Part shown: one piece after another, positions 1 through 64,000 of the stretch
How positions within the stretch are numbered: the first letter of the stretch is position 1
Layout of the letters: every line of letters starts with the position of its first letter
Source of the DNA: an uncultured Pseudomonadota bacterium
Lineage (GTDB): Bacteria; Oederibacteriota; Muellerivitia; Muellerivitales; Muellerivitaceae
Direction: 5' to 3'
Assembly: GCA_963836235.1 (NCBI GenBank)
Contig: CAWIIP010000005.1
Coordinates: 96,001-160,000 of the forward strand
Length of the DNA: 64,000 nucleotides
The notes under the pieces: model-generated
The model's database searches: none
Seen by the model: the letters and a program-made list of their open reading frames with translations, nothing else
What the model was told of the DNA's origin: nothing
Translations under genes and position numbers: made by a program

Positions 1-1973
1 ATGGTGGGAGGGTCCGCCTTTGATTGGTAATATTCCCACTTTGGAATCCATTGGGCCTTAGGAAAATCCTTCTTCAATATAGGGGCCCATTGTTTATCCA
101 GCCCGGCAATAATAACGGATAAATCCTTACGAGGCTCGTTCGCAAGAACATCAATCACATTGGTGGTCTGTAGCAGGTAAAGAGGCTCGCCATCGTGAAT
201 GACCCCCTCCACTGCAGGAGAAGCATACCCCATTCCGTCATAAACCCCCATGTAAACCCGTTTCGTCGGAAGTTGATCCGATATTTCCTGGGAAACCAGG
301 ATGTCGGGCCGCATCATGTTCCACCACTTATCGTAAACCCTGGTGAAAGTGCTCTTCCCTTCCCACGCCCAAAAGACCGTCAGGCCCAGGATTAGAAGAA
401 TGCCCATCCAGCGCCGAACGCCCTTTCCGGCCATGAACCCAGAAACCCACTCTTCCAGTCCCCAGCAGGAAAGCAGCATCATGGCGGGAAAAGCCCCCAG
501 AATTTTCGCGCTGGTGGGATCAACCGTCATAAGTCTGCCGGCCACGCCCACAAAACAACAAAGGACTAAAAACAACCTGGTCCAAGAAAAGCGGGAGACC
601 GCGAAAACCAGTCCCACGAAGGCCAATACGGCCGCTTGGTAATCAAAAAAGGGATCGCCTTCCACGTTCATGTCCGAACGGTCATCACCGGTGACAAAAA
701 GGGTCCGGACGCAGATGGACAACTGGGAGATCATGGCGCGTAAGGGGATACGTTCATCGTGGATTTTAATCGTGATTTCCGGGTCCATCGCCAGCGGATA
801 AACCAAGAAGCCGGCCAAAAGAACGCCCAACCCCCAACTCACCCACAACCGTTCCTTGCCCTGGGCGGTCCGATAGAAATATCCCATGGCGGTAAAGAGC
901 AAGACTTGGATCACCATCCAAACGGTGAGGTTCCAGCTCCAAAATTTGGAAATGGGATTGCTTGGAAAAACGAAGAACAGCCTGTCCAGGAGGAAAAGAA
1001 AAAGCCCGGAAAAGGCCGGGATAAGGAAAATAGCCAGGGGCCAGCGGATGGATCGGGCCCTCTCCTTCCAAAAAATCCAGGCGAAAGTGACGAAAGCCAG
1101 GAAAAGCATCCAAGGCCGATAGGCGATGTAACTATAGAAGCCAAAACCCAAGAGGAACCCCCATTGAAGAAAATGGGACAAGTCGGGCTTGCGGAATAGG
1201 CGGAATTGGAACCAAAGGATAAGGGTAATGATGAAGGGAAGGGTCAAGCCCGGCATCCCCCCGAGGTTCTGCATGATCATGGGCTTGCTGAAGGTGCCCA
1301 GAGCCGCCAGGAAAAGTCCCGTCATCCTTTTCCCCGTTATTTCCCGGCCTAACCGGTAAAAGAGCCAGCCCGCCCCGACGTCAAATAGTGTTGAGGTGAT
1401 TCTTTGCACCAAGAGACCTTTCATGGTCGGGAAAAGCGACCACAAACCCGCCGCTGCGTATGGGTAGAGGGGTTCCCGGTGGCCGATGGCGAAGGTCATT
1501 CGGAATACGTGGAGCTCAAAAATATTGCAGGGATCGATAATGCAAATGGCGGGATCGTCCCAATAACGTCCCATGGGTTGGTCGCCCCGGTAAAGCCTCA
1601 TATAAGCGGTCAAGGCCAAGAGACCCAAGAGAGCCGGGTAGGCAATCAATCGGGGTACATCCAAAGAAGTGGGTTGGGAAGGAAGTCCTCGAAAACCCAA
1701 AAATAAAATAAAGGCCGCCAGCCACAGGAGAAAGTTTAAGTGATTGACCGGTAGCGGGAAAGGAACCCCCAACCACCGAAAGGCATCGAACTGCAGGAAA
1801 ACCGCCCCCACCAGCAGGAAACCCAGTAAAAGAAGAAAAAAAGTTTCAGGCGCGACGCGGGTCGGTGGCGCGGCAAGTGTAGAAACGGCGGAAGGGTGGG
1901 CCGTCCCCCCTTCCTTTTTCAAAGGAAAGGTCTTCCGGCGGACGACTCTCCGTTTTCGGTTAGGCTTGGCCAA
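1..1973 (-). CDS. ArnT/PMT-like (GT-C) membrane glycosyltransferase, 3' end runs off the window
   Basis: Not in ORF track; read manually from TTG at 1973 (MAKPNRKRRVVRRK...), multiple TM segments, YWDDP..., HREPLYPY and FLLGFGFYSYIAYR motifs; start approximate. Confidence 0.7.
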   Translation of the reverse strand, partial: MAKPNRKRRVVRRKTFPLKKEGGTAHPSAVSTLAAPPTRVAPETFFLLLLGFLLVGAVFLQFDAFRWLGVPFPLPVNHLNFLLWLAAFILFLGFRGLPSQPTSLDVPRLIAYPALLGLLALTAYMRLYRGDQPMGRYWDDPAICIIDPCNIFELHVFRMTFAIGHREPLYPYAAAGLWSLFPTMKGLLVQRITSTLFDVGAGWLFYRLGREITGKRMTGLFLAALGTFSKPMIMQNLGGMPGLTLPFIITLILWFQFRLFRKPDLSHFLQWGFLLGFGFYSYIAYRPWMLFLAFVTFAWIFWKERARSIRWPLAIFLIPAFSGLFLFLLDRLFFVFPSNPISKFWSWNLTVWMVIQVLLFTAMGYFYRTAQGKERLWVSWGLGVLLAGFLVYPLAMDPEITIKIHDERIPLRAMISQLSICVRTLFVTGDDRSDMNVEGDPFFDYQAAVLAFVGLVFAVSRFSWTRLFLVLCCFVGVAGRLMTVDPTSAKILGAFPAMMLLSCWGLEEWVSGFMAGKGVRRWMGILLILGLTVFWAWEGKSTFTRVYDKWWNMMRPDILVSQEISDQLPTKRVYMGVYDGMGYASPAVEGVIHDGEPLYLLQTTNVIDVLANEPRKDLSVIIAGLDKQWAPILKKDFPKAQWIPKWEYYQSKADPPT

Positions 1974-2011
1974 GTTAAAGAACCGCCCTCTGTGTCATGT
2001 TATCCGTTTAA

Positions 2012-3034
2012 TCAGGGAGTCGTTGGCGGCAATTGGTACAAGCCGACATGATCGCCGCCGGCTATCATTAAAACATCGTCCGGGCTAACGGCCAAACCCC
2101 GGTCTCCCTGGATCAACACTCCTTTTTCATCCGTGAGGTCTCCCAGATAGCCGGTTTTAATACTATAGGCTTTCACGCAGCTGTTTCCGTTGGTGGCCGT
2201 GGAAACGAAGAATCTACCGTCTTTGTCCACCGCAACGGCAGCGACGCCGGCCTTGTACTTGAAAACCTTGAGTACTTTTCCGTCCTGGTCAAGCCATTGA
2301 AGACGCTCGTTTTCCGAATCGGCGACGAAATAATTCCCCTTCCCGTCCGAAGCCACGTCCAAAGGACTTTTGAATTGACCTTCGTCGGTGCCAAATCTTC
2401 CCCAAGAAGCGGCAACATGGCGATCAGGGGCGATCAAAAGAATTCTGTGGCTTCCCGTGTCGGCCAACAGGAAATTCTTCCCGTCGTAACCGATTCCCCG
2501 GGGGCCGTAAAGGTTTTTATCCCCTAAGTCGAGGTTTAATATTTGTTTTCCATTTTCGTCATAACCCTTGATGGTACTGTTCCATGTATCGATTACATAA
2601 CCGAACCCCTTATCGTCGGAAACCATTCCAGAGGGTTCATGAAAGCCCACAGAACCGCCTCCAGGCTTCCCCCAACTTTTTAAGAGGTTGCCCTTCCGGT
2701 CGAAAACCAAGACGCGGTTGTTTCCCTGGTCGACCACCATGACCTTGTCCTTCCCAACCGGCCCCACGCCCCAGGCGTTAAAGGGACCGCACTTGCTGTT
2801 TACACCCGAAAAGGTGCTGAGGGTCTGGACTTTGTAATCCTTAGGGACTTCCCCGTGGAAAAGGTTCATGCTTTCCACCAAGCAACCGATCAAGACCAGG
2901 GCTATCAATATCCGGATAACCGCCTTGCTTGAGCCAGACGCCGGGGGCGACACCAGGGGTGGCGCTACGGGGGTTGTATACGCCGTCCCCCCCAAGTTCT
3001 TTTTTTTCGCGCTAGTTTTTTTCCGTGGCGGCAT
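2012..3034 (-). CDS. Membrane-anchored NHL-repeat beta-propeller protein (paralogue 1)
   Basis: N-terminal TM helix; repeats such as F..P.G...D..G..YV.D..N.R (VVDQGNNRV, LADTGSHRI, VADSENERL). Confidence 0.85.
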   Translation of the reverse strand: MPPRKKTSAKKKNLGGTAYTTPVAPPLVSPPASGSSKAVIRILIALVLIGCLVESMNLFHGEVPKDYKVQTLSTFSGVNSKCGPFNAWGVGPVGKDKVMVVDQGNNRVLVFDRKGNLLKSWGKPGGGSVGFHEPSGMVSDDKGFGYVIDTWNSTIKGYDENGKQILNLDLGDKNLYGPRGIGYDGKNFLLADTGSHRILLIAPDRHVAASWGRFGTDEGQFKSPLDVASDGKGNYFVADSENERLQWLDQDGKVLKVFKYKAGVAAVAVDKDGRFFVSTATNGNSCVKAYSIKTGYLGDLTDEKGVLIQGDRGLAVSPDDVLMIAGGDHVGLYQLPPTTP

Positions 3035-3531
3035 AAACCCTCCAATGAGATTCCAAATTTAGACGTCCGACCCTGAATTCATTCTTTAATTTCAAAAAAT
3101 AGAAGACCAAAAAAATCAACCCTTACCAGTGCCAGAATAAAAGCATAAAATCGGGCCCGCCCGAAACACGGGGTTTTTCACAAAAACACAGGGATTTTCC
3201 TTCGTAGAATGGCAAGGCCAGTAGGATATAACATCCTTTCGGCGATAACAAAGATTTTTTGGTGGTTGAACGCCTAAAACTTTCATGGCACCGTTCGAAA
3301 AAGGGCATTAACCAGGGGCAGTGGCATTGAGGGGGTGGAAGCCCAATCCGAACGCTACCAACGGACACGCAAGCGTGTCTTCGCCTATTCTCAAGCCGTA
3401 AAAAATGGCTTTAAATTCAAACCTCAGGGCATCTTTACGTTTGTGTCCTACCCTTGACCCAAGTCAAGGGCCCCCCGACGCCAATTGGCAGCTGCATCCG
3501 GATTCAAAACCATCGGATGATCAAGTTTGAT

Positions 3532-5766
3532 TTAGTTCCATAGAGTTGTCCATGAGTCCCTCTGCATGAACCAATCGGTCAAAGCCGGAAAATTGTGGCG
3601 CATGTAATAATATTCGTTGAAGGGGCAATCGTCGGTAATAACGATGCGCTTATTCGAGTTGGTAAATCGGGCGTCCACGGAGTCCCCCAAAAAATCCCCC
3701 AGCAAGCTCTCGAGGGTTGTGCCAGAAGGCGCCCATTCCAGCATGTCGGCTTGGGCGGCAGGCGGTACCCTCGTAATCAACTCACTCACCGCAGGCACCT
3801 GGATGGGCTCCATGGAAGCGACATAATAAAGGCCGCCGACATTTCGGGTAACAGTAGGAAAAACTTTGACATAGGGAAAGGACTCGAGGATGGTCCGGTT
3901 GAAAGCATTATCGGTATTGTAATTGTCCGCGTAATACCAAATTTGAAAAAGACCTCCCTTTTTCAAGTGCGCCTTGATGATGCTAAAAAATTCCTTGGAC
4001 AACAATAGGCTGCAGCCCGCGGCTTGCGGCGGCGGAGGCGGGTCAATGACAATAACGTCATAAAGATCCTTCGTGCGCTTCAGGTATCTCCGGCCGTCGT
4101 CGATGACAACCTTGGCTTTGGGATTGCTCATTATTTTTTCGGCGTCGTCAAAAAAATACCCAAAGGAATCCCTCACGCTGGGGGTCAACTCCACGGCCGT
4201 GGTATCAATGCCCCAACTAACGAGAGACCGGAAGGACCCCCCCATCCCGAAACAAATGGTCAAGGCGTTTTCAGGTTTGTGATCCAGCAAGCATAGGGGT
4301 ATGTGGGCCATGAACTTGGTTGTGGTTCTAAGAACTGTCATTCTAATACCATTGACGTATAACATCCGGTCAAAACCCGTGTCAGCGCAAATGACGGTAG
4401 CGTTGTAATCTCGGCGGACGACCCCCTTCACGAGCGTCTCATAACTATTGCTGATGAGAACAGAAACGAACATAAGAAGGATGGCGGCGGTGGGCACGGC
4501 CAGCTCACGAGGTTTCAGCGCCTTCCAATGCTTCAGTATCAGGATTAAAAAAGGGAAAGCCAAAAGCGCTAAGGAAAGCTTCACTCCCAGCCACGGAAGA
4601 CAGAGATAGGAAGCGAGCAGGGGCCCCAAAATGCATCCAATCACGTTCACCGCATAAGCCTTCCCGGCGTTTTTGGGATTCCCTCGACCGATTTCGTCCA
4701 CCAACTTGGGGGTCAGGTACCCCAGAATGGCGCAAAAAGGGACGATGGTCAGAAGAATGCAAAAAGTGGAATGGTTAAATCGGGGATCGGTGAACACGAC
4801 CGGGAAAAGGGAAAAAACAGCCACCCAAGCCAGGAGCATTTGATGGGTGAGTTTCTTGGCAAAAACCCATCCGGACCGGTAAACAAGGGAGCCGATCCAC
4901 GTCGACAAAAGATAGGTGAACAGGATCGCGCCGAAAGAATAGACCTCGTTTCCGATGATGGGAATGAAGGCCCTGGTCCATATCACTTCCATGGCCATGG
5001 AGCCGAAACCGCTGAGGAATAGAATGCTCACCATAAGTTTCGTGTCAGGCCGCCAAAATGGCCGGGAATCCAGTTCGGGCTTCGTTTTTTTACCCGCTCT
5101 GGGGGCGGCTTTGGTTTCCGATGGCCATATTCTCAATACGATACCCATGGCGATCCCCAAGAAAGCGACGCTGAAATTCATCAAGGCCCCAATAATAAGG
5201 GTTCCTGAAAAGCCGAGTAGTTCGATGAAGGCAATGACGGTAAGAAAGGTCCCCCCCAGGGCGCCCAGTACATTCGCCACATAAAGATAGCTGAAACTGG
5301 TCGTCTCGGAAGGTACCCTTTCCTTAACAAAAGCCATCATGAGGGGAAAAGTCGCCCCCATAAAGAAGCACCAAGGAAGGATGGAAATCGCGATAAACAT
5401 CGCCGAGGCAAGGAGATAACCGAACGAATTCATCTCGCCGAACCCCAAGAGAACGCTCGAGCTCCAATGAAAAAGTTTAGGTACCGCGAAAGCTCCCAGG
5501 CCGATAAATAATTCCGCCAAGGCGTAGAAAAAGATCGGCGAGATTTTCAACTTTCCCGCTACGCGCGAAACCCAGACCCCGGCCAGCCAAGATCCAAGGG
5601 CTAAACCCATCATGAAGATGGAAATGACGACTGAGAGAACGGGGGTATTGACCCCATAGGTGGCGTAGGCCAAGCGCACCCAGACGATTTGGTAAAGCAG
5701 CCCGCAAAATCCGGAAAAAAAGAACATAAGAAACACGAAGGGAAAAAGGATTTTATTTTTTTGCAA
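3532..5766 (-). CDS. Fused multi-TM (MFS-like)/spermidine synthase-like protein
   Basis: FFSGFCGLLYQIVWVR N-terminal membrane domain; C-terminal ICFGMGGS, AVEL, IDDGRRYL, YDVIVIDPPPP motifs; RBS GGAGG before TTG. Confidence 0.85.
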   Translation of the reverse strand: MQKNKILFPFVFLMFFFSGFCGLLYQIVWVRLAYATYGVNTPVLSVVISIFMMGLALGSWLAGVWVSRVAGKLKISPIFFYALAELFIGLGAFAVPKLFHWSSSVLLGFGEMNSFGYLLASAMFIAISILPWCFFMGATFPLMMAFVKERVPSETTSFSYLYVANVLGALGGTFLTVIAFIELLGFSGTLIIGALMNFSVAFLGIAMGIVLRIWPSETKAAPRAGKKTKPELDSRPFWRPDTKLMVSILFLSGFGSMAMEVIWTRAFIPIIGNEVYSFGAILFTYLLSTWIGSLVYRSGWVFAKKLTHQMLLAWVAVFSLFPVVFTDPRFNHSTFCILLTIVPFCAILGYLTPKLVDEIGRGNPKNAGKAYAVNVIGCILGPLLASYLCLPWLGVKLSLALLAFPFLILILKHWKALKPRELAVPTAAILLMFVSVLISNSYETLVKGVVRRDYNATVICADTGFDRMLYVNGIRMTVLRTTTKFMAHIPLCLLDHKPENALTICFGMGGSFRSLVSWGIDTTAVELTPSVRDSFGYFFDDAEKIMSNPKAKVVIDDGRRYLKRTKDLYDVIVIDPPPPPQAAGCSLLLSKEFFSIIKAHLKKGGLFQIWYYADNYNTDNAFNRTILESFPYVKVFPTVTRNVGGLYYVASMEPIQVPAVSELITRVPPAAQADMLEWAPSGTTLESLLGDFLGDSVDARFTNSNKRIVITDDCPFNEYYYMRHNFPALTDWFMQRDSWTTLWN

Positions 5767-6001
5767 AAGGAGTCCTCCGGGCGAATGATAAAAGACGGCT
5801 AAATTCCTAACAAAAATAAACTAAAACCACACAAAAAAAATTCCTTCAATCGGACCACCGCTCAATTTCCACCCCCGGCAATTATCAAAAGGGCTTAACC
5901 TCTCACCGACAAGACACCGGAGGGAGGAAGTCCTGAAAGGCTCTGCTCATGACGGATAAAAACCGGATTTCAAAAACGGACTCTCCCAGAGGGGCAGCCG
6001 A

Positions 6002-6032
6002 ATTATATCACAAAAGAATCAGGGGCGATCAA
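6002..6032 (-). promoter_or_regulatory. Putative sigma70 promoter with extended -10 upstream of the spermidine-synthase fusion
   Basis: TTGATC-N19-TATAAT, with TG one base before the -10 (TGATATAAT). Confidence 0.4.
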
Positions 6033-6169
6033 TGAGCGGATTTCCAGCACCCTTTTAAAAACCACCTTTGAAATCTTCGAACCGACCGGGTTTGCGTGAG
6101 GCTTCATCTGCATAAAAAAAATTCATTTCCATTGTGGGTTTTAACGGCTCGGCCTTAAGACTCCATCCA

Positions 6170-8500
6170 CTACGATCGTTTTCCGGAAGGGCGCGGGCTT
6201 TTTCTACGGCCTTCAAAATTCGCGGCCACGGTTTTCACTGGTCGAGCTAAAGGGAAAACTCCTCCAAATCGGGTGGAGAACCATTGGTCCAACCGCCGGT
6301 GGAAGAACCAAGCGGCCACTAGGGCTATCCAGGTGAACAGTGAATAATAGAAAGTATAAACAATGATGGGTGGATAGAAGGACATTTTCACCTGATGGTG
6401 GCCTGTCATTAAAAGGGGGACCGCCCGGAAGGTTCCATCCGCCTGGTAAATGGGTTCCTCCTTGCCATCCACCCATGCCTTCCATCCCGGGAAGTAGGAA
6501 TCCGAGAGGAAAAGAAAACAGGGCCGATCGTTCGAGCATTCCATTTCCACGTCGTTGTAATCGTAACGTGTGATCTTGGCTTCACCCACCCACCCTTTCA
6601 GCCCCTCTGGTTTTTCCACGGGCTCTCGGGCCAAGACCACTTCCTGCCGGGGGTCCAACTTCTCATCCCGGATGTCCTCAATGACTTGGTTATAATCCGG
6701 ATTCACCCTGTAGCCGCCCACCATAAAGGCGCGAGGATAGGCCTTCATGTTGTTCCAAACCGACACCATGGCTCCTGGGATCGGTTGCCAACGATCAGTG
6801 GGATGGGAACCTTCCGGCCGGTAATTGTATTTAAGTCGTATCAAATCTACCAGCGGCGTTTCCTGATGGTAATATTCCTCATCCATGTATTTTTGGGTCG
6901 TCTGGATAAAAAGGGAACCGCACCCGGTAACAACGGAACTGATGTTTTGAAGGAGCTGGTATTCGCAATAGGTGCTTCCGGGCTGGGCTCTCGGATAGGT
7001 GGGGTCATCCTTGATCTTTTTGAGGAGGCCGGGCGGAAATAAATCGGTAAAGAAGAAATTGGACCCGCCCGAACCAATGGCATTTTTCGCGTCGAAACGG
7101 TAAAGGTCGATAGCCGTGCCCAAGAGCAGGAATGTGGGGACCCCAAATGCGAGAAAGAACCTAAAAAACCCGGTTAAGCGCTTTTGATTCCTCCAGTAGT
7201 TGGTCCAGACGTCCAAAGTCAGGCCAGCCATGCAAGCCAGCACGAAAGTCGTCAAAATCATAATACGGGAGGGAACCCGGTTACGCGCAAGCCCTGGAAT
7301 GAATTTGGAAAAGAACAAATAAATATAATGGGTCGGCGTGGTGGTATCGGCCATGGCCAAGGTCATGCTTAAAACGGCCACAAGGCCCAGCCACCAAACC
7401 ACGGGCCTCTTCCGTAACCCTACAAAGCCCAAAAGGGCAAGGAAAATAGGGATAAGTCCCAGGTAAGCAATGACTTCCGCGTATCCCCCTGTTCCATGGT
7501 AATTTCCCGGATCTCCAGCGAAAAAAGGATCGATAAAAAAACGGAAATTGGCAGGGACAAAAGCATCCCGCATAAAATCATGCGAATCCCAAAGCATGCG
7601 ATTGCTTAAAAGGGCGAACTGATAGGTCGGCGCCATTTGGCACAACCCCAGGGAAAAACCAATCAGGATAAAAGCCGATTCCGCGCCCAAGAATTCCTTC
7701 CAATTGATTCCGCCTCTCATCCAGGCCCAAAGGAGAAAAAAACCGGTAATCATCAGGACATATAGGCTGATTTGGGGCGTGCCATCCAGGATACACAAGC
7801 CGAAAGCCCCGGATGAAAATAATAGGGCGGAAATCCGGTGGTTATCCGTAAATCGCTTGAGACCGTAAAGAGCAAACGGAAACCAAGCGGCCCCGGTAAT
7901 AATGTTTAAGCCACCCATATAAAATTTACCCATAAAGTATCCGGAAAAGGCGAAAGCCAACCCGCCCAGGCAAGCCCCTATCCAACCGGTTCCCAGGCTT
8001 CGGATGAAAAGGTAGGTTCCGAAAGCCAAAATGATGAAATGGAAAAAGTAGCTCAACGTAAAGGCATAGCTGGTTGGATACATGAAAAAAAGGAAATTAA
8101 AAGGTGCATAGGGCCCAGAGCTGGCACTGGCCAAGAAAGGCTGGCCCATGCTGCTATAGGGATTCCACAGCGCAGGGTAGCCCCTTTTCAAGCTTTCGAT
8201 CCAAACATACTTGTAGGGCCACGCGCATATCATGTCCCCAATGCCGGGGATCCACTCGCGATGGGTTAAAAAGGGCCAAAGGAAGAGGGCGCTAAATATG
8301 GCGAAAAAGACGCAGGCATAAAGGGATTCTAATTCAAAAACACGCCCATTATTTTCCGTTTCCGAAACCGGCTCTTGACGCGGCAAGTCCAATGAATGGG
8401 ACGCCCAAGACGAAACCTCGGGGGAACGTTTGGATCTAATTCCGCCTTTTTTCGACATGAATTTTTTTTTCAAAATAAATTCCTTGATATCCGGATTCAT
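6170..8500 (-). CDS. YfhO-family GT-C membrane glycosyltransferase
   Basis: PALWNPYSSMGQPFLA, GLAFAFSGY, RNRVPSR, AYPRAFMV, LFLSDSYFPGWKAWVDGK motifs. Confidence 0.85.
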   Translation of the reverse strand: MNPDIKEFILKKKFMSKKGGIRSKRSPEVSSWASHSLDLPRQEPVSETENNGRVFELESLYACVFFAIFSALFLWPFLTHREWIPGIGDMICAWPYKYVWIESLKRGYPALWNPYSSMGQPFLASASSGPYAPFNFLFFMYPTSYAFTLSYFFHFIILAFGTYLFIRSLGTGWIGACLGGLAFAFSGYFMGKFYMGGLNIITGAAWFPFALYGLKRFTDNHRISALLFSSGAFGLCILDGTPQISLYVLMITGFFLLWAWMRGGINWKEFLGAESAFILIGFSLGLCQMAPTYQFALLSNRMLWDSHDFMRDAFVPANFRFFIDPFFAGDPGNYHGTGGYAEVIAYLGLIPIFLALLGFVGLRKRPVVWWLGLVAVLSMTLAMADTTTPTHYIYLFFSKFIPGLARNRVPSRIMILTTFVLACMAGLTLDVWTNYWRNQKRLTGFFRFFLAFGVPTFLLLGTAIDLYRFDAKNAIGSGGSNFFFTDLFPPGLLKKIKDDPTYPRAQPGSTYCEYQLLQNISSVVTGCGSLFIQTTQKYMDEEYYHQETPLVDLIRLKYNYRPEGSHPTDRWQPIPGAMVSVWNNMKAYPRAFMVGGYRVNPDYNQVIEDIRDEKLDPRQEVVLAREPVEKPEGLKGWVGEAKITRYDYNDVEMECSNDRPCFLFLSDSYFPGWKAWVDGKEEPIYQADGTFRAVPLLMTGHHQVKMSFYPPIIVYTFYYSLFTWIALVAAWFFHRRLDQWFSTRFGGVFPLARPVKTVAANFEGRRKSPRPSGKRS

Positions 8501-8570
8501 TTCGACCGACTTAAATTATCGCATAAAATCACCGTCTGGGGTAAAGGCCAGCCATTTCAAAAGTTTGAAC

Positions 8571-9632
8571 TTACGTGTTTTGGGTCTTATGGGCAGTGGC
8601 ATAGAGCAGAAGCCCGTTGACCACGAAAACTCTTTCCAGGGTAAAGCCATTCTCAGCCAAAGTCCTTTTTAACCGCACCTTGGTGAAATGGTGGATATGC
8701 CCGCAACGGTACTTATGGTAAACACTCCCTCGGATATAACCCATGTAAAGGCAGTTCAAGTTGAAAAGGATGAAGAAGGGCCCGAGGAAGAAATCGTAAG
8801 GAACGGTGATGAGAAATTTTCCATTGTCCTTCAGTATCCGGCGGACCTCCCCCAAAACATCCTTTTGGTTGAAGACATGCTCCAAAACCTCGGACATAAG
8901 CACCACGTCAAACCCCTTGGATTTTAAGCCCGTTTTGGACAGGTCCGCCGCGACCTTGAAACCCGTCAGCCGCTTGTTCTTTTTCGCCCATTTCAACATT
9001 TGGGCATTGATGTCCACCCCGAAGACCGGCAGGTGGTGGATGTTCCATTTGCAGTTTCCGCAGCCCAGGTCCGCCATCTTCATACCCTTTTGGAAGGACT
9101 CGGATACGAATTGGGTTAACCGCTCATAACGGGAACGGTGATACCAAGCCCTGAACTTGCTCACTTTGGTTTCATCCGTCATTTCATCGTAATAACTTTC
9201 GTTCATCTCCTTGTATTCCACCTCGGCCATCTTTGCCGAGCTAAAAGTGGAGATGCGGTTCAAAAAGGCGTTGGAAACCGCCAGGATGATCAGGCAGGTA
9301 ATGAGCCCCTCGGGCAGGCTGAAGCCCTGGCTCATGAAAACCCAAAGCATGGCCGCGCTCCCTACCGAAACCCAAAAACTCATGAACAAATGCAGGGGGA
9401 ACGAGGTTTTCATTTGAATTTCGTGGTTCACATAGACCACGTTGTAATAAACGAAGTGGAAGGCTTGGTTGAAAAAGGTCCCGATGAAAAAAGCGATCAT
9501 GGGATTCCAACCGAGGCGGAGGGCCAGGAAAAGGGTCACTCCCAAATTGAGCGCGGCGCCCAAAAATCCCCCCAGCAGGAAAATGAGGATCGCGGGGTGT
9601 CGCCAGCGTTGGACCACGGCATGCTCAGGCAT
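8571..9632 (-). CDS. GtrA-like membrane domain fused to class I SAM-dependent methyltransferase
   Basis: About 4 N-terminal TM helices (FLLGGFLGAALNLGV); ADLGCGNC, FDVVLMSEVLEHV, LITVP. Confidence 0.75.
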   Translation of the reverse strand: MPEHAVVQRWRHPAILIFLLGGFLGAALNLGVTLFLALRLGWNPMIAFFIGTFFNQAFHFVYYNVVYVNHEIQMKTSFPLHLFMSFWVSVGSAAMLWVFMSQGFSLPEGLITCLIILAVSNAFLNRISTFSSAKMAEVEYKEMNESYYDEMTDETKVSKFRAWYHRSRYERLTQFVSESFQKGMKMADLGCGNCKWNIHHLPVFGVDINAQMLKWAKKNKRLTGFKVAADLSKTGLKSKGFDVVLMSEVLEHVFNQKDVLGEVRRILKDNGKFLITVPYDFFLGPFFILFNLNCLYMGYIRGSVYHKYRCGHIHHFTKVRLKRTLAENGFTLERVFVVNGLLLYATAHKTQNT

Positions 9633-9635
9633 GGT

Positions 9636-10445
9636 TTATCCTTTACGCGCGACGATGAAGTAACAGGCTCCCGGCGCGCCATCGGTGTTGAGGTCTTTGC
9701 GCAACCAATTCGTCGCGAACCACTTGACCGGCCCACGGGGGCCGACGACCCACCGTCCAAATAGAAGTTTGATGATCTTGGAAGGAAAGGCCAGGATCAT
9801 CCAGCGTTCATAGGTATGAAAAGTCTTCAGGGGAATAATGTAGTCGGCCTTTTCCATTTTGAGCCCGGCTTTTTTCAAGCGTTTTTTCCAGATTTCGGCG
9901 TTGTCTACATGGAAGTGCTTGAAGGTTTGATTCAGTTTGTCCACATACAACTTGCCCAAGCCAGAAAGACCCACTTTCGAAAGCAGGTTACGGAAGAAGG
10001 AATCGTTGCTGAAGCATTCGCTAGGGACGGTAATTATCAGGCGGCCCTTAGGCTTCAGCACCCGGTGAATTTCCTTTAAGGCGCCGTCGATATCCGGAAT
10101 ATGTTCCAACACACAATTACTGACCACGGTCTTAAAGGAGTTTTTGGGGAAAGGCAGTTCAGTGGCGCTGGCGCAAAGAGCCTTTTTGTAGCTTTTACTC
10201 TCAACCGCTCTTTTAACCTCGTCCGGGTCTAGGTCAATGCCAGCTTCCAAGTTGCCACCAAAGGCGACCCTAGCCAGGAAGCCATCCCCGCAACCCACGT
10301 CCAAAACAGGATGTTCCAACTTTTCCTTCGAGAATCGGTGGCATTCCATCGAACGCCAAAAAGCCATGGCGATGGGTGTTTTTTCCAGGTATTGGCGAAA
10401 AAATTCCTCACGGCTTCTTGGGTCAATTTTCAAATGCTTCTCCAT
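9636..10445 (-). CDS. Class I SAM-dependent methyltransferase
   Basis: VLDVGCGDG, LPFPKNSFKTVVSNCVLEHIPD, RVLKPKG. Confidence 0.9.
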   Translation of the reverse strand: MEKHLKIDPRSREEFFRQYLEKTPIAMAFWRSMECHRFSKEKLEHPVLDVGCGDGFLARVAFGGNLEAGIDLDPDEVKRAVESKSYKKALCASATELPFPKNSFKTVVSNCVLEHIPDIDGALKEIHRVLKPKGRLIITVPSECFSNDSFFRNLLSKVGLSGLGKLYVDKLNQTFKHFHVDNAEIWKKRLKKAGLKMEKADYIIPLKTFHTYERWMILAFPSKIIKLLFGRWVVGPRGPVKWFATNWLRKDLNTDGAPGACYFIVARKG

Positions 10446-10970
10446 AAAGGACTTGGTTTACTAAAAAGGTACCGAAAATACTTTTAAGCAACCTGTTAAA
10501 AGTATCTTAGTTTACCAGTAAAGGGTCGTTTCCGGATTGCCAACTTTAAAATCTTCTAAAAAATTGTGCTGAACTACCTTCCCGGCACTAATGTAATCAG
10601 CCAATTCTTCGCTCGGTCCGAACTCCCGGAGACCAACAACGCGGCGTCAAAATCCGAATGACAAAGCGAAACTTTCCTCCCTTTTGACATTTAACTGGAA
10701 AATTGGTCTTGATCGGCTCCGAAGCTTAAAGCCAAAAGACTTAAAGTGATTGACCTTCTAAAACTGGATCGTAAAATCATGTCTCGGGATATTTGTTTAG
10801 CTTTAGTCAATTTGATTCAGTGGATGAGAGCTAAAACTCGATTGGGTGGTTGATGTCCATTTGCCGCAAGCTCCAAATCCGGGTTAATACGCCAACAAAG
10901 CTTCTAACGATATAATCATGGGAATGTATCAACCTAAAATGTCTAAGTTTGGGATCTCATCGGAGGGTTT

Positions 10971-11993
10971 ATGTCGTCGTTGAAAAGCACAAACACCAGT
11001 CAAGAAAACTTGGGAAATTCCAACCATCAACCGGCGCCAATGCCGCTTCAGGGAACGCCCCGGGCATCAGGCGGGGGCAAAACCTTCGTCCGGATTTTGA
11101 TCGCCCTCGTGTTGATTGCGGGCGTGGCGGGAAGCTTGTATTTTTTCCTGGGGAAAACCCCTAAAGATTTCAAAGTCCAGTCCCTCGTTACCTTTTACGG
11201 AAATAACAACAAATGCGGGGCTTTTAATGCCTGGGGCATCGGGCCCGTTGGGAAGGACAAGGTGATGGTGGTGGACCAAGCGAACAACCGCATCTTGGTT
11301 TTCGATCGAAAAGGTAACTTCTTAAAAAGCTGGGGAAAACTCGGATCGGGCCCTATGGGCTTTCATAGCCCCACTGGAATGGTTTCGGACGACAAAATCG
11401 GCTACGTGATCGACTCCTGGAACAGCGCCATCAAAGGTTATGACGAAAATGGAAAACAAGTGTTTAAGCTTGATTTGGGAGACAAAAAGCTTTACGGCCC
11501 CCGGGGAATCGGCTTTGACGGAAAGAATTTCCTCCTGGCCGACACGGGAAACCATCGGATCCTTTTGATCACACCCGATGGCCATACCGCCGTCTTTTGG
11601 GGAACAATGGGTGCAGAAGAAGGTCAATTCAATGAACCCGCTGATGTCGTTTCAGACGGCAAAGGAAATTATTTCGTGGCGGACACGCTAAACAACCGCG
11701 TCCAATGGTTAGATCAAGATGGAAAGGTGGTTAAAGTTTTTAAATTAGAAAAGAATGTAGCGGTTGTAACCCTGGATCAGGACGGAAGGCTTTATGTGTC
11801 AACCGCTACCAAGGATGGAGCCAGTTGCGTAATGGTTTACAGTCTCAAAAAGGGTTACTTGGGCGAACTTAAGGACGAAAACGGCTCTTTGGTTCCGGTG
11901 GACCGAGGCATGGCGGTTAGTTCAGATGATGTTTTAATGATTGCAGACAGTGACCACGTTAATTTGTACCAAGTGCCTGCCACTGACCCCTGA
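10971..11993 (+). CDS. Membrane-anchored NHL-repeat beta-propeller protein (paralogue 2)
   Basis: Same length (340 aa) and long identical stretches with 2012..3034 (GPVGKDKVMVVDQ, LYGPRGIG.DGKNFLLADTG). Confidence 0.85.
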   Translation: MSSLKSTNTSQENLGNSNHQPAPMPLQGTPRASGGGKTFVRILIALVLIAGVAGSLYFFLGKTPKDFKVQSLVTFYGNNNKCGAFNAWGIGPVGKDKVMVVDQANNRILVFDRKGNFLKSWGKLGSGPMGFHSPTGMVSDDKIGYVIDSWNSAIKGYDENGKQVFKLDLGDKKLYGPRGIGFDGKNFLLADTGNHRILLITPDGHTAVFWGTMGAEEGQFNEPADVVSDGKGNYFVADTLNNRVQWLDQDGKVVKVFKLEKNVAVVTLDQDGRLYVSTATKDGASCVMVYSLKKGYLGELKDENGSLVPVDRGMAVSSDDVLMIADSDHVNLYQVPATDP

Positions 11994-12096
11994 TGGTTGT
12001 AAATTCGATCTTATTAGAAAACGTTCACCGAATCGGGCGAGCTTTAAAAAGCTTCCTGCCGACAGAATTTAAAAAAAAGTTAAACCTTAATTCGCA

Positions 12097-13991
12097 TTAT
12101 CTACGCTTCTTAACCTTCGGCTTCTTCCCTAGAACGCGCCATATCCCATAGGACAAGAATCCCGCGCAGGTGGCGAAGGCATCTCCGGTAGCGGCCTCGC
12201 CGGTATTCTCATCCACCGATTCACAGGCGATCCCATTGTCCATTTTGGCGTTCTTGAGAAACTTCAAGGCCCTGTCTTTTTGCTCCGCCAGCAGGCTGTT
12301 CACCGAAGCCAAAACCCAGGGGTGGGGGGCGTGGGCGCAGCCCACTTCCTCAAAGGGCTTGCCCGGGAAGGAATAGGGATAGTCCGCCGAGTAAATCCAA
12401 TCCCGGCACCTCTTCCAAAGGGGGTAAGAAACCTTGCAAAATCCGTAATGGGGCAGAAGCAAAAGACTTCCGGGCGGTTCGTCGTAAAGCATGTGGCCGT
12501 TTTTCGGTTCCAGGTCCGCCGACCAGGCGAACATGCGGCCCTTGGGGCCCTTCACCACGCAATAGCGGATGATGGCGGCCTTCACCAGGCCCGCTTGGCG
12601 TTGGAGGCGGCTGATTTTGACCGACAAAAGCTTGTTCTTCTCCATGCGGTAAATCTGAGCTAAGTCCATCAAGGCCCGCCAGACCAGGACGTTGTCGTAG
12701 GTCACATAGCGTTGGGGCCAAGGGTCATCGGAGGGCAGTAGCCAGGTTTGGTACAGGTCTTTCTTAGGGTGCTTCTTCAGCTGCCAATTCCCTCTCGAAC
12801 CTCTCCAGGCTTTCCCGAACCCCCGGCTGGTTTAAAAAGCCCAGGTCCCGGGTGGCCTCCAGGTAATTCCTCAGGGCGATCAACTGGCGCGCAAAACTCA
12901 TCCAGTTCAAACCCCGGTTCCAATACCGCCCCGTTCAAATAACGGCTATGCACTCCGAAATTCCTCGCCTGCCGGGTAAAGACGTAACCCAGGACTTTCC
13001 GGGCCCATTCCGGGTCCAAGGCCAGAATCGAGGGGAAGGACCAAAGCAGGGTATCCCTGTCCCAATAGGCCCCACTGACATAATAACGGTTGCTTCGGGA
13101 AGTCAGGCAAACCGTTTCTTCCGTGTCGATGGTCACCCCGGTCGCGTAAAAGCGGTTGAAGAAGGCGTTCACGTTCATCAGGCTATCCAGCTGGGGGTCC
13201 TTGGTTTTGGTGGTCCGCTGTTTCTCTCCCAGCCACTTCACCGTTTGCTGCCGGAGGGCCTTCCCGCCCGTCCTTTGCAGTTCCCTAGCGGAGGAGAAGG
13301 CGCCGATCTCATCCAACCCGAGCCCGAAATAAAAGTGGGCCTGCCAGGCCTCTCCCTTTTTCACTTCCTTGGATTGAAGCCAATGTAAAAGCAGGCTCTC
13401 CTCCCCTTCCAATAAGGTTTCCCGTCCCGTGGGATTTAAGGCTTGAAGGCCTTTGCGGAAGAAGAAGCGGCTGGTCTTATCTTGGGGATAGGGTGCCAAG
13501 GCAACCAGGGGGGCGGGCGAACGGAATTCGAGGGCCGGCATGTCCTCCCAAGTCTTGGCCACTAAAAAGCGGCTTCCTTGGAGGGGTTTGGTGACATTGA
13601 TGCTATGCAAAAGGGAAGACCAAGCTATATCCGCAGAAAGGCCGCAATAGAAGGAGTTCTGGGAAAGGTTGGAGATCCTCAGGGAAAGAACAAAACCCCT
13701 TTGGCCGAAGGGGCAAAAGTAAAGACCTTCCACTTCCAGCCAATCTTCCTTCAGACGGAACTTCGGCAGCCAGTCCCCTTCCCTTTCCCAGGTGAAGCGG
13801 CCATCCAGGACCAAATCCTCGTCATTGATGGTGATCCGGGGGGTCAAAAAGGGGGTCGCCCCTCCTGAAAAAGCCAATAGGCCGTTCGCGCCCATGTGAA
13901 TGACATTCACCTGTTCCACCGCCCCATCCCTTTCACGGATGGTTGGCAGGGCCACATACTCGTTGCCAGTCGGGATGTATTTTTCTTTCAT
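12097..13991 (-). pseudogene. GH125 (metal-independent alpha-mannosidase-like) gene with two +1 frameshifts, or an assembly error
   Basis: YWDRDTLLW and FELDEFCAP in one frame; LIALRNYLEAT after an extra base near 12884; LYQTWLLPSDDP..YVTYDNVLVW and GIACESVD..FATCAGF after an extra base near 12781. Confidence 0.75.
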
Positions 13992-14063
13992 TCAATCATT
14001 TCCTTTAAGCCGTCTTTGCCGGGGATTTCCGGAACATCATAACGATGTTTTGAAGCCGTATCC

Positions 14064-16157
14064 TCACTGATTCGATGGCCGGTAAGCCCCCTGTTGCACC
14101 AGGTAATCCAGGCCCCTTTTGGCCTCCGCGTGATCCGGTTGGAGTTTCAACACCTTTTCGAATAATTTGCCCGCCAGGGCATTATTGCCCGTCTGTAAAG
14201 CCACGACGGCCCAGTTGAAATAAGCGACGATATATTGGGGATCGAGTTGGGCGGCCTTTTCATACCAAGCCAAGGCATCGTTCACCCGGCCTACGTGGTA
14301 ACAAGCGTTCCCCAGGTTATAGGCATATTGAGCATTTTGGGGGTCCCATTTCTGGGCCCACTGGAAACAATTCAAAGACCTCTCATAATCCTGTTCAAGT
14401 GTCAACAAATCAGCGGCCTTGGAATGGGACGTGAGTTGGGCCTTGGCGTCGTCCCCCTTGTCCTCATAAAAAGTCCCCAGGCTGTTGCGGAAAACGCCGT
14501 AATCCTTATAAATAAAATTGCGAGTCTGATCATCCATGACAAACCCGGCTTCCACCATGTGCCTCAACCTCAGGGCGTTCCAAACCGCGTCGGAACGGGC
14601 CTCGTCCAGAACCAGCTTTTCCCCCGGCAAAAAACCCTTACCCGTCACCCCATAAAGAACCATTTTAATTTCCGGCAGGGGCCCGTCTTTATAACGGTTA
14701 TAGCTGAAATAAAGTTCCCGGTCCGGGTTCTTATCGATCATCCATTTCGCCAAGGGGGATACCGCTTCATTACCCATCGGCTGGGTGGTTCGGGGAACTT
14801 TCAAACCCGGATGGAATCGGGCCAGATTCGCCCGTACCCATTCCATAGGCAAGCCGTCGATACCCACCATCGCGACGTCGGGACGCTTTTGTTCCACCCA
14901 TTGGAAATACCAGGCGGGAAAAATGATGGTGTCGCCCCGGCAAAGGTACAAGGCGTTTCGGGGAAGGGCCTTGAATCCGTTCAAAACCGAATCGTAGGAA
15001 TAGGTGTAATCAGTCTGCCTTTCGGTGGAAAAACGATGGACGGCCAACCCCACCAGCCAAAGAAGAACAAAGCCAAAAATTATTTTTTCAATCCTCGGTC
15101 TCCATTCCGCCTTCAAAATTGAAAGACCGGTTTCCAAACCCCAGGCCGAAAACAGAAGAATGAACAAATGGGCGGTCATCCCATACTCTTGGATGAGAAA
15201 AAACTTTTCCTTTGAGAGATTCAGGTAAATTCCTAAAATCAAAACGATGGAAACCCACGGCGCGATAAATACCCAAGCCCAGGATTTCAGGGGAGACCAC
15301 CGTCGAACCGCGTAGATTCCCCCGAAAGCCGCCAAAAGCATTCCCCCAAATTCCCAGAAAGCCGCTTGAAGATAGGTCCACCACTGTTGAAACCAGACCA
15401 AGGGACCCCCACCCACATCGGGCGCCAGATATTGGCTTCTTAAAAAGTCATAAACAAAGTTATGCCACGTGACGGGATTGCCCCAATTCAAAGCCGGGCC
15501 TTGAAGCGACCTCAGGGGAAGTAAAAGATAAAGGGAAAGGCCCAATAAGCCGGCGGAAGCCAATTGGATCAAGGGCTTTTGTTCAAACCCTTTTTCCTTC
15601 CATCTAAAATAAAAGAAAAGGCTGAAGCCCGGAAGGTAAGCCATCATGGTCATCCAGTGATTGGCGAAGGAAAGCCCCAAAAGAAAGCCAAAAAATAATA
15701 GGCGCCCTTCGAAGAAGGCCCAAAGGATCGCCAGAACGAAAAGAGCCGTCAATTGATAGATACCGGTCTTGGCGCTTAAGGCGGCCGGAAAGGTGGTGGC
15801 CCCGGCCAGCCAAAAGAGGGCGAAAAGGGCGGCCCATCGGTTGGAGACATGGAGTTTTTGCCTCAAAAAACCGTAAAGCAGCAGGCAAACCCCCGCCGCC
15901 AGACAGGCGGACAAGAGGTTCACCCGGAAGGGGTAATGGGACAGGGGAAGGCGGGAGAAAAGGAACCCCATTAGGGTGAAAAGGGGGTAACCGGGCGGGT
16001 GGGGTATCCCCAAACTCACACTGGCGGTGACTGTTTCCGGGCTGTCATCCGCGTAGAAAGTGGGATTCAGCCCCACCAGAGCGAAGGAAAAAACCAGAAA
16101 AACCAGGAGAAAGGGCGTCAGCCGCTCCCATCGGTTGGTTGGGGGAAGGTTGTCCAT
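14064..16157 (-). CDS. DUF2723/TMEM260-like GT-C mannosyltransferase with C-terminal TPRs
   Basis: DDSPE..., LGIPHPPGYPLF, LSFANH, LNWGNP, GDT motifs; TPR repeats (YAYNLGNACY...AAQLDP). Confidence 0.85.
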   Translation of the reverse strand: MDNLPPTNRWERLTPFLLVFLVFSFALVGLNPTFYADDSPETVTASVSLGIPHPPGYPLFTLMGFLFSRLPLSHYPFRVNLLSACLAAGVCLLLYGFLRQKLHVSNRWAALFALFWLAGATTFPAALSAKTGIYQLTALFVLAILWAFFEGRLLFFGFLLGLSFANHWMTMMAYLPGFSLFFYFRWKEKGFEQKPLIQLASAGLLGLSLYLLLPLRSLQGPALNWGNPVTWHNFVYDFLRSQYLAPDVGGGPLVWFQQWWTYLQAAFWEFGGMLLAAFGGIYAVRRWSPLKSWAWVFIAPWVSIVLILGIYLNLSKEKFFLIQEYGMTAHLFILLFSAWGLETGLSILKAEWRPRIEKIIFGFVLLWLVGLAVHRFSTERQTDYTYSYDSVLNGFKALPRNALYLCRGDTIIFPAWYFQWVEQKRPDVAMVGIDGLPMEWVRANLARFHPGLKVPRTTQPMGNEAVSPLAKWMIDKNPDRELYFSYNRYKDGPLPEIKMVLYGVTGKGFLPGEKLVLDEARSDAVWNALRLRHMVEAGFVMDDQTRNFIYKDYGVFRNSLGTFYEDKGDDAKAQLTSHSKAADLLTLEQDYERSLNCFQWAQKWDPQNAQYAYNLGNACYHVGRVNDALAWYEKAAQLDPQYIVAYFNWAVVALQTGNNALAGKLFEKVLKLQPDHAEAKRGLDYLVQQGAYRPSNQ

Positions 16158-16260
16158 AGACGGGACATTTTAACCAAGGATGAATAAAGAAGAGTTTAAA
16201 TTTTAAGAATTTACGGCCATATCAACCACGACTATTGGAGTTAACCCAACTTCGTCGCGA

Positions 16261-16416
16261 TTAGTTGCTCCGGCGTCCACCGGATCGGCGGTCCCCTTTG
16301 CGCGGAGCCCCGGGGCGTTTGTCGATCAACCGGCCCGGAAAACGCCGGTCACCTGGTTTCCGGCGTTCAGCTTTTCGTTTATTGATAACGGCACCGGTCT
16401 TTTTCTTTTTCAACAT
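16261..16416 (-). CDS. 51-aa basic peptide with [D/E]RR repeats (below ORF-track cutoff)
   Basis: AAGGAGG RBS just after the ptsI stop; MLKKKKTGAVINKRKAERRKPGDRRFPGRLIDKRPGAPRKGDRRSGGRRSN. Confidence 0.65.
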   Translation of the reverse strand: MLKKKKTGAVINKRKAERRKPGDRRFPGRLIDKRPGAPRKGDRRSGGRRSN

Positions 16417-16433
16417 GCCCAAGCCTCCTTACC

Positions 16434-18188
16434 CTAAAACAAAATGGCCCGTAACTCGGACGGAACGTTATCTCGGATCAGCTTCAACACCTCATCGGAG
16501 GTCTTCATTTGCAGGGCGGCCTTGGCGATTTCCTTGGATTTCTCGAAGGGCATCATGCGGATGACCTTCTTGATTTCCGGGATGACGGAAACGCTCACCG
16601 AAAACTCATCCAGCCCCATCCCCAGCAGAAGCGGGACAAACTGTGGGTCGCCGGCCATCTCGCCGCACATGCCTACCCATTTCCCGGCGTTGTGGCAGGC
16701 GTCCACCGTCATCCGAATCAGCCGCAGGATAGCGGGATTAAGCGGGTCATAAAGATAAGCCACCGATTCGTTCACCCGGTCCACCGCCAGGGTATATTGG
16801 ATGAGGTCGTTGGTACCAATCGAAAGGAAGTCCAGTTCTTGAATGAGAATATCCGCCACTACCGCCGCGGAGGGGATTTCGATCATGGCGCCCACCTCGA
16901 TGCCGGAACGGAAAATCTGCCCCTCTTTCTTCAACTGTTGAACGCACTGGTTGAGGAGCACTTTTGATTCACGAACTTCCGCCAAGGTGGAAATCATCGG
17001 AAACATAACTTTGATAGGCCCATGGGCCGCGGCTTTGAGGATGGCCCGAAGCTGGGCCTTAAAAAGGTCCGGGCGCTTCAGGCATAAACGGATGGCCCTT
17101 AACCCCAGGAAAGGATTACTTTCGTTGAAGGCGTTGAGGTGGGATAAAAACTTATCCCCGCCCAGGTCGAGTGTCCGGATGATGGCTGGATTGACCCCCG
17201 TTTTGGTAGCCAGTTCTTTGTAGGCTAAGTACTGTTCCTCTTCCGTCGGAATCTCCTCCCGGTTCAGGAACAAAAACTCGGTTCGGAAGAGCCCAATCCC
17301 TTCCGCGCCATGCTTGAAAATTTCATCCAATTCCTGGGGAATCTCAATATTGGCGGCCAGGGTCACTTGGTGCCCATCCGGGGTTGTCGCGGGAAGGTTG
17401 CGCAGTTCTTCCAGGCTCTTCTGAAAAGCCTCGTAACTGTCTTTTAACCGCTGATACTGCTTAAGCGTGGGGGGGAGGGGGTTTACCACCACCAGGCCCT
17501 TGTTGCCGTCCACGATGATCATGTCCCCGTCTTGTACTTCGGCGGTAAGAGTTTGCATGCCCAGGACCGCCGGAAGCCCCAAGGAACGGGCGACGATAGC
17601 CACGTGGGAAGTCCGCCCCCCCACATCCGTGCAGAAGCCCTTGACGGTGCCGGTTTGCATGCTGACCGTATCGGAAGGCGCCAGGTCGTTGGCGATAACA
17701 ATGACTTCCCGGTCCAGTTTCTTTAGTTGGTCCTTCTCGGCGCCGGTTAGGTTCTGGACAAGACGATTACCTACGTCCTGGATATCCCCGCCCCTTTCCC
17801 GGAAATAATTATCGTCGAGGGACGCCATAACCGTTTTAAACTTTTCCAGCCCCTCATACAGGAGGAACTCGGCGTTCAAACGGCGGGTTTGGATAGATTT
17901 GGGGATTTCCTCCATGAAAAGGGGGTCATCCAGGACCACTTGGTGGGCTTGGAATATCGCGGCGTGTTCTTCCCCTAATTTCGCCTTCATCTTTTCTTCA
18001 AGTTCCGAGATTTGGACACGGGTTTTCTCGAGCGATAACTGGTAACGGTCCAGTTCGTCCTTGATCTCCTCGGCCCTTAAATTCCGCCGGGGCGCGGAAA
18101 GACCTTGCGGATGGTAAAGAAAAGCGGGGCCGATGGCGATGCCGCCGGAAGCCGGAATTCCATTGTAAATTTTCTCTGCCACGAACAA
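16434..18188 (-). CDS. ptsI: PEP-protein phosphotransferase (PTS enzyme I)
   Basis: GGRTSHVAI phospho-His motif, GIGLFRTEF, NPFLGLRAIR, SIGTNDLIQY, GMCGEMAG. Confidence 0.97.
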   Translation of the reverse strand: MFVAEKIYNGIPASGGIAIGPAFLYHPQGLSAPRRNLRAEEIKDELDRYQLSLEKTRVQISELEEKMKAKLGEEHAAIFQAHQVVLDDPLFMEEIPKSIQTRRLNAEFLLYEGLEKFKTVMASLDDNYFRERGGDIQDVGNRLVQNLTGAEKDQLKKLDREVIVIANDLAPSDTVSMQTGTVKGFCTDVGGRTSHVAIVARSLGLPAVLGMQTLTAEVQDGDMIIVDGNKGLVVVNPLPPTLKQYQRLKDSYEAFQKSLEELRNLPATTPDGHQVTLAANIEIPQELDEIFKHGAEGIGLFRTEFLFLNREEIPTEEEQYLAYKELATKTGVNPAIIRTLDLGGDKFLSHLNAFNESNPFLGLRAIRLCLKRPDLFKAQLRAILKAAAHGPIKVMFPMISTLAEVRESKVLLNQCVQQLKKEGQIFRSGIEVGAMIEIPSAAVVADILIQELDFLSIGTNDLIQYTLAVDRVNESVAYLYDPLNPAILRLIRMTVDACHNAGKWVGMCGEMAGDPQFVPLLLGMGLDEFSVSVSVIPEIKKVIRMMPFEKSKEIAKAALQMKTSDEVLKLIRDNVPSELRAILF

Positions 18189-18200
18189 CTCCTTTAAATT

Positions 18201-18286
18201 TCAGCCATTGGCGGTCAGCGGGTGGCTGGCAGCTTGTTTATCTTTCATATTTTGCTGACAGCCATCGGCTGCCGGCTAAAAGCCGG
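18201..18286. repeat. Inverted pair of degenerate 7-bp tandem arrays
   Basis: CAGCCAT TGGCGGT CAGCGGG TGGCTGG CAGC ... GCTGACA GCCATCG GCTGCCG GCTAAAA GC. Confidence 0.45.
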
Positions 18287-18287
18287 T

Positions 18288-18560
18288 TTATTCCTTTTCC
18301 CCGAACTTGTTTGCGAATAGCTGTTTTAAAGCCGCCAAGGCTTCTTTGGCGTCGTCACCCTCGGCCGTCATTTCCAATTCCGTTCCCTTGGCCGCGGCCA
18401 AAGTCATCAGGCCCATCAGGCTTTTAGCATTTACGTTTTGAATGCCGTGGTTGATAAAAATCTGGCTTTTGAATTTATTGGACACCTTCACCAACTCCGC
18501 GGCGGCCCTTAAATGAAGCCCCAGCTTATTGATGATGGGCAATTTTTCGGTTACTTTCAT
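18288..18560 (-). CDS. ptsH: HPr phosphocarrier protein
   Basis: NKLGLHLRAA (His15), VNAKSLMGLMTL (Ser46). Confidence 0.95.
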   Translation of the reverse strand: MKVTEKLPIINKLGLHLRAAAELVKVSNKFKSQIFINHGIQNVNAKSLMGLMTLAAAKGTELEMTAEGDDAKEALAALKQLFANKFGEKE

Positions 18561-18681
18561 TGGACTCCCCTTTGATCCTTCATTCTCCTACCCCCAAAAG
18601 AAGAGGGGGCGCCATCTTGTCTTTCATAAAAGGGTTGAACTTCAACCCGAAAACGAGAAAGAAGATGGCATGTCCCCTGTT

Positions 18682-19533
18682 TCATTGCCCACTTCCCAGC
18701 GGGAGAACAGGGGGCGCACTCAGTGTCGGCCAAAAAGCCAGCATGAGAGCGAATAAAACCGCGGCGTAAAACATTTGGCTGGGGCTGATCTTGCGGTGCA
18801 GGGCAAAGGTAAAAAGCCCTACAATCGCGGTAAAAAAAGTCAGCTTGAGAATGAACAACCCCACTTCTTTTTCCAATACCGACAAGTTGACGAAAACAAT
18901 CAAAACACCCAAAAGCAGGATGGAAGCCAGCTTTAAACCCCGAATCGCTTCCTGAAAACCATACTTTCGGAGGGTCAAAACCACCTGGTCGCTATGGCGA
19001 TACCCTTGCAGGAATCCCATGAGCCGGATGCCCACATGGGCGATATTGAAAACCGCCAGGAAGAGGAGCGGGATAATCCAATATTGCCCCTTGATCTGAA
19101 ACGCGTGGGACAAAACCAGCGTCACCGCGATCAACCCGCAATAAGGGCGGATGGTGGCCCAAAAAAGGTTGTCCCCCATGGCCGCGATAGGGCCCATCAT
19201 TCCAATTTTTAGCGCGCTGATCTCGTCCTCTTTCTGCTTTTGCTTGTTTCTGGGCTCCTTCTGTTTGTCCTCTTCCATTCGAAGGATAGCCCCCAACACG
19301 AAGGAAGCCATGTAAGGATGGGTATTGAAATACTCCATGTGCCGGGTCATGGCCTGGGCCCTCTCCTCGCGCGAAGTGTAAATTTTTCTCAAGACCGGCA
19401 TCAAGACAAAGGTTACCCCATAGCTCAAATAACGCTCGAAATTCCAAACCACCTGGAGAAAAAAGACCCTCCAAAAACAATGGGCCAAGTCAAAGACCGT
19501 AACCCGGGCCGCGGGCTTCTCGTCGGGGGTCAA
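18682..19533 (-). CDS. PTS mannose-family EIID
   Basis: WNFERY, RHMEYFNTHPY, MMGPIAAMGDNLFW. Confidence 0.92.
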   Translation of the reverse strand: MTPDEKPAARVTVFDLAHCFWRVFFLQVVWNFERYLSYGVTFVLMPVLRKIYTSREERAQAMTRHMEYFNTHPYMASFVLGAILRMEEDKQKEPRNKQKQKEDEISALKIGMMGPIAAMGDNLFWATIRPYCGLIAVTLVLSHAFQIKGQYWIIPLLFLAVFNIAHVGIRLMGFLQGYRHSDQVVLTLRKYGFQEAIRGLKLASILLLGVLIVFVNLSVLEKEVGLFILKLTFFTAIVGLFTFALHRKISPSQMFYAAVLFALMLAFWPTLSAPPVLPLGSGQ

Positions 19534-20309
19534 GCGGGTTCCCCTTTCCCCACGTAAAACAAGGTGAGGATAAACCCCGCGAAGAGGGCAATGGCGACGA
19601 GGTAAACTCCCGGCAAGGGCGACAAGACCGCCAGGGTCATCATGGACACAATGGACAGGATCAAATAGATGGCGGTCTTTTTTTCAACCAAGAGGTCGAT
19701 GACCGCCGAGCACCCTAGGGCCAAGAGAAGCCAATGGGCATAGTAAAAACCTTCTATGACCTTGCCATCCAAAAGGCTGCCTAAAAGCGTATAAAACCCG
19801 GCGCTGAAATGGGCGATGGTCAGGCAAGCCGCCGACACGAGGAACCCTTTCAATAGTTGTTCCATCAACACGAAAAAGTTAATCCACTCAAATGTTTTTA
19901 AATGGGAGCTGAAGGCCATCCGCTGCGCGAAATGGAGCCACCGGACATGGAACTTACGTAGGGCCACTTCGACCTCCGTGCTCAAAACCGCCAGGGGGAT
20001 CGCGATTCCCAAAGCATAGGTCATGACGGCTTCGGGGCTTTGGCCTTTTACCAACCCACAGGCCAGGGCGACGGCGGTGCCCGTTAACATCGTCAGGTCC
20101 AGGGGTAAATGGGCGCCCACCGGCAAATCACCGATCCAAATGAGTTCTATCAAAGCCCCCATTTCCAATCCGATGTCGGCCCGTCCAATAAGCCAGCCCA
20201 CCACCGGGCCGGTCACAATAGGCCTTGAAACCATAAACTGGCCGACCGCCGTCTCGTCTAAACTTAAAAAGGCCATCACGAGCGCGATGGAAAACCAGTG
20301 ATCCATCAT
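19530..20309 (-). CDS. PTS mannose-family EIIC
   Basis: QFMVSRPIVTGPVVG, GALIELIWIGDLPVGA. Confidence 0.9.
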   Translation of the reverse strand: MMDHWFSIALVMAFLSLDETAVGQFMVSRPIVTGPVVGWLIGRADIGLEMGALIELIWIGDLPVGAHLPLDLTMLTGTAVALACGLVKGQSPEAVMTYALGIAIPLAVLSTEVEVALRKFHVRWLHFAQRMAFSSHLKTFEWINFFVLMEQLLKGFLVSAACLTIAHFSAGFYTLLGSLLDGKVIEGFYYAHWLLLALGCSAVIDLLVEKKTAIYLILSIVSMMTLAVLSPLPGVYLVAIALFAGFILTLFYVGKGEPA

Positions 20310-22471
20310 TTGCCTTTTTTCTCCAATAGCTGGGTGACCACCTTCGTTTTAAAGGTTTCCGCGGGTTTGAGGGAGACTTCCCATCCCAATAAAAGACAGG
20401 AGCCTTGATAGACCTTCTCAAAACCACCCTCGGATTGGGAAATGGTTTCAACCGGATACCGCCAAAACTTGGCCGGATGGGGAGACTTAAAGTTGATTTC
20501 CAATTCCAACCAGCCGTCCCGCATGCCCATCTCCGTCACTCCCGTTTCCTCTCCAACACTGTTTAACCGGGGCTGGAGGAGATCCCGTCCTTTCACAAAA
20601 TAATTCCGGTCCGGAGAATCTCCCGCAAGGAGGGTAAGGTTCCATTCCACGAGAAAAAGGAAATTCTGGCTGTGAGGGCCCTTATTTTGGAGTTCGTAGC
20701 CTGCTTCCAGCGTGAAATCTCCTGCCTCAAACTCGAGTTTTTTAGCCAACTTTAACGGCAGTCCCTCCACATGCCCCAACCGGGATAGGACCACTTGTGC
20801 CGGTTGGCCTTTTTTCTTGGGTGCTTGGATTTTCGATTCAAATAGGCCGTTACGAAAATCCCCCCGTTCCTCGTAACGATTCGTCATCATTTGCTCAACC
20901 GTGGTTAAATCCGTCACGAAATGTTCGGTCAGGCTAACTCGGCGGGCCGAATCATAGAAAAGTTTCTTGTCCAGTCCTGGTTCCTTCATACGGACCATGT
21001 CATGGATGCTGGACACCCCACCCTGGGGCTGGCCCTGGTTTGCGGCGGCCACGAGTTTGTTATGGTAGGCCTCTTTGCGGCGGGTCAGGGTATCGGAAAG
21101 GTTGATTGGGTTTTTCAGGTAATCTAACTCGGTCAAGACCCCGCCAACAGTTTCCAACAGGGCGTGATAATTCAGGCTCTCCACGACAATTTCATCTCTT
21201 CCATCTTTATTGAAGTCCGTCTCTTGGACTTGTACCCCAAAAGTCGAAGAAGGCAGGAGGGATTCTGCCAGTTTTTCCGCTTCAATCAATTCACGGTAAA
21301 CGGCAAATCGCAAATGGTTCAAGTAAAGACCACCGAAAACACCATGCCAGTAAGGGCAATTGCACTCTCCCCGGTAAAGAGCCCGAACGGCTTTATCCAA
21401 AACCGCTTTTTGCTTAGAGGTGGCTTTTTTAGACAACCTCTGCCGGGCTTTCTCGACCTTGGCGGAGACCCATAAAAGCTTTTTATGCATATGACTGCTC
21501 TCGACATATTTGGTGAAAAAGTTTCGCCAAAATCCACCTTTTAAATAACGCTCGTAACGGGGCATTTCTCCCCGATCTCTCACCTCATGGCGGATGTGCT
21601 CAAATTCCTCGGCCGCGTCTGCCGGTAAAGCCCATTCTCCCATTTCGGTATAGGAACCCGTGGGCAGACTGAGGATGCCCTTTGGCGCCTGCTGGGCGAC
21701 ATATTCGGAGAATGTGGCCAGATTCAGCCAGGAGGAATTATCTTCCAGAGCGGTAAAGAACCTCTCCAACCAACCTTCCTCGTAAACCCACTTGTAGGTA
21801 TCAGGCCATCCCCCGAACTTTTCACCGTCGTCCATCAAGACCACGCAACGGTCCCCCTCTTCCGTGGCGACGGACTGGAGATATTGAAGGCTTTCTTCCA
21901 CGGCCTTGAAAGGAACCATGTATCGCATCTTTTCAGAAATGGGAAAAACACCCGCCGTTTCACCCTGCTCTTCCATGAGGTAATAGCCGAAGGTTTCCTC
22001 TTCCTTTAATCCCACGGCCTTGAAGTGAGCGTCGTCCATCACGATATATTTCACGCCAGCATCCGCGAGGTTTTTGGTCAAATGGGGTTCCCAAACACGC
22101 TCAGCGGTCCACATACCTTTCGCCTCAACTTTAAAATGCTTCCTTAGATAGTCGGTCAGCATCCGGATTTGTCCCGCCTTATCCCGATCCGGAAGAACCG
22201 ACAGAATAGGCTCATACATGCCCCCCGTAAAAAACTCAATCTGGCCCCGGTCGGCCATTTCCTTCAACATTTTGAAATAGGGGGGACGGTTTTGTTCCAG
22301 CCATTCCAAAAGGGGTCCGGTCACGTGAAAAGTGCATTTCACCTTGGGATGCCTATGGAGAATGTGGAGGAAGGGTTCATAAGACTTCTTGAACAATTCC
22401 TCAAAAACTTGACCGAAATTGCCTACCGGTTGATGGTTGTGGACACCGAAGATAAACGTGACTTTTTTCAC
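20306..22471 (-). CDS. GH57 alpha-amylase/4-alpha-glucanotransferase
   Basis: HNHQP, GMWTAERVWEP, MDDGEKFGGWP, SYTEMGEWALP, YWHGVFGGLY, SQSEGGFEKVYQGS. Confidence 0.92.
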   Translation of the reverse strand: MKKVTFIFGVHNHQPVGNFGQVFEELFKKSYEPFLHILHRHPKVKCTFHVTGPLLEWLEQNRPPYFKMLKEMADRGQIEFFTGGMYEPILSVLPDRDKAGQIRMLTDYLRKHFKVEAKGMWTAERVWEPHLTKNLADAGVKYIVMDDAHFKAVGLKEEETFGYYLMEEQGETAGVFPISEKMRYMVPFKAVEESLQYLQSVATEEGDRCVVLMDDGEKFGGWPDTYKWVYEEGWLERFFTALEDNSSWLNLATFSEYVAQQAPKGILSLPTGSYTEMGEWALPADAAEEFEHIRHEVRDRGEMPRYERYLKGGFWRNFFTKYVESSHMHKKLLWVSAKVEKARQRLSKKATSKQKAVLDKAVRALYRGECNCPYWHGVFGGLYLNHLRFAVYRELIEAEKLAESLLPSSTFGVQVQETDFNKDGRDEIVVESLNYHALLETVGGVLTELDYLKNPINLSDTLTRRKEAYHNKLVAAANQGQPQGGVSSIHDMVRMKEPGLDKKLFYDSARRVSLTEHFVTDLTTVEQMMTNRYEERGDFRNGLFESKIQAPKKKGQPAQVVLSRLGHVEGLPLKLAKKLEFEAGDFTLEAGYELQNKGPHSQNFLFLVEWNLTLLAGDSPDRNYFVKGRDLLQPRLNSVGEETGVTEMGMRDGWLELEINFKSPHPAKFWRYPVETISQSEGGFEKVYQGSCLLLGWEVSLKPAETFKTKVVTQLLEKKGK

Positions 22472-22481
22472 TTTAGACCTC

Positions 22482-22976
22482 TCACTGACCGCTGTTCTTC
22501 AACTGATGAATGTATTTTTCCAATGATTCTTTGACATCACCTGGCACCGCTCGCACTTCCAGTTCCACTCCCTGCCTTTTTAGTTCTTTAAAGGACTCAA
22601 TATCAGCTTCATGAACGCAAACCGTTTTACTAACTTGTTGTTTCCCCTCACAAAAATGCATCCCCCCAACATTCACCGCCGATAAGGCCCCACCCCTCTT
22701 GCCAAACTCCACCACATCCGAAGGATTAGAAAAAAGAAGGAGGCTACGATCCTTGGAATCCCCCTTGCGACAGTTTTGGGCCGCCTCTTCCACGGTATAA
22801 AAACTCACCTTTAACCCCGAGGGAACCGCCATCTCCATGAGGGTCTTTTGCATCGAATTTTTGGCAATAACGTCATTTACCACGACCAGACGCTCAATTC
22901 CCAGGGCCTTAACCCAACCCACAACCACTTGCCCATGTATAAGCCGGTCATCAATTCGAATCAGTTGGATTTCCAT
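22482..22976 (-). CDS. PTS mannose-family EIIB
   Basis: RIDDRLIHGQV, VNVGGM. Confidence 0.95.
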   Translation of the reverse strand: MEIQLIRIDDRLIHGQVVVGWVKALGIERLVVVNDVIAKNSMQKTLMEMAVPSGLKVSFYTVEEAAQNCRKGDSKDRSLLLFSNPSDVVEFGKRGGALSAVNVGGMHFCEGKQQVSKTVCVHEADIESFKELKRQGVELEVRAVPGDVKESLEKYIHQLKNSGQ

Positions 22977-23002
22977 TCGGCCTCTCGAATCCAGAGTTAG
23001 CC

Positions 23003-23404
23003 CTATTTTTTAAGGAGTTCTAACGACGTCACAATACTTTCTCGGGTCGCGCTTTGAATCTCCGGAATCAACCGGTTCATTTCGGCTTCATCCCGACTCG
23101 AAACGACCTTGATCAGCATCGGCAGGTTCACTCCAGTCACAATCTGAAGTTTACGGGTTTGAGCCAACCGAAGAGCCACATTAAAAGGCGTGCCACCCAG
23201 CATATCCACCAATACCAGCGTCCCCGTTCCCATTGGATCCACGGTTTCAAGAGCTTTCTCCATTTTAACCTGGAAAGACTCCATAGAATCCTGTGAAATT
23301 AGATCGATCGCCAAAATGGCTTCCGTTTCACCCAAAATCATTCGGAGGGTGGAAAGAAGGGCGAGGCCGAGTTCCCCGTGGGTTGCCACAATCACGCCTA
23401 TCAT
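23003..23404 (-). CDS. PTS mannose-family EIIA
   Basis: VATHG, LVDMLGGTPFN, VTGVNLPML. Confidence 0.95.
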   Translation of the reverse strand: MIGVIVATHGELGLALLSTLRMILGETEAILAIDLISQDSMESFQVKMEKALETVDPMGTGTLVLVDMLGGTPFNVALRLAQTRKLQIVTGVNLPMLIKVVSSRDEAEMNRLIPEIQSATRESIVTSLELLKK

Positions 23405-23752
23405 TAAAAATCTCCTTTAAAATCGCCAAAAGGTTTTTTGAGTCTGTTTCAATAGTCCGAAGATGCTTTTTTTCACCAAGAGATTAAAAGGAACCCCCGG
23501 CATTATCAACTTAATGTTCCCGGGAATGGGGATATAACCGAGAAATCCCAGCGGAGAGCCAGAAAAATCAGAGTAAATACATGGTTTTCAATAATAAAAA
23601 TCGACTGCTTGTTACTTTTTGGGCACTGAAATTGAAAAAAGCGGAAACCTCTCCACGTTGACATTCACCATTTCAATGGACAATCTTATGAAGGAAAGCA
23701 TTTCTTGGCGCCTGTTAAAGATAAAGCTGCTCAGGTATCGTTCGAACATTAA

Positions 23753-25024
23753 TTACATTACCAGCCTTCGGACAATGGCTTTTCCCAGCTTTTCCGGGCT
23801 ATGCCGCACGTAATCTTCCTGATGGAGTAAATTCACTTGTATTAATTCAACATCAAGAGCCTTAACTGCTTCTTCATCCACCACAACGGGCTTCTGTCCA
23901 TTAGCTTCGTAACGGGCCAATAGTTGCGCGGGAACCTTTTCCTTGTTAGCGATGACGTAGTGGATAAACCCAGGACTGGTGTGCTTGAGGATGGCTTTCA
24001 CGTGGTCAGAAACGGTAAGGTTATCCGTTTCTCCCGGTTGTGTCATGACATTACAAACATACATTTTCACCGCGCGGGCCAGGGCGATCGTTTCGGCCAC
24101 TTCCGGAATCAAAAGATTCGGAAGAATGCTGGTATAAAGACTACCCGGCCCAAAGACAATGGCGTCCGCTTCCAATATGGCCTTCAAAACATCTTTGTTG
24201 GGGCGGATTTTTTTTTCTTTTAGCATAATCCGGTCAATAGGGGATTTTCCGTTTGGAATCCGGGATTCCCCAGTAATAATTTTTCCATTTTTCAGCTTGG
24301 CCTGGAGCGTCATATTCTCGAAAGTGACGGGCATGACGGTGCCCCGGGTCGCCAATACACGGCTGGATTCCTCCACGGCCCTGCCAAAATCACCCGTGAT
24401 TTCCTTCATAACTGTAATAAAAAGATTTCCAAAACTATGGCCCTTCAGGTCGCCGTGGCCCTTGAACCGATATTGGAAAAGATCTTTGAGGAGGGTTTCC
24501 TGGTCGGATAAAGCAACAATGCAATTGCGGATGTCCCCCGGAGGCGGGGTTCCAAAATCCCTTCTGAGCCTACCCGAACTTCCGCCGTCATCGGCGACCG
24601 TCACAACCGCGGTAAGGTTGCTGGTGTAGTGTTTGAGGCTGGAAAGGACATTGGGAAGCCCCGTACCCCCGCCCACCGCCACAATCCGGGGCCCGCGCTT
24701 GAGGCGTGTTCGCTGATAGGCGATATTGATGAATTCCTTCTCCCTCGCAGGAGCGTAAACCGTGAGTACCGAAAAGATCAAACGCCTTATACCCAAAATC
24801 AGCCCCCAAAAAGCCAGGAGCATGAAAAGAAAATCGACGAACTTGAGGTGTTTGAGGTGATCTTCCAGTTCGACAATTACCGGTGGGCGCAAATGGATAC
24901 CCCCCGTATGTTGACTCATGACGCCTGAGAATCCGACGTAAAGGACAATCATCGAGAGGACAATGAGAAAAATCCAGCGTTTGAGACGCAAACCAGGATA
25001 GAGCCAGGGGAAACTCAACATCAA
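23753..25024 (-). CDS. yvcK: YvcK/GlmR-family gluconeogenesis factor with N-terminal TM segments
   Basis: GGGTGL, VADDGGSSGRLR, PPGDIRNC, GPGSLYTSILPNL, NVMTQPGET. Confidence 0.92.
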   Translation of the reverse strand: MMLSFPWLYPGLRLKRWIFLIVLSMIVLYVGFSGVMSQHTGGIHLRPPVIVELEDHLKHLKFVDFLFMLLAFWGLILGIRRLIFSVLTVYAPAREKEFINIAYQRTRLKRGPRIVAVGGGTGLPNVLSSLKHYTSNLTAVVTVADDGGSSGRLRRDFGTPPPGDIRNCIVALSDQETLLKDLFQYRFKGHGDLKGHSFGNLFITVMKEITGDFGRAVEESSRVLATRGTVMPVTFENMTLQAKLKNGKIITGESRIPNGKSPIDRIMLKEKKIRPNKDVLKAILEADAIVFGPGSLYTSILPNLLIPEVAETIALARAVKMYVCNVMTQPGETDNLTVSDHVKAILKHTSPGFIHYVIANKEKVPAQLLARYEANGQKPVVVDEEAVKALDVELIQVNLLHQEDYVRHSPEKLGKAIVRRLVM

Positions 25025-25992
25025 ATTTTGCCCTTGAGTTTGGGAGAATTGCGCCTGGCCGTTTCCTCCGCCATCATACGGGAAACTCGGTCGGCAAACT
25101 CCTGGGCAGTGAAGTAACCCAGTTTCATCAGGCGGTGGTTCATGGCCGCTACTTCGATGATCACCGCCAGGTTCCGGCCCGGCCTCACCGGAATAAGGAA
25201 CATGGGAATTTCCACGTCAAAAATCTTGTGCGTGGCGGGCGTCAAGCCCAGCCGGTCGTATTCCTTTTTATTGTCCCATTCTTCTAACCGGATAATCAGT
25301 TCGATACGTTTTTTGTCGCGAATCGCTCCCACACCAAAGAGACTTTCAATATTAATGATCCCCAAGCCTCTTATCTCCATGTGATGCTTGATGATTTCAG
25401 ACCGGGAACCCATCAATATCCGGTTGGCCAGCCGCTTGATGTAAACCAGGTCGTCCGCCACCAGCCGGTGGCCACGTTCTACCAGATCCAAGGCGCACTC
25501 ACTTTTCCCGATGCCCGAGTTTCCCAAAATAAGTATCCCCACTCCATAGACATCCAAAAGCGTCCCATGGATGGTCGTTTCAGGGGCGAATTCCTCCTCA
25601 AGGAAAACCGAAATTTCAGAAACAAACTTGGTCGTGGGCGTAACAGTCGAGAAAAGGGGGATTTTCCGCGCCTCGGCCTCGGAAACCAAATCTGTGGGCG
25701 GTTTCATTTTGTGGGTCACTACGATGCAGGGAAGCCGATGGGACAATAGGGTCTTCAATATTTTTTTACGCTGGGTTGGTTTTAGCGTTCGAAGGAAATG
25801 GATTTCGGTTTTCCCCAAAATCTGGAGGCGTTCGTAAGGAAACCACTTGAGGTACCCGGTCAGGGCCATTCCCATCCGGTTGATGTCCACACTGACGATA
25901 AACCGATCGGACATTCCCGCTTCGGCCACGGGGGAAAGATGGAGCCGTTCCTTGGCCTGTTGAAAAAAAGACTCCACGGAAATTTTCTTCAT
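25021..25992 (-). CDS. hprK: HPr kinase/phosphorylase
   Basis: HG..LDVYGVG, GNSGIGKSE, GHRLVADD, EIRGLGII, PVRPGRN. Confidence 0.97.
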   Translation of the reverse strand: MKKISVESFFQQAKERLHLSPVAEAGMSDRFIVSVDINRMGMALTGYLKWFPYERLQILGKTEIHFLRTLKPTQRKKILKTLLSHRLPCIVVTHKMKPPTDLVSEAEARKIPLFSTVTPTTKFVSEISVFLEEEFAPETTIHGTLLDVYGVGILILGNSGIGKSECALDLVERGHRLVADDLVYIKRLANRILMGSRSEIIKHHMEIRGLGIINIESLFGVGAIRDKKRIELIIRLEEWDNKKEYDRLGLTPATHKIFDVEIPMFLIPVRPGRNLAVIIEVAAMNHRLMKLGYFTAQEFADRVSRMMAEETARRNSPKLKGKI

Positions 25993-26032
25993 GGTCCCCG
26001 TCGCTTTGGCTTTTTCCCTGCCGGGAAGCCGG

Positions 26033-26497
26033 TCAATGCTTAAGTTTTTCTTCTTCTTGGATGATTTTGACCACGTCCTCGGGGGTTTTCGCCGAGAGGA
26101 GCGACTTGCGGAAATATTTATCTTTTAAGAGGCTGGAAATACGGGCCAAGGCTTTCAAGTGGGCCCCCGCAGCTCCTTCCGGGGCCACCAGCAGGAAAAA
26201 AATATTCACAGGCTCACCATCCAATGAGTCAAAGCTGATCCCGTCGACAGAAAGCCCGAAAGCCGCCGCCAAATCCGAAACGGTATCCGACTTTCCATGG
26301 GGAATGGCTATTCCCTGGCCAATTCCTGTGGAGCCAAGCTCTTCACGCTCCATGAGTGTCTGAAGCATTTTCTTTTTGTCCTTCACTTTGCCCGTTTTGA
26401 CCAAAAGTTCCACCATCTCTTTAATGGCGTCTTTCTTGTTTTTGGATTCCAGGGACATCTTGATGGCGTCAGCCGTTAAAAAATCCAATATCTGCAT
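26033..26497 (-). CDS. ptsN: PTS EIIA-Ntr-like protein
   Basis: REELGSTGIGQGIAIPH; position after hpf in the rpoN operon. Confidence 0.88.
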   Translation of the reverse strand: MQILDFLTADAIKMSLESKNKKDAIKEMVELLVKTGKVKDKKKMLQTLMEREELGSTGIGQGIAIPHGKSDTVSDLAAAFGLSVDGISFDSLDGEPVNIFFLLVAPEGAAGAHLKALARISSLLKDKYFRKSLLSAKTPEDVVKIIQEEEKLKH

Positions 26498-26554
26498 GAA
26501 ACTTCCTCCCGAAAAGCCAGTTGATAACTTTCAGCCGCAACTAAAACCCGCCGT

Positions 26555-27094
26555 TCAATATTCCGGCTCAATCAGACCGATATGATGATCCTTCCGCTTG
26601 TAAACCACTCCCGTTCGTTCGGTCTCGGCATTCGAAAAAACCAAAAACTCATCTTTGGAAGAAGCCAATTGTAAAGCTGCTTCCTCAATCGTCATGGGCT
26701 TCACTGCGTATTTTTTAGTTCGTAAAACCTTGACTCCATCTCCTTCCATCGATGCCGGAACAAGTCCAAAAGGTTTCGAACTCATGGCTTTAGGATGTTC
26801 GGGTCGATGATGTTCCGCTCGTTTGTCTTTTTGCTTGTGCGCCTGCTTCTCCAATCTTTGCAGCGCCACGTCAATGGATTGATACATATCGTGGGAGGAA
26901 GCCTTGGCGCTTAATTTCAAGCCCTTTGCGCTCAAGGTTACTTCGCAAATATGCAACTTCCTCTCAAAGTTCAATACCACATGAGCTTCTTTGATTTTTC
27001 CCAAGTATCTTTCCACTCGCTGAATCTTGTCCTCAATGTGGATTCTTAATCCATCGGTGAGTTGCTCATGGCGGCTGGTAATATGAATTTTCAT
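26555..27094 (-). CDS. hpf: Long ribosome hibernation promoting factor
   Basis: DMYQSID...LEKQ; C-terminal KPMTIEEA...FLVF...VVYKRKD..GLIEP. Confidence 0.93.
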   Translation of the reverse strand: MKIHITSRHEQLTDGLRIHIEDKIQRVERYLGKIKEAHVVLNFERKLHICEVTLSAKGLKLSAKASSHDMYQSIDVALQRLEKQAHKQKDKRAEHHRPEHPKAMSSKPFGLVPASMEGDGVKVLRTKKYAVKPMTIEEAALQLASSKDEFLVFSNAETERTGVVYKRKDHHIGLIEPEY

Positions 27095-27283
27095 TATTTT
27101 TCCTATTGGATAAAAAAGACCGGATTTCTTCAGCCCTATTCGGGCGGAAAAACCCTATAAAAGAATTGTCATTCTAACACTCGAAAACCGGAAGTCAATC
27201 CGCACTCGGTTTTCATAACATTGGACAGCCAGAAGTTCCAAGAGGAATCACTTTGTCTCCAAATAGAATGTTCAATTGATTTG

Positions 27284-28813
27284 TCACAATTTTCGCCGTT
27301 GGGAAGCCGAAGGAATCTTGAGTTCTTCACGGTATTTGGCGATGGTACGGCGAGCGATACTGAGTCCCTGGTCGTTTAAGACTTGCATGATCTTTTGATC
27401 CGAAAAGGGTTTTTGAGGGGATTCCTGAGAAACCAGTTCCTTTATCTTTTCCTTGACCGACAAAGAAGACACATCCAAACCGTCCACCGATTCTAACCCG
27501 CTGGTGAAAAAATATTTTAATTCAAATAATCCCCGAGGAGTCTGAACGTACTTGTGGGTGGTCACCCGACTGACCGTGGATTCATGCATGCCGATGATGT
27601 CGGCAACTTGCTTTAACGTCAGGGGCTTTAAAACACTGATTCCAATTTCAAGAAAATCCCTTTGAATGCGGAAAATGGCTTCCGTAACCCGGAAGATGGT
27701 TTTACGCCGTTGCTCGATATTCTTGATCAGCCAAATAGCGGATTGAATCTTATTTTCCAAAAACTTTTTGGTTTCTTTCCCCTCAAGAGCTTTTTTGTCC
27801 TTCATTAGCCTTCGGTAATAAGGCGAAATCCGAAGTTTTGGCACCGGTTCGTCGTTCAAAACCACAACGTACTCCCCGTCCATTTTACGAATGTACACAT
27901 CCGGCGTGATGTACTTAGTCTCATTCTCCTGAAAGGACCTTCCCGGCTTCGGCTCCAGCGTTGCGATAAAAGTCAAAATTTCCCTTAATTGTTCATCGGT
28001 GCAACCCAAGGCTTTGGTAATAGCGGGATATTTTCTCTTTTCCATTTCCTCGAAATGGTCATGCACCACTTGGTAGGATTTGCGGGCCGTTTCTCCAGTT
28101 TTATTTTCCAATTGGAGCAAAAGACACTCCCTTAAATTTCGCGCACCCACCCCCGCCGGCTCAAAGGTCTGGATCAACCCCAAAATCCTCTCTATCTCTA
28201 GGGGTGATACTTCTTGTGATGTCGCGATATCCTCCACCTTGTCCGTTAAATACCCGTTATCGTCCAAGTTTCCGATGATGACTTTACCAAGGATCTTTTC
28301 CTGATCATCCTTGGCAACCAGCAGTAACTGCCATTCCAAGCTTTCAGAGAGAGTCTGAGAACGGGTGATGGAAGCTTCAATAAAATCCCGTTTTTCTTGG
28401 TCGGTTTGGGAACTCTCCCTGCCGCCATATTCGGTGTCGTTGGATTCCCCATATTCCTCCGACTCTCTGTAAAGATTCCAGGTGTCGTCGCTGAATCGAT
28501 CGCCATCCTTTAAATGCTCCACCAAGTCAGTCTGATGACGGTCGCGAGCCAATTCCAAAAGTTTGTCGGAATCAGGATTGGATTGTTCTGCGGGAGGAGC
28601 ATCTAATGGTTCGGTAGGAGAAGCTTTATCAATGGTCTCAACTGGAGTTTCTTCATTTTCTTCCTCCAAGGTGGGGTTCTCCAGCATTTCCTTTTCCACC
28701 CATTCCTTCAATTCCAGAGTGGAAAGTTGAAGGATCTTCATGGCTTGTTGCAGCATCGGAGTCATAATCATCCGTTGCTGCATCTTTTGGTTCATTCCGA
28801 ACTGCTGCCGCAT
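27284..28813 (-). CDS. rpoN: RNA polymerase sigma-54 factor
   Basis: Q-rich N-terminus, HESTVSR, RpoN box ARRTIAKYRE. Confidence 0.97.
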   Translation of the reverse strand: MRQQFGMNQKMQQRMIMTPMLQQAMKILQLSTLELKEWVEKEMLENPTLEEENEETPVETIDKASPTEPLDAPPAEQSNPDSDKLLELARDRHQTDLVEHLKDGDRFSDDTWNLYRESEEYGESNDTEYGGRESSQTDQEKRDFIEASITRSQTLSESLEWQLLLVAKDDQEKILGKVIIGNLDDNGYLTDKVEDIATSQEVSPLEIERILGLIQTFEPAGVGARNLRECLLLQLENKTGETARKSYQVVHDHFEEMEKRKYPAITKALGCTDEQLREILTFIATLEPKPGRSFQENETKYITPDVYIRKMDGEYVVVLNDEPVPKLRISPYYRRLMKDKKALEGKETKKFLENKIQSAIWLIKNIEQRRKTIFRVTEAIFRIQRDFLEIGISVLKPLTLKQVADIIGMHESTVSRVTTHKYVQTPRGLFELKYFFTSGLESVDGLDVSSLSVKEKIKELVSQESPQKPFSDQKIMQVLNDQGLSIARRTIAKYREELKIPSASQRRKL

Positions 28814-28937
28814 AACTCATGCCACCTAAAGAAGAATGTCTTGAGCAAGAATTATACCTTTTTATGGTTTAGAGGTACCCATTAAAAGGATCAAGTTCCA
28901 GGCAGTATAGACAATCAAAACAACTGAAGAAATTCGC

Positions 28938-29258
28938 TTAACGAATCCACAAAAGGTATACCAAGAAGTTTAGGGATAAAACCAAGATCGCCCCATAAAG
29001 AACACCCTTGGCGACATACGGTTGATTTTTTTTCCTAAAAAAAAGAAAACAGGGGATGACATAAACCCACTGGCTTAATCCACAAAATCCCAGGACAAGC
29101 ATGGGGAAAGTCGCCCAATCGTTGGTAGGGCCATTAGGGCCCCAATCCGCCCAAGTGTCAAAAATAGCGAAGGCAAAAAGAAACAAAGCAAAAAGAACGG
29201 CAAGAACAATCCCCATACCTTCAAATACCTGATAGCGCCGGGAAGATTCCTCAACCAT
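28938..29258 (-). CDS. Small hypothetical membrane protein (about 3 TM)
   Basis: ATG at 29258 overlapping the amidohydrolase stop; hydrophobic helices. Confidence 0.55.
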   Translation of the reverse strand: MVEESSRRYQVFEGMGIVLAVLFALFLFAFAIFDTWADWGPNGPTNDWATFPMLVLGFCGLSQWVYVIPCFLFFRKKNQPYVAKGVLYGAILVLSLNFLVYLLWIR

Positions 29259-30501
29259 TTTTCTCCTCCCCCGAACTTTCCTGCCAACCCTTTTTGAATT
29301 TTGTCTTTTCCCATTGACGAATCCAAAAATCCAAGTCAAAAGGTTGGGGAAACTCCAGTTCCCCCGCCGGATAAGGGCGTCCCCCTTTAAGAACCAGTTT
29401 TAATGTCCGGAAATACTGCGGGTCTTTTAATGGATCGTGTTGATAAAGAGCCAAATCGGCGAATTTCCCTTTTTCAACCGTACCTAGTTTCTCTTCCATT
29501 CCCAATAGTTTCGCCGCGTCCCGAGTGGCCATTTTCAAACACTGGAAAGGAGTCAACCCCGTGGATTGCAAATCTTTCCATTCTTTTACGGAAACGCCAA
29601 AAGGCATGTGGGGATTCCCCGCGTCCGTTCCGTAAGCTACTTGGCCTCCGAGACTCAAGAACCTCTCCAGGTTTTTTTGGCATTGGTGGTGCCCCGCCCT
29701 AAACCCATGCTGGCAATACTGACCGAAAGGATGATCAGCCCGGCGTTTCCACTCTTCCGCCCAACCCGCATGGGCGTGAAGTGTCGGAATGATCACGACT
29801 TTCCTTTTAATGGCTTCCTTCCAAAGATCATCGGAAACGGGGCGGGCTGGAATGTGTGCCACTTCATTAACACCACTTTTCACGCAAACTTCAAAATCAT
29901 CCTCATTGGTGATGTGGGCGGTAACCCGTTTGGAATGAGTGTGGGCCGCGGTCACGATGGCCGAAACCTCTGTCTCCGAAAGACAAGCGCCCAACTCATG
30001 TTCCATCCCCAGTTTAATAATATCCACACCCATTCCAATCAATTTTTTAACTTTATCCTGAGATTGGTAGCGCCCCTGGACGGGTGCCGAAACTTTGGGA
30101 CCCCAAACGTTTTCAGGATAACCTTTGGGACAGGTTAAAACAGGCCCGGAAATAAAAATTCGCGGCGCGGCAATGAGCCCCGATTGCTCCTTGGCCTTCC
30201 AAGCGAGCGCGTCAAAGATATCACTGGCAAGATCCCTGACGCTGGTAACACCATTCTTTAAAAAACTCGATAGAGTTTTTTCGTCCACGAGGCCGTGGAC
30301 ATGCAGGTCAATTAAACCCGGAAGAACAAAAAGTCCACGACCATCAATGACTTCCACCGCCTGATAGGCCGGGGCTTTGGAATGGTTCCCGGCATATATT
30401 ATTTTTTCCCCCGATACGAGGATGGTGGAATTCGCGGCAGCCTTATCTTTGGCGCCGTCATAGAGAGTCACATTTTCAATTGCGGTGTTAATTTGAAGCA
30501 T
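29251..30501 (-). CDS. Amidohydrolase-family protein
   Basis: PGLIDLHVH, GVTSVRD, YGTDAG, LGTVEKGKFADL; start trimmed to MLQINT. Confidence 0.88.
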   Translation of the reverse strand: MLQINTAIENVTLYDGAKDKAAANSTILVSGEKIIYAGNHSKAPAYQAVEVIDGRGLFVLPGLIDLHVHGLVDEKTLSSFLKNGVTSVRDLASDIFDALAWKAKEQSGLIAAPRIFISGPVLTCPKGYPENVWGPKVSAPVQGRYQSQDKVKKLIGMGVDIIKLGMEHELGACLSETEVSAIVTAAHTHSKRVTAHITNEDDFEVCVKSGVNEVAHIPARPVSDDLWKEAIKRKVVIIPTLHAHAGWAEEWKRRADHPFGQYCQHGFRAGHHQCQKNLERFLSLGGQVAYGTDAGNPHMPFGVSVKEWKDLQSTGLTPFQCLKMATRDAAKLLGMEEKLGTVEKGKFADLALYQHDPLKDPQYFRTLKLVLKGGRPYPAGELEFPQPFDLDFWIRQWEKTKFKKGWQESSGEEKNG

Positions 30502-30629
30502 AGAACCCCAAAATCCATCCATGGATTTGTGCGGACAAGTCAAACAATCAACATCATTTTCATTCGGAGCGAGAAGGCTTTGGCCAAAGAAAGTCGGAGT
30601 CCCTATCATTAATCCATTTTGATCCGTGG

Positions 30630-31511
30630 CTATGGTTGTGGTTTTTCAAAAATTCCATTTAACAAATAAGCCAGCCTAACTCCAGCCTTTTCCAACTGAT
30701 CGTCCACGATCAAACGCATCTTACCCGAATAGTAGTCTTCCGGCAGATCCTTTCCCCACCGATTCCGTTCTAAAAGCTGACCTTCGGGAAGTTCCTTGTA
30801 AATCTTGTTTTGGGCCGTAAGAAAACTTTCATAGGCCCAATCAGATGCCTTTCCTTGGGCCCAATTTTTCTCATCCCCTGGTTTGATTTCCTTCTCTAAC
30901 CGGGAAGCAAGCCAGCGTGGGTTTTCATTGGCTTTAGGCTGAAGAAGATTGTCCCAAAAACTGTGGAATTCGATCCAGGAATAATGACGTGAACGTCCAC
31001 GGGAACCATGATACCGAAACCATTTATCGTTTCCGCCGCGATCATGATCATCCGAGCAATGAAGAGGCTGATGAATATCCCCCATGAAATGGACAAGGAA
31101 CTTCAGCGCTTCTTTCTTATCCCTGGGCGAGGCAAAAGGTTCCCGGAGGACCACTAGATCTTTCTCGATTTGGTCAACGACACAATCATGGTGGGGACAA
31201 ACATCAGAAATGTCATATTCGCTCTGGTCTTGGCGAACATCCAGGTTGAAAAAATGCCACGACGCGGTTTCAGGCCTCGCTCTCACAATAGCATCCGCCC
31301 AGGTGGAAACGCTCACCAAATCCTCTTCTGGCCCCAGAATTCCCGCCACCGCTCTTTGGGTGTCGAGAGTCAATCGGTCCTGGGCGATATAAGCCACAGT
31401 CTGGTGCCCCACACGCCCCCAGGCCCCAACTCGGGACGCGATCGGCATAATCACAGCCGCAATCAAAGAGATATTCAAGCATGCTTTAACCCGCAATAGA
31501 ATTTCTCCCAA
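30630..31511 (-). CDS. S1/P1 nuclease, secreted
   Basis: AWGRVGH, WAD, WHF, FLVHFMGDIHQPLH, DRGGN, HSFWD, AGVRLA. Confidence 0.93.
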   Translation of the reverse strand: MGEILLRVKACLNISLIAAVIMPIASRVGAWGRVGHQTVAYIAQDRLTLDTQRAVAGILGPEEDLVSVSTWADAIVRARPETASWHFFNLDVRQDQSEYDISDVCPHHDCVVDQIEKDLVVLREPFASPRDKKEALKFLVHFMGDIHQPLHCSDDHDRGGNDKWFRYHGSRGRSRHYSWIEFHSFWDNLLQPKANENPRWLASRLEKEIKPGDEKNWAQGKASDWAYESFLTAQNKIYKELPEGQLLERNRWGKDLPEDYYSGKMRLIVDDQLEKAGVRLAYLLNGIFEKPQP

Positions 31512-31513
31512 AT

Positions 31514-31542
31514 AAAAAAGCCCGGGATTTTTCCCGGGCTTT
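31514..31542 (-). terminator. Intrinsic terminator after ino1
   Basis: AAAGCCCGGGA/TCCCGGGCTTT hairpin followed by a T-run on the - strand. Confidence 0.7.
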
Positions 31543-31563
31543 GAGAATTAAGTTCGCTTTTTC

Positions 31564-32664
31564 TTACCGCGCCTTTACAGGCTCCCCGGCTTTGGCGTAC
31601 TTGGCGATAAAAGTTTCCACCAACTCATGGGCCTCTGCGTCCGAATATTGGACCGGAGGTGTTTTAAAGAAATAAGAAGACGGACCTTCTAAGGAGCCCG
31701 CCAATTTCGAATCCAATGCCAATTTACAGCAACGGATGGCATCAATACCGACTCCGGCGCTATTGGGAGAATCCCATACTTCTAATTTCAATTCGATCGT
31801 CACGGGTACATTCCCAAATTCCCTACCTTCCAAACGGATATGGGCCCATTTGCGGTCCTGCAACCAAGGAACATAATCCGAAGGGCCTATATAAATGTTG
31901 TCCGGATCAATGGGATGGGATAATTGACTGACCACGGCGCCGGTCTTGGAGATTTTCTTAGATTCCAACCGTTCTCGTTCCAACATATTCTTGAAATCCA
32001 TATTTCCACCGAAATTCAATTGGGACGTGCGGTCCAAAGTGACGCCCCGATCAGAAAACATCTTGGCTAGTATTCGATGGGTGATGGTGGCGCCAACTTG
32101 GGCCTTGATATCGTCGCCTAAGATCGGCAGGCCCGCTTGCTCGAATTTCTTAGCCCAAGCGGGATTGGAGGCGATAAAAACCGGCATGCAGTTGACTACC
32201 CCGACTCCCGCCTTTATGGCTTCATTCATATAAAACTTCGTGGCTTCCTCACTCCCCACTGGAAGGTAATTGATAAGGACATCGGTTTTAGTTTCTTTGA
32301 GGATTTGGGCAATGTCGGCTGGCTTTTCAGCGGATTCCGTGACGACTTCCCGGTAATACTTGCCAAGACCATCATAAGTATGGCCGCGATAAACCTTGAT
32401 ACCCAGCTTGGGAACATCACAAAACTTGATAGTATTATTGATGGGAGTAAAAATGGCCTCTCCCAAGTCTTTGCCGACTTTGTTGGAGTCCACGTCGAAG
32501 GCGCAGGAAAACTCGATGTCACCCACGTGGTATTTGCCCAAACGCACGTGCATCAGCCCTGGGACAAACCCCTCTTCTTCGGCGTTTTGATAAAAACGGA
32601 CACCCTGAACCAAAGAAGAAGCGCAACAGCCAACGCCCACGACCGCAACCCGAATTTTAGCCAT
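31564..32664 (-). CDS. ino1: myo-inositol-1(3)-phosphate synthase
   Basis: [60 protein letters not shown]. Confidence 0.95.
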
Positions 32665-32696
32665 AACCTCAGGAACCTCCCGACAAGATGACAGCT

Positions 32697-33302
32697 TTAC
32701 CTGCTTTTAACATTCTGCGTTTTAGTCCAGACCCAATGTACCCGTTGGGCCACTGTCACCAAGGACAATATTCCTACGACTTCCAGGGCCAATATCGGTT
32801 TGGCGAAAAAAAAACCGAGCGCCAGCAGGATGACTCTTCCTGGCCGGGGTAACCACCCGACCTCGCAATCAATGCCAAGCCCTTCCGCCCGAGCCCTTGT
32901 ATAGGAAACCAACAGGGACAATATACAGACGCCAAAAGCCAATAAAAAAACCTGAGGATTCTGGTGTTGGTAATAATACAATAGAAATCCGCCAAAAACG
33001 ACCGCTTCCGACACCCGGTCCAAAGTGGAATCCCAAAACGCCCCAAAAAGCTTCGGTTGCCCGTTATTCCGGGCTAAAGATCCATCAAGGACATCAAAGA
33101 ATCCGGCCCCCAAAAGCCAAAGCCCCGAGGGGATCCATCTTTCCTTTAAAAACTCAACGGGCACCATGAAGGTCACCAAAGCCCCAGTAAAAGTCACCGT
33201 ATTCGGTCCTATATGCATGGCGCTTAATACCCCACAAAAGGGTTTCAAAGTATTGTCAATCCATGTTTTAAGCCGACTTTTCTTTTTGGAAGGTCTCTTG
33301 AT
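32697..33302 (-). CDS. CDP-alcohol phosphatidyltransferase (phosphatidylinositol-phosphate synthase-like)
   Basis: PNTVT, D.LDG.LAR...[24 protein letters not shown]; adjacent to ino1; start either ATC 33302 or TTG 33248. Confidence 0.85.
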
Positions 33303-33317
33303 AAAAATCTCCTGGAA

Positions 33318-34055
33318 CTACTTCAGCGAAAACCGTTCGCCCAAGTAAATCTCGCGGGCTTTCTTGTTGGACGCCAATTTTGCTGCCGTACCCGAAAGAA
33401 GGATTTTTCCCTCGAACATGATATAGGCCCGGTCCACGATAGAAAGGGTTTCCCGAACATTGTGGTCCGTAATGAGGATTCCGATTTTCTTTTTCTTAAG
33501 AAAACGAATGATGACTTGGATATCCTGAACGGCGATGGGGTCGATACCCACAAAAGGTTCATCCAAAAGGATAAAATTAGGTTGGAGTACCAGGGCCCTG
33601 GCAATTTCCACCCGCCGCCTCTCCCCTCCCGACAAGGTATAGGCTTTTTGTTTGGATAGATGGGAAACTTTCAGCTCCTCCAATAACTCCTGTTTCCTTT
33701 TCTCTCGGTCTACTTTTGAGAGAGGTGTCAATTCGAGAATCGCCATTAGGTTCTCTTCCACCGAGAGCTTTCGGAAAATAGAAGCTTCCTGGGGAAGATA
33801 AGCGATCCCCATCCTAGCTCGTTTGTACATGGGCATATGGGTAATGTCATGGGCTTGGCCCTCTTCCTCAAAAAAAACCAGGCCAGCGTCGGGAGCGATA
33901 AACCCAGTTGTCATATAAAAAGTAGTGGTCTTTCCGGCTCCGTTGGGTCCCAAAAGCCCGACGACTTCTCCTTGGTGGACTTCGATCGATACGTGATCCA
34001 CCACTTTTTTCTTGGAATAAAGTTTCACTAGATTTTGAGTCCGAAGAATTTTCAC
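33318..34055 (-). CDS. lptB: LPS export ABC transporter ATPase
   Basis: [47 protein letters not shown]. Confidence 0.96.
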
Positions 34056-34099
34056 CGGTACGGCCTCACGTTCATTTTTCAGGCTTTAGATAACATACT

Positions 34100-35050
34100 T
34101 CAAAACCCACCCGGATGCTGGGGTGAACCAGTATTATTCGGCATAATGGCATTATTACCTAAACCGTTGGGATTCGTCATCGGGGCCGAAGGACTAGTAA
34201 CCGTACTGGGACCAGAAGTCCCGGAAGTCGGGCTTCCGCCAAGCCCGGCTTTTTTATCCGTTTGAGTAGTCACAGGCTTTCCGTTGGGATTGAAAATAGC
34301 GTCGGCCATTCCTTCCACAAAAACGCTCCTATCTCCTCCCATAGTGGTAACAATCCGCCGACCTGACAAAAGGCCATTTTCGGCATAAACCTTCGGATCA
34401 TCTTCCAGGACGAACTTATCGTCTTGCGAAAGAAAAGTCGCCTTTTGGGCCTCCGCATGCCCGTCTTTATGAAGGATTTGGATATTTTGGTTGATAACCA
34501 CCGTCTTTTTCTTGGAATCCACCTCCATTTGCCGCCCAGTAACCGTAACGGGACTCCCGTTTTCATCCAAAGTGGTTAAAACCGGATGGTCGTGGGCCGT
34601 CATCAAATTCATAAGATCTTGGTATTCCAAATTCCCGCAAGTAAGAGTGATGCCCTGGCTCGAATCCACCACATAGACATGGCCGTTGGCGGTGGCCTCC
34701 CGATTATCTTCCATTGCATGGATCTCGTCGGATATCAGGACAATCTTGTCATGTATAGCTTTCACATTGCCCGAAAAAAGGGTAAGCCCCTTGGGCTTGT
34801 CGAACATGAGCCGGTGGGATGAAATATTAACCGGTTTTTTGGACGAAATTTGCTGGTCTTTTTCAACTTCAAAAGCCGAAAGAAAAACAGCGGTCCCAAA
34901 AAAAGTCGCTATAAACGTAAATAAAAACCAAGTCTTGGAAAACGATGCGATTTTTTCAAAAAGGGCACAACGAACTAACCGATAGAATAGTATCGCCGTC
35001 CCTGATTCACGATCAGGTATCAAAATTTTTATTTTCTGTTTTAAAATCAT
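34100..35050 (-). CDS. LptA/OstA-family beta-jellyroll protein
   Basis: Repeated F.GNV.. beta motifs; lies between the LptC-like gene and lptB. Confidence 0.75.
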   Translation of the reverse strand: MILKQKIKILIPDRESGTAILFYRLVRCALFEKIASFSKTWFLFTFIATFFGTAVFLSAFEVEKDQQISSKKPVNISSHRLMFDKPKGLTLFSGNVKAIHDKIVLISDEIHAMEDNREATANGHVYVVDSSQGITLTCGNLEYQDLMNLMTAHDHPVLTTLDENGSPVTVTGRQMEVDSKKKTVVINQNIQILHKDGHAEAQKATFLSQDDKFVLEDDPKVYAENGLLSGRRIVTTMGGDRSVFVEGMADAIFNPNGKPVTTQTDKKAGLGGSPTSGTSGPSTVTSPSAPMTNPNGLGNNAIMPNNTGSPQHPGGF

Positions 35051-35064
35051 TTTAACCGTATTTT

Positions 35065-35727
35065 CTAAAAAGGTTTGGCTTTTGAAAAATCCTGGATCTC
35101 CTGCATATCCCTCACTTGAGTCCTTACGTCTTTATTAAAGCGGATGTTATTGAGTTGCGTATCGGCAACCAATCCAACGGCAGTGATATCGTCCATCCCC
35201 TTAAAAACATGGACCAATCCATCAGTTTTGATCTGGTCCGTATCCGGATCCCAGTTGAGCTTGTCGGTCTCCAGCTTCGATCCATTTTCCACGATCAATT
35301 CCACATGGCCTTCGGCTTGAGTGGCGTTAGTCTCCGTATTCACAATGGCGCTGTCGGCAGTCAGGGTTGAGACTAACTTATCCTTTTTATAGTACTGGGC
35401 ATAAACATTGTCTGAGTAGGCTTGTTTTTGATTTTGGTACATCCTGGCCACATCAGAAAACAACTCCCACCGCTTTTGACCTTGCACGGTGGAAACCAAG
35501 TGGAATTTTTCAATCGTGGCATCGGGAGAATTCGCCCCCTCGAACACTGTTTCAGGATTTGTGGGCGAGGGATCATTTTTGACCAATCCTAACGCCAAAA
35601 TAACCATGGTCATAACCGCCGCCCCTAAAAGCCAAAAATACCTTTTAAGGCGGACAGATCGGGGTTCTTCCTCGGGGACTTCCGTAATAGGTTCCAAAGG
35701 AACTGAAAGATTTTTATTTTTCGGCAT
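35065..35727 (-). CDS. lptC: LPS export periplasmic protein LptC
   Basis: Single TM; KLETDKLNWD..IKTD..V motif; synteny. Confidence 0.8.
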   Translation of the reverse strand: MPKNKNLSVPLEPITEVPEEEPRSVRLKRYFWLLGAAVMTMVILALGLVKNDPSPTNPETVFEGANSPDATIEKFHLVSTVQGQKRWELFSDVARMYQNQKQAYSDNVYAQYYKKDKLVSTLTADSAIVNTETNATQAEGHVELIVENGSKLETDKLNWDPDTDQIKTDGLVHVFKGMDDITAVGLVADTQLNNIRFNKDVRTQVRDMQEIQDFSKAKPF

Positions 35728-35828
35728 TTACCAGCCCCTGTTCACAATTCAATACTTCTTCCATAATTTGGACGCGCCCATCGGCAAAGGCGGGCTTATC
35801 CCGAGCGGAACCCCAAGTATACTCCTGA

Positions 35829-36740
35829 TCAAAAGGGCCAATCATCCTTCTTAGGCTTGGTTTTCCAACGTTCGTGCATCCACATCCATTGGTCGGGATA
35901 GGCCCGGACATAGGATTCAATGACTTCGGTATAGCTTTGGACGATTTCCAGAATATCTTTTTCCTTATTTATCGTTTGGGGAACTTCTATTTCTTTTTCC
36001 ACGAGAAGCTCATACTTCCCATCCTTTCCTCGAACCGCAAAGGCCGGCACCAAGGCAGCCCCGGTCTTTCGGGCGATCCGGGCTACCCCCGATTGGGTCC
36101 AAGCCAGTTTCCCAAAAAAAGGGACGAAGACACCCTCGTTCCCTGTGTCCTGGTCGCACAGAGCCAGGATAAACTGTTTTTCTTTTAACGCGTCCAAAAT
36201 ACCCCTCAAGGCCAATCCCCTCTTGATCATCAATGTGGCGCCCAACTTCTCGCTGCGAAACCAATTCACCAGATCGTCAAACCGCGGGTCATAAAGACTT
36301 TGGGCCAGCGCCGATCCCTTGCCTTGGGTGCCCAAATACCCCCCCAATAACTCCCAATTGCCCAAATGGGCGGTCACGACGAAAAGACCCTTGCCGCGCT
36401 TTAAGGCTTCTTCGAAATGTTCCAGCCCTTGAACCCGGACAACCTGGGACACAATTTCCTCCCGGGTCCAATTCAATTGTCGAATGATCTCGAAAAGATT
36501 TTGACCCACCCGCGCCCACACGGCTTTTGCCAATTGCTTTTTTTCCATCTCTTTTAGTTGGGTAGGATAAGCCGTAGAAATGCTTTCAAGGGTTTTGCGC
36601 CTTTCATCTTCCGAAAAGGCAAAAACCAAGTTTCCAAATATCTTTCCCAAAACGCTAACCCACTGCTCAGGCAAAAACAAAAGGATGGCGATAATCAGTT
36701 GAGCGGAGTAATAAATCAGGTGATTTTTGAATTTTTTCAT
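35829..36740 (-). CDS. Lipid A late acyltransferase family (LpxL/HtrB-like)
   Basis: TAHLGNWE, LCDQD..GVFVPFFG, YPDQWMWMHERWK. Confidence 0.88.
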   Translation of the reverse strand: MKKFKNHLIYYSAQLIIAILLFLPEQWVSVLGKIFGNLVFAFSEDERRKTLESISTAYPTQLKEMEKKQLAKAVWARVGQNLFEIIRQLNWTREEIVSQVVRVQGLEHFEEALKRGKGLFVVTAHLGNWELLGGYLGTQGKGSALAQSLYDPRFDDLVNWFRSEKLGATLMIKRGLALRGILDALKEKQFILALCDQDTGNEGVFVPFFGKLAWTQSGVARIARKTGAALVPAFAVRGKDGKYELLVEKEIEVPQTINKEKDILEIVQSYTEVIESYVRAYPDQWMWMHERWKTKPKKDDWPF

Positions 36741-36825
36741 ATCATTTTTCTCTTCCCAACCGCTAAATGAATCACGTTTGGAAAACAACCAATTCAAATG
36801 GGTGGTTTAAATTGGACAAAAACCC

Positions 36826-37398
36826 TTAGATAAAAAGACTGTTCGCAGAGGAAGCTTTCTGGCTATTGGCCCGGTGAAAAAGTCTGACGGTTTGATTCCA
36901 CCGACCCTGGGCCTTCAATATTTTTTCCACCACTTCCCGGAAAGCTCCTCCCCCCGCGGGAGTCCGCGTGACGTAATGAACGGCTTTTTTCACCTCAGAA
37001 CGGCCATAAGGTACGGTAGCGGACCACCCCACTTGGGTTAAAAGGGGCAGATCGATTAAGTCATCCCCCATATAAGCCACCTGGGAAAGTTTCAACCCAA
37101 GCTTTTGGCAGAGATTTTGGGCGACGGTCAGTTTGTCCAGCTTACCCTGATAAAGGAAGGGAACCTTCAAGTGCTTAGCGCGCTTTTCCACCGGTTTGGA
37201 AAGTCGTCCCGAGAGCCAGCCTACGGGAAGATTTCCATAGGCTGCCAAGCGATGGCCAATACCATCTTGGATGTCAAACCCGACAAATTCTTCCTTGACG
37301 CCCAGGCAAACTTTTCCATCGGTTAATATCCCGTCGACATCTGTCAAAAGCAGTTTGATGTTTTTCAGGTTCATAGCCACTTCTCTTTTGAATTTCAT
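36826..37398 (-). CDS. kdsC: KDO 8-phosphate phosphatase
   Basis: DVDGILTDG, AYMGDDLIDLP, GGGAFRE. Confidence 0.9.
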   Translation of the reverse strand: MKFKREVAMNLKNIKLLLTDVDGILTDGKVCLGVKEEFVGFDIQDGIGHRLAAYGNLPVGWLSGRLSKPVEKRAKHLKVPFLYQGKLDKLTVAQNLCQKLGLKLSQVAYMGDDLIDLPLLTQVGWSATVPYGRSEVKKAVHYVTRTPAGGGAFREVVEKILKAQGRWNQTVRLFHRANSQKASSANSLFI

Positions 37399-37437
37399 CT
37401 AAAGAACTCACCGGAATCAAAGGCAAAATCTTGGTTT

Positions 37438-38406
37438 TTAGACGATTTTAATTCTTCCCCGACCCAATAAATCATGCAAATGAACCAAACCGACGGGACG
37501 TTTTTGGCCGTCTACCACGATCAATTGAAATATGGATTTTTCTTCGATGAGTTGAAGGGCTTGGGCGAGTGTCGCCGAGGAAGAAACCGTACTGGGATGG
37601 GGCGAACGCAGGTTGGAAGCGTTCCAACAACGGATATCAGGGTTTTTCAAGAGTGCCCGGCGCAGATCACCGTCCACAATGATTCCCTTGAGTTTTTTTT
37701 GGGAATCCACCACACAAGTTGAGCCAACCCTCTTGGCGTTAATTTCCCTGACAATCCTGCGGAAATCCGCGGTCAAGAGAACTTTCGGCACTCCAGATCC
37801 ATGCCTCATGATATCCGCAACCTTTAGATGAAGCCGTTTGCCCAATTCGCCCGCGGGGTGAAAAAGCGCGAAGTCCTTTTCCGTGAATCCATGTTCTTCC
37901 ATAAGCGCCACCGCCAAAGCATCCCCCATGGCAAGAGCTGCGGTCGTGCTAGCGGTCGGGGCCAACCGCAAGGGGCAAGCTTCTTTTTTCACGCCCACAT
38001 CCACCACCACATCATTTAAGCGAGCTAAAGAAGAATGGACATCACCGGTAAAGAGGATAGTCTTACAGCCCATACGTTTAAGTAAAGGCAGGAGGGTTTT
38101 CAATTCTTCGGTCTCACCGCTATTGGAAAGGGTCAAAACCACATCACCCTTCGCGGCTTTGCCCATATCCCCATGAAGCGCCTCGGCGGGACTTAAAAAG
38201 AGGGCGGGTGTTCCGGTGGAGGAGAGGGTCGCCGCAATTTTCTGGCTCACCAGCCCGGACTTTCCCATGCCAGTCACGATCACCCGGCCCTTGGAGCGAA
38301 GGATAAGTTTCACCGCAACCCCAAAGGATTTTCCCGCTTTGCGGGAAAGCTGGAATAACCCCTCGGCTTCGATTCTCAAAACCCGCCTGGCTGTCAAAAT
38401 GCTCAT
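37438..38406 (-). CDS. kdsD: Arabinose 5-phosphate isomerase (KpsF/GutQ; SIS+CBS)
   Basis: GMGKSG, SNSGET, EACPL.LAPTAST, FHPAG.LG, CBS pair. Confidence 0.93.
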   Translation of the reverse strand: MSILTARRVLRIEAEGLFQLSRKAGKSFGVAVKLILRSKGRVIVTGMGKSGLVSQKIAATLSSTGTPALFLSPAEALHGDMGKAAKGDVVLTLSNSGETEELKTLLPLLKRMGCKTILFTGDVHSSLARLNDVVVDVGVKKEACPLRLAPTASTTAALAMGDALAVALMEEHGFTEKDFALFHPAGELGKRLHLKVADIMRHGSGVPKVLLTADFRRIVREINAKRVGSTCVVDSQKKLKGIIVDGDLRRALLKNPDIRCWNASNLRSPHPSTVSSSATLAQALQLIEEKSIFQLIVVDGQKRPVGLVHLHDLLGRGRIKIV

Positions 38407-38462
38407 TGAAATGACCTTCGTAGGGCGCAAGCGCCCAGGTGAACTTCCCCGAAATTCCTGTT

Positions 38463-39197
38463 TTAATCCTTTACGTATAAATATCGCCCACAGTTGCATC
38501 GTTGGATGGCAATATTTTTGCGGATTTCATTTAATATTTGGGGCGAAACATTCATGTTGCATCCGCTGCAGCTCTCGTCTTCCCGCACTTCCGCCACAGC
38601 TATTTTCTTGCTGTTATTGCGCAACTTTTCGTAACCTTCCGCGAATTCGGACGGAATTTCCCCCAGTTGCCTTTTCCGCTCCTCCTTCTTTTCCAACACC
38701 GACTTGTCACAATCAGCGATCTTTTGCTGGATTTCCTTTTTGTCCTCGGCGGCCTTTTTCTCGGCCTGGGCCAGTTCTTGGCTCAGGCTTTGAATTTTGG
38801 CTTTTTGCTCATCTTCTTTAAAAAGGGATTCCAGGACTTTTTCTTCGATTTTGGATTTATCTTCTTTGCTTTTTTCGATTTCCTGTTTGAGCGCCGTAAA
38901 TTGTTCGTTGCTTTTGACTTCGTTTTGTTGGCCAAGATATTTGGAGATTTTCGTTTCAAGGGTTCCCACCTCGATTTCCTGGGTTTTACGCTGCTTCAAA
39001 AGCTCCTCAAGGGCCTTTTTCTCGTCCTGGACATTACTTTTTAAGGCAAGAACATGGGCTTCTAGCGTGGCGATTTCCTGCAAGAAACCCTTTTTGAGGC
39101 GTTCCAATTCATCAAACCCGGAATCGGTCCTTTGTAGTTCAACTAATTTTTTTAAAGTTTCGGCGAAATCCAATGGATACCCTTTCGTGACCGGCAT
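38463..39197 (-). CDS. Coiled-coil C4-type zinc-ribbon protein (DUF164-like)
   Basis: Long coiled coil; CSGC...C.CGRYLY. Confidence 0.85.
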   Translation of the reverse strand: MPVTKGYPLDFAETLKKLVELQRTDSGFDELERLKKGFLQEIATLEAHVLALKSNVQDEKKALEELLKQRKTQEIEVGTLETKISKYLGQQNEVKSNEQFTALKQEIEKSKEDKSKIEEKVLESLFKEDEQKAKIQSLSQELAQAEKKAAEDKKEIQQKIADCDKSVLEKKEERKRQLGEIPSEFAEGYEKLRNNSKKIAVAEVREDESCSGCNMNVSPQILNEIRKNIAIQRCNCGRYLYVKD

Positions 39198-39333
39198 TCA
39201 TACTTCCGGTGGATTTGAAGTTTAACATGAGGGGGCGCCTTTTCCCCAACAAATGTGGGATCCAATGGTGGCTTTCGGCGTAAAACCATTGCTAAAATAC
39301 GGCCGGGTTTCAACTTCAACCCGGCGAGGCACC

Positions 39334-39813
39334 ATGAACGAAGAAGCAAAAAATAAACTGCTACGGATGATTCCCCACGCCTTATATTTGTTGACCAGCC
39401 GCTCCAACGGCCAAACAGCCGCCGCCACGGTGAGTTGGGTCACCCAGGCCTCTTTCCAGCCGCCTCTGGTGGCCGTGGGCCTCAAAAAAGAGTCCCACAC
39501 TTTTGAAGTGGTGAAACAAGCTCAAAGCTTTACTTTGAATTTTTTCGGAACGGACCAAAAGGAAATAGCCCAAAAATTTTTCAAGCACGTGGAACCCGAA
39601 GGGAACCAGTTGGCGGGCGAGCTTTTCAAGGAAAGTCCGGTATTAAAACACCCTTTCTTCCCCCACATGGCTGGATTTATTGAGTGCAAAATTATCGAGA
39701 TGGTGGAGAAGGGTGATCACGTTGTGGTCGTAGCGGAGGTTTTGGAGGCGGAATCCGGCTCGAAGGAAGGACCACTTTTGCTTTCCACAACAGGTTGGAA
39801 TTACGGCGGCTAG
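39334..39813 (+). CDS. Flavin reductase-like protein
   Basis: SWVTQASFQPPLVAV, GDHVVVVAEV, WNYGG. Confidence 0.88.
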   Translation: MNEEAKNKLLRMIPHALYLLTSRSNGQTAAATVSWVTQASFQPPLVAVGLKKESHTFEVVKQAQSFTLNFFGTDQKEIAQKFFKHVEPEGNQLAGELFKESPVLKHPFFPHMAGFIECKIIEMVEKGDHVVVVAEVLEAESGSKEGPLLLSTTGWNYGG

Positions 39814-40391
39814 TTCGCGCTCAATTTGTTCAATAAAGCTTCAAGGTCGGGGGCTTTTTCAACCTTGATCTCAAAGCCCGTGCGTTTTTGTGGGTCTTTT
39901 TCATGAAGCATTAAATACTTTCCCCCTTCGTAAAGCTGGCTCAAAAAGGGGTTCAAAATTTCTTCCAAAGCGCCAAGACTTTCCGGGCTGTAAGGCGCCT
40001 CCAACCGGTCGTTCACAAAAACCTGTAGATGGTTGGGAGAAAATTTAATTTTCCCTGCCAATTCCGTTTCCTTTTCCAATGTCAAACAAGCCGTAAGGGC
40101 CCTTCGGAACGCAGTTTTCAAATGGTCGTCGACGCTTCTTTTCGGCGTTTTCTTTTGGTTGTAAAGAAATCCCCTTTTGCCATTTTCCTCATCCAAGCTG
40201 TAATTAGCCTCATGAGCGATCAAAAGGACTCCAGGCCCCTGGTACACATGTGTATATTCGGTCACATCCACCAGCAATCCTTCTAATTTATCTTCCTGAA
40301 TCCAACGGTGGAAAACGGGAATAAAGGTGGCCAGCGGAATTTCCATCCCTTTTTCCAGGAAAAACTTCACGTTTATTCTTTGAAGGTCCAT
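39810..40391 (-). CDS. Hypothetical protein downstream of the sulfite/nitrite reductase
   Basis: 193-aa ORF with RBS (GAGG); FIPVFHRWIQ...DV.EY.HV..GPGVLLIAHE; no family recognised. Confidence 0.7.
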   Translation of the reverse strand: MDLQRINVKFFLEKGMEIPLATFIPVFHRWIQEDKLEGLLVDVTEYTHVYQGPGVLLIAHEANYSLDEENGKRGFLYNQKKTPKRSVDDHLKTAFRRALTACLTLEKETELAGKIKFSPNHLQVFVNDRLEAPYSPESLGALEEILNPFLSQLYEGGKYLMLHEKDPQKRTGFEIKVEKAPDLEALLNKLSAN

Positions 40392-40425
40392 TGTTTCCTC
40401 AGTTTAAAATTAAGAAATCAAAATT

Positions 40426-42708
40426 TCACTTTCCAGGAACGGACAGCGGCTGGGAAGCGGCGTTGACCACGTAACTATGGGCCGCTTCCAAGAATAATTG
40501 AGTTTCTTCAACCCTGCGATGAGCTTCGTCAAAGGTAGGCGGTGCAGACTGGCCTGAGCTTGCCGAAGGATTGTCATGCGCCTTAAATAAAAAAGCGGCG
40601 AATTGAGTATTATTGACGTGCTTGACGAACTCGCCGGTATCAAAAAACCATTTCTTGAATTCAGCCACGGTCGCCTCTGGCTTGCCCGTCCATTCCCGGT
40701 CGCGGGTCCGCACCACGCCCTCCGCGGAAAAAATCATGGATTCGTAGGCCAGTGCCACCGCTTCCCTCAATTCTTTAGCGTCAAGCTTGATCTGGGCCTC
40801 AAAAGCCTTTCCTTCGGCGGCGGTCAGGGAAAATTCAGAGGGGGCAACCACTTCTCCCGCACATTCGCCCTTCCCGATATCGGCGATGGTATATTCTCGG
40901 ACATCACCCCAGTCGGTGAACAAACCGGGTTCGGCATCATGGGAAGGAATGACCATGAGGTCATTCAGCAGATTTTTGATTTCGATCTTGCCGACACGCT
41001 GGACAAAACCCTGAAAAGTTTCATCTTTTTGGCGTTCTTTGACGAACTTGTCCATTAAACGCTTGACGGTCTCCGGAATGCGTTTCGAGGGAACCGCAGC
41101 TACCGCAAGACCGTAAGCGCCTCCGTTGTTTTTCCATTGTCCGCCCAAAACTAATTGAAAATGGGGCACTGTATAGGAACCCGCCTTACGGGAAACGCCG
41201 TAAAAACCCAGGTCCGAAATATGGTGCTGGCCGCAGGAATTGGGACAACCGCTGACTTTTATTTTCAAGTTTTTCACTTCATCCGGCAAGTTGGCCATCA
41301 TTCCATCTAAACGGTTGGACAGCTCCCTGGCGAGTCCGCGGGAAGCTGAAATTCCCAACTTGCAAGTGTCAGTACCGGGACAAGAGGTGATATCCGAGAT
41401 GCTATTGGCGCCCCCTTGGGCCAAGCCGATAGTCTGAAGCTCTTCGAAAAGAGCGGGCAGGTCGGCTTCGCTCACCCATCGAAAAAGGAGATTCTGTTCG
41501 ACCGAAGTCCGAACGGTGTCCTTCACGTATTTGCGGGCAAGCCCCGCCAGTGCCCGCAACTGGGTTGCGGTCAAGTCTCCCAGGGGTACCCTGACGTGAA
41601 CCGAAACATAACCATATTGGAGCTGTTGGTAGGCGTTGGTTTTCTTCCAGTCTAAAAAACCCTTGGGAAAAGAGGAGGCCCTGAGATTGGCCGCTTTGTG
41701 GGCGGGCTTTTCTTCTTCTTTGGTGTATTGATCGATCAGGCTCGTCCAACGGGAATCGTGGTTCAAGACCGCCCGTTCTTCGACGATCAATTTTTTAAAT
41801 TCTTCAATGCCGAGTTTAGCCACCAGGAACTTGATGCGGGCCATTCCCCGGGTTTTCTTTTCACCCAATCGCCCATAGACTCGGGCCACCGCCTGGGTCA
41901 TCGGGAGCATTTCCTCAACCGGGAGATTCTCGAACAACAGTTTGGCGTTATAAGGCACAGGCCCCAATCCGCCCCCCACGTAAACATCAAAAGCTTTCTT
42001 TTCCTTCCCGTTCACCATTGTTTTCTTCGCGATAAAACCCATGTCATGCATGTTTACCAGGCCGCAAGCTTCCCCAGCGCAACCGGAAAAAGCAATCTTG
42101 AACTTCCGGCCGAAATCCTGGGCGTCCGGATGGCCCAGCATGAACTTAAAAATGGCCTTGGAATAAGGCGTCACATCGAAGGATTCGGTGCGACAGACCC
42201 CAGCGACAGGGCAAGCCGTTACGTTGCGGACGGAATTGCCGCAAGCTTCACGGGTAGTGATGCCCACCGAAGCCAGCCGGCGCATAATATTGGGGGTGTC
42301 TTCCACATGGATGAAATGAAGTTGAAAATCCTGCCTTGTAGTAATGTGGCCGATTCCGTCCGAATATTCCTCGGCGAGGTCCGCTAAAACATCCAATTGA
42401 TCGGCGGTTACGCCGCCCCAAGGAAACTTAATACGTTGCATTCCCGGAGCGTCCCAATGGGTATCGGGTCCCTTCCAAGTAGCGGGAAAATTCAACTTAC
42501 GGATTCGTTTTCCGTCATTGCGCTGACCGTTATCGTAACGCTGACCATAGGCGCCCCGGCGCAATCGGGTTTCGGCGAAAATGCGAGGTTCGACCTTGCC
42601 TTGTTTGTTCAGCTCGATTTGGGCATCGAATTCGTCTATTTCCCTGGCCCAATCGGGCGGCATGGCGTCCTGAAGTTTATTTTTCCAGCTTTTGGATTCG
42701 TAACTCAT
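40426..42708 (-). CDS. Sirohaem nitrite/sulfite reductase with C-terminal HEPN-like extension
   Basis: HITTRQDFQ, GNSVRNVTAC, RKFKIAFSGC, CPGTDTC, KVSGCPNSCGQH. Confidence 0.9.
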   Translation of the reverse strand: MSYESKSWKNKLQDAMPPDWAREIDEFDAQIELNKQGKVEPRIFAETRLRRGAYGQRYDNGQRNDGKRIRKLNFPATWKGPDTHWDAPGMQRIKFPWGGVTADQLDVLADLAEEYSDGIGHITTRQDFQLHFIHVEDTPNIMRRLASVGITTREACGNSVRNVTACPVAGVCRTESFDVTPYSKAIFKFMLGHPDAQDFGRKFKIAFSGCAGEACGLVNMHDMGFIAKKTMVNGKEKKAFDVYVGGGLGPVPYNAKLLFENLPVEEMLPMTQAVARVYGRLGEKKTRGMARIKFLVAKLGIEEFKKLIVEERAVLNHDSRWTSLIDQYTKEEEKPAHKAANLRASSFPKGFLDWKKTNAYQQLQYGYVSVHVRVPLGDLTATQLRALAGLARKYVKDTVRTSVEQNLLFRWVSEADLPALFEELQTIGLAQGGANSISDITSCPGTDTCKLGISASRGLARELSNRLDGMMANLPDEVKNLKIKVSGCPNSCGQHHISDLGFYGVSRKAGSYTVPHFQLVLGGQWKNNGGAYGLAVAAVPSKRIPETVKRLMDKFVKERQKDETFQGFVQRVGKIEIKNLLNDLMVIPSHDAEPGLFTDWGDVREYTIADIGKGECAGEVVAPSEFSLTAAEGKAFEAQIKLDAKELREAVALAYESMIFSAEGVVRTRDREWTGKPEATVAEFKKWFFDTGEFVKHVNNTQFAAFLFKAHDNPSASSGQSAPPTFDEAHRRVEETQLFLEAAHSYVVNAASQPLSVPGK

Positions 42709-42783
42709 GGCGTTCTTTCTTTCAATAGAAGGCTCGAAATGAGGGTCTTTTGTACACTATCGACCCCTTCAAAATCAATCAAC

Positions 42784-43302
42784 TTATGTCCCGGTTTTCC
42801 ACTCCCTGTGGCGGCGGCCCATTTGGGCCAAGTGATGTTCCAAGTGCCAAATATTCAGGCCCACCAGGTATTCCAGGGAAAGCAAACCCCATTCGGGATG
42901 CCGCACTTTTCCCCTCCAGGATTTGGCGGGAACCTTTTTTAAAAGATCAGCGTTGGCCTTGCGCAGAAGAAATATCAGCGCCCGAGCCTGCCCAGGATCA
43001 GCCTTGGAATAAAACAGCTTGTCCGCCCATTTATTTTGGTCATAAGGAGAAACCAATCCTCCGGGTTCGGCCGCCGCCCGTCGCAGGCGGACATAAAGAT
43101 TGGCTTCCTGGTCCGCCAAATGCCAAAGGATTTGGTTAATGGTCCAGTTCCCTTTTTTGAGTGTGAAATGCCACATGGATTTGGGGAACCGACGAAGGGT
43201 TTTCCGGACTCTTTCCGGGCCCTTCGCGAAAGCGGTCATTTTTTTGGAACGACTCCAACCTTGGACCACTTTTTTCATGGCCGCGGTTTCTTGTTCAGGC
43301 AA
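42784..43302 (-). CDS. DinB-family (YfiT-like) protein
   Basis: WTINQILWHLAD, YDQNKWA, H.EWG, HLEHHLAQ. Confidence 0.85.
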   Translation of the reverse strand: MPEQETAAMKKVVQGWSRSKKMTAFAKGPERVRKTLRRFPKSMWHFTLKKGNWTINQILWHLADQEANLYVRLRRAAAEPGGLVSPYDQNKWADKLFYSKADPGQARALIFLLRKANADLLKKVPAKSWRGKVRHPEWGLLSLEYLVGLNIWHLEHHLAQMGRRHREWKTGT

Positions 43303-43427
43303 GCCTGCAGCCTTTAAAAATCAGGGTGGATGGGGATGGTCATTCCATTTCTCCTTGAGCCAAAGATAGGATCTTATCATGGAAAGAATTGGGATCGAAT
43401 TCAAGGCGTGAACGGAGATTGAGGTTT

Positions 43428-44168
43428 TTATCCGGCTACAACCACTACGCGATTTTCTTTTTCAGGGTTCTCCAAGGGCAATTGAAGATTATCCATTCGG
43501 TGGAAATGGACATCACGAAAACCTTCCCGGCTTAGCCACGAGACCATTTCCGCCAGGGGGTAAGACCGATTCACGATCTTTTCCTCGAAAGGCCTCTTTT
43601 CCACGATGCCCTTCAGGCGCATGACCGCCGTTCCCCTCACGCAATCGAATTCGCCCTGGGACTCGACCTCTTCCCCTTCCCATCGGGCGGATTCCGGGTT
43701 TACCCACTCCCGCAACCCGGCGAGGGTATGAAAGTCAAATAAAAACCGGGCACCCTCAGCCAGGCAGTTCCGAACGGAGCGAAAACAACTCCGCAGTTTT
43801 TCTTCCGAATCCAAGTGGTTCATGACGTTATAAGTGGAAAAGGCAATGCTGAAGTCCCCACCGATTTGAAAACGGGAAATATCTTCCAGTAAAAACCGGC
43901 CCTTGTGCCCGGCCACGTAACGCCAGCAGCGGTTTTCGGCCATCATTAACATATGGGGAGAAAGATCCAATCCGACAAAGGTATAACCCGCCTCAAGGAA
44001 ATGAAAAGCCAAGCGGCCGGTCCCGCATCCTAAGTCAAGGACGGGAAGGCGGCTGAAGGCGGTCGGCTGGGAGGATAAAAAACGCAATAAAAGCGGAGCC
44101 GCTTTTTCGGCGTAAGTCCCGAAATGGCGGTCGTAAAACTTGACGAAAGTTTCACCATAAAAGTTCAT
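43428..44168 (-). CDS. Class I SAM-dependent methyltransferase
   Basis: VLDLGCGTG, GLDLSPHML. Confidence 0.88.
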   Translation of the reverse strand: MNFYGETFVKFYDRHFGTYAEKAAPLLLRFLSSQPTAFSRLPVLDLGCGTGRLAFHFLEAGYTFVGLDLSPHMLMMAENRCWRYVAGHKGRFLLEDISRFQIGGDFSIAFSTYNVMNHLDSEEKLRSCFRSVRNCLAEGARFLFDFHTLAGLREWVNPESARWEGEEVESQGEFDCVRGTAVMRLKGIVEKRPFEEKIVNRSYPLAEMVSWLSREGFRDVHFHRMDNLQLPLENPEKENRVVVVAG

Positions 44169-44278
44169 GGCGGCCCGCCTTAGGCTTACCGCAGTTAAAA
44201 AACCGCTTCATTCACGGAGGAAAAATGAAAGATGGGAAAATCGAGCGGCTTTTCGGCTTCAGGCGGCAATTAAATAAA

Positions 44279-44560
44279 TCAGCGCTTGCCGGAGCGCAAA
44301 TCGTAATAAACGCCCTGGCCCTTGGCCTTCGAGACGAAATCCAGGACCCCTTTTTCTTGGCAGAATTCCCGCTCACTGAAAGGAAGGTTTTGCTCTTCCC
44401 TTACCGCGCTTCCACGGGTGCCGCAATCCACGCAAAGATAGTCGATCTCAACTTGGGTGGGAGTTTTGGCTTTAGAAGTCAGAACCCTTCCATTGACCAT
44501 TTTCACGTGGCCTTCACAAACATGGCAGTGAATGCTCTGGGCGTATTTAACGGCTTTCAT
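44279..44560 (-). CDS. Small putative zinc-ribbon protein
   Basis: AAGGAG RBS; CHVC...CVDC. Confidence 0.6.
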   Translation of the reverse strand: MKAVKYAQSIHCHVCEGHVKMVNGRVLTSKAKTPTQVEIDYLCVDCGTRGSAVREEQNLPFSEREFCQEKGVLDFVSKAKGQGVYYDLRSGKR

Positions 44561-44770
44561 CGGCAGCTCCTTCTTTTCTAAAAACCTGAATGTCGGAAAA
44601 TTGCGTCCGAAAATTTAAATAATGGTTATAGGTTGGTGAGTGAAGTGGAGAGGAAGAAGTATAGGCCCCTCCTGACTTAAACTCAAGGCGGATGAAATTT
44701 TAGAACAAAATGGATTTTGTCGATCGGCCTATCGTTTCACCTGAAAAAGCTTTATTCAAACGGCACTAAT

Positions 44771-44805
44771 AAAAAAAGCCCCCGGACTTGTGATCCGGAG
44801 GCTTT
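44771..44805 (-). terminator. Intrinsic terminator
   Basis: AAAGCC.CCGGA/TCCGG.GGCTTT hairpin plus T7 on the - strand. Confidence 0.65.
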
Positions 44806-44855
44806 GACCTACATGGGGTAGGGGCTTTTATCCCCCCACCGGGTGGATCAAAAAG

Positions 44856-45053
44856 TTACTTAGCGGCTGGCGTGGTTGACGCGGCAGCCGGAGTCGAAGT
44901 GCTCTTTTTGCTCTTCTTGCCCTTTTTAGACTTTTTGACCTTGTGAGTGGTCTTCACTGGGGCGCTCGCCGGAGCGGTTCCCTGCGCGAATACCAACCCG
45001 GTCGTGCCACCCAAGAACAAAACGGTCATCAAGACTGCGATTAGCTTTTTCAT
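44856..45053 (-). CDS. Small secreted Lys/Ala/Thr-rich low-complexity protein (65 aa)
   Basis: GGAGG RBS; signal peptide MKKLIAVLM...VFA; KKSKKGKKSKK tail. Confidence 0.75.
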   Translation of the reverse strand: MKKLIAVLMTVLFLGGTTGLVFAQGTAPASAPVKTTHKVKKSKKGKKSKKSTSTPAAASTTPAAK

Positions 45054-45114
45054 CTGATTCCTCCAAACCCTTTCGGGCTTTTTGATTTTTGGGATCAACT
45101 GCTTCCCTGCATAT

Positions 45115-45143
45115 AAGACGGCGCTCGTCGGCAAAAAGTTGCA
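45115..45143 (-). promoter_or_regulatory. Putative ECF-sigma promoter
   Basis: TGCAAC-N17-CGTCTT, matching the AAC/CGT pattern of ECF promoters. Confidence 0.45.
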
Positions 45144-45182
45144 GGGTGAAAAGGGGCCCGTTTGCTGGAATTAATCAAAATT

Positions 45183-46253
45183 TTATCTTTTAACCGCGGC
45201 CGCCCCAACGCTTGTCGAAAACATTTTTCGAACTTCCTTCGCGATTCCGATCAGGGTCAATTGGTTGAGCGGGAATTCCAAAAAGACATGCGTGAAGCTC
45301 AGGAAAAATAGCCATTGGAGCCCCACCGAATAGTTGTAACCGTAAATTCCCAGCGATATGCCCCAAAGCAATAGGATACCGATGGCGCGGTTCCGGGGAA
45401 TCTCGTGCCAACCGATGATGGAAGTTTTCGAGAACCAATTCAGATAGTGGTAGGTATAAGAAAAAGCGATGAAGGACATCAGTGCCAGTGCCGTTGGGTT
45501 CTGGTAAAGGAACCCGTTGACGTTTTTCACGAATTCCGGAAGAGGAAGTTGCCTCGGGTCGAAATCCTGCAGCCTCAACATCTTCACGATATAAAGGTTG
45601 ATGGAGATAAAGGGACTGGAGCCGGTTCCGTCCTCCTTCAAGTAGCCGTAGTTGTTACGGACATAATCACTCACGTGATAGCTCAAGTGAGCGGGGTGGA
45701 AAAAGAAGAACCCCGCGGCCAAGCCGGCAAAAACGACAAGGGAGGCCAAGCCGGACGCGCTTTTACCTCTCAAGGCGCCAATGAGAATGAACATTCCCGT
45801 AAAGAGGAATACATGGATCAAAGTGGGCAAGAACAATCCAAAGACCATTCGGAAAGCGACCGATTGGGCGAAAAAAAACAAAGCCAAAACCACAGGCAAA
45901 AAGGCCCACAACCGGGCCCTGTTATTTTTAAGAAGAACAAAAAGCAAGGCCCCTAAGAAAGCCAACCCGCTGAAAAATTCGCTGGTGCCCTTTGGCGCGA
46001 AAGAAATCCAGCCGAAATAAAGCGCGGTAATGATGACGGCTATCCCTAATAAGAAAAGGTAATCATGCCGACCCTGAGTGAAGTAACTTTTATCGTGGAG
46101 CCAGGAAATTTCGGTAAGATAATGAAGCGGCCCCAAAACCGCGTAAGCCAGCAAAAACAGTTCAAAGGGAAAAAGAAAGGCCAGCACGGCCGAAAAAACC
46201 ATCAGTCCAATATTGAGATAGTTAATTTGGTTCGTATTGAATGAAGTAGCCAT
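45183..46253 (-). CDS. Multi-pass hypothetical membrane protein with His motifs
   Basis: GPLHYLTEISWLH, PTLIHVF, YTYHYLNWFSKT, THVFLEFPLN. Confidence 0.7.
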   Translation of the reverse strand: MATSFNTNQINYLNIGLMVFSAVLAFLFPFELFLLAYAVLGPLHYLTEISWLHDKSYFTQGRHDYLFLLGIAVIITALYFGWISFAPKGTSEFFSGLAFLGALLFVLLKNNRARLWAFLPVVLALFFFAQSVAFRMVFGLFLPTLIHVFLFTGMFILIGALRGKSASGLASLVVFAGLAAGFFFFHPAHLSYHVSDYVRNNYGYLKEDGTGSSPFISINLYIVKMLRLQDFDPRQLPLPEFVKNVNGFLYQNPTALALMSFIAFSYTYHYLNWFSKTSIIGWHEIPRNRAIGILLLWGISLGIYGYNYSVGLQWLFFLSFTHVFLEFPLNQLTLIGIAKEVRKMFSTSVGAAAVKR

Positions 46254-46424
46254 GGGTCGTTTTCGCCTTCGCCGGATCCGATTGCCCTTGAACCGCCCAA
46301 AACTACTTCAAACCGCGCAAGGGTTCTTGTCAGATTATTTTAGGACAGCTTTCTCCCTTCCATATAAAAAAGAGAAAAGGTATTCTTGGGTGCCTTCGCT
46401 TCAACTCCGTCTTAAGGAACTTTC

Positions 46425-48416
46425 ATGTCCCGCGTGGGAATCGAGCAACAAAGGGGGTTGGTTTATCCCAACCATCAAGTCGAAGCCTGGATCAGTGGCA
46501 CCTTCCATTATTGGCGGGTCGATCCCGCGCTTTGGGCGGACGTCCTTGACAATATCAAAGCCATGGGTTTCGGCATCGTGGAAACCTATATCCCCTGGGG
46601 ACTGCACGAAATCGAGCGGGGGAAGTTCGAGTTTGGTGAAAAAGAACCCCATAAAAACCTGGAAAAGTTCATTCAACAGGTCCACCAGGCGGGCCTCAAA
46701 TTGGTCGTGCGGCCGGGCCCCCATATCAACGCCGAACTGACCTGTTTCGGCTATCCCCCACGTATCGTTTATGACCCCGCCATCGTCGCCAAGGAAGCTT
46801 CCGGCGCCTATTCGGTACACGATGCCTATCCCAAGGCCTTCGGCAATCCCAGTTATGCTTCCGAAAAATTATATGAGGAAACCGCCCTTTGGTTCGACGC
46901 CCTAGCGCCCATCCTGAAGCGCCATTTTTATCCCGACGGCCCCATCGTGGCCCTGCAAGTGGACAACGAAACCGGCTATTACTTCCGCACCGGGGCTTAT
47001 CTGATGGATTACGGTGACGATTCCATCCGCTGGTACCAGACTTTCCTGAAAAAGCGTTACGGGACCCTCCAGGTCCTCAATGAAATTTACGGAAGCCATC
47101 ACAAATCTTTTGAAGCTATCGAGCCTCCCCGTTCTTTCGCGGGAGAAAAGCTGAAAGACCTTCCCTATTACTTGGATTGGAGCCGCTACAAGGAATGGCA
47201 GATCAACGAGTGTCTTCGGATCATCGGTGAAATGTGGCGGGAAAGGGGGGTGGATGGAATTCCCTTCTTCCATAATTTCTTCGGGCCCCTCAATAGCCCC
47301 TACAACACCAATGAAGCCGAGCACGGCGATTATGGCCTGGATATAGTAGGTGTGGACGATTATCCCCGCAAGGAACAATACCTGACCACCTCCCGCAAGG
47401 CCAGCTACCTGGCCGGCACTTCCAAACTTCCCTTCATCCCCGAATTCGGGTCGGGCTGTTGGTGCCTGCCCCTTTGGGAAAACACCTTTACCATCGAGGA
47501 CGAGCGTTTCACCACGCCTCTCTTGTTTATGTTCGGTTTAAAGGCAGTCAACTATTACATGATCGTGGAAAGGGACCGCTGGATGGGAAGTCCCATCACG
47601 GTCGACAACAAAATTCGGGCTCCCTATTTCAACTTCTACCGGCACTGGAATACTTTTTTAAGAAACAACCAGTTTCACCAGTGGGATTTGCAAAGCGACC
47701 TACTGATCCTGGCCAACTACGACATGGAACGGACCCTTAAGGCCCTCAAAATGGTCGAGAACCATTTCCTTCACTTTCTCCCCGAAGAAGCGGGTTATAT
47801 GGAAAATCAATCGCTCTTTCCCTACCGCCTCGAGGAAGAACAACCCCGTTGGGCGGAAAATCAATGGGCCTATGCTTTAAAAAGCCACCTGCCCTTTCAC
47901 TGCTCCGATACCGTCCTGCCTTACGAGAAAATGAAAGGCCATAAGGCGGTTTGGGTGGTGACCTTTGAAATCATGGACAAAAAGGCGCAGGAAAACCTCC
48001 GGCGCTTCGCCGAAGAGGGCGGAACCGTGATCCTGGGCCCAATGGTTCCCGCCTTGGATGAAAATCTTAGCCCCTTTTCAGCTTTCGGCGAATTAAAGAA
48101 GGGCTCCGAAGTTAAAATCGGCAAAGGTAAGCTGGTACTTCTGAAGAAGTGGGACGAAAAGGAAGTTGAAAAAGCTTTGGCGGAAGCGGGAATAAAGCCC
48201 GTAATGGAAGGTCTTCCCGCCGAAATCCTGGCCACCCATTTTAAAAGGGAGGGGAAAGAAATTTATTTCCTGGCCAACCCCGGTGAAAAAGCCGTCACCT
48301 TTACTCCGTCGCGCAAACTCACCCCCCTTTACGGAATACACGACGGAACCCTTTTCAGCCATGGCCTCCTTACTCTCCATTCCTGGTCGGTATCGGTCTG
48401 GGAGGTAACCCAATGA
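46425..48416 (+). CDS. Beta-galactosidase-like glycoside hydrolase (GH35/GH42)
   Basis: SGTFHYWR, VETYIPWGLHE, RPGPHINAE, LQVDNE, PEFGSG; trimerisation-like C-terminus. Confidence 0.88.
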   Translation: MSRVGIEQQRGLVYPNHQVEAWISGTFHYWRVDPALWADVLDNIKAMGFGIVETYIPWGLHEIERGKFEFGEKEPHKNLEKFIQQVHQAGLKLVVRPGPHINAELTCFGYPPRIVYDPAIVAKEASGAYSVHDAYPKAFGNPSYASEKLYEETALWFDALAPILKRHFYPDGPIVALQVDNETGYYFRTGAYLMDYGDDSIRWYQTFLKKRYGTLQVLNEIYGSHHKSFEAIEPPRSFAGEKLKDLPYYLDWSRYKEWQINECLRIIGEMWRERGVDGIPFFHNFFGPLNSPYNTNEAEHGDYGLDIVGVDDYPRKEQYLTTSRKASYLAGTSKLPFIPEFGSGCWCLPLWENTFTIEDERFTTPLLFMFGLKAVNYYMIVERDRWMGSPITVDNKIRAPYFNFYRHWNTFLRNNQFHQWDLQSDLLILANYDMERTLKALKMVENHFLHFLPEEAGYMENQSLFPYRLEEEQPRWAENQWAYALKSHLPFHCSDTVLPYEKMKGHKAVWVVTFEIMDKKAQENLRRFAEEGGTVILGPMVPALDENLSPFSAFGELKKGSEVKIGKGKLVLLKKWDEKEVEKALAEAGIKPVMEGLPAEILATHFKREGKEIYFLANPGEKAVTFTPSRKLTPLYGIHDGTLFSHGLLTLHSWSVSVWEVTQ

Positions 48417-49153
48417 TCCATCCCGACGTCCTCTTCGAGCATATCGACATCAACCAAGCCCGGCGTTTTGTGGATATTTCCAAGGTCGCCCAGCCCAATC
48501 CCCGGGTTCTCTATGTTCTCCATGAAAAGGGCAAGGTTTTGAAGGCCTGGGACAGCCTCAAGGGTCGGACAAGCGTCGGCGATACTATCAAGCCTTCGGT
48601 CGCCTTGGCGGAAGAGTTGAGGAAAAGCCATGGGGTTGACGAGGTCCAATTGATCGACCAGCAGGGTTTCCAGGACTATTACAAGCAAGCATTGGATTTG
48701 GATAAGGCCCAGGAACTCACCGGCTATGACTTCAAGGAACGCACCCGGCAGTTGAAGAACACCCAGGGCGAGGGCCTAATCATCCACCCCCCCAGAGAAA
48801 GCTATGATTATTACCATTACATTGAGCGAACCCGACAATTCGTAGCCAAAAAGCTGAAACCCGACTGCATCTTCCTATTGGGAGTTTACGATTCCAAGGA
48901 TTGGTGGACTTCCCTGGTGGCGGTCTTTACGGGTGGGCAAATCACCTACCTTTCCACCTTCGAGTATTTCCCCGCCGAAAAGCTGGTGGAATCCGGCTCG
49001 CCAAAAACCCACGAAGCCCTAGTCAAAACCGCCGCCCAATCCTTTCAAAAACCCGCCTTCGGGATGTTTCTGCCCAAGGAAGCCTTTGAACAATCCGCCC
49101 AAAACCAATGGCGTGGGTTGGGGCAAACACCTCTCCTAATAATTCAGGGGTAA
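48413..49153 (+). CDS. Hypothetical protein coupled to the glycoside hydrolase
   Basis: GGAGG RBS, start overlapping the upstream stop; no family recognised. Confidence 0.7.
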   Translation: MIHPDVLFEHIDINQARRFVDISKVAQPNPRVLYVLHEKGKVLKAWDSLKGRTSVGDTIKPSVALAEELRKSHGVDEVQLIDQQGFQDYYKQALDLDKAQELTGYDFKERTRQLKNTQGEGLIIHPPRESYDYYHYIERTRQFVAKKLKPDCIFLLGVYDSKDWWTSLVAVFTGGQITYLSTFEYFPAEKLVESGSPKTHEALVKTAAQSFQKPAFGMFLPKEAFEQSAQNQWRGLGQTPLLIIQG

Positions 49154-49231
49154 ATAATCTGGCCGTTTCGAGCCAATCCGTCTCTCCATCAAAGGGCTAT
49201 TGGGGACTCACCCAACTGCTAAAACCACCCC

Positions 49232-49263
49232 TTGACTCTGGAGTATACTCCAGACCCTATACT
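49232..49263 (+). promoter_or_regulatory. MerR-type promoter/operator
   Basis: TTGACT-N20-TATACT with perfect dyad TCTGGAGTA/TACTCCAGA (49237-49254) in the spacer; closely resembles the ZntR-bound zntA promoter. Confidence 0.88.
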
Positions 49264-49280
49264 TGTCCTGGAGCTAAAAA

Positions 49281-49673
49281 ATGACTAAGACCCAATCAAA
49301 TCTTCAAATCGGCCAAGTCGCCCAAAAAAGCGGGATTTCCATCGATGCCATCCGCTATTACGAGAAGGAGGGGCTGTTGAAGGAACCTTCCCGCAGCCAG
49401 GGCGGCTTCAGGCTTTACCCCGCCGAATCGGTGGATCAGCTGGTTTTCATCCAGAAGGCCCAGACCCTGGGGCTCACCCTCAAGGAAATTAAAAGCATCA
49501 TGTGCTGCGGGGATAAAGGCCTGGAGCCCTGTTGTGACCTGACGGTGGGCCTATTCACCAAGAAAATCGATGAGTTCGAGGCCAAGATCAAGGAACTTCA
49601 GGCGACGAAGAAAAAGCTGAAGACGGTTTTAGGCGGCTGGGTTAAACACAAAGTTGTGAAGAAAAAGAAATAA
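49281..49673 (+). CDS. MerR-family regulator with two vicinal Cys pairs
   Basis: IGQVAQKSG...IRYYEKEGLL..R..GGFRLY; C75C76 and C84C85; no C-terminal Cys loop. Confidence 0.92.
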   Translation: MTKTQSNLQIGQVAQKSGISIDAIRYYEKEGLLKEPSRSQGGFRLYPAESVDQLVFIQKAQTLGLTLKEIKSIMCCGDKGLEPCCDLTVGLFTKKIDEFEAKIKELQATKKKLKTVLGGWVKHKVVKKKK

Positions 49674-49760
49674 GGAGCTTGCATAGCATCTAAAGTCCTA
49701 ATGCTGAAAAAGGTTCATACCCTTCATTAGGGAAGATGCTAAAAAAAGGAGGCCGGTAAG

Positions 49761-50168
49761 ATGAGAGCCCATGTTTCAATAAATGTAAAGGACGTCCAAA
49801 AATCCGTTGAGTTTTATCAAAAAGTATTCGGCGTCAAGCCCCAGAAGCAAACGTCCAATTACGCCAAGTTCGACCTGCGAAGCCCCGCCCTTAATTTTTC
49901 TATGCAGTCCCATCCCGGCAGTCCCATCAGCCACGTCAACCATTTCGGGATTGAAATGGATTCCCCGGAAGACCTCGGAGAATGGCAGAACCGGCTAAAT
50001 TCCAACGGCATCCAGACAGAGGAAGAAAAGCAAACCGCTTGCTGTTTTGCCCGGCAGGACAAGGCCTGGTTCAAGGACCCCGACGGCAATTCGTGGGAAA
50101 TCTTCCATGTTTACGAGCAATTGCCTGTGCATCCTTCGTCCATGGCGGACAGTTCTTGCTGCCGTTAA
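49761..50168 (+). CDS. arsI: ArsI/CadI-family VOC protein (probable organoarsenical C-As lyase)
   Basis: His-His-Glu triad (RAHV, NHFG, WEIF), TACCFARQDKAW, C-terminal CC. Confidence 0.82.
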   Translation: MRAHVSINVKDVQKSVEFYQKVFGVKPQKQTSNYAKFDLRSPALNFSMQSHPGSPISHVNHFGIEMDSPEDLGEWQNRLNSNGIQTEEEKQTACCFARQDKAWFKDPDGNSWEIFHVYEQLPVHPSSMADSSCCR

Positions 50169-50848
50169 AAAACCTCCTCCTCAAAAAATCCTTGGCCGAG
50201 GTCATCGGCACCTTCACCCTGGTTTTTTGCGGTTGCGGAAGCATCATGGTGGCTGAGAGGTATCCGGGGACCCTTTCCCACGCCTCGATATCCGTCATTT
50301 TCGGGCTGGCCGTGGCCGTCATGATTTACGCGGTCGGCCATATCTCCGGGGCCCATTTCAACCCCTCCGTCACCCTGGCCTTTGCCGCCGCCAGGCATTT
50401 CCCCTTTGGGGAAGTCCTGGTTTACTGGGCATCCCAGTTGGCTGGCGCCTTCGCGGCCTTAAGCGCTTTAAAACTCATCCTTCCGCCGGGCCATTCCTAT
50501 GGCGCCACGGTTCCGTCGGTGTCCCTTTTTCCCGCCCTCGCTTGGGAAGTCATTTTGACTTTTTTCCTGATGTTCGTGATTGTGGCGGTCGCCACAGATA
50601 CCCGGGCGGTCGGAACCATGGCGGGCGCCGCTATCGGGGCTACCGTCATGCTGGCGGCTTGGGTCGGGGGGCCTGTCACCGGCGCTTCCATGAATCCGGC
50701 CCGGTCGTTGGCACCAGCTGTGTTTGAGGGCCGATTGGACGTGATGTGGATTTACGTGGTCGGGCCTTGTATCGGGGCCGTTCTCGCCGCATTATTTTAC
50801 GAGACCATCCGATTGACACCTGCCAACGGAAAAAACCATAAGGAGTAG
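50156..50848 (+). CDS. MIP-family aquaporin/aquaglyceroporin (probable arsenite channel)
   Basis: ISGAHFNPS, GASMNPARS; start reassigned to TTG 50156. Confidence 0.88.
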   Translation: MLPLKNLLLKKSLAEVIGTFTLVFCGCGSIMVAERYPGTLSHASISVIFGLAVAVMIYAVGHISGAHFNPSVTLAFAAARHFPFGEVLVYWASQLAGAFAALSALKLILPPGHSYGATVPSVSLFPALAWEVILTFFLMFVIVAVATDTRAVGTMAGAAIGATVMLAAWVGGPVTGASMNPARSLAPAVFEGRLDVMWIYVVGPCIGAVLAALFYETIRLTPANGKNHKE

Positions 50849-50851
50849 GCC

Positions 50852-51268
50852 GTGAAAAAAATTCTCTTCCTTTGCGTAGCCAATTCGGCCCGAAGCCAAA
50901 TGGCCGAAGGATTAGCTAAGGCGATTTTGGGGGACAAGGCACTCATCCAAAGCGCCGGTTCCAAACCATCGAGAGTGAACCCTTTCGCCATTAAAGCCCT
51001 TGCTGAGATCGGAATCGACATTTCCCTCAACAGGTCCAAATCAGTGGATGAGATCGACCCTTCCACGGTGGACACGGTCATCACCCTTTGCGCCGAGGAG
51101 GAATGTCCGGTTTTTCTGGGCAAGGCGGAACGTCTTCATTGGGGCCTCCCCGATCCAGCCACCGATCATGGAACCGATGAGGAAAAGCTCATGAAATTTC
51201 GAGAGATTCGAGATGAAATAAAGAAAAGAATACAGAATCAATATTCCCATCTTCTTCAAAAAAGCTAA
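50852..51268 (+). CDS. arsC: Arsenate reductase, LMW-PTPase (thioredoxin) type
   Basis: [28 protein letters not shown]. Confidence 0.9.
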
Positions 51269-51356
51269 GACCTTAAGCGAGTTTTTCTTGAATTGACCGG
51301 AACGAACCCTTCAGGGCGAGAATGGCCGCGCCATAGGTCGGGCGGCTTCCTGGTAT

Positions 51357-51686
51357 TTATCGCTTTGTTTTGGACATTGAAAAATCGCGGTTCGCCCGGA
51401 CCGTCTTCGCCTTGCCCGCCTTGAAATCCTCTAAATCCTTCAACATTTCCTTTTCTTCCCGGGGAGAAGCGGGTCGGAACTGCAGGGAAGAAGTGTGTTT
51501 CATGACGACATCATGGATTTCTCGGGCGATCTTATGGGCGTGGGTGTTTTGCCCCAATTCCTCGTGGAGTGTTTTTTCGACCGCATGGTCGATAAAGGCG
51601 TTAACACTGCGGTATTTCAGCTTATGAACGGCGAATTTCTCAAGCAATTTCCGGTCCATCTTGGTGCGATAAGAAATGACGCTCAT
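51357..51686 (-). CDS. Putative RHH-type antitoxin/regulator (pair 1)
   Basis: N-terminal beta-helix-helix pattern (VISYR...SVNAFIDHAV); homologous to 60688..61005. Confidence 0.6.
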   Translation of the reverse strand: MSVISYRTKMDRKLLEKFAVHKLKYRSVNAFIDHAVEKTLHEELGQNTHAHKIAREIHDVVMKHTSSLQFRPASPREEKEMLKDLEDFKAGKAKTVRANRDFSMSKTKR

Positions 51687-51710
51687 CGAGACCCCCTTGG
51701 CTTCTTACCA

Positions 51711-51739
51711 ATTGTAGTCTCTTTGTAGTTCATTTTCAA
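51711..51739 (-). promoter_or_regulatory. sigma70 promoter with tandem ACTACAA repeats
   Basis: TTGAAA-N17-TACAAT; ACTACAA twice at 11-bp spacing. Confidence 0.6.
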
Positions 51740-51742
51740 CGT

Positions 51743-52009
51743 TTAACGCGAACTGAATTCGGTCACGTAAAGATGGATAAACTCGGCCCTTTCCTCCACC
51801 ACGATCACTTTGATAATAAAGGGAATATGGTGGTCGGAAACAAAGGTTTCCTTGCCGAACTCCCTGCGAAGCCTTCCCCATCCTTCGGGAGGGAAATCGA
51901 ACAGCTCTCGATAGTACCTTTGGGCCAGGCCCCCGAGCCTTTTATCCCCGCAAAGCCCTTCAAATTCATCAAAAGCGCTTTGTTTGAAATCGACTATTAC
52001 TTTTTTCAT
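51743..52009 (-). CDS. Putative RelE/ParE-like small toxin (pair 1)
   Basis: 88 aa; V.F...A..E N-terminus; FPPEGW motif shared with 61073..61336. Confidence 0.5.
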   Translation of the reverse strand: MKKVIVDFKQSAFDEFEGLCGDKRLGGLAQRYYRELFDFPPEGWGRLRREFGKETFVSDHHIPFIIKVIVVEERAEFIHLYVTEFSSR

Positions 52010-52046
52010 TCACAACTTCCAGTTTAAAACCAATACGATGACAATC

Positions 52047-52075
52047 ATTTTATGTATACGCTTGTATACCATCAA
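52047..52075 (-). promoter_or_regulatory. sigma70 promoter with tandem GTATACA repeats
   Basis: TTGATG-N17-TAAAAT; GTATACA twice in the spacer. Confidence 0.5.
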
Positions 52076-52127
52076 TCAAAAGACTGGTCAACAGTTTGAT
52101 GCTGTTATTTGTTCAGGGCTGAAAAGG

Positions 52128-53657
52128 TTATGAGAGTTTTTCTTGAATCGACCTAAACGAATTCTTCAACTCCGGATAGAGCTTACGAAACTCCGCATAC
52201 CAGCCGTTATAGACCTTCACATGTTTCGTCCGGGGGTGGGTGCGGCTAGCCACCCGTATCAACTTGGAACAGGCCGCCGGGACCGAGGGGTAAAGATGGG
52301 CACCCACCATGGCGAGAACGGCCGCCCCATAGGCCGGGCCTTCCTCGCTGTTCACGGTTACCACTTCTTCCCCGTAAATATCGGCTTGCAGTTGCCGCTG
52401 GAAGGGGTTTGCCGCCCCGCCACCGGTAGCTACCACCCGCCGGATGGGGACTTTCAATTCCCGGAAAATTTCCAAGGAATCTCTCATGCCGAAGATCATT
52501 CCCTCAAAGACCGCCCTGGCGAAATGTGCCCGTCCATGCCGGGCGCTGATGCCCACGAAAGCCCCGCGCGCGTAAGCGTCCTTATGGGGGGTTCTTTCAC
52601 CCATTAAGTAGGGGAGAAACAATAACCCCTCGCTTCCCTCAGGCGCCTTTTGTGCCTCATCACTCAGGGTGTTATAACCACCTCTCCCAGTCCTATTCCC
52701 CTGCTCCTTTTCATAAAGCCCCAGGCTGTCCCGGTACCACTGCAAAGAATAGCCCGCCGAAAGCATGACGCCCATGAGGTACCACTTTTTCGGCACACTG
52801 TGGCAAAAGCTGTGGACGCGAAGCTTCGGGTCCACCTTCACCTGATCGGTATGGGCGAAGAAAACGCCGGAAGTACCTAGGCTGGCCATGACATCCCCAG
52901 TTTGGATAATCCCGTTCCCCACCGCCCCGCAGGTATTGTCTGCCCCGCCGCCCACCACGGGCGTCCCCACCTTGAGCCCCAAGGCCTTGGCCGCATCAGG
53001 CGTCAAATGCCCGCAGATATCCTGGGATTCCACTACCTGGGGAAACCACAAGAGTGGAATGCCTAATTTGGTCAGGATTTCCTTCGACCATCGGCGGTTC
53101 TTCACGTCGAAATAAAGGGTGCCCGCGGCATCCGAAACCTCGGTGGCTAGAGCACCGGTCAGCTTGTAGCGCACATAATCCTTGGGCATGAGCACCTGGG
53201 CGATTTGGGCGTAAATCTTGGGCTCGTGCTTTTTGACCCAGAGGATTTTGGGCAAGGTAAAGCCCTCTAGCGCCGGGTTGGAAACCCATTTTCGAAGGCT
53301 GTTCTCTCCCACTTTGCGGGTGATTTCCAAGCATTCCGCATGGGTACGGGTATCGCACCAAAGAAGCGCCGGACGAAGGACTTTGCCCTTCTTATCCAGG
53401 AAAACCGAGGAATGCATTTGTCCTGAAAAACCAAGGCTTTTCACATCTTGGGGCCTAACCCTGGCCTTGCGGACGGCCCCAGAAATGGCCTGAAAAGCCG
53501 CCTTAACCCAGGTGTCCGGGTCTTGTTCCGCCCACCCTGGATGGGGTGTTAGAAGAGGATATTCGACCGTTACTTTGGAAAGTATCTTCCCCGCCTCCGA
53601 AACCACGATGGCCTTGGTGCCGGATGTTCCAATGTCACAACCGATTACATAGGACAT
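52128..53657 (-). CDS. xylB: Xylulokinase
   Basis: GCDIGTSGTK, FSGQMHS, LLWCDTR, GGADN, LPYLMGERTPH; same operon as xylA. Confidence 0.93.
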   Translation of the reverse strand: MSYVIGCDIGTSGTKAIVVSEAGKILSKVTVEYPLLTPHPGWAEQDPDTWVKAAFQAISGAVRKARVRPQDVKSLGFSGQMHSSVFLDKKGKVLRPALLWCDTRTHAECLEITRKVGENSLRKWVSNPALEGFTLPKILWVKKHEPKIYAQIAQVLMPKDYVRYKLTGALATEVSDAAGTLYFDVKNRRWSKEILTKLGIPLLWFPQVVESQDICGHLTPDAAKALGLKVGTPVVGGGADNTCGAVGNGIIQTGDVMASLGTSGVFFAHTDQVKVDPKLRVHSFCHSVPKKWYLMGVMLSAGYSLQWYRDSLGLYEKEQGNRTGRGGYNTLSDEAQKAPEGSEGLLFLPYLMGERTPHKDAYARGAFVGISARHGRAHFARAVFEGMIFGMRDSLEIFRELKVPIRRVVATGGGAANPFQRQLQADIYGEEVVTVNSEEGPAYGAAVLAMVGAHLYPSVPAACSKLIRVASRTHPRTKHVKVYNGWYAEFRKLYPELKNSFRSIQEKLS

Positions 53658-53733
53658 AACGCCTCCTTACTTCGACCAATTTGTGAACCCTAAGATTCAA
53701 TGTTACTCTTCAATTTAAAACTCATTAATTTAG

Positions 53734-54141
53734 TTATTTCGCTTTCCGACTAATGTGATGACATAGATATGGGGTTATTTGAGCGATCTCCTGTTTGTAT
53801 TTTTCATATTCTAAGGAACGAGTTTTCCTAACATCAGCGTCTGCGGGTCCTTTAGATGACGTCCAATCTCCTAAATGTGCCCGACAAACCCATTCTTTTT
53901 CCTGTGCTAGGTCCACCCATTTGGTATGCGGTTCATTGTAAAATTCATTAACCATTTCATAGTTCCGCATAGCATCTTTAAAATCCTTCAGCCCCCAAAA
54001 GTGCTCACCTTTTTCATAACAGACCTGGGCCTTATCCATTTTTTCATGATTAGTCTGATTAACTAAAAGCCAACCTCTAACCCCCACAATCAAAAGGATA
54101 ATAAAAACTCCTAATATTTTATTGATTCTTTTTATATTCAT
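53734..54141 (-). CDS. AT-rich hypothetical membrane-anchored protein
   Basis: N-terminal TM and TPR-like helices; visibly lower GC than the flanks. Confidence 0.55.
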   Translation of the reverse strand: MNIKRINKILGVFIILLIVGVRGWLLVNQTNHEKMDKAQVCYEKGEHFWGLKDFKDAMRNYEMVNEFYNEPHTKWVDLAQEKEWVCRAHLGDWTSSKGPADADVRKTRSLEYEKYKQEIAQITPYLCHHISRKAK

Positions 54142-54204
54142 TTATTGCAACCTTAAATCTGAATAAATCACCGCCACAGACTAGAGCCTCAACTTCAAAC
54201 CCCT

Positions 54205-55290
54205 TCAACTTTTGACGATTAAAATATCCGGCCTCAGGTATTCCTTCCCCTCATACTTCACCTTCACCATAGGCCAGTGGGGCGTTGGGGTTAAAAGCTC
54301 CAGCCCTTTCCCCGTCAACAAAACCGTATCTTCGCTTTTGGTACCGGTGATGGAAGGGTTCCAGGCCAAAGCTTGGTTCTCCACCAGCCGATGGGAACAA
54401 TCTGGGGTGGCCAGGTAATCCCTTGTCTCGTAGCCCGTAGGCCCGCCCTGGTGGTGTTTTTTCCACTCACCCGGAAAACCCTGGGCCGCATATTCCGAAA
54501 CCCCCGCCTCAAACACTTCCTTGGCTTCCACCCCCGGCCGGCTTTTGGCCCACATGGCGCATTCCACCCTCAGGCAGGCCTCGTGACGCCACCTCAACTC
54601 CGCCGATATTGGCCCGAAATGGACAATTCGGGTAAGGTTGGCGATCAGTCCGTAGCCCTTGGCACAAATGACCATCATGACGGTCTTCGCAATCTTGCGG
54701 TTTGTCGGGAGGGGATGGCGGTAACGCTTGAGCCTTTCATCCGAGCCGACCAGGATGACCGTCGCCTCTAAACCCCGGCCTACCAGTTCCCGTGAAAGCT
54801 CGGCAGCTACCTGGTTTTCCCGCCAGCCCTTTCGAATCCGCTTACCAACCACCTCCATGGCCTCACCCGAAAGCTTCCCCACTTTCCGGTAACGTTGGAT
54901 TTCCTCCGGCAACAGGCTCCAGCGCAGTTTCGCGATGTCTTCTTTGAGGGACGGCAACCCATAGGCCCCATCGTCCGAAACGGCCTTTTTAAAGGGAAAA
55001 TGGGGTGTTTCGTACCAGGGGTGGACCCGGTAGGTGAAGGGTAGGCCCTTGGCCTCCTCCTCTTGGAACCTCTTCTCCTCGATGGAATTACACCAAAGTT
55101 CCACGGCCTTGGGGGTCACCCAAAGGGAGGCCACCCCCTTTTCCACGTCGGAACGGATGTGGTTGGTGCGCCCCCCGGTCAGCCAGGAGAAATTGGCCCG
55201 GCTGGAAAGCAGGACACCTTGAAGGAAACGGGCTTTGAGGAAGCCCCGAAGGCGCTGAAGTTTTTCTTTTAATTCAAGGCTGGAAGCCAT
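54205..55290 (-). CDS. M24-family (Xaa-Pro peptidase fold) protein
   Basis: YRHP, HHQGGPTGY, AWNPSITGTKSEDT. Confidence 0.82.
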   Translation of the reverse strand: MASSLELKEKLQRLRGFLKARFLQGVLLSSRANFSWLTGGRTNHIRSDVEKGVASLWVTPKAVELWCNSIEEKRFQEEEAKGLPFTYRVHPWYETPHFPFKKAVSDDGAYGLPSLKEDIAKLRWSLLPEEIQRYRKVGKLSGEAMEVVGKRIRKGWRENQVAAELSRELVGRGLEATVILVGSDERLKRYRHPLPTNRKIAKTVMMVICAKGYGLIANLTRIVHFGPISAELRWRHEACLRVECAMWAKSRPGVEAKEVFEAGVSEYAAQGFPGEWKKHHQGGPTGYETRDYLATPDCSHRLVENQALAWNPSITGTKSEDTVLLTGKGLELLTPTPHWPMVKVKYEGKEYLRPDILIVKS

Positions 55291-55298
55291 AAACCCTC

Positions 55299-55415
55299 TT
55301 GAACCACCAAGTTCACCAAGGACACCAAGAAAGGCAAATTGAACTTTTCTTAAATCAAAGAATGTTTTTTTGTCGTTCGTAGTTCTTGGTGAACTTGGTG
55401 CCCTTGGTGGTTCAA
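55299..55415. repeat. 117-bp inverted-repeat element built of 9-bp NNCACCAAG units
   Basis: TTGAACCACCAAG-TTCACCAAG-GACACCAAG ... CTTGGTGAA-CTTGGTGCC-CTTGGTGGTTCAA. Confidence 0.8.
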
Positions 55416-55419
55416 ACTC

Positions 55420-56709
55420 TTATTTTTTAAAATATTTCTCATTAATTTCTTTGGTGATCGCCGGGACGACTTCCGCTACCGTCTTTTCACCCAGCCAAAC
55501 CTTGTCCATGGCGGGACCCAGTTCTCCAAAAAGAATTTCGCTCCAGTTTGAGATGAAGGGCTGGAAATGAGAATAGTTCGGCATATCCAACAAGATGGCC
55601 TTATGTTCCGCCCCTGGGGCCTTGAGGAAAACATCCGATTGGGCCAGTTTGATGAGAGCGGGTTGGATCATGCCGTTGGTGGTCAATTGGGAGACCGAGG
55701 CCTCGCTGGCCAGTTCCTTGACGACGATCCAAGCTAGGTCTTTGTTTTTCGAGCTCTTAGACATGGCGTAACCCGACCCCCCAGTTCCCCATCCCTTGAC
55801 CCCTCCGGGCCCGGCGGGAAACTCCGCCACGTCAAAATCCAGGTTCTTCGCCAACAGAAAGCCAGGGGTCTGCCATATCCCCGAACAAAGCATCGCCGCC
55901 TCCCCGTTCATGAACATCTGCATTTGGCCCGTGCTGAAGTTGAAGGCATGGATCTGCGAGGGATCGGGCGAGACGTGGTATTTCTGGATCATGTCGCGGC
56001 GGAATTGGATGCCTTCCATGGCTTTTGGCTCGTCCAGGGTAAGCCGGGTAGGATGGTCCGTATCGTCCACCCAATTGCCCCCATTGGAGAAGACAAAGTT
56101 TTCATATTGAATATCATTGGCGTCGATAAAAGCCCATTGGGTTACATGGCCCGCCGCGTCCTTCTTCGTCAGCTTTTGACAGATGGAAAGGAAAGGCTCG
56201 GGCCAAGTCCAGCTTCCGTCCGGATAGGGCAGGCCCGCGTCCCGGAACATCTTGCGGTTGTAGAAAACCAGTCCCATTGGCGCCGTGTCCTGCGGCAGGG
56301 CGTAAACCTTGCCGCCCGGGCTGAAGCGAGTCAGTACACCCGGATAGTAGCCCTTCAAGTCCACCCCATCCTTCTGGACATAGGGTGTCAGATCCTCGAA
56401 AACATCCCTCAAATAAAGATCAACGAAGTTGTTAACTTCCACGTAGATCACGTCGGGGGCGTCGCCCCCAGCCAATTGAGTGGTGAGCTTTTGCTGGTAT
56501 TCGTTATAGGGGATGTTGTCGATTTGGATTTGGAGACCCGGATGACGCTTTTCAATGTCCGACACGACAGCGTGGAGCTTTTCGATCAGGACCGGGTCAG
56601 TCATGAACTGGGCCAGATGAATGGTGCTGCTTTCTTTTTTCATCAGACAGCCCGTATTCAGAACCAGAACCAACAAGGCCGGAATCCAGATCAACTGTTT
56701 CATTTTCAT
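55420..56709 (-). CDS. Sugar ABC transporter substrate-binding lipoprotein
   Basis: Lipobox-like NTGC; YQQKL..QLAGG.APDV, YALP, VFYNRKMF..AGL, WTW. Confidence 0.9.
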   Translation of the reverse strand: MKMKQLIWIPALLVLVLNTGCLMKKESSTIHLAQFMTDPVLIEKLHAVVSDIEKRHPGLQIQIDNIPYNEYQQKLTTQLAGGDAPDVIYVEVNNFVDLYLRDVFEDLTPYVQKDGVDLKGYYPGVLTRFSPGGKVYALPQDTAPMGLVFYNRKMFRDAGLPYPDGSWTWPEPFLSICQKLTKKDAAGHVTQWAFIDANDIQYENFVFSNGGNWVDDTDHPTRLTLDEPKAMEGIQFRRDMIQKYHVSPDPSQIHAFNFSTGQMQMFMNGEAAMLCSGIWQTPGFLLAKNLDFDVAEFPAGPGGVKGWGTGGSGYAMSKSSKNKDLAWIVVKELASEASVSQLTTNGMIQPALIKLAQSDVFLKAPGAEHKAILLDMPNYSHFQPFISNWSEILFGELGPAMDKVWLGEKTVAEVVPAITKEINEKYFKK

Positions 56710-56759
56710 GCCTTACGCCTCCTGTTTGGAAAAACAATAAAACTTAAAGCAAAGACTCT

Positions 56760-56877
56760 TTGAACCACGAAGACACAAAGAGCACCAAGGAAGACGAAAA
56801 TCCGATTGGATAAAAACAACTTTAATTCATTTCTGCTTTTCGATTTTCTTGGTGCCCTTTGTGCCTTCGTGGTTCAA
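56760..56877. repeat. 118-bp inverted-repeat element, same family as 55299..55415
   Basis: TTGAACCACGAAG-ACACAAAG-AGCACCAAG ... CTTGGTGCC-CTTTGTGC-CTTCGTGGTTCAA. Confidence 0.8.
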
Positions 56878-56894
56878 CAGTTTTTTCATAACCT

Positions 56895-57884
56895 TTACGC
56901 CGAGTCCCGGACGACCAAATGAGCTTTCAACTGCAACGTGCTGTGGACCTTTTCCTCACCCAAAATCTGGCGTATCAGTTTGTGCACGGCCTGTTTTCCT
57001 AATTCATGAAGGTCATAACCCATGGTGGTCAGGGAGGGCGTCACGAAGGCGGCCATTTCGATGTCGTCGAAACCAACTACCGCGAAAGCTCCTTCCTTTT
57101 TCTTCTGTTGCAGGGCTTTCAAGACACCGACTGCCATGCCGTCGTTCGCCGCGAAAATGGCGGTGGGGGGATGAGGCATTTCCAGGAACCTTTCTGCCGC
57201 GTCTTTTCCGGACTGAATATCATAATTTCCCTGTTGGATCAGGCTTTCGTCGAAGGCAATTCCGGCCTCCTTGAGCGCCTGGCGGTAGCCTTCTTGGCGG
57301 TCCGCCGAGTCGGTCATGTCGGTGCGCCCCGTGATGAAACCAATGCGTTTGTGACCCTTTTGGATCAGGTATTCGACGGCCTGCTTGCCTCCGTTGACAT
57401 TGTCGATGATGACGGCGGGCAGCATGTTCTCGAACCGCCGCTCGCTGGCCACCACCATGGGGAACTTGCGCTGCATGAGGGTTCGGATGAGGCCTTCCAT
57501 TTGAACCGAAGGCAGGAAAAACAGAAGGCCGTCCACCACCGGGGGTTCGGTCATGGTCCGGATAATTTCCCGCTCCTCAATTGTTCCGATGGGGAATGTC
57601 GCTAGTGTCAAAAGCTTGCCGTTACGCCGGGCTTCCTCTTCCATGCCCATAATGACCGACGCCACGTAGGGATTGAGCGAAGGCGTTACCACGCCCAAGA
57701 AACCCGTCTTGTGGGAAGCCGCCAGCCCCCGAGCGAATCGGTGGGGCCGGTACTGCATCTTCTCCATGATGCCCTTCACTCGTTGCTCGGTCTCGTACTT
57801 CACCGCCAGGCCGTTGAGCACCCGGGAGACAGTCGCCTTGGAAACCCCTGCCTTGACGGCGATTTGTTGAATCGTAACGGCCAT
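56895..57884 (-). CDS. LacI-family regulator (probable xylose operon repressor)
   Basis: TIQQIAVKAGVSKATVSRVLN, AIFAAND, VVGFDD..PSLTT. Confidence 0.93.
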   Translation of the reverse strand: MAVTIQQIAVKAGVSKATVSRVLNGLAVKYETEQRVKGIMEKMQYRPHRFARGLAASHKTGFLGVVTPSLNPYVASVIMGMEEEARRNGKLLTLATFPIGTIEEREIIRTMTEPPVVDGLLFFLPSVQMEGLIRTLMQRKFPMVVASERRFENMLPAVIIDNVNGGKQAVEYLIQKGHKRIGFITGRTDMTDSADRQEGYRQALKEAGIAFDESLIQQGNYDIQSGKDAAERFLEMPHPPTAIFAANDGMAVGVLKALQQKKKEGAFAVVGFDDIEMAAFVTPSLTTMGYDLHELGKQAVHKLIRQILGEEKVHSTLQLKAHLVVRDSA

Positions 57885-57912
57885 ATTTCCCCTCCAGTAA
57901 GCTCAACTTCGA

Positions 57913-58013
57913 GTTTTAAGCTCGAAGTTTTTAGTCTTGAGTTGATGAAATTTTCAATCGAGCACCCGATGGAAAACTCCAAAACTCAGCACTTAGAACC
58001 AAAACTTAAAACT
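57913..58013. repeat. Inverted pair of degenerate 7-bp tandem arrays
   Basis: AGTTTTA AGCTCGA AGTTTTT AGTCTTG AGT ... AAACTCA GCACTTA GAACCAA AACTTAA AACT. Confidence 0.55.
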
Positions 58014-59184
58014 ATTTGTTAAGGACTCCCATAAGAAGTTCTTGAAACCTTTGGTCCAGTTCCTCATAAGGCAGGCGCTTCTTCGAAATGGCCATTGGGT
58101 CAAACACCTGCTTGCGCAATTGGCTGGCGCCTTCCGCCGTGAACCGGCCCATGATGGCTTCCAGCGCGGGTTCCGTGTTGTGAAGGCTTTTGAGGATTTG
58201 CTGTATCTTCTTGTCCGAGTTGAACTGTCTCACCTTGTCCCAAAGAATGAGATAGGTTCGCATGCTGCCTTCCACGAAATCCCAAACTCCCTTTTCATCC
58301 TCGCTGCGGTAGGGATGCTCGTCAAAGTTACGGGTGCCCGCCCAATGATTGTCCTCCAAAAGCTTGACCACAAAAAAAGTTTCCTTGAGGTCTTCAGAGC
58401 CGAAACGCAGGTCCTGGTCGAAGCGGTTGGGCTTTTGGGCCCCCAGGTCCACGTGGTAAAGCTTGCCGGCTTCCATGGCTTGGCCGAAATCATGGTAGGT
58501 GTTCAGCCCGGCCATGCGGGAATGCTCGATCTCCGGGTTGACGCCGACCATCTCCGGGTAATCCAGCGTTTCAATAAAGGCAAGCACGTGGCCCGCGGTA
58601 GCCAGAAAAATGTCTCCACGCGGTTCGTTGGGCTTGGGCTCAATGGCGAACTTGTAGTCGTAGCCCTGTTGGCGCGCGTAGGAGCAAAGATAGTTCATGC
58701 ATTCCCGGTACCGCTTGAGCGATTCCTCGGGGGTCTTGGAAGCATCTACTTCGGTTCCCTCCCGGCCACCCCAGAATACGTACACCTTGGCGCCCAACTC
58801 GGCTCCCAGGTCCATGTTTTTCATGACCTTCTGCAGGGCGAAAGCCCGGACCTTGGGATCGTGGCTGGTGAAGGCTCCGTCCTTGAAAACCCTGTGGAAA
58901 AAAAGATTGGTAGTAGCCATGGCACAGACGATCTTGTAATCCTTCATGGCCTTTTTGGTGTCCTTGATGATCTTGTTGCGCAGTTGGAGGGAGGCGCCAA
59001 AGGGAATCAGGTCGTCATCATGGAAATTGAACCCATAGACGTTGCGCTTGCCCAGTTCTTTGATGTTGGTAATAGGGTCCAGGCGGGCGCGGGTTTCCTC
59101 ACCGAAGGGGTCCCGTCCGCGATTAGCCGTCGTCCAAAGCCCGAAAGAGAACCGATGCTCTTTTTTGGGTGTAAAAGAACTCAT
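58012..59184 (-). CDS. xylA: Xylose isomerase (short class I type)
   Basis: FSFGLWT..GRDPFG, FHDDDL, WGGREG, IEPKPNEPRGDI, NPE..H, FDQDLRFG. Confidence 0.96.
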   Translation of the reverse strand: MSSFTPKKEHRFSFGLWTTANRGRDPFGEETRARLDPITNIKELGKRNVYGFNFHDDDLIPFGASLQLRNKIIKDTKKAMKDYKIVCAMATTNLFFHRVFKDGAFTSHDPKVRAFALQKVMKNMDLGAELGAKVYVFWGGREGTEVDASKTPEESLKRYRECMNYLCSYARQQGYDYKFAIEPKPNEPRGDIFLATAGHVLAFIETLDYPEMVGVNPEIEHSRMAGLNTYHDFGQAMEAGKLYHVDLGAQKPNRFDQDLRFGSEDLKETFFVVKLLEDNHWAGTRNFDEHPYRSEDEKGVWDFVEGSMRTYLILWDKVRQFNSDKKIQQILKSLHNTEPALEAIMGRFTAEGASQLRKQVFDPMAISKKRLPYEELDQRFQELLMGVLNK

Positions 59185-59225
59185 GAAAACCTCCGATAGT
59201 TGATATGTAACTTTTATGAAATTTG

Positions 59226-59241
59226 TTGCAACCGGTTTAAC
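59226..59241. promoter_or_regulatory. Putative LacI-type operator upstream of xylA
   Basis: TTGCAACCGGTTTAAC, near-palindromic with a central CG. Confidence 0.55.
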
Positions 59242-59359
59242 TTATCACGCATTTTTTTTAATTCAAGCAGGATAAAAGGGCTTTTTCTGGGGTTTTATTC
59301 GAGAAGAGTGGGATAGGTTGGCCCTTTGGGCGAACCCGGCCCCTTTTAGGAGATCGCGT

Positions 59360-59917
59360 CTATTCAGAAATGGGCTGGAAAGTTTTGAGGGCTGGATTAA
59401 CCATCTGGAAGGACTCAAAGAATTTTTTCATGAGTTTGAAGTCGAAGGTCTTGTCCGAAGTGGTGTAATCGAGGAAATAAAACCATTGGCGCACGAGGAA
59501 ATAGCGCCCTGCCGCCACCTGGTGGCCCGCCAAATCCACCAGCTTGAACTCGCAAGCGGGGGCATATTGGTACTTGAAGAAAAAACTGTAAGCCACCTGG
59601 GCTTTCATGTTGGCCGCGAGGCGGTTGATCATCATTCGCATGAAGGGTTCGGGGTTGGTGATCCTTTGGGGTTCCGTGTAATAGCCGAAGCCCACGCTAT
59701 AAAGCCGTCCGTCCGCGTCCGTGGCGCGCCATTCGTCACGTCCCTCGAGTTTTTGGAGCTTTACCGGTGTCGAGACGGAAAAAGACACCTCCGTCGGAAG
59801 CCGGAAAGTCACCCAGGGTTCTTCCCCACGCGCCTTACCCAATCCGAAGTTGAAAATTCCAAGGAAACAAAAAACGGCTAAAGCACCTCTGGCAAACAAT
59901 AGCGAAATTAGATTCAT
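59360..59917 (-). CDS. Hypothetical secreted protein
   Basis: Signal-peptide-like N-terminus from ATG 59917 (the longer ORF start lies inside the tRNA). Confidence 0.6.
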   Translation of the reverse strand: MNLISLLFARGALAVFCFLGIFNFGLGKARGEEPWVTFRLPTEVSFSVSTPVKLQKLEGRDEWRATDADGRLYSVGFGYYTEPQRITNPEPFMRMMINRLAANMKAQVAYSFFFKYQYAPACEFKLVDLAGHQVAAGRYFLVRQWFYFLDYTTSDKTFDFKLMKKFFESFQMVNPALKTFQPISE

Positions 59918-59944
59918 GGGTTTCCTAAAGAAGAGATCTAATTT

Positions 59945-60241
59945 TGGTGGGGCATCCTGGATTTGAACCAGGGACCAAGGCATTCAGGTTTGTGCCGTTT
60001 GCACGGCTCCCTGGACTATCTCTTCACCCATCTGAAGGGTGTGGGATACTTCTTCGCGGTGTTTAAGGGGTCTTTACCCCTCCGCTAGTCTCTGCACCTT
60101 CCCCCGGTGTACCGGGGGCTTGGCTCAGGATTGCCCGTTGCCGGGTTTCCCTGACTTCATCCCATTTCATCCACTGGCTTTCGCCGGTGGCGCACAGCTT
60201 ACGCTATGAGTGCCCTGCTCTGACCGCTGAGCTAATGCCCC
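59945..60241 (-). tRNA. ileX: tRNA-Ile2 (CAU), intron-containing; exons 60241-60206 and 59984-59945
   Basis: Spliced GGGGCATTAGCTCAGCGGTCAGAGCAGGGCACTCAT^AATGCCTTGGTCCCTGGTTCAAATCCAGGATGCCCCACCA folds as a cloverleaf with encoded CCA; resembles E. coli ileX and lies downstream of rpoD; elongator Met not fully excluded. Confidence 0.88.
59985..60205 (-). ncRNA. Group I self-splicing intron (Azoarcus-like, 221 nt, no ORF)
   Basis: P1 CAU^AGC-GUAA-GCUGUG with U.G at the splice site; AAUCCUGAGC, GCAGAGACUA, AAGAGAUAGUCC core; P2, P5 and P9 GNRA loops; terminal G. Confidence 0.92.
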
Positions 60242-60299
60242 GCTTAATTTTCAATAGATTATGCGATTGTTTGATCTTTCGGAAGAAAAAACGACCGGC

Positions 60300-60641
60300 T
60301 TAGACTGCCTTGGTCAAATCCACCCGCTTGATTAAATCAACCACTTCAACCTTGAGAACCTTCGAAACCTTCTCGATTACGTCAAGGGTGGGGCTGAACT
60401 TAGCCGTTATGTCTTCCAAGTATTGTACGGCCCTGCATGAAACACCGGACTTTGCCGCAAGCTGAGCTTGGGAAAACCCAAGCTGAGTACGATGATCCAT
60501 AGTATTCCAAGCAACACAGGCCCTAAGGCTTGGATGTTTCAAGGAGGAATAAATTTCCGGTCTTTTTTTCTTCAAGAGGCGGATATGCTCTTGGGTGGTA
60601 ATGAACCCCTCTAATTTTATTTTCTTGGTGGTCGCTTTCAT
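60300..60641 (-). CDS. XRE-family HTH protein (HigA-like)
   Basis: R..LGFSQAQLAAKSGVS...VQYLE...PTLDVIEKV...L.V. Confidence 0.85.
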   Translation of the reverse strand: MKATTKKIKLEGFITTQEHIRLLKKKRPEIYSSLKHPSLRACVAWNTMDHRTQLGFSQAQLAAKSGVSCRAVQYLEDITAKFSPTLDVIEKVSKVLKVEVVDLIKRVDLTKAV

Positions 60642-60687
60642 TTTTTCACCCTTCCCAACCGCATCATTTCCATGTCATGCGAATAGC

Positions 60688-61005
60688 TTAAATCTTTTCC
60701 AACTTCTTAATAACCTCGTTTAGAGGTATTGACTTAACTTTTCCCGACCGCATATCCGCGGCCCGCTTTTTAATCTCAGCCGCTTCATTGGCCGGGGGTT
60801 TGGAAAACGCCCAGCCGTTGTATTCATATACCGCTTTCTTAATCGAGCTTACAAGTTTATGGTCCCGGGGGCTCTCGTGAATATGGCGGATTTTTTCATC
60901 TATTGCTTCGTTGATGAAGCTGGATAAATCGGCATAGTGTTGCTTCTTGGCAATTTCTCGAAGCGTCCGGGGGTTCACTTTTGGCCTAAAATTGATGGCT
61001 TGCAT
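60688..61005 (-). CDS. Putative RHH-type antitoxin/regulator (pair 2)
   Basis: AAGGAGG RBS; AINFR...LSSFINEAI; D...GK.K.I tail shared with 51357..51686. Confidence 0.6.
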   Translation of the reverse strand: MQAINFRPKVNPRTLREIAKKQHYADLSSFINEAIDEKIRHIHESPRDHKLVSSIKKAVYEYNGWAFSKPPANEAAEIKKRAADMRSGKVKSIPLNEVIKKLEKI

Positions 61006-61038
61006 AGCAGGGCCTCCTTTAACGATATCGCTACCCAT

Positions 61039-61067
61039 ATCGTATTACGTCCGTATTACACCGTCAA
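61039..61067 (-). promoter_or_regulatory. sigma70 promoter with tandem GTAATACG repeats
   Basis: TTGACG-N17-TACGAT; GTAATACG twice at 11-bp spacing overlapping the -10. Confidence 0.65.
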
Positions 61068-61072
61068 GATGG

Positions 61073-61336
61073 TTACCGGACTAGTTTCACATGGGTAATT
61101 TGGACCGTCTTTGTGTTGAAATGGGCTTCTCCTGAAATACGAAGCATTTGGCCGGTTTCGGCTCGGAAGAGGTCTAAACCCTTATGCTTGTAAACGAAGA
61201 ACCACTTTTCTGGCGGGAAGTTTTCCAAGATTTTAAGACGGGCCAAAATATCAGGCCTCAAATCTTGGTTGGTTTCATAGATTTTCGCAAGTTGATCTTC
61301 CGCCTCTGACGAAAGACTTACTTTCCATTTTTCCAT
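61073..61336 (-). CDS. Putative RelE/ParE-like small toxin (pair 2)
   Basis: 87 aa; WKVSLSSEAEDQL..I N-terminus typical of RelE/ParE; FPPEKW. Confidence 0.55.
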   Translation of the reverse strand: MEKWKVSLSSEAEDQLAKIYETNQDLRPDILARLKILENFPPEKWFFVYKHKGLDLFRAETGQMLRISGEAHFNTKTVQITHVKLVR

Positions 61337-61426
61337 ATTCCCCTCCCCGATACGGCCCATGGTAGCCAAACGCTATTTTGCGGGAAACAATAAAAGACAG
61401 TTCCCGCAGGAAAAACCTCCAAACAG

Positions 61427-61729
61427 CTTGTCATATACGTGTCATTCGTTTGATACATTCCAGACCTTTTTCCGTCATTCTGAGCAAGGCACTCAATGAC
61501 AAGTAGGTGCCATGCTCAACCAATAACTAAAAGTGTCCTGCTCTGGCATTTTTGGCTTTTCAAGAGCAAGGCACTCCAATGACAAGGAGAGGTACCGAAC
61601 CGGTCGAGAAAAAATATTTTCGAGCGGTGGGGGAAATTTTCTGCTCTGCTTTTTTAAAAAAATATATTTTTCGTCGAATCAAAAAATCAAAAGTATCCCA
61701 AAAGGGCACTTGTCATAACCGTGTCATTC
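61427..61729. repeat. Cluster of direct repeats with a TGTCAT/ATGACA core
   Basis: CTTGTCATAnnCGTGTCATTC at 61427 and 61709; GAGCAAGGCACTC(C)AATGACAAG at 61482 and 61564. Confidence 0.7.
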
Positions 61730-61908
61730 AAACTCGTTTTTTGCCGGTTTTGACCCTCGCTGACCGGCGCTGTCCGTCACTTCAAAAAAAAGGCCTCGGC
61801 CCGCTTTGGTGTTAAAACCATTGCAGGCAAAGGCCTTTGAAACTTGCTGGGGACAAGAATTTTTTGCTGCTCACGACCCTTGGTTACCGAAGGTAACACG
61901 AAAAAAAT

Positions 61909-62491
61909 TTATGAGTGCCCTGCTCTAACCGCTGAGCTAATGCCCCTTTGTGCTTGAACCGGCTTTGTCTTTCCGAACCAAGTAGTGGTAGATTTTCGCA
62001 GATAACCCATCACTTTGTCGATATTTCGTTGAAGGGTTTCCGGGCTTTTTAAGTGGTTCAAATACCGGTTTAATTCCTTTTGGTGTGAGGGGCTGAGCCT
62101 CTTGAAAACACTTTTGGCCTTCGGGTCTTTTTTTGATTCCCCAGCCAGGGCCGGATTCATCGGGACCACCGGCGGTTTTAAATCCAACTGTAAAACAACC
62201 CCGATCCGGTCTCCCACGTCTTTGCCAACCGCCTTGCGCATGACCCCATGAAGGTAAAGTCGGTGATGGGTTCCGGGAGTCGCTTTGGTACGCTTGAGCC
62301 CCAAGGGCATTAGGTTGGCCCGAAAAGGGAGGGAGTCCAGCCAAACCTTTACGGATATAACGCCCTTTTTCCCGCCTCTCCCTATGCAAATCTTCGGGAT
62401 GCAAGCAAGGCGCGGCCTGTCCCAATGGATGGTCCACATAGGGATTGATGCATTCTTTTTGAATGACCACTCGAAACGAGACTTTCTTCAC
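61909..62491 (-). pseudogene. Frameshifted DUF1905/YdeI-OmpD-associated protein
   Basis: MKKVSF...INPYVD in one frame; FRANLMP..HRLYL..MRKAVGKDVGD and F..LSPSHQKE in another. Confidence 0.65.
61911..61946 (-). repeat. Orphan tRNA-Ile2 5' half (att-like duplication)
   Basis: GGGGCATTAGCTCAGCGGTTAGAGCAGGGCACTCAT ending at the anticodon; no 3' half follows. Confidence 0.9.
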
Positions 62492-62507
62492 CCCGGCTTC
62501 CTAAAAC

Positions 62508-62540
62508 AATAAAGGCGGGCTTTTAAAGCCCGCCTTTATT
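62508..62540. terminator. Intrinsic terminator (potentially bidirectional)
   Basis: Perfect dyad AATAAAGGCGGGCTTT/AAAGCCCGCCTTTATT. Confidence 0.75.
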
Positions 62541-62572
62541 TTAAACAAATCTTTATTGGAGCGACTGGAATT

Positions 62573-63472
62573 TTACCCCTGGTTGTAGACCCCCGCGAAA
62601 ACCGTGGCGAATTCCTCGATGGGGGTCTTCCCCCGGTGCTCCGAGGTCAGGGGTTGGGTCGGGTGAAGCTTTCCCTCGGTCCCGGCCTTGTACATCTCGA
62701 CCATGAGGTCGGTCATTCCCGGCTTGAAGCCGCTTCCCAGCAATCCCTTTTTGATGTCCTCCAGGGAAAACTGCACGTATGGCAGGTCCGGCTTGCCGAT
62801 GGCCTTGCCCAAGGCGGCGGTCACTTCCGTCTGGGTATATTCCTTGGGCCCCGTGAAGTCGAAGGCCTCATGCCCCTTGAAATGAAGCCCGTCCAGCAAC
62901 TCCGCCGCCTTCTCGCCGATATCCCGGGTGGCCACCGTGGGCAGGGGGATGTTTCCCGGGGTCGCGGCGCCGTTGATGCCGTTGCCCTTGATGACCGGGA
63001 TGGAAAAGAAATTGTTTTCCATGAAAGAGCTGGGGCGCAGGTGGACGACGTTCACCCCGGAAAGCTTGTTCAAGCGCTGTTCCTGGCGGTAGAGCCCGGC
63101 GATGGGGCCGGTGCCGCTGGGCTGTTCCGCACCGATGGAGCTGAGGTCCACGACGTATTTCACACCGGACTGGGTGATGGCCTGGACGATGGCTTCCCCG
63201 GCCTTGTACTGGAAGGCGGAAAAATCATCCGCGGCGTAGTTGGGCGGGATCATGACGAAGACCCCGTCCGCGCCCTTAAAGGCCTCGGCAAGGGCCCCGG
63301 CGTCGTCAAAGTTGGGCGAGAGGGTTTCGGCCCCCTTGGCTTTCAAGGCCGAAAGCTTTTTCGCGTCCCGGCCAAGGGCCCGCACCGCGTGCCCCTTTTC
63401 AAGAAGTTTTTCCGACAGGACATGGCCGATATGGCCGGTGGCCCCCATGATGGCGTAAGTTTTTTTCGACAT
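62573..63472 (-). CDS. NmrA-family NAD(P)-binding protein
   Basis: GATGHIG, ADGVFVMIPP, LSSIGA, LRPSSFMEN, VATRDIG; AGGAGG RBS. Confidence 0.9.
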   Translation of the reverse strand: MSKKTYAIMGATGHIGHVLSEKLLEKGHAVRALGRDAKKLSALKAKGAETLSPNFDDAGALAEAFKGADGVFVMIPPNYAADDFSAFQYKAGEAIVQAITQSGVKYVVDLSSIGAEQPSGTGPIAGLYRQEQRLNKLSGVNVVHLRPSSFMENNFFSIPVIKGNGINGAATPGNIPLPTVATRDIGEKAAELLDGLHFKGHEAFDFTGPKEYTQTEVTAALGKAIGKPDLPYVQFSLEDIKKGLLGSGFKPGMTDLMVEMYKAGTEGKLHPTQPLTSEHRGKTPIEEFATVFAGVYNQG

Positions 63473-63625
63473 TGGTTCCTCCTGGATTTTGATTGAATCA
63501 ATGTGGGGGAAAGAGAAGGCCATTGCAAGCCGTGGAGGAAATAAGTCTGTTACCCTTCAGTAACCAGGGGGACGAAGGCACAAAAAAAGACGGTTCTGGA
63601 GCCCTCCAACATTATTACATTTCGG

Positions 63626-64000
63626 TTAATCCAGGTAGCCCTTGAGTTTACGGCTACGGGAGGGGTGCCGAAGCTTCCGAAGGGCCTTGGCCTCGATCTG
63701 CCTCACCCTTTCACGGGTGACCTTGAAGGTATTGCCGACCTCTTCCAAGGTATGCGGATATCCGTCGGTCAGCCCGAAGCGTAAACGTAGGACTTCCGCT
63801 TCCCTTTCCTTGAGGGAATGAAGAACCTTCGATATCTGTTCTTGGAGTAGCACGAAGGCGGCCGCGTTGGCCGGCGAGATGACATCCTTATCTTCGATGA
63901 AGTCTCCCAAATGGCTGTCTTTTTCCTCGCCGATAGGCGTTTCCAACGAAATGGGTTCCTGGGCGATCTTGAGAATAGCGCGGACCTTCTCGACCGGCAT
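63626..64000 (-). CDS. rpoD: Primary sigma factor, 3' part (regions 3.2-4)
   Basis: [53 protein letters not shown]. Confidence 0.96.

Follow-up and report, generated by a model that had tools for sequence, protein, structure and literature searches.

A truncated left end at tRNA-Ile2: probable remnant of an integrative element that splits an intronless host tRNA gene and brings its own intron-bearing copy

How does the first half of a tRNA gene come to stand upstream of a complete, intron-bearing copy of the same gene? The question is raised by a locus in the window, the 64,000-nucleotide stretch of DNA analysed here, which lies in a genome that we label G000 (other G and L numbers denote genomes and metagenome contigs of relatives). 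A repeat search of the window returned a 37-nt direct repeat with one mismatch (60205–60241 and 61910–61946), whose downstream copy opens a minus-strand tRNA(CAU) gene (60241..59945) with a 221-nt group I intron and whose other copy lies ~1.7 kb upstream of that gene. An initial annotation, made from the sequence alone, had recognised the repeat as two copies of the 36-nt 5′ exon differing at one base, and a genome-wide pattern search indeed finds exactly two copies of this exon in G000, with 0 control hits. The annotation had let the identity end at the anticodon/intron junction, but comparison with the spliced tRNA shows that it passes the intron site by 2–4 nt, running to position 38 in G000 (97.4% over positions 1–38) and to position 39–40 in relatives. 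We consider it likely that these 2 kb are the truncated remains of an integrative element at its left end, and that this element disrupts a host tRNA-Ile2 gene that has no intron while bringing an intron-bearing copy of its own.

The downstream gene is found by ARAGORN as tRNA (cat) i(37,221) when introns are allowed, and no tRNA is found here without that option. Its 5′ exon (positions 1–36; 60206..60241, minus strand), delimited by sequence, pattern search and ARAGORN, and its 3′ exon (positions 37–76, CCA encoded; 59945..59984, minus strand), which abuts host downstream DNA directly, are separated by the intron (59985..60205, minus strand), which lies between U36 and A37 of the 7-nt anticodon loop and matches Rfam RF00028 over the entire model (positions 1–253; 67.6 bits, cut-off 50, E 3e-16). 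There are three CAU tRNAs in G000 in all, one with initiator features (C1–A72 mismatch, three G–C pairs in the anticodon stem) and one elongator-like, and the genome encodes TilS (TIGR02432, 188.7 bits against a cut-off of 93.6; a PF09179 search of G000 gave no match). By elimination among the three and the presence of TilS, we identify the intron-bearing tRNA from its sequence as tRNA-Ile2, which we take to resemble E. coli ileX. The promoter of this gene should sit in the 58-nt spacer upstream of it (60242..60299, minus strand), where the hexamer CATAAT stands ~20 nt before +1; a consensus scan of this spacer gave no strict sigma-70 match, and −10-like hexamers occur at the equivalent place in relatives. 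The upstream copy, taken over positions 1–38 (61909..61946, minus strand), ends in a complete anticodon loop, CTCATAA, and is homologous to the displaced halves of relatives, so that it is most plausibly the attL-side remnant of the host's original, intronless tRNA-Ile2. The one mismatch of the repeat is at tRNA position 20, which is T in the displaced part and C in the working gene, a difference also seen in G008 and in contig L090.

With neither integrase nor host 3′ half on the right side in G000, our reading of the window leans on relatives. There, the host 5′ half comes first, followed by the left-end module, the intron-bearing tRNA, the body and the integrase, with the host 3′ half at the far end. 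G001 and G003 each have all of this on one contig, the elements measuring 17.6 and 22.6 kb. Displaced 3′ halves were sought in all 31 genomes of the family with a pattern across the uninterrupted junction of loop and 3′ exon, and were found in five of the nine genomes that have two 5′ copies and the intron (G001, G003, G004, G020 and G046). They share a contig with the upstream half in G001 and G003; in the other three the 3′ half and the integrase are on other contigs, and linkage is assumed there. The search gave no displaced 3′ half in G000, G005, G008 and G018, of which G008 is only 65% complete and G005 has a contig that ends 3.8 kb downstream. At all five loci with a 3′ half, an integrase ORF ends 67–87 nt before it. 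Four of these ORFs encode 380–416 aa, that of G004 being cut by the contig end; the G001 integrase scores 103.6 bits with PF00589, and the five form a clade of their own, with 68–93% mutual identity and 55–72% identity to the six integrases of G000.

The junctions of these five elements reveal what is exchanged. Throughout, attL ends in CTCATAAT(G) and attR starts with (CA)CTCATAATG, the core common to both being 8–10 bp, the anticodon loop, and each junction holds only a half gene, the tRNA being rebuilt at neither. The displaced host 3′ halves begin with C32 and read from the loop straight into the 3′ exon, uninterrupted at the intron site, and a complete intron-bearing tRNA(CAU) lies 353–517 nt inside the left end, or 1.5–7 kb where cassettes have been inserted. 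Two half genes that share 8–10 bp at the junctions thus imply that the element splits an intronless host tRNA-Ile2 and supplies a complete gene of its own. In G003 the working 3′ exon has G57 where the displaced host 3′ half has A57; these markers and those at position 20, which set it apart from the host halves, show the working gene to be of foreign origin. Among 14 ORFs of the G001 element, Pfam detects IS21 genes, three additional tyrosine recombinases, a cytosine methylase, RadC and a SocA/Panacea protein, but no family of capsid, tail or terminase proteins. The absence of phage structural genes makes the element look like an island and not a prophage, although a cryptic phage is possible given that the scan used Pfam only.

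What G000 retains is a stump: here it lacks the body of the element, its integrase and the 3′ half of the host gene, and host genes come directly after the tRNA; none of its eight PF00589 genes is at this locus. The gene order in G001 is rpoD, 5′ half, element, 3′ half, a 185-aa gene, xylA and lacI, and the same host genes occur in G000 with the tRNA joined to the 185-aa gene (59360..59917, minus strand). The secreted-looking product of the latter, our synteny anchor for the lost right junction, is 76.8% identical in amino acids to that of the G001 gene between displaced 3′ half and xylA; xylA and lacI are likewise syntenic (XylA 92.5% aa), and the immediate junction sequence of G000 is not alignable with that of G001. 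In G018, the flank after the working tRNA resembles the flanks of the intronless tRNA of G045 and of the displaced 3′ half of G003. The element parts of G000 and G046, which belongs to a different genus, are 91–97% identical, against only 79% for the two genomes over the conserved end of rpoD; identity to contig L090, which has unrelated flanks, is 95%. On the RpoB tree, presence and absence alternate among close relatives (G003/G019, G018/G024, G005 and G020/G045). Together, these sequence comparisons suggest that the element is mobile between genera. The assembled contigs on which the comparison is based contained neither an excision circle nor an empty site in the same strain.

Next to the displaced 5′ part lies a conserved left-end module of the element (‘S-left’; 61700..61908, minus strand), defined by an alignment of 11 copies with a mean column identity of 78% and invariant blocks. 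Its predicted fold has −56.6 kcal/mol (z −2.35), and it contains a hairpin (61883–61897), a TGTCCCCAGCA box (61845–61855), a terminator-like hairpin followed by a T run (61792–61835) and the motif GAATGACACGGTTATGACA (61711–61729). Four more copies in G000, at 80–85% identity, mark the ends of integrase-bearing islands. We infer from the sequence that the module combines an integrase arm region with a terminator that would stop read-in from the old tRNA promoter. It is followed by a variable spacer (61370..61699, minus strand), not homologous to the matching stretch in G046, which holds a second copy of the same 19-nt motif (61429–61447) and three 13-nt look-alikes of the D-stem/anticodon-stem stretch of the tRNA (61482–61494 and 61564–61576 on the plus strand, 61531–61543 on the minus strand); these may be mimics of integrase core-type sites or debris of earlier recombination.

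Three small genes fill the rest of the interval. A 113-aa XRE-type helix-turn-helix protein (60300..60641, minus strand) scores 29.4 bits with PF01381 HTH_3, above the cut-off of 23. The adjacent 105-aa ORF (60688..61005, minus strand) is a candidate antitoxin or addiction-module component with two matches below cut-off (PF09720, 22.4 bits against 23.3; TIGR02574, 17.2 against 31.9). An 88-aa ORF (61073..61339, minus strand) has no match in Pfam, NCBIfam or PADLOC, and its nearest Atlas clusters by language-model likeness are ‘plasmid stabilization system’ (0.94) and PF05016 ParE_toxin (0.92), making a ParE/RelE-like toxin possible as a lead only. Of the XRE, RHH and toxin-like genes named in the initial annotation, the first is thus borne out above its cut-off, and the toxin label is a language-model look-alike. 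The annotation was also right that the 1.7 kb between the repeats contains no integrase, and right to allow for decay, but wrong to equate this interval with the island: relatives that lack the three genes keep both 5′ halves, 353–517 nt apart, which is to the letter the observation it had named as speaking against its own proposal, and five of them have the body of the element, with its integrase, on the downstream side of the tRNA. The cassette (window 61407–60242) is 91% identical in G046 and 88.5% identical in contig L094 and is partly present in L090, and is probably an accessory of one element variant.

The element belongs to a family of tyrosine-integrase islands that is abundant in G000 and in its family within candidate division FCPU426. 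G000 carries six paralogous integrases (366–386 aa, 57–70% mutual identity), each ending 16–50 nt from a tRNA gene. The displaced 5′ parts at Ser-TGA and Ser-CGA end 1–2 nt after the loop and that at Arg-TCG extends to position 49, while the displaced 3′ parts at Asp and Thr start at position 31–32; because 5′ and 3′ parts overlap only in the loop, the anticodon loop is the sole stretch common to all. The 7-nt loop that holds the intron in tRNA-Ile2 is therefore the crossover core of this integrase family, and an intron within it would block a tyrosine recombinase.

The intron itself recurs well beyond the window, with RF00028 matches in 10 of the 31 genomes of family f1 (62–86 bits). Across 16 homologous introns, 18 of 69 predicted pairs stay paired despite changes on both sides, and all 16 have a U·G pair at the 5′ splice site (P1) and a terminal G; by these predicted pairings, the intron is shown to be under structural selection. 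One RNA-library contig covers the unspliced gene of one relative, a coverage that shows neither transcription nor splicing. All 15 loci with both 5′ copies (nine genomes and six metagenome contigs, not all independent) have the intron. G014, as well as G025 from another family, has a homologous tRNA(CAU) intron but no displaced half, and G073 has both an intron-bearing and an intronless gene, so the intron exists outside elements too and may be a mere passenger. In the intron tree, however, G014 is nested among element-borne introns, beside G004 (80% support), and its intron may accordingly derive from an element instead of preceding one. No general rule follows for tRNA introns, as displaced halves were found at none of the tRNA-Asn introns in five genomes of the phylum.

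Taken together, these observations lead us to propose the following sequence of events. The integrase would insert the element into a host tRNA-Ile2(CAU) gene that has no intron, by recombination at its 7-nt anticodon loop through a core of 8–10 bp, leaving the host gene as two dead halves, one per element end, and the element's own complete tRNA-Ile2, with its own promoter region, would replace it. The predicted self-splicing intron would separate the two anticodon-stem arms and split the 7-bp crossover region, so that the element's tRNA copy, otherwise identical to the target, presumably cannot act as attB for its own integrase; we infer that the intron in this way keeps the copy from that integrase. 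In the window lineage, all the DNA from the end of the element's 3′ exon as far as the host 3′ half, integrase included, would then have been lost, most likely by recombination between the two identical 3′-exon copies. This event would have placed the tRNA of the element directly before the downstream genes of the host and fixed it as the cell's only tRNA-Ile2. More tentatively, and with somewhat less than an even chance in our estimation, the intron is an adaptive part of the element, shielding its working copy from the integrase, and the element in turn a vehicle that spreads the intron. Recombination between duplicated exons would then delete the body first (the window, G018) and the left end later (G014), the end state being a host with an intron-bearing tRNA gene and no scar.

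The same structure could also have arisen with an intron that plays no part in recombination and was simply captured along with tRNA-Ile2 from an intron-bearing host. Same-site introns without displaced halves in the tRNA(CAU) genes of G014, G025 and G073 fit such a history, as do the mycobacteriophage systems, which function without any intron, the word occurring in their description (PMC10865867) in the reference list only. We nevertheless regard it as rather unlikely: the working gene has the intron at 15 of 15 loci with two 5′ copies although its exons are otherwise identical to the target, an element without it would have a flawless attB target some hundreds of bases away from the attP core that it carries, and the G014 intron, as noted, may be element-derived. 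A different history would have two elements flanking the host's own gene, a small reversed island having rebuilt the 5′ half and a classical island the 3′ half, with the intron blocking both excisions later. Both kinds of island do occur at other tRNAs of G000, and both displaced halves are of the intronless type; yet each locus has a single left-end module, after the 5′ half, and a single family integrase, before the 3′ half, which is how one member of the family normally begins and ends. In the nine genomes checked, the working tRNA is not followed by a left-end module, and the intron would have to postdate two integrations and still be in every copy and cross genera, all of which makes this history improbable.

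The model of the initial annotation, in which the element inserted into a host gene that already had the intron and, with a 3′-type site spoiled by that intron, duplicated the 5′ exon, now appears highly improbable. Island-free intron-bearing tRNA(CAU) genes exist, and entry by homologous crossover within the 36-nt exon would reproduce the G000 layout if a 5′ half on the element underwent a single exchange with an intron-bearing gene. The model has no account, however, of the uninterrupted, integrase-linked host 3′ halves of five relatives, of 5′ halves that run through CTCATAAT(G), or of the difference at position 57 between working 3′ exon and displaced 3′ half in G003, and the 5′ duplication cannot be put down to the intron when tRNA-Ser(TGA), tRNA-Ser(CGA) and tRNA-Arg(TCG), whose 5′ parts are displaced by three sibling islands of G000, are all intronless. 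What endures from it is the scar of an integrative element at tRNA-Ile2 and the supply of a 5′ exon and promoter region by that element, extended by the markers at positions 57 and 20 from the 5′ exon to the whole gene, intron and 3′ exon included. We give virtually no credence to an assembly artefact or chance repeat: the genomes are metagenome-assembled and contigs break at this tRNA in G002, G006 and G046, but the same layout recurs in nine genomes and six metagenome contigs, among them contigs of 273 kb and 1.29 Mb and a five-contig genome that is 99.4% complete, and the 36-nt pattern has no control hits.

The split-and-replace reading that we favour bears on several broader issues. How ORF-less group I introns spread and persist in bacterial tRNA genes has been debated since their discovery, and to our knowledge the argument that tRNA introns ward off integrating elements has been confined to archaea and to the genes of the host. 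The present case brings together an integrase family, the loop that it targets and an intron inside this loop, in natural variants that can be set side by side (intact elements, a stump in the window, an intron-only gene and empty sites in close relatives), so that the idea of protection by the intron becomes testable by simple recombination assays. If that idea holds and the element also acts as the intron's vehicle, ORF-less bacterial tRNA introns would gain both a function and a route of horizontal spread. On the split-and-replace reading itself, the newly described design of destroying a tRNA and bringing one's own extends from actinobacteriophages to islands of an uncultured phylum, and the window illustrates how an essential host tRNA gene can be lastingly replaced by the copy of a mobile element.

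Bacterial group I introns interrupt tRNA anticodon loops in tRNA-Ile(CAU) of Azoarcus and tRNA-Leu(UAA) of cyanobacteria, and the intron described here resembles them in its size (~200–220 nt), its lack of an ORF, its insertion after a U and its match to RF00028; we know of no link between such introns and an integrative element. Elements that recombine with the 5′-distal part of a tRNA gene, in ‘reversed target orientation’, were reportedly described by Zhao and Williams in 2002 and by others. Elements of this orientation are cited in the part of PMC6563490 available to us, and, like them, the element in the window leaves a displaced 5′ fragment upstream of a working gene whose promoter comes from the element. 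Three sibling islands in G000 (Ser-TGA, Ser-CGA and Arg-TCG) are of this kind, joining a 5′ part to the host's own 3′ part. At tRNA-Ile2, displacement extends to the host 3′ half and the element provides the entire working gene, which places the element outside that class.

The closest parallel in mechanism is the tRNA-dependent lysogeny of actinobacteriophages such as Fionnbharth and those of Cluster L (Guerrero-Bustamante and Hatfull 2024, PMC10865867), in which, in the available portion of that work, a core of ~10 bp is used and a phage tRNA of the same isotype complements the loss. Our element shares with it a tyrosine integrase, attP and attB sites that overlap the host tRNA at the anticodon loop, and a tRNA rebuilt at neither junction, and its relatives combine an integrase beside the host 3′ half, a core of about 10 bp and a complete element tRNA. 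Unlike these phages, it resides in an uncultured candidate phylum, carries no phage structural genes among the 14 scanned ORFs of G001, has lost integrase and right junction in the window copy, and brings a replacement tRNA that is exon-identical to the target with a group I intron in the crossover loop. This last feature recalls the proposal of Randau and Soll (2008), as given in the accessible part of PMC4090602, that tRNA introns and split tRNA genes keep elements out; there as here, an intron at the anticodon loop would destroy attB. Whereas their archaeal, protein-spliced introns are proposed to shield the genes of the host, the intron described here is a bacterial group I intron that sits in the element's own tRNA.

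The tRNA(CAU) gene of the window (60241..59945, minus strand) is split by a 221-nt insert into exons of 36 nt (5′) and 40 nt (3′, ending in CCA), and ARAGORN detects it only when introns are permitted. The insert is a group I intron, which aligns to the full Rfam model RF00028 at 67.6 bits (cut-off 50) and is the only such match in the genome, G000 (3.97 Mb in 5 contigs). By elimination we assign the gene to tRNA-Ile2, since of the other two CAU tRNAs among the three in G000 one has initiator features and one is elongator-like, and the genome encodes TilS, as found by TIGR02432; the TilS domain model PF09179 had no match in G000. The TilS gene (G000:C2:696732-697473) directly adjoins the elongator-type tRNA(CAU), not the tRNA-Ile2 that TilS modifies. 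A promoter scan called none ahead of the intron-bearing gene.

The initial annotation had reported that the 36-nt 5′ exon occurs twice with one mismatch, and this we confirm: the exon plus one base recurs at 61946..61910 (T20 for C20), and no further copy exists across the G000 genome. Its additional claim, that identity ends at the anticodon/intron junction, did not hold up. The upstream copy (61909..61946, minus strand) matches the spliced tRNA to position 38 in G000, and in relatives the match reaches position 39 or 40 (CTCATAAT or CTCATAATG). A match extending past the intron site means that the upstream copy holds the whole uninterrupted 7-nt anticodon loop and stems from an intronless gene. 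A YdeI/OmdA-like host ORF (61909-62439, minus strand) has no stop of its own and reads through this displaced tRNA half to a TAA made by the anticodon loop; its homologue in a relative, G018, stops ahead of the half. Assembled contigs of public runs contain a joint of 59982 to 61909 that equals the uninterrupted tRNA; its sides are short (29 and 18 letters), its depth is above that of the island, and it may come from co-occurring relatives. Two RNA-library contigs, one spanning the unspliced tRNA of a relative and the other the half together with the start of the conserved ~200 nt that follow it (the left-end module, 61700..61908), are by themselves no sign of transcription.

The 5′ exon was searched in all 31 genomes of the family and found in 26. 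Fifteen have one uninterrupted gene, nine (G000, G001, G003, G004, G005, G008, G018, G020 and G046) have two 5′ copies with the intron in the downstream one, one (G014) has the intron-bearing gene alone, and in one (G006) the state is not resolvable at contig ends. A left-junction scan of metagenomes gave seven contigs, six with both copies and the intron and one cut off. The distance between the 5′ copies is 353-517 nt in five genomes and four contigs, and 1.5-7 kb in the others. Contigs start or end within the tRNA 5′ half, or 16 nt before it, in G002 (L023/L031), G046 (L072) and G006 (L012/L166), and two contig ends of G002 overlap by exactly 55 nt at that half; such breaks hint at mixed populations in which the assembly graph forks into an occupied and an empty allele. 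In contig L032 (G005:C95), a stretch of 19-20 nt from the tRNA start is present three times at intervals of 108 nt, and the third copy opens the displaced half; the island there is without the usual left-end module and holds genes that appear, by sequence, AbiE-like and PIN-like.

Relatives without the three small genes of the window still have both tRNA halves, and the 1.7-kb stretch with XRE, RHH and toxin-like genes, which had been proposed as a mini-island, is thus not the island itself. The three genes are an accessory cassette of one element variant: the stretch 61407-60242 is 91% identical in G046 and 88.5% identical in contig L094, is present in part in contig L090, and lies in these relatives at the same position, between left-end module and tRNA. 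The HTH protein scores above the Pfam cut-off and the antitoxin-like protein slightly under it in two libraries, while the 88-aa protein matched no family, its language-model look-alikes being plasmid-stabilisation and ParE-type clusters.

Searching with the uninterrupted locus of a relative, and then for the loop/3′-exon junction pattern in all 31 genomes, revealed displaced host 3′ halves in five of the nine genomes with two 5′ copies. These halves begin exactly at C32, with the loop contiguous with the 3′ exon, and in G001 and G003 they share a contig with the upstream half, 17.6 and 22.6 kb away. An open integrase ORF lies 67-87 nt ahead of the 3′ half in 5/5 cases (380-416 aa in four, truncated at a contig end in the fifth), and these integrases, of which that of G001 carries a Phage_integrase domain, form their own clade within the family at 68-93% mutual identity. 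Each locus has one left-end module by the 5′ half and one integrase by the 3′ half, as is normal for the ends of a family member; after the working tRNA, no such module was found. The junctions have only 8-10 bp in common, and marker positions distinguish the working gene from the host halves (C20 versus T20 in G000, G008 and L090; G57 versus A57 in G003). Taken together, the sequences argue that a single element interrupts the host gene, leaves both halves unrepaired and brings a complete tRNA-Ile2 gene. The earlier suggestion that the element supplies the 5′ exon survives in this form, but the supply is not limited to the 5′ part. Fourteen ORFs scanned in the G001 element body include IS21 genes, a methylase, RadC, three further recombinases and a SocA/Panacea protein, with no match to phage structural families among them. 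Within this 17.6-kb element lie three consecutive tyrosine recombinase genes (L164:11064-14360), which look like a recombinase-trio element, and an IS21-type pair (L164:3790-6101).

Besides an invariant 19-nt motif, the left-end module contains two hairpins, one of them terminator-like and followed by a T run, and it has no Rfam match inside it at E up to 1 (59000-63000 searched). It is repeated, with four further copies in G000 and copies in 26 of the 31 family genomes. Those in G000 lie at island ends beside displaced pieces of tRNA-Ser(CGA), tRNA-Arg(TCG) and tRNA-Asp(GTC); one, at C2:1368632, is inside the tRNA-Ser(CGA) island, where only ~6 nt of tRNA sequence are left. The 19-nt motif (GAATGACACG..TATGACA; 61711-61729 and 61429-61447 in the window) also occurs within the 3′ end of integrase genes (G000:C2:1374890-1374912), encoding N-D-T-x-M-T, and is possibly an arm-type binding site inside coding sequence.

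G000 encodes six paralogous tyrosine integrases with 57-70% mutual identity, every one ending 16-50 nt from a tRNA gene. They belong to six islands of 8-65 kb, each with an integrase of about 368 aa (C2:1162415-1186838; C2:1355085-1375080; C5:236069-273522, on the window's contig; C2:500995-509751; C4:131762-245961). Three of the islands rebuild the 5′ part of tRNA-Ser(TGA), tRNA-Ser(CGA) and tRNA-Arg(TCG), the rare "reversed" orientation, and three the 3′ part of tRNA-Asp and tRNA-Thr, those at tRNA-Thr forming a tandem pair; within one genome, members of a single integrase family therefore use the anticodon loop in either orientation. Displaced 5′ parts end 1-2 bases past the loop, with one extending to position 49, and displaced 3′ parts start at position 31-32, the loop being the sole stretch common to the displaced parts of all six. 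By analogy with lambda-type integrases, whose established mechanism has a crossover region with flanking core sites, the loop is taken to be the crossover region and the stem arms the integrase core sites.

The identity blocks of the six islands leave only the 7-nt loop as a shared crossover region, and an intron within a working attP is rejected because it splits that loop. A small "reversed" island without an integrase, its right junction locked by a later intron, was demoted to a rival by the integrase-linked 3′ halves. The same halves are left unexplained if the entire stretch that begins with the upstream half and ends with the 3′ exon is read as a single giant intron having two alternative 5′ splice sites, or as a reverse-splicing insertion, as are the AAT(G) after the upstream half and the terminator-like hairpin. 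We favor a single integrase-bearing element that carries its own tRNA-Ile2 gene.

From G000 itself, the displaced 3′ half and an integrase of the tRNA-Ile2 clade are absent. The order in G001, of the same genus, is rpoD, 5′ half, element, 3′ half, a 185-aa gene, xylA and lacI; G000 has the same host genes, but the element's tRNA stands 27 nt from the 185-aa gene. In G018, the flank after the working tRNA resembles what follows the uninterrupted tRNA in G045 and the displaced half in G003. The window holds a decayed stump of a tRNA-Ile2 element. By the simplest route, recombination between two identical 3′-exon copies would have removed body, integrase and host half. Recombination between the two 5′ copies could come next and leave the intron-bearing gene only, the state seen in G014, whose intron falls within the element-borne introns of the intron tree, beside that of G004 with 80% support.

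Between G000 and G046, a member of another genus, element parts share 91-97% identity, and between G000 and contig L090, where the flanks are unrelated, 95%; at the conserved rpoD end G000 is 79% identical to G046 versus 85% to its congener G001. The intron (87%) and left-end module (61%) of G001 are among the least similar to those of G000 of all compared, and intron and module trees alike pair G000 with G046 and G001 with G020. Carriers and empty sites alternate among close relatives in an RpoB tree of 27 genomes, from which G004, G014, G023, G041 and G046 were left out for want of the gene and in which six rows are partial.

We compared 16 intron homologues, one each from G000, nine further genomes and five contigs plus that of G025, which belongs to another family. 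Since 18 of 69 predicted pairs are kept through changes on both sides, and the U.G pair at the splice site and the terminal G are present in all 16, the ribozyme is under selection. The intron interrupts the 7-bp loop between U36 and A37 and sets the stem arms 221 nt apart; the element exons are otherwise identical to the target gene. Without the intron, a perfect attB would lie within the element, a few hundred bases away from its core. Because tyrosine recombinases need cleavage sites 6-8 bp apart with matching overlap (PMC10865867), we infer a putative protective role in which the intron would prevent the element's tRNA copy from acting as attB. In archaea, tRNA introns have been proposed to shield host genes from integrating viruses (PMC4090602). 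The GGCAC at the intron 3′ end resembles the anticodon stem and is not conserved in G008, G003 and G025.

Several observations speak against a necessary link between intron and element. G014 and G025 have the same intron but no displaced halves, and G073 contains tRNA(CAU) of tRNA-Ile2 type in two forms, one with an intron and one uninterrupted (L111, L172). The T arms of the two differ and they lie on separate contigs; two genes or a mixed bin would account for this. In tRNA-Asn(GTT), group I introns of 210-521 nt also follow position 35 in five genomes from four other families of the phylum (L095 in G090, L097 in G083, L099 in G082, L100 in G031 and L103 in G093), and none of the five (0/5) has an uninterrupted tRNA-Asn junction or displaced halves, which likewise counts against such a link.

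Our literature searches turned up no paper in which a group I intron is linked to a tRNA carried by an element or serving as att site, and "intron" and "tRNA-dependent lysogeny" co-occur only in a reference-list entry; nor did they show a replacement tRNA, carried by an element, with such an intron at the integrase crossover site. The system behind the window's stump is directly testable. Displaced 5′ tRNA parts are a known minority pattern (PMC6563490). The closest known system to the tRNA-Ile2 element is the tRNA-dependent lysogeny of mycobacteriophages, in which a ~10-bp core is used, the tRNA is not restored and the loss is complemented by a same-isotype tRNA from the phage (PMC10865867): three of its features recur in the elements of the relatives, whereas its phage nature, judging by the 14 ORFs scanned in G001, does not.
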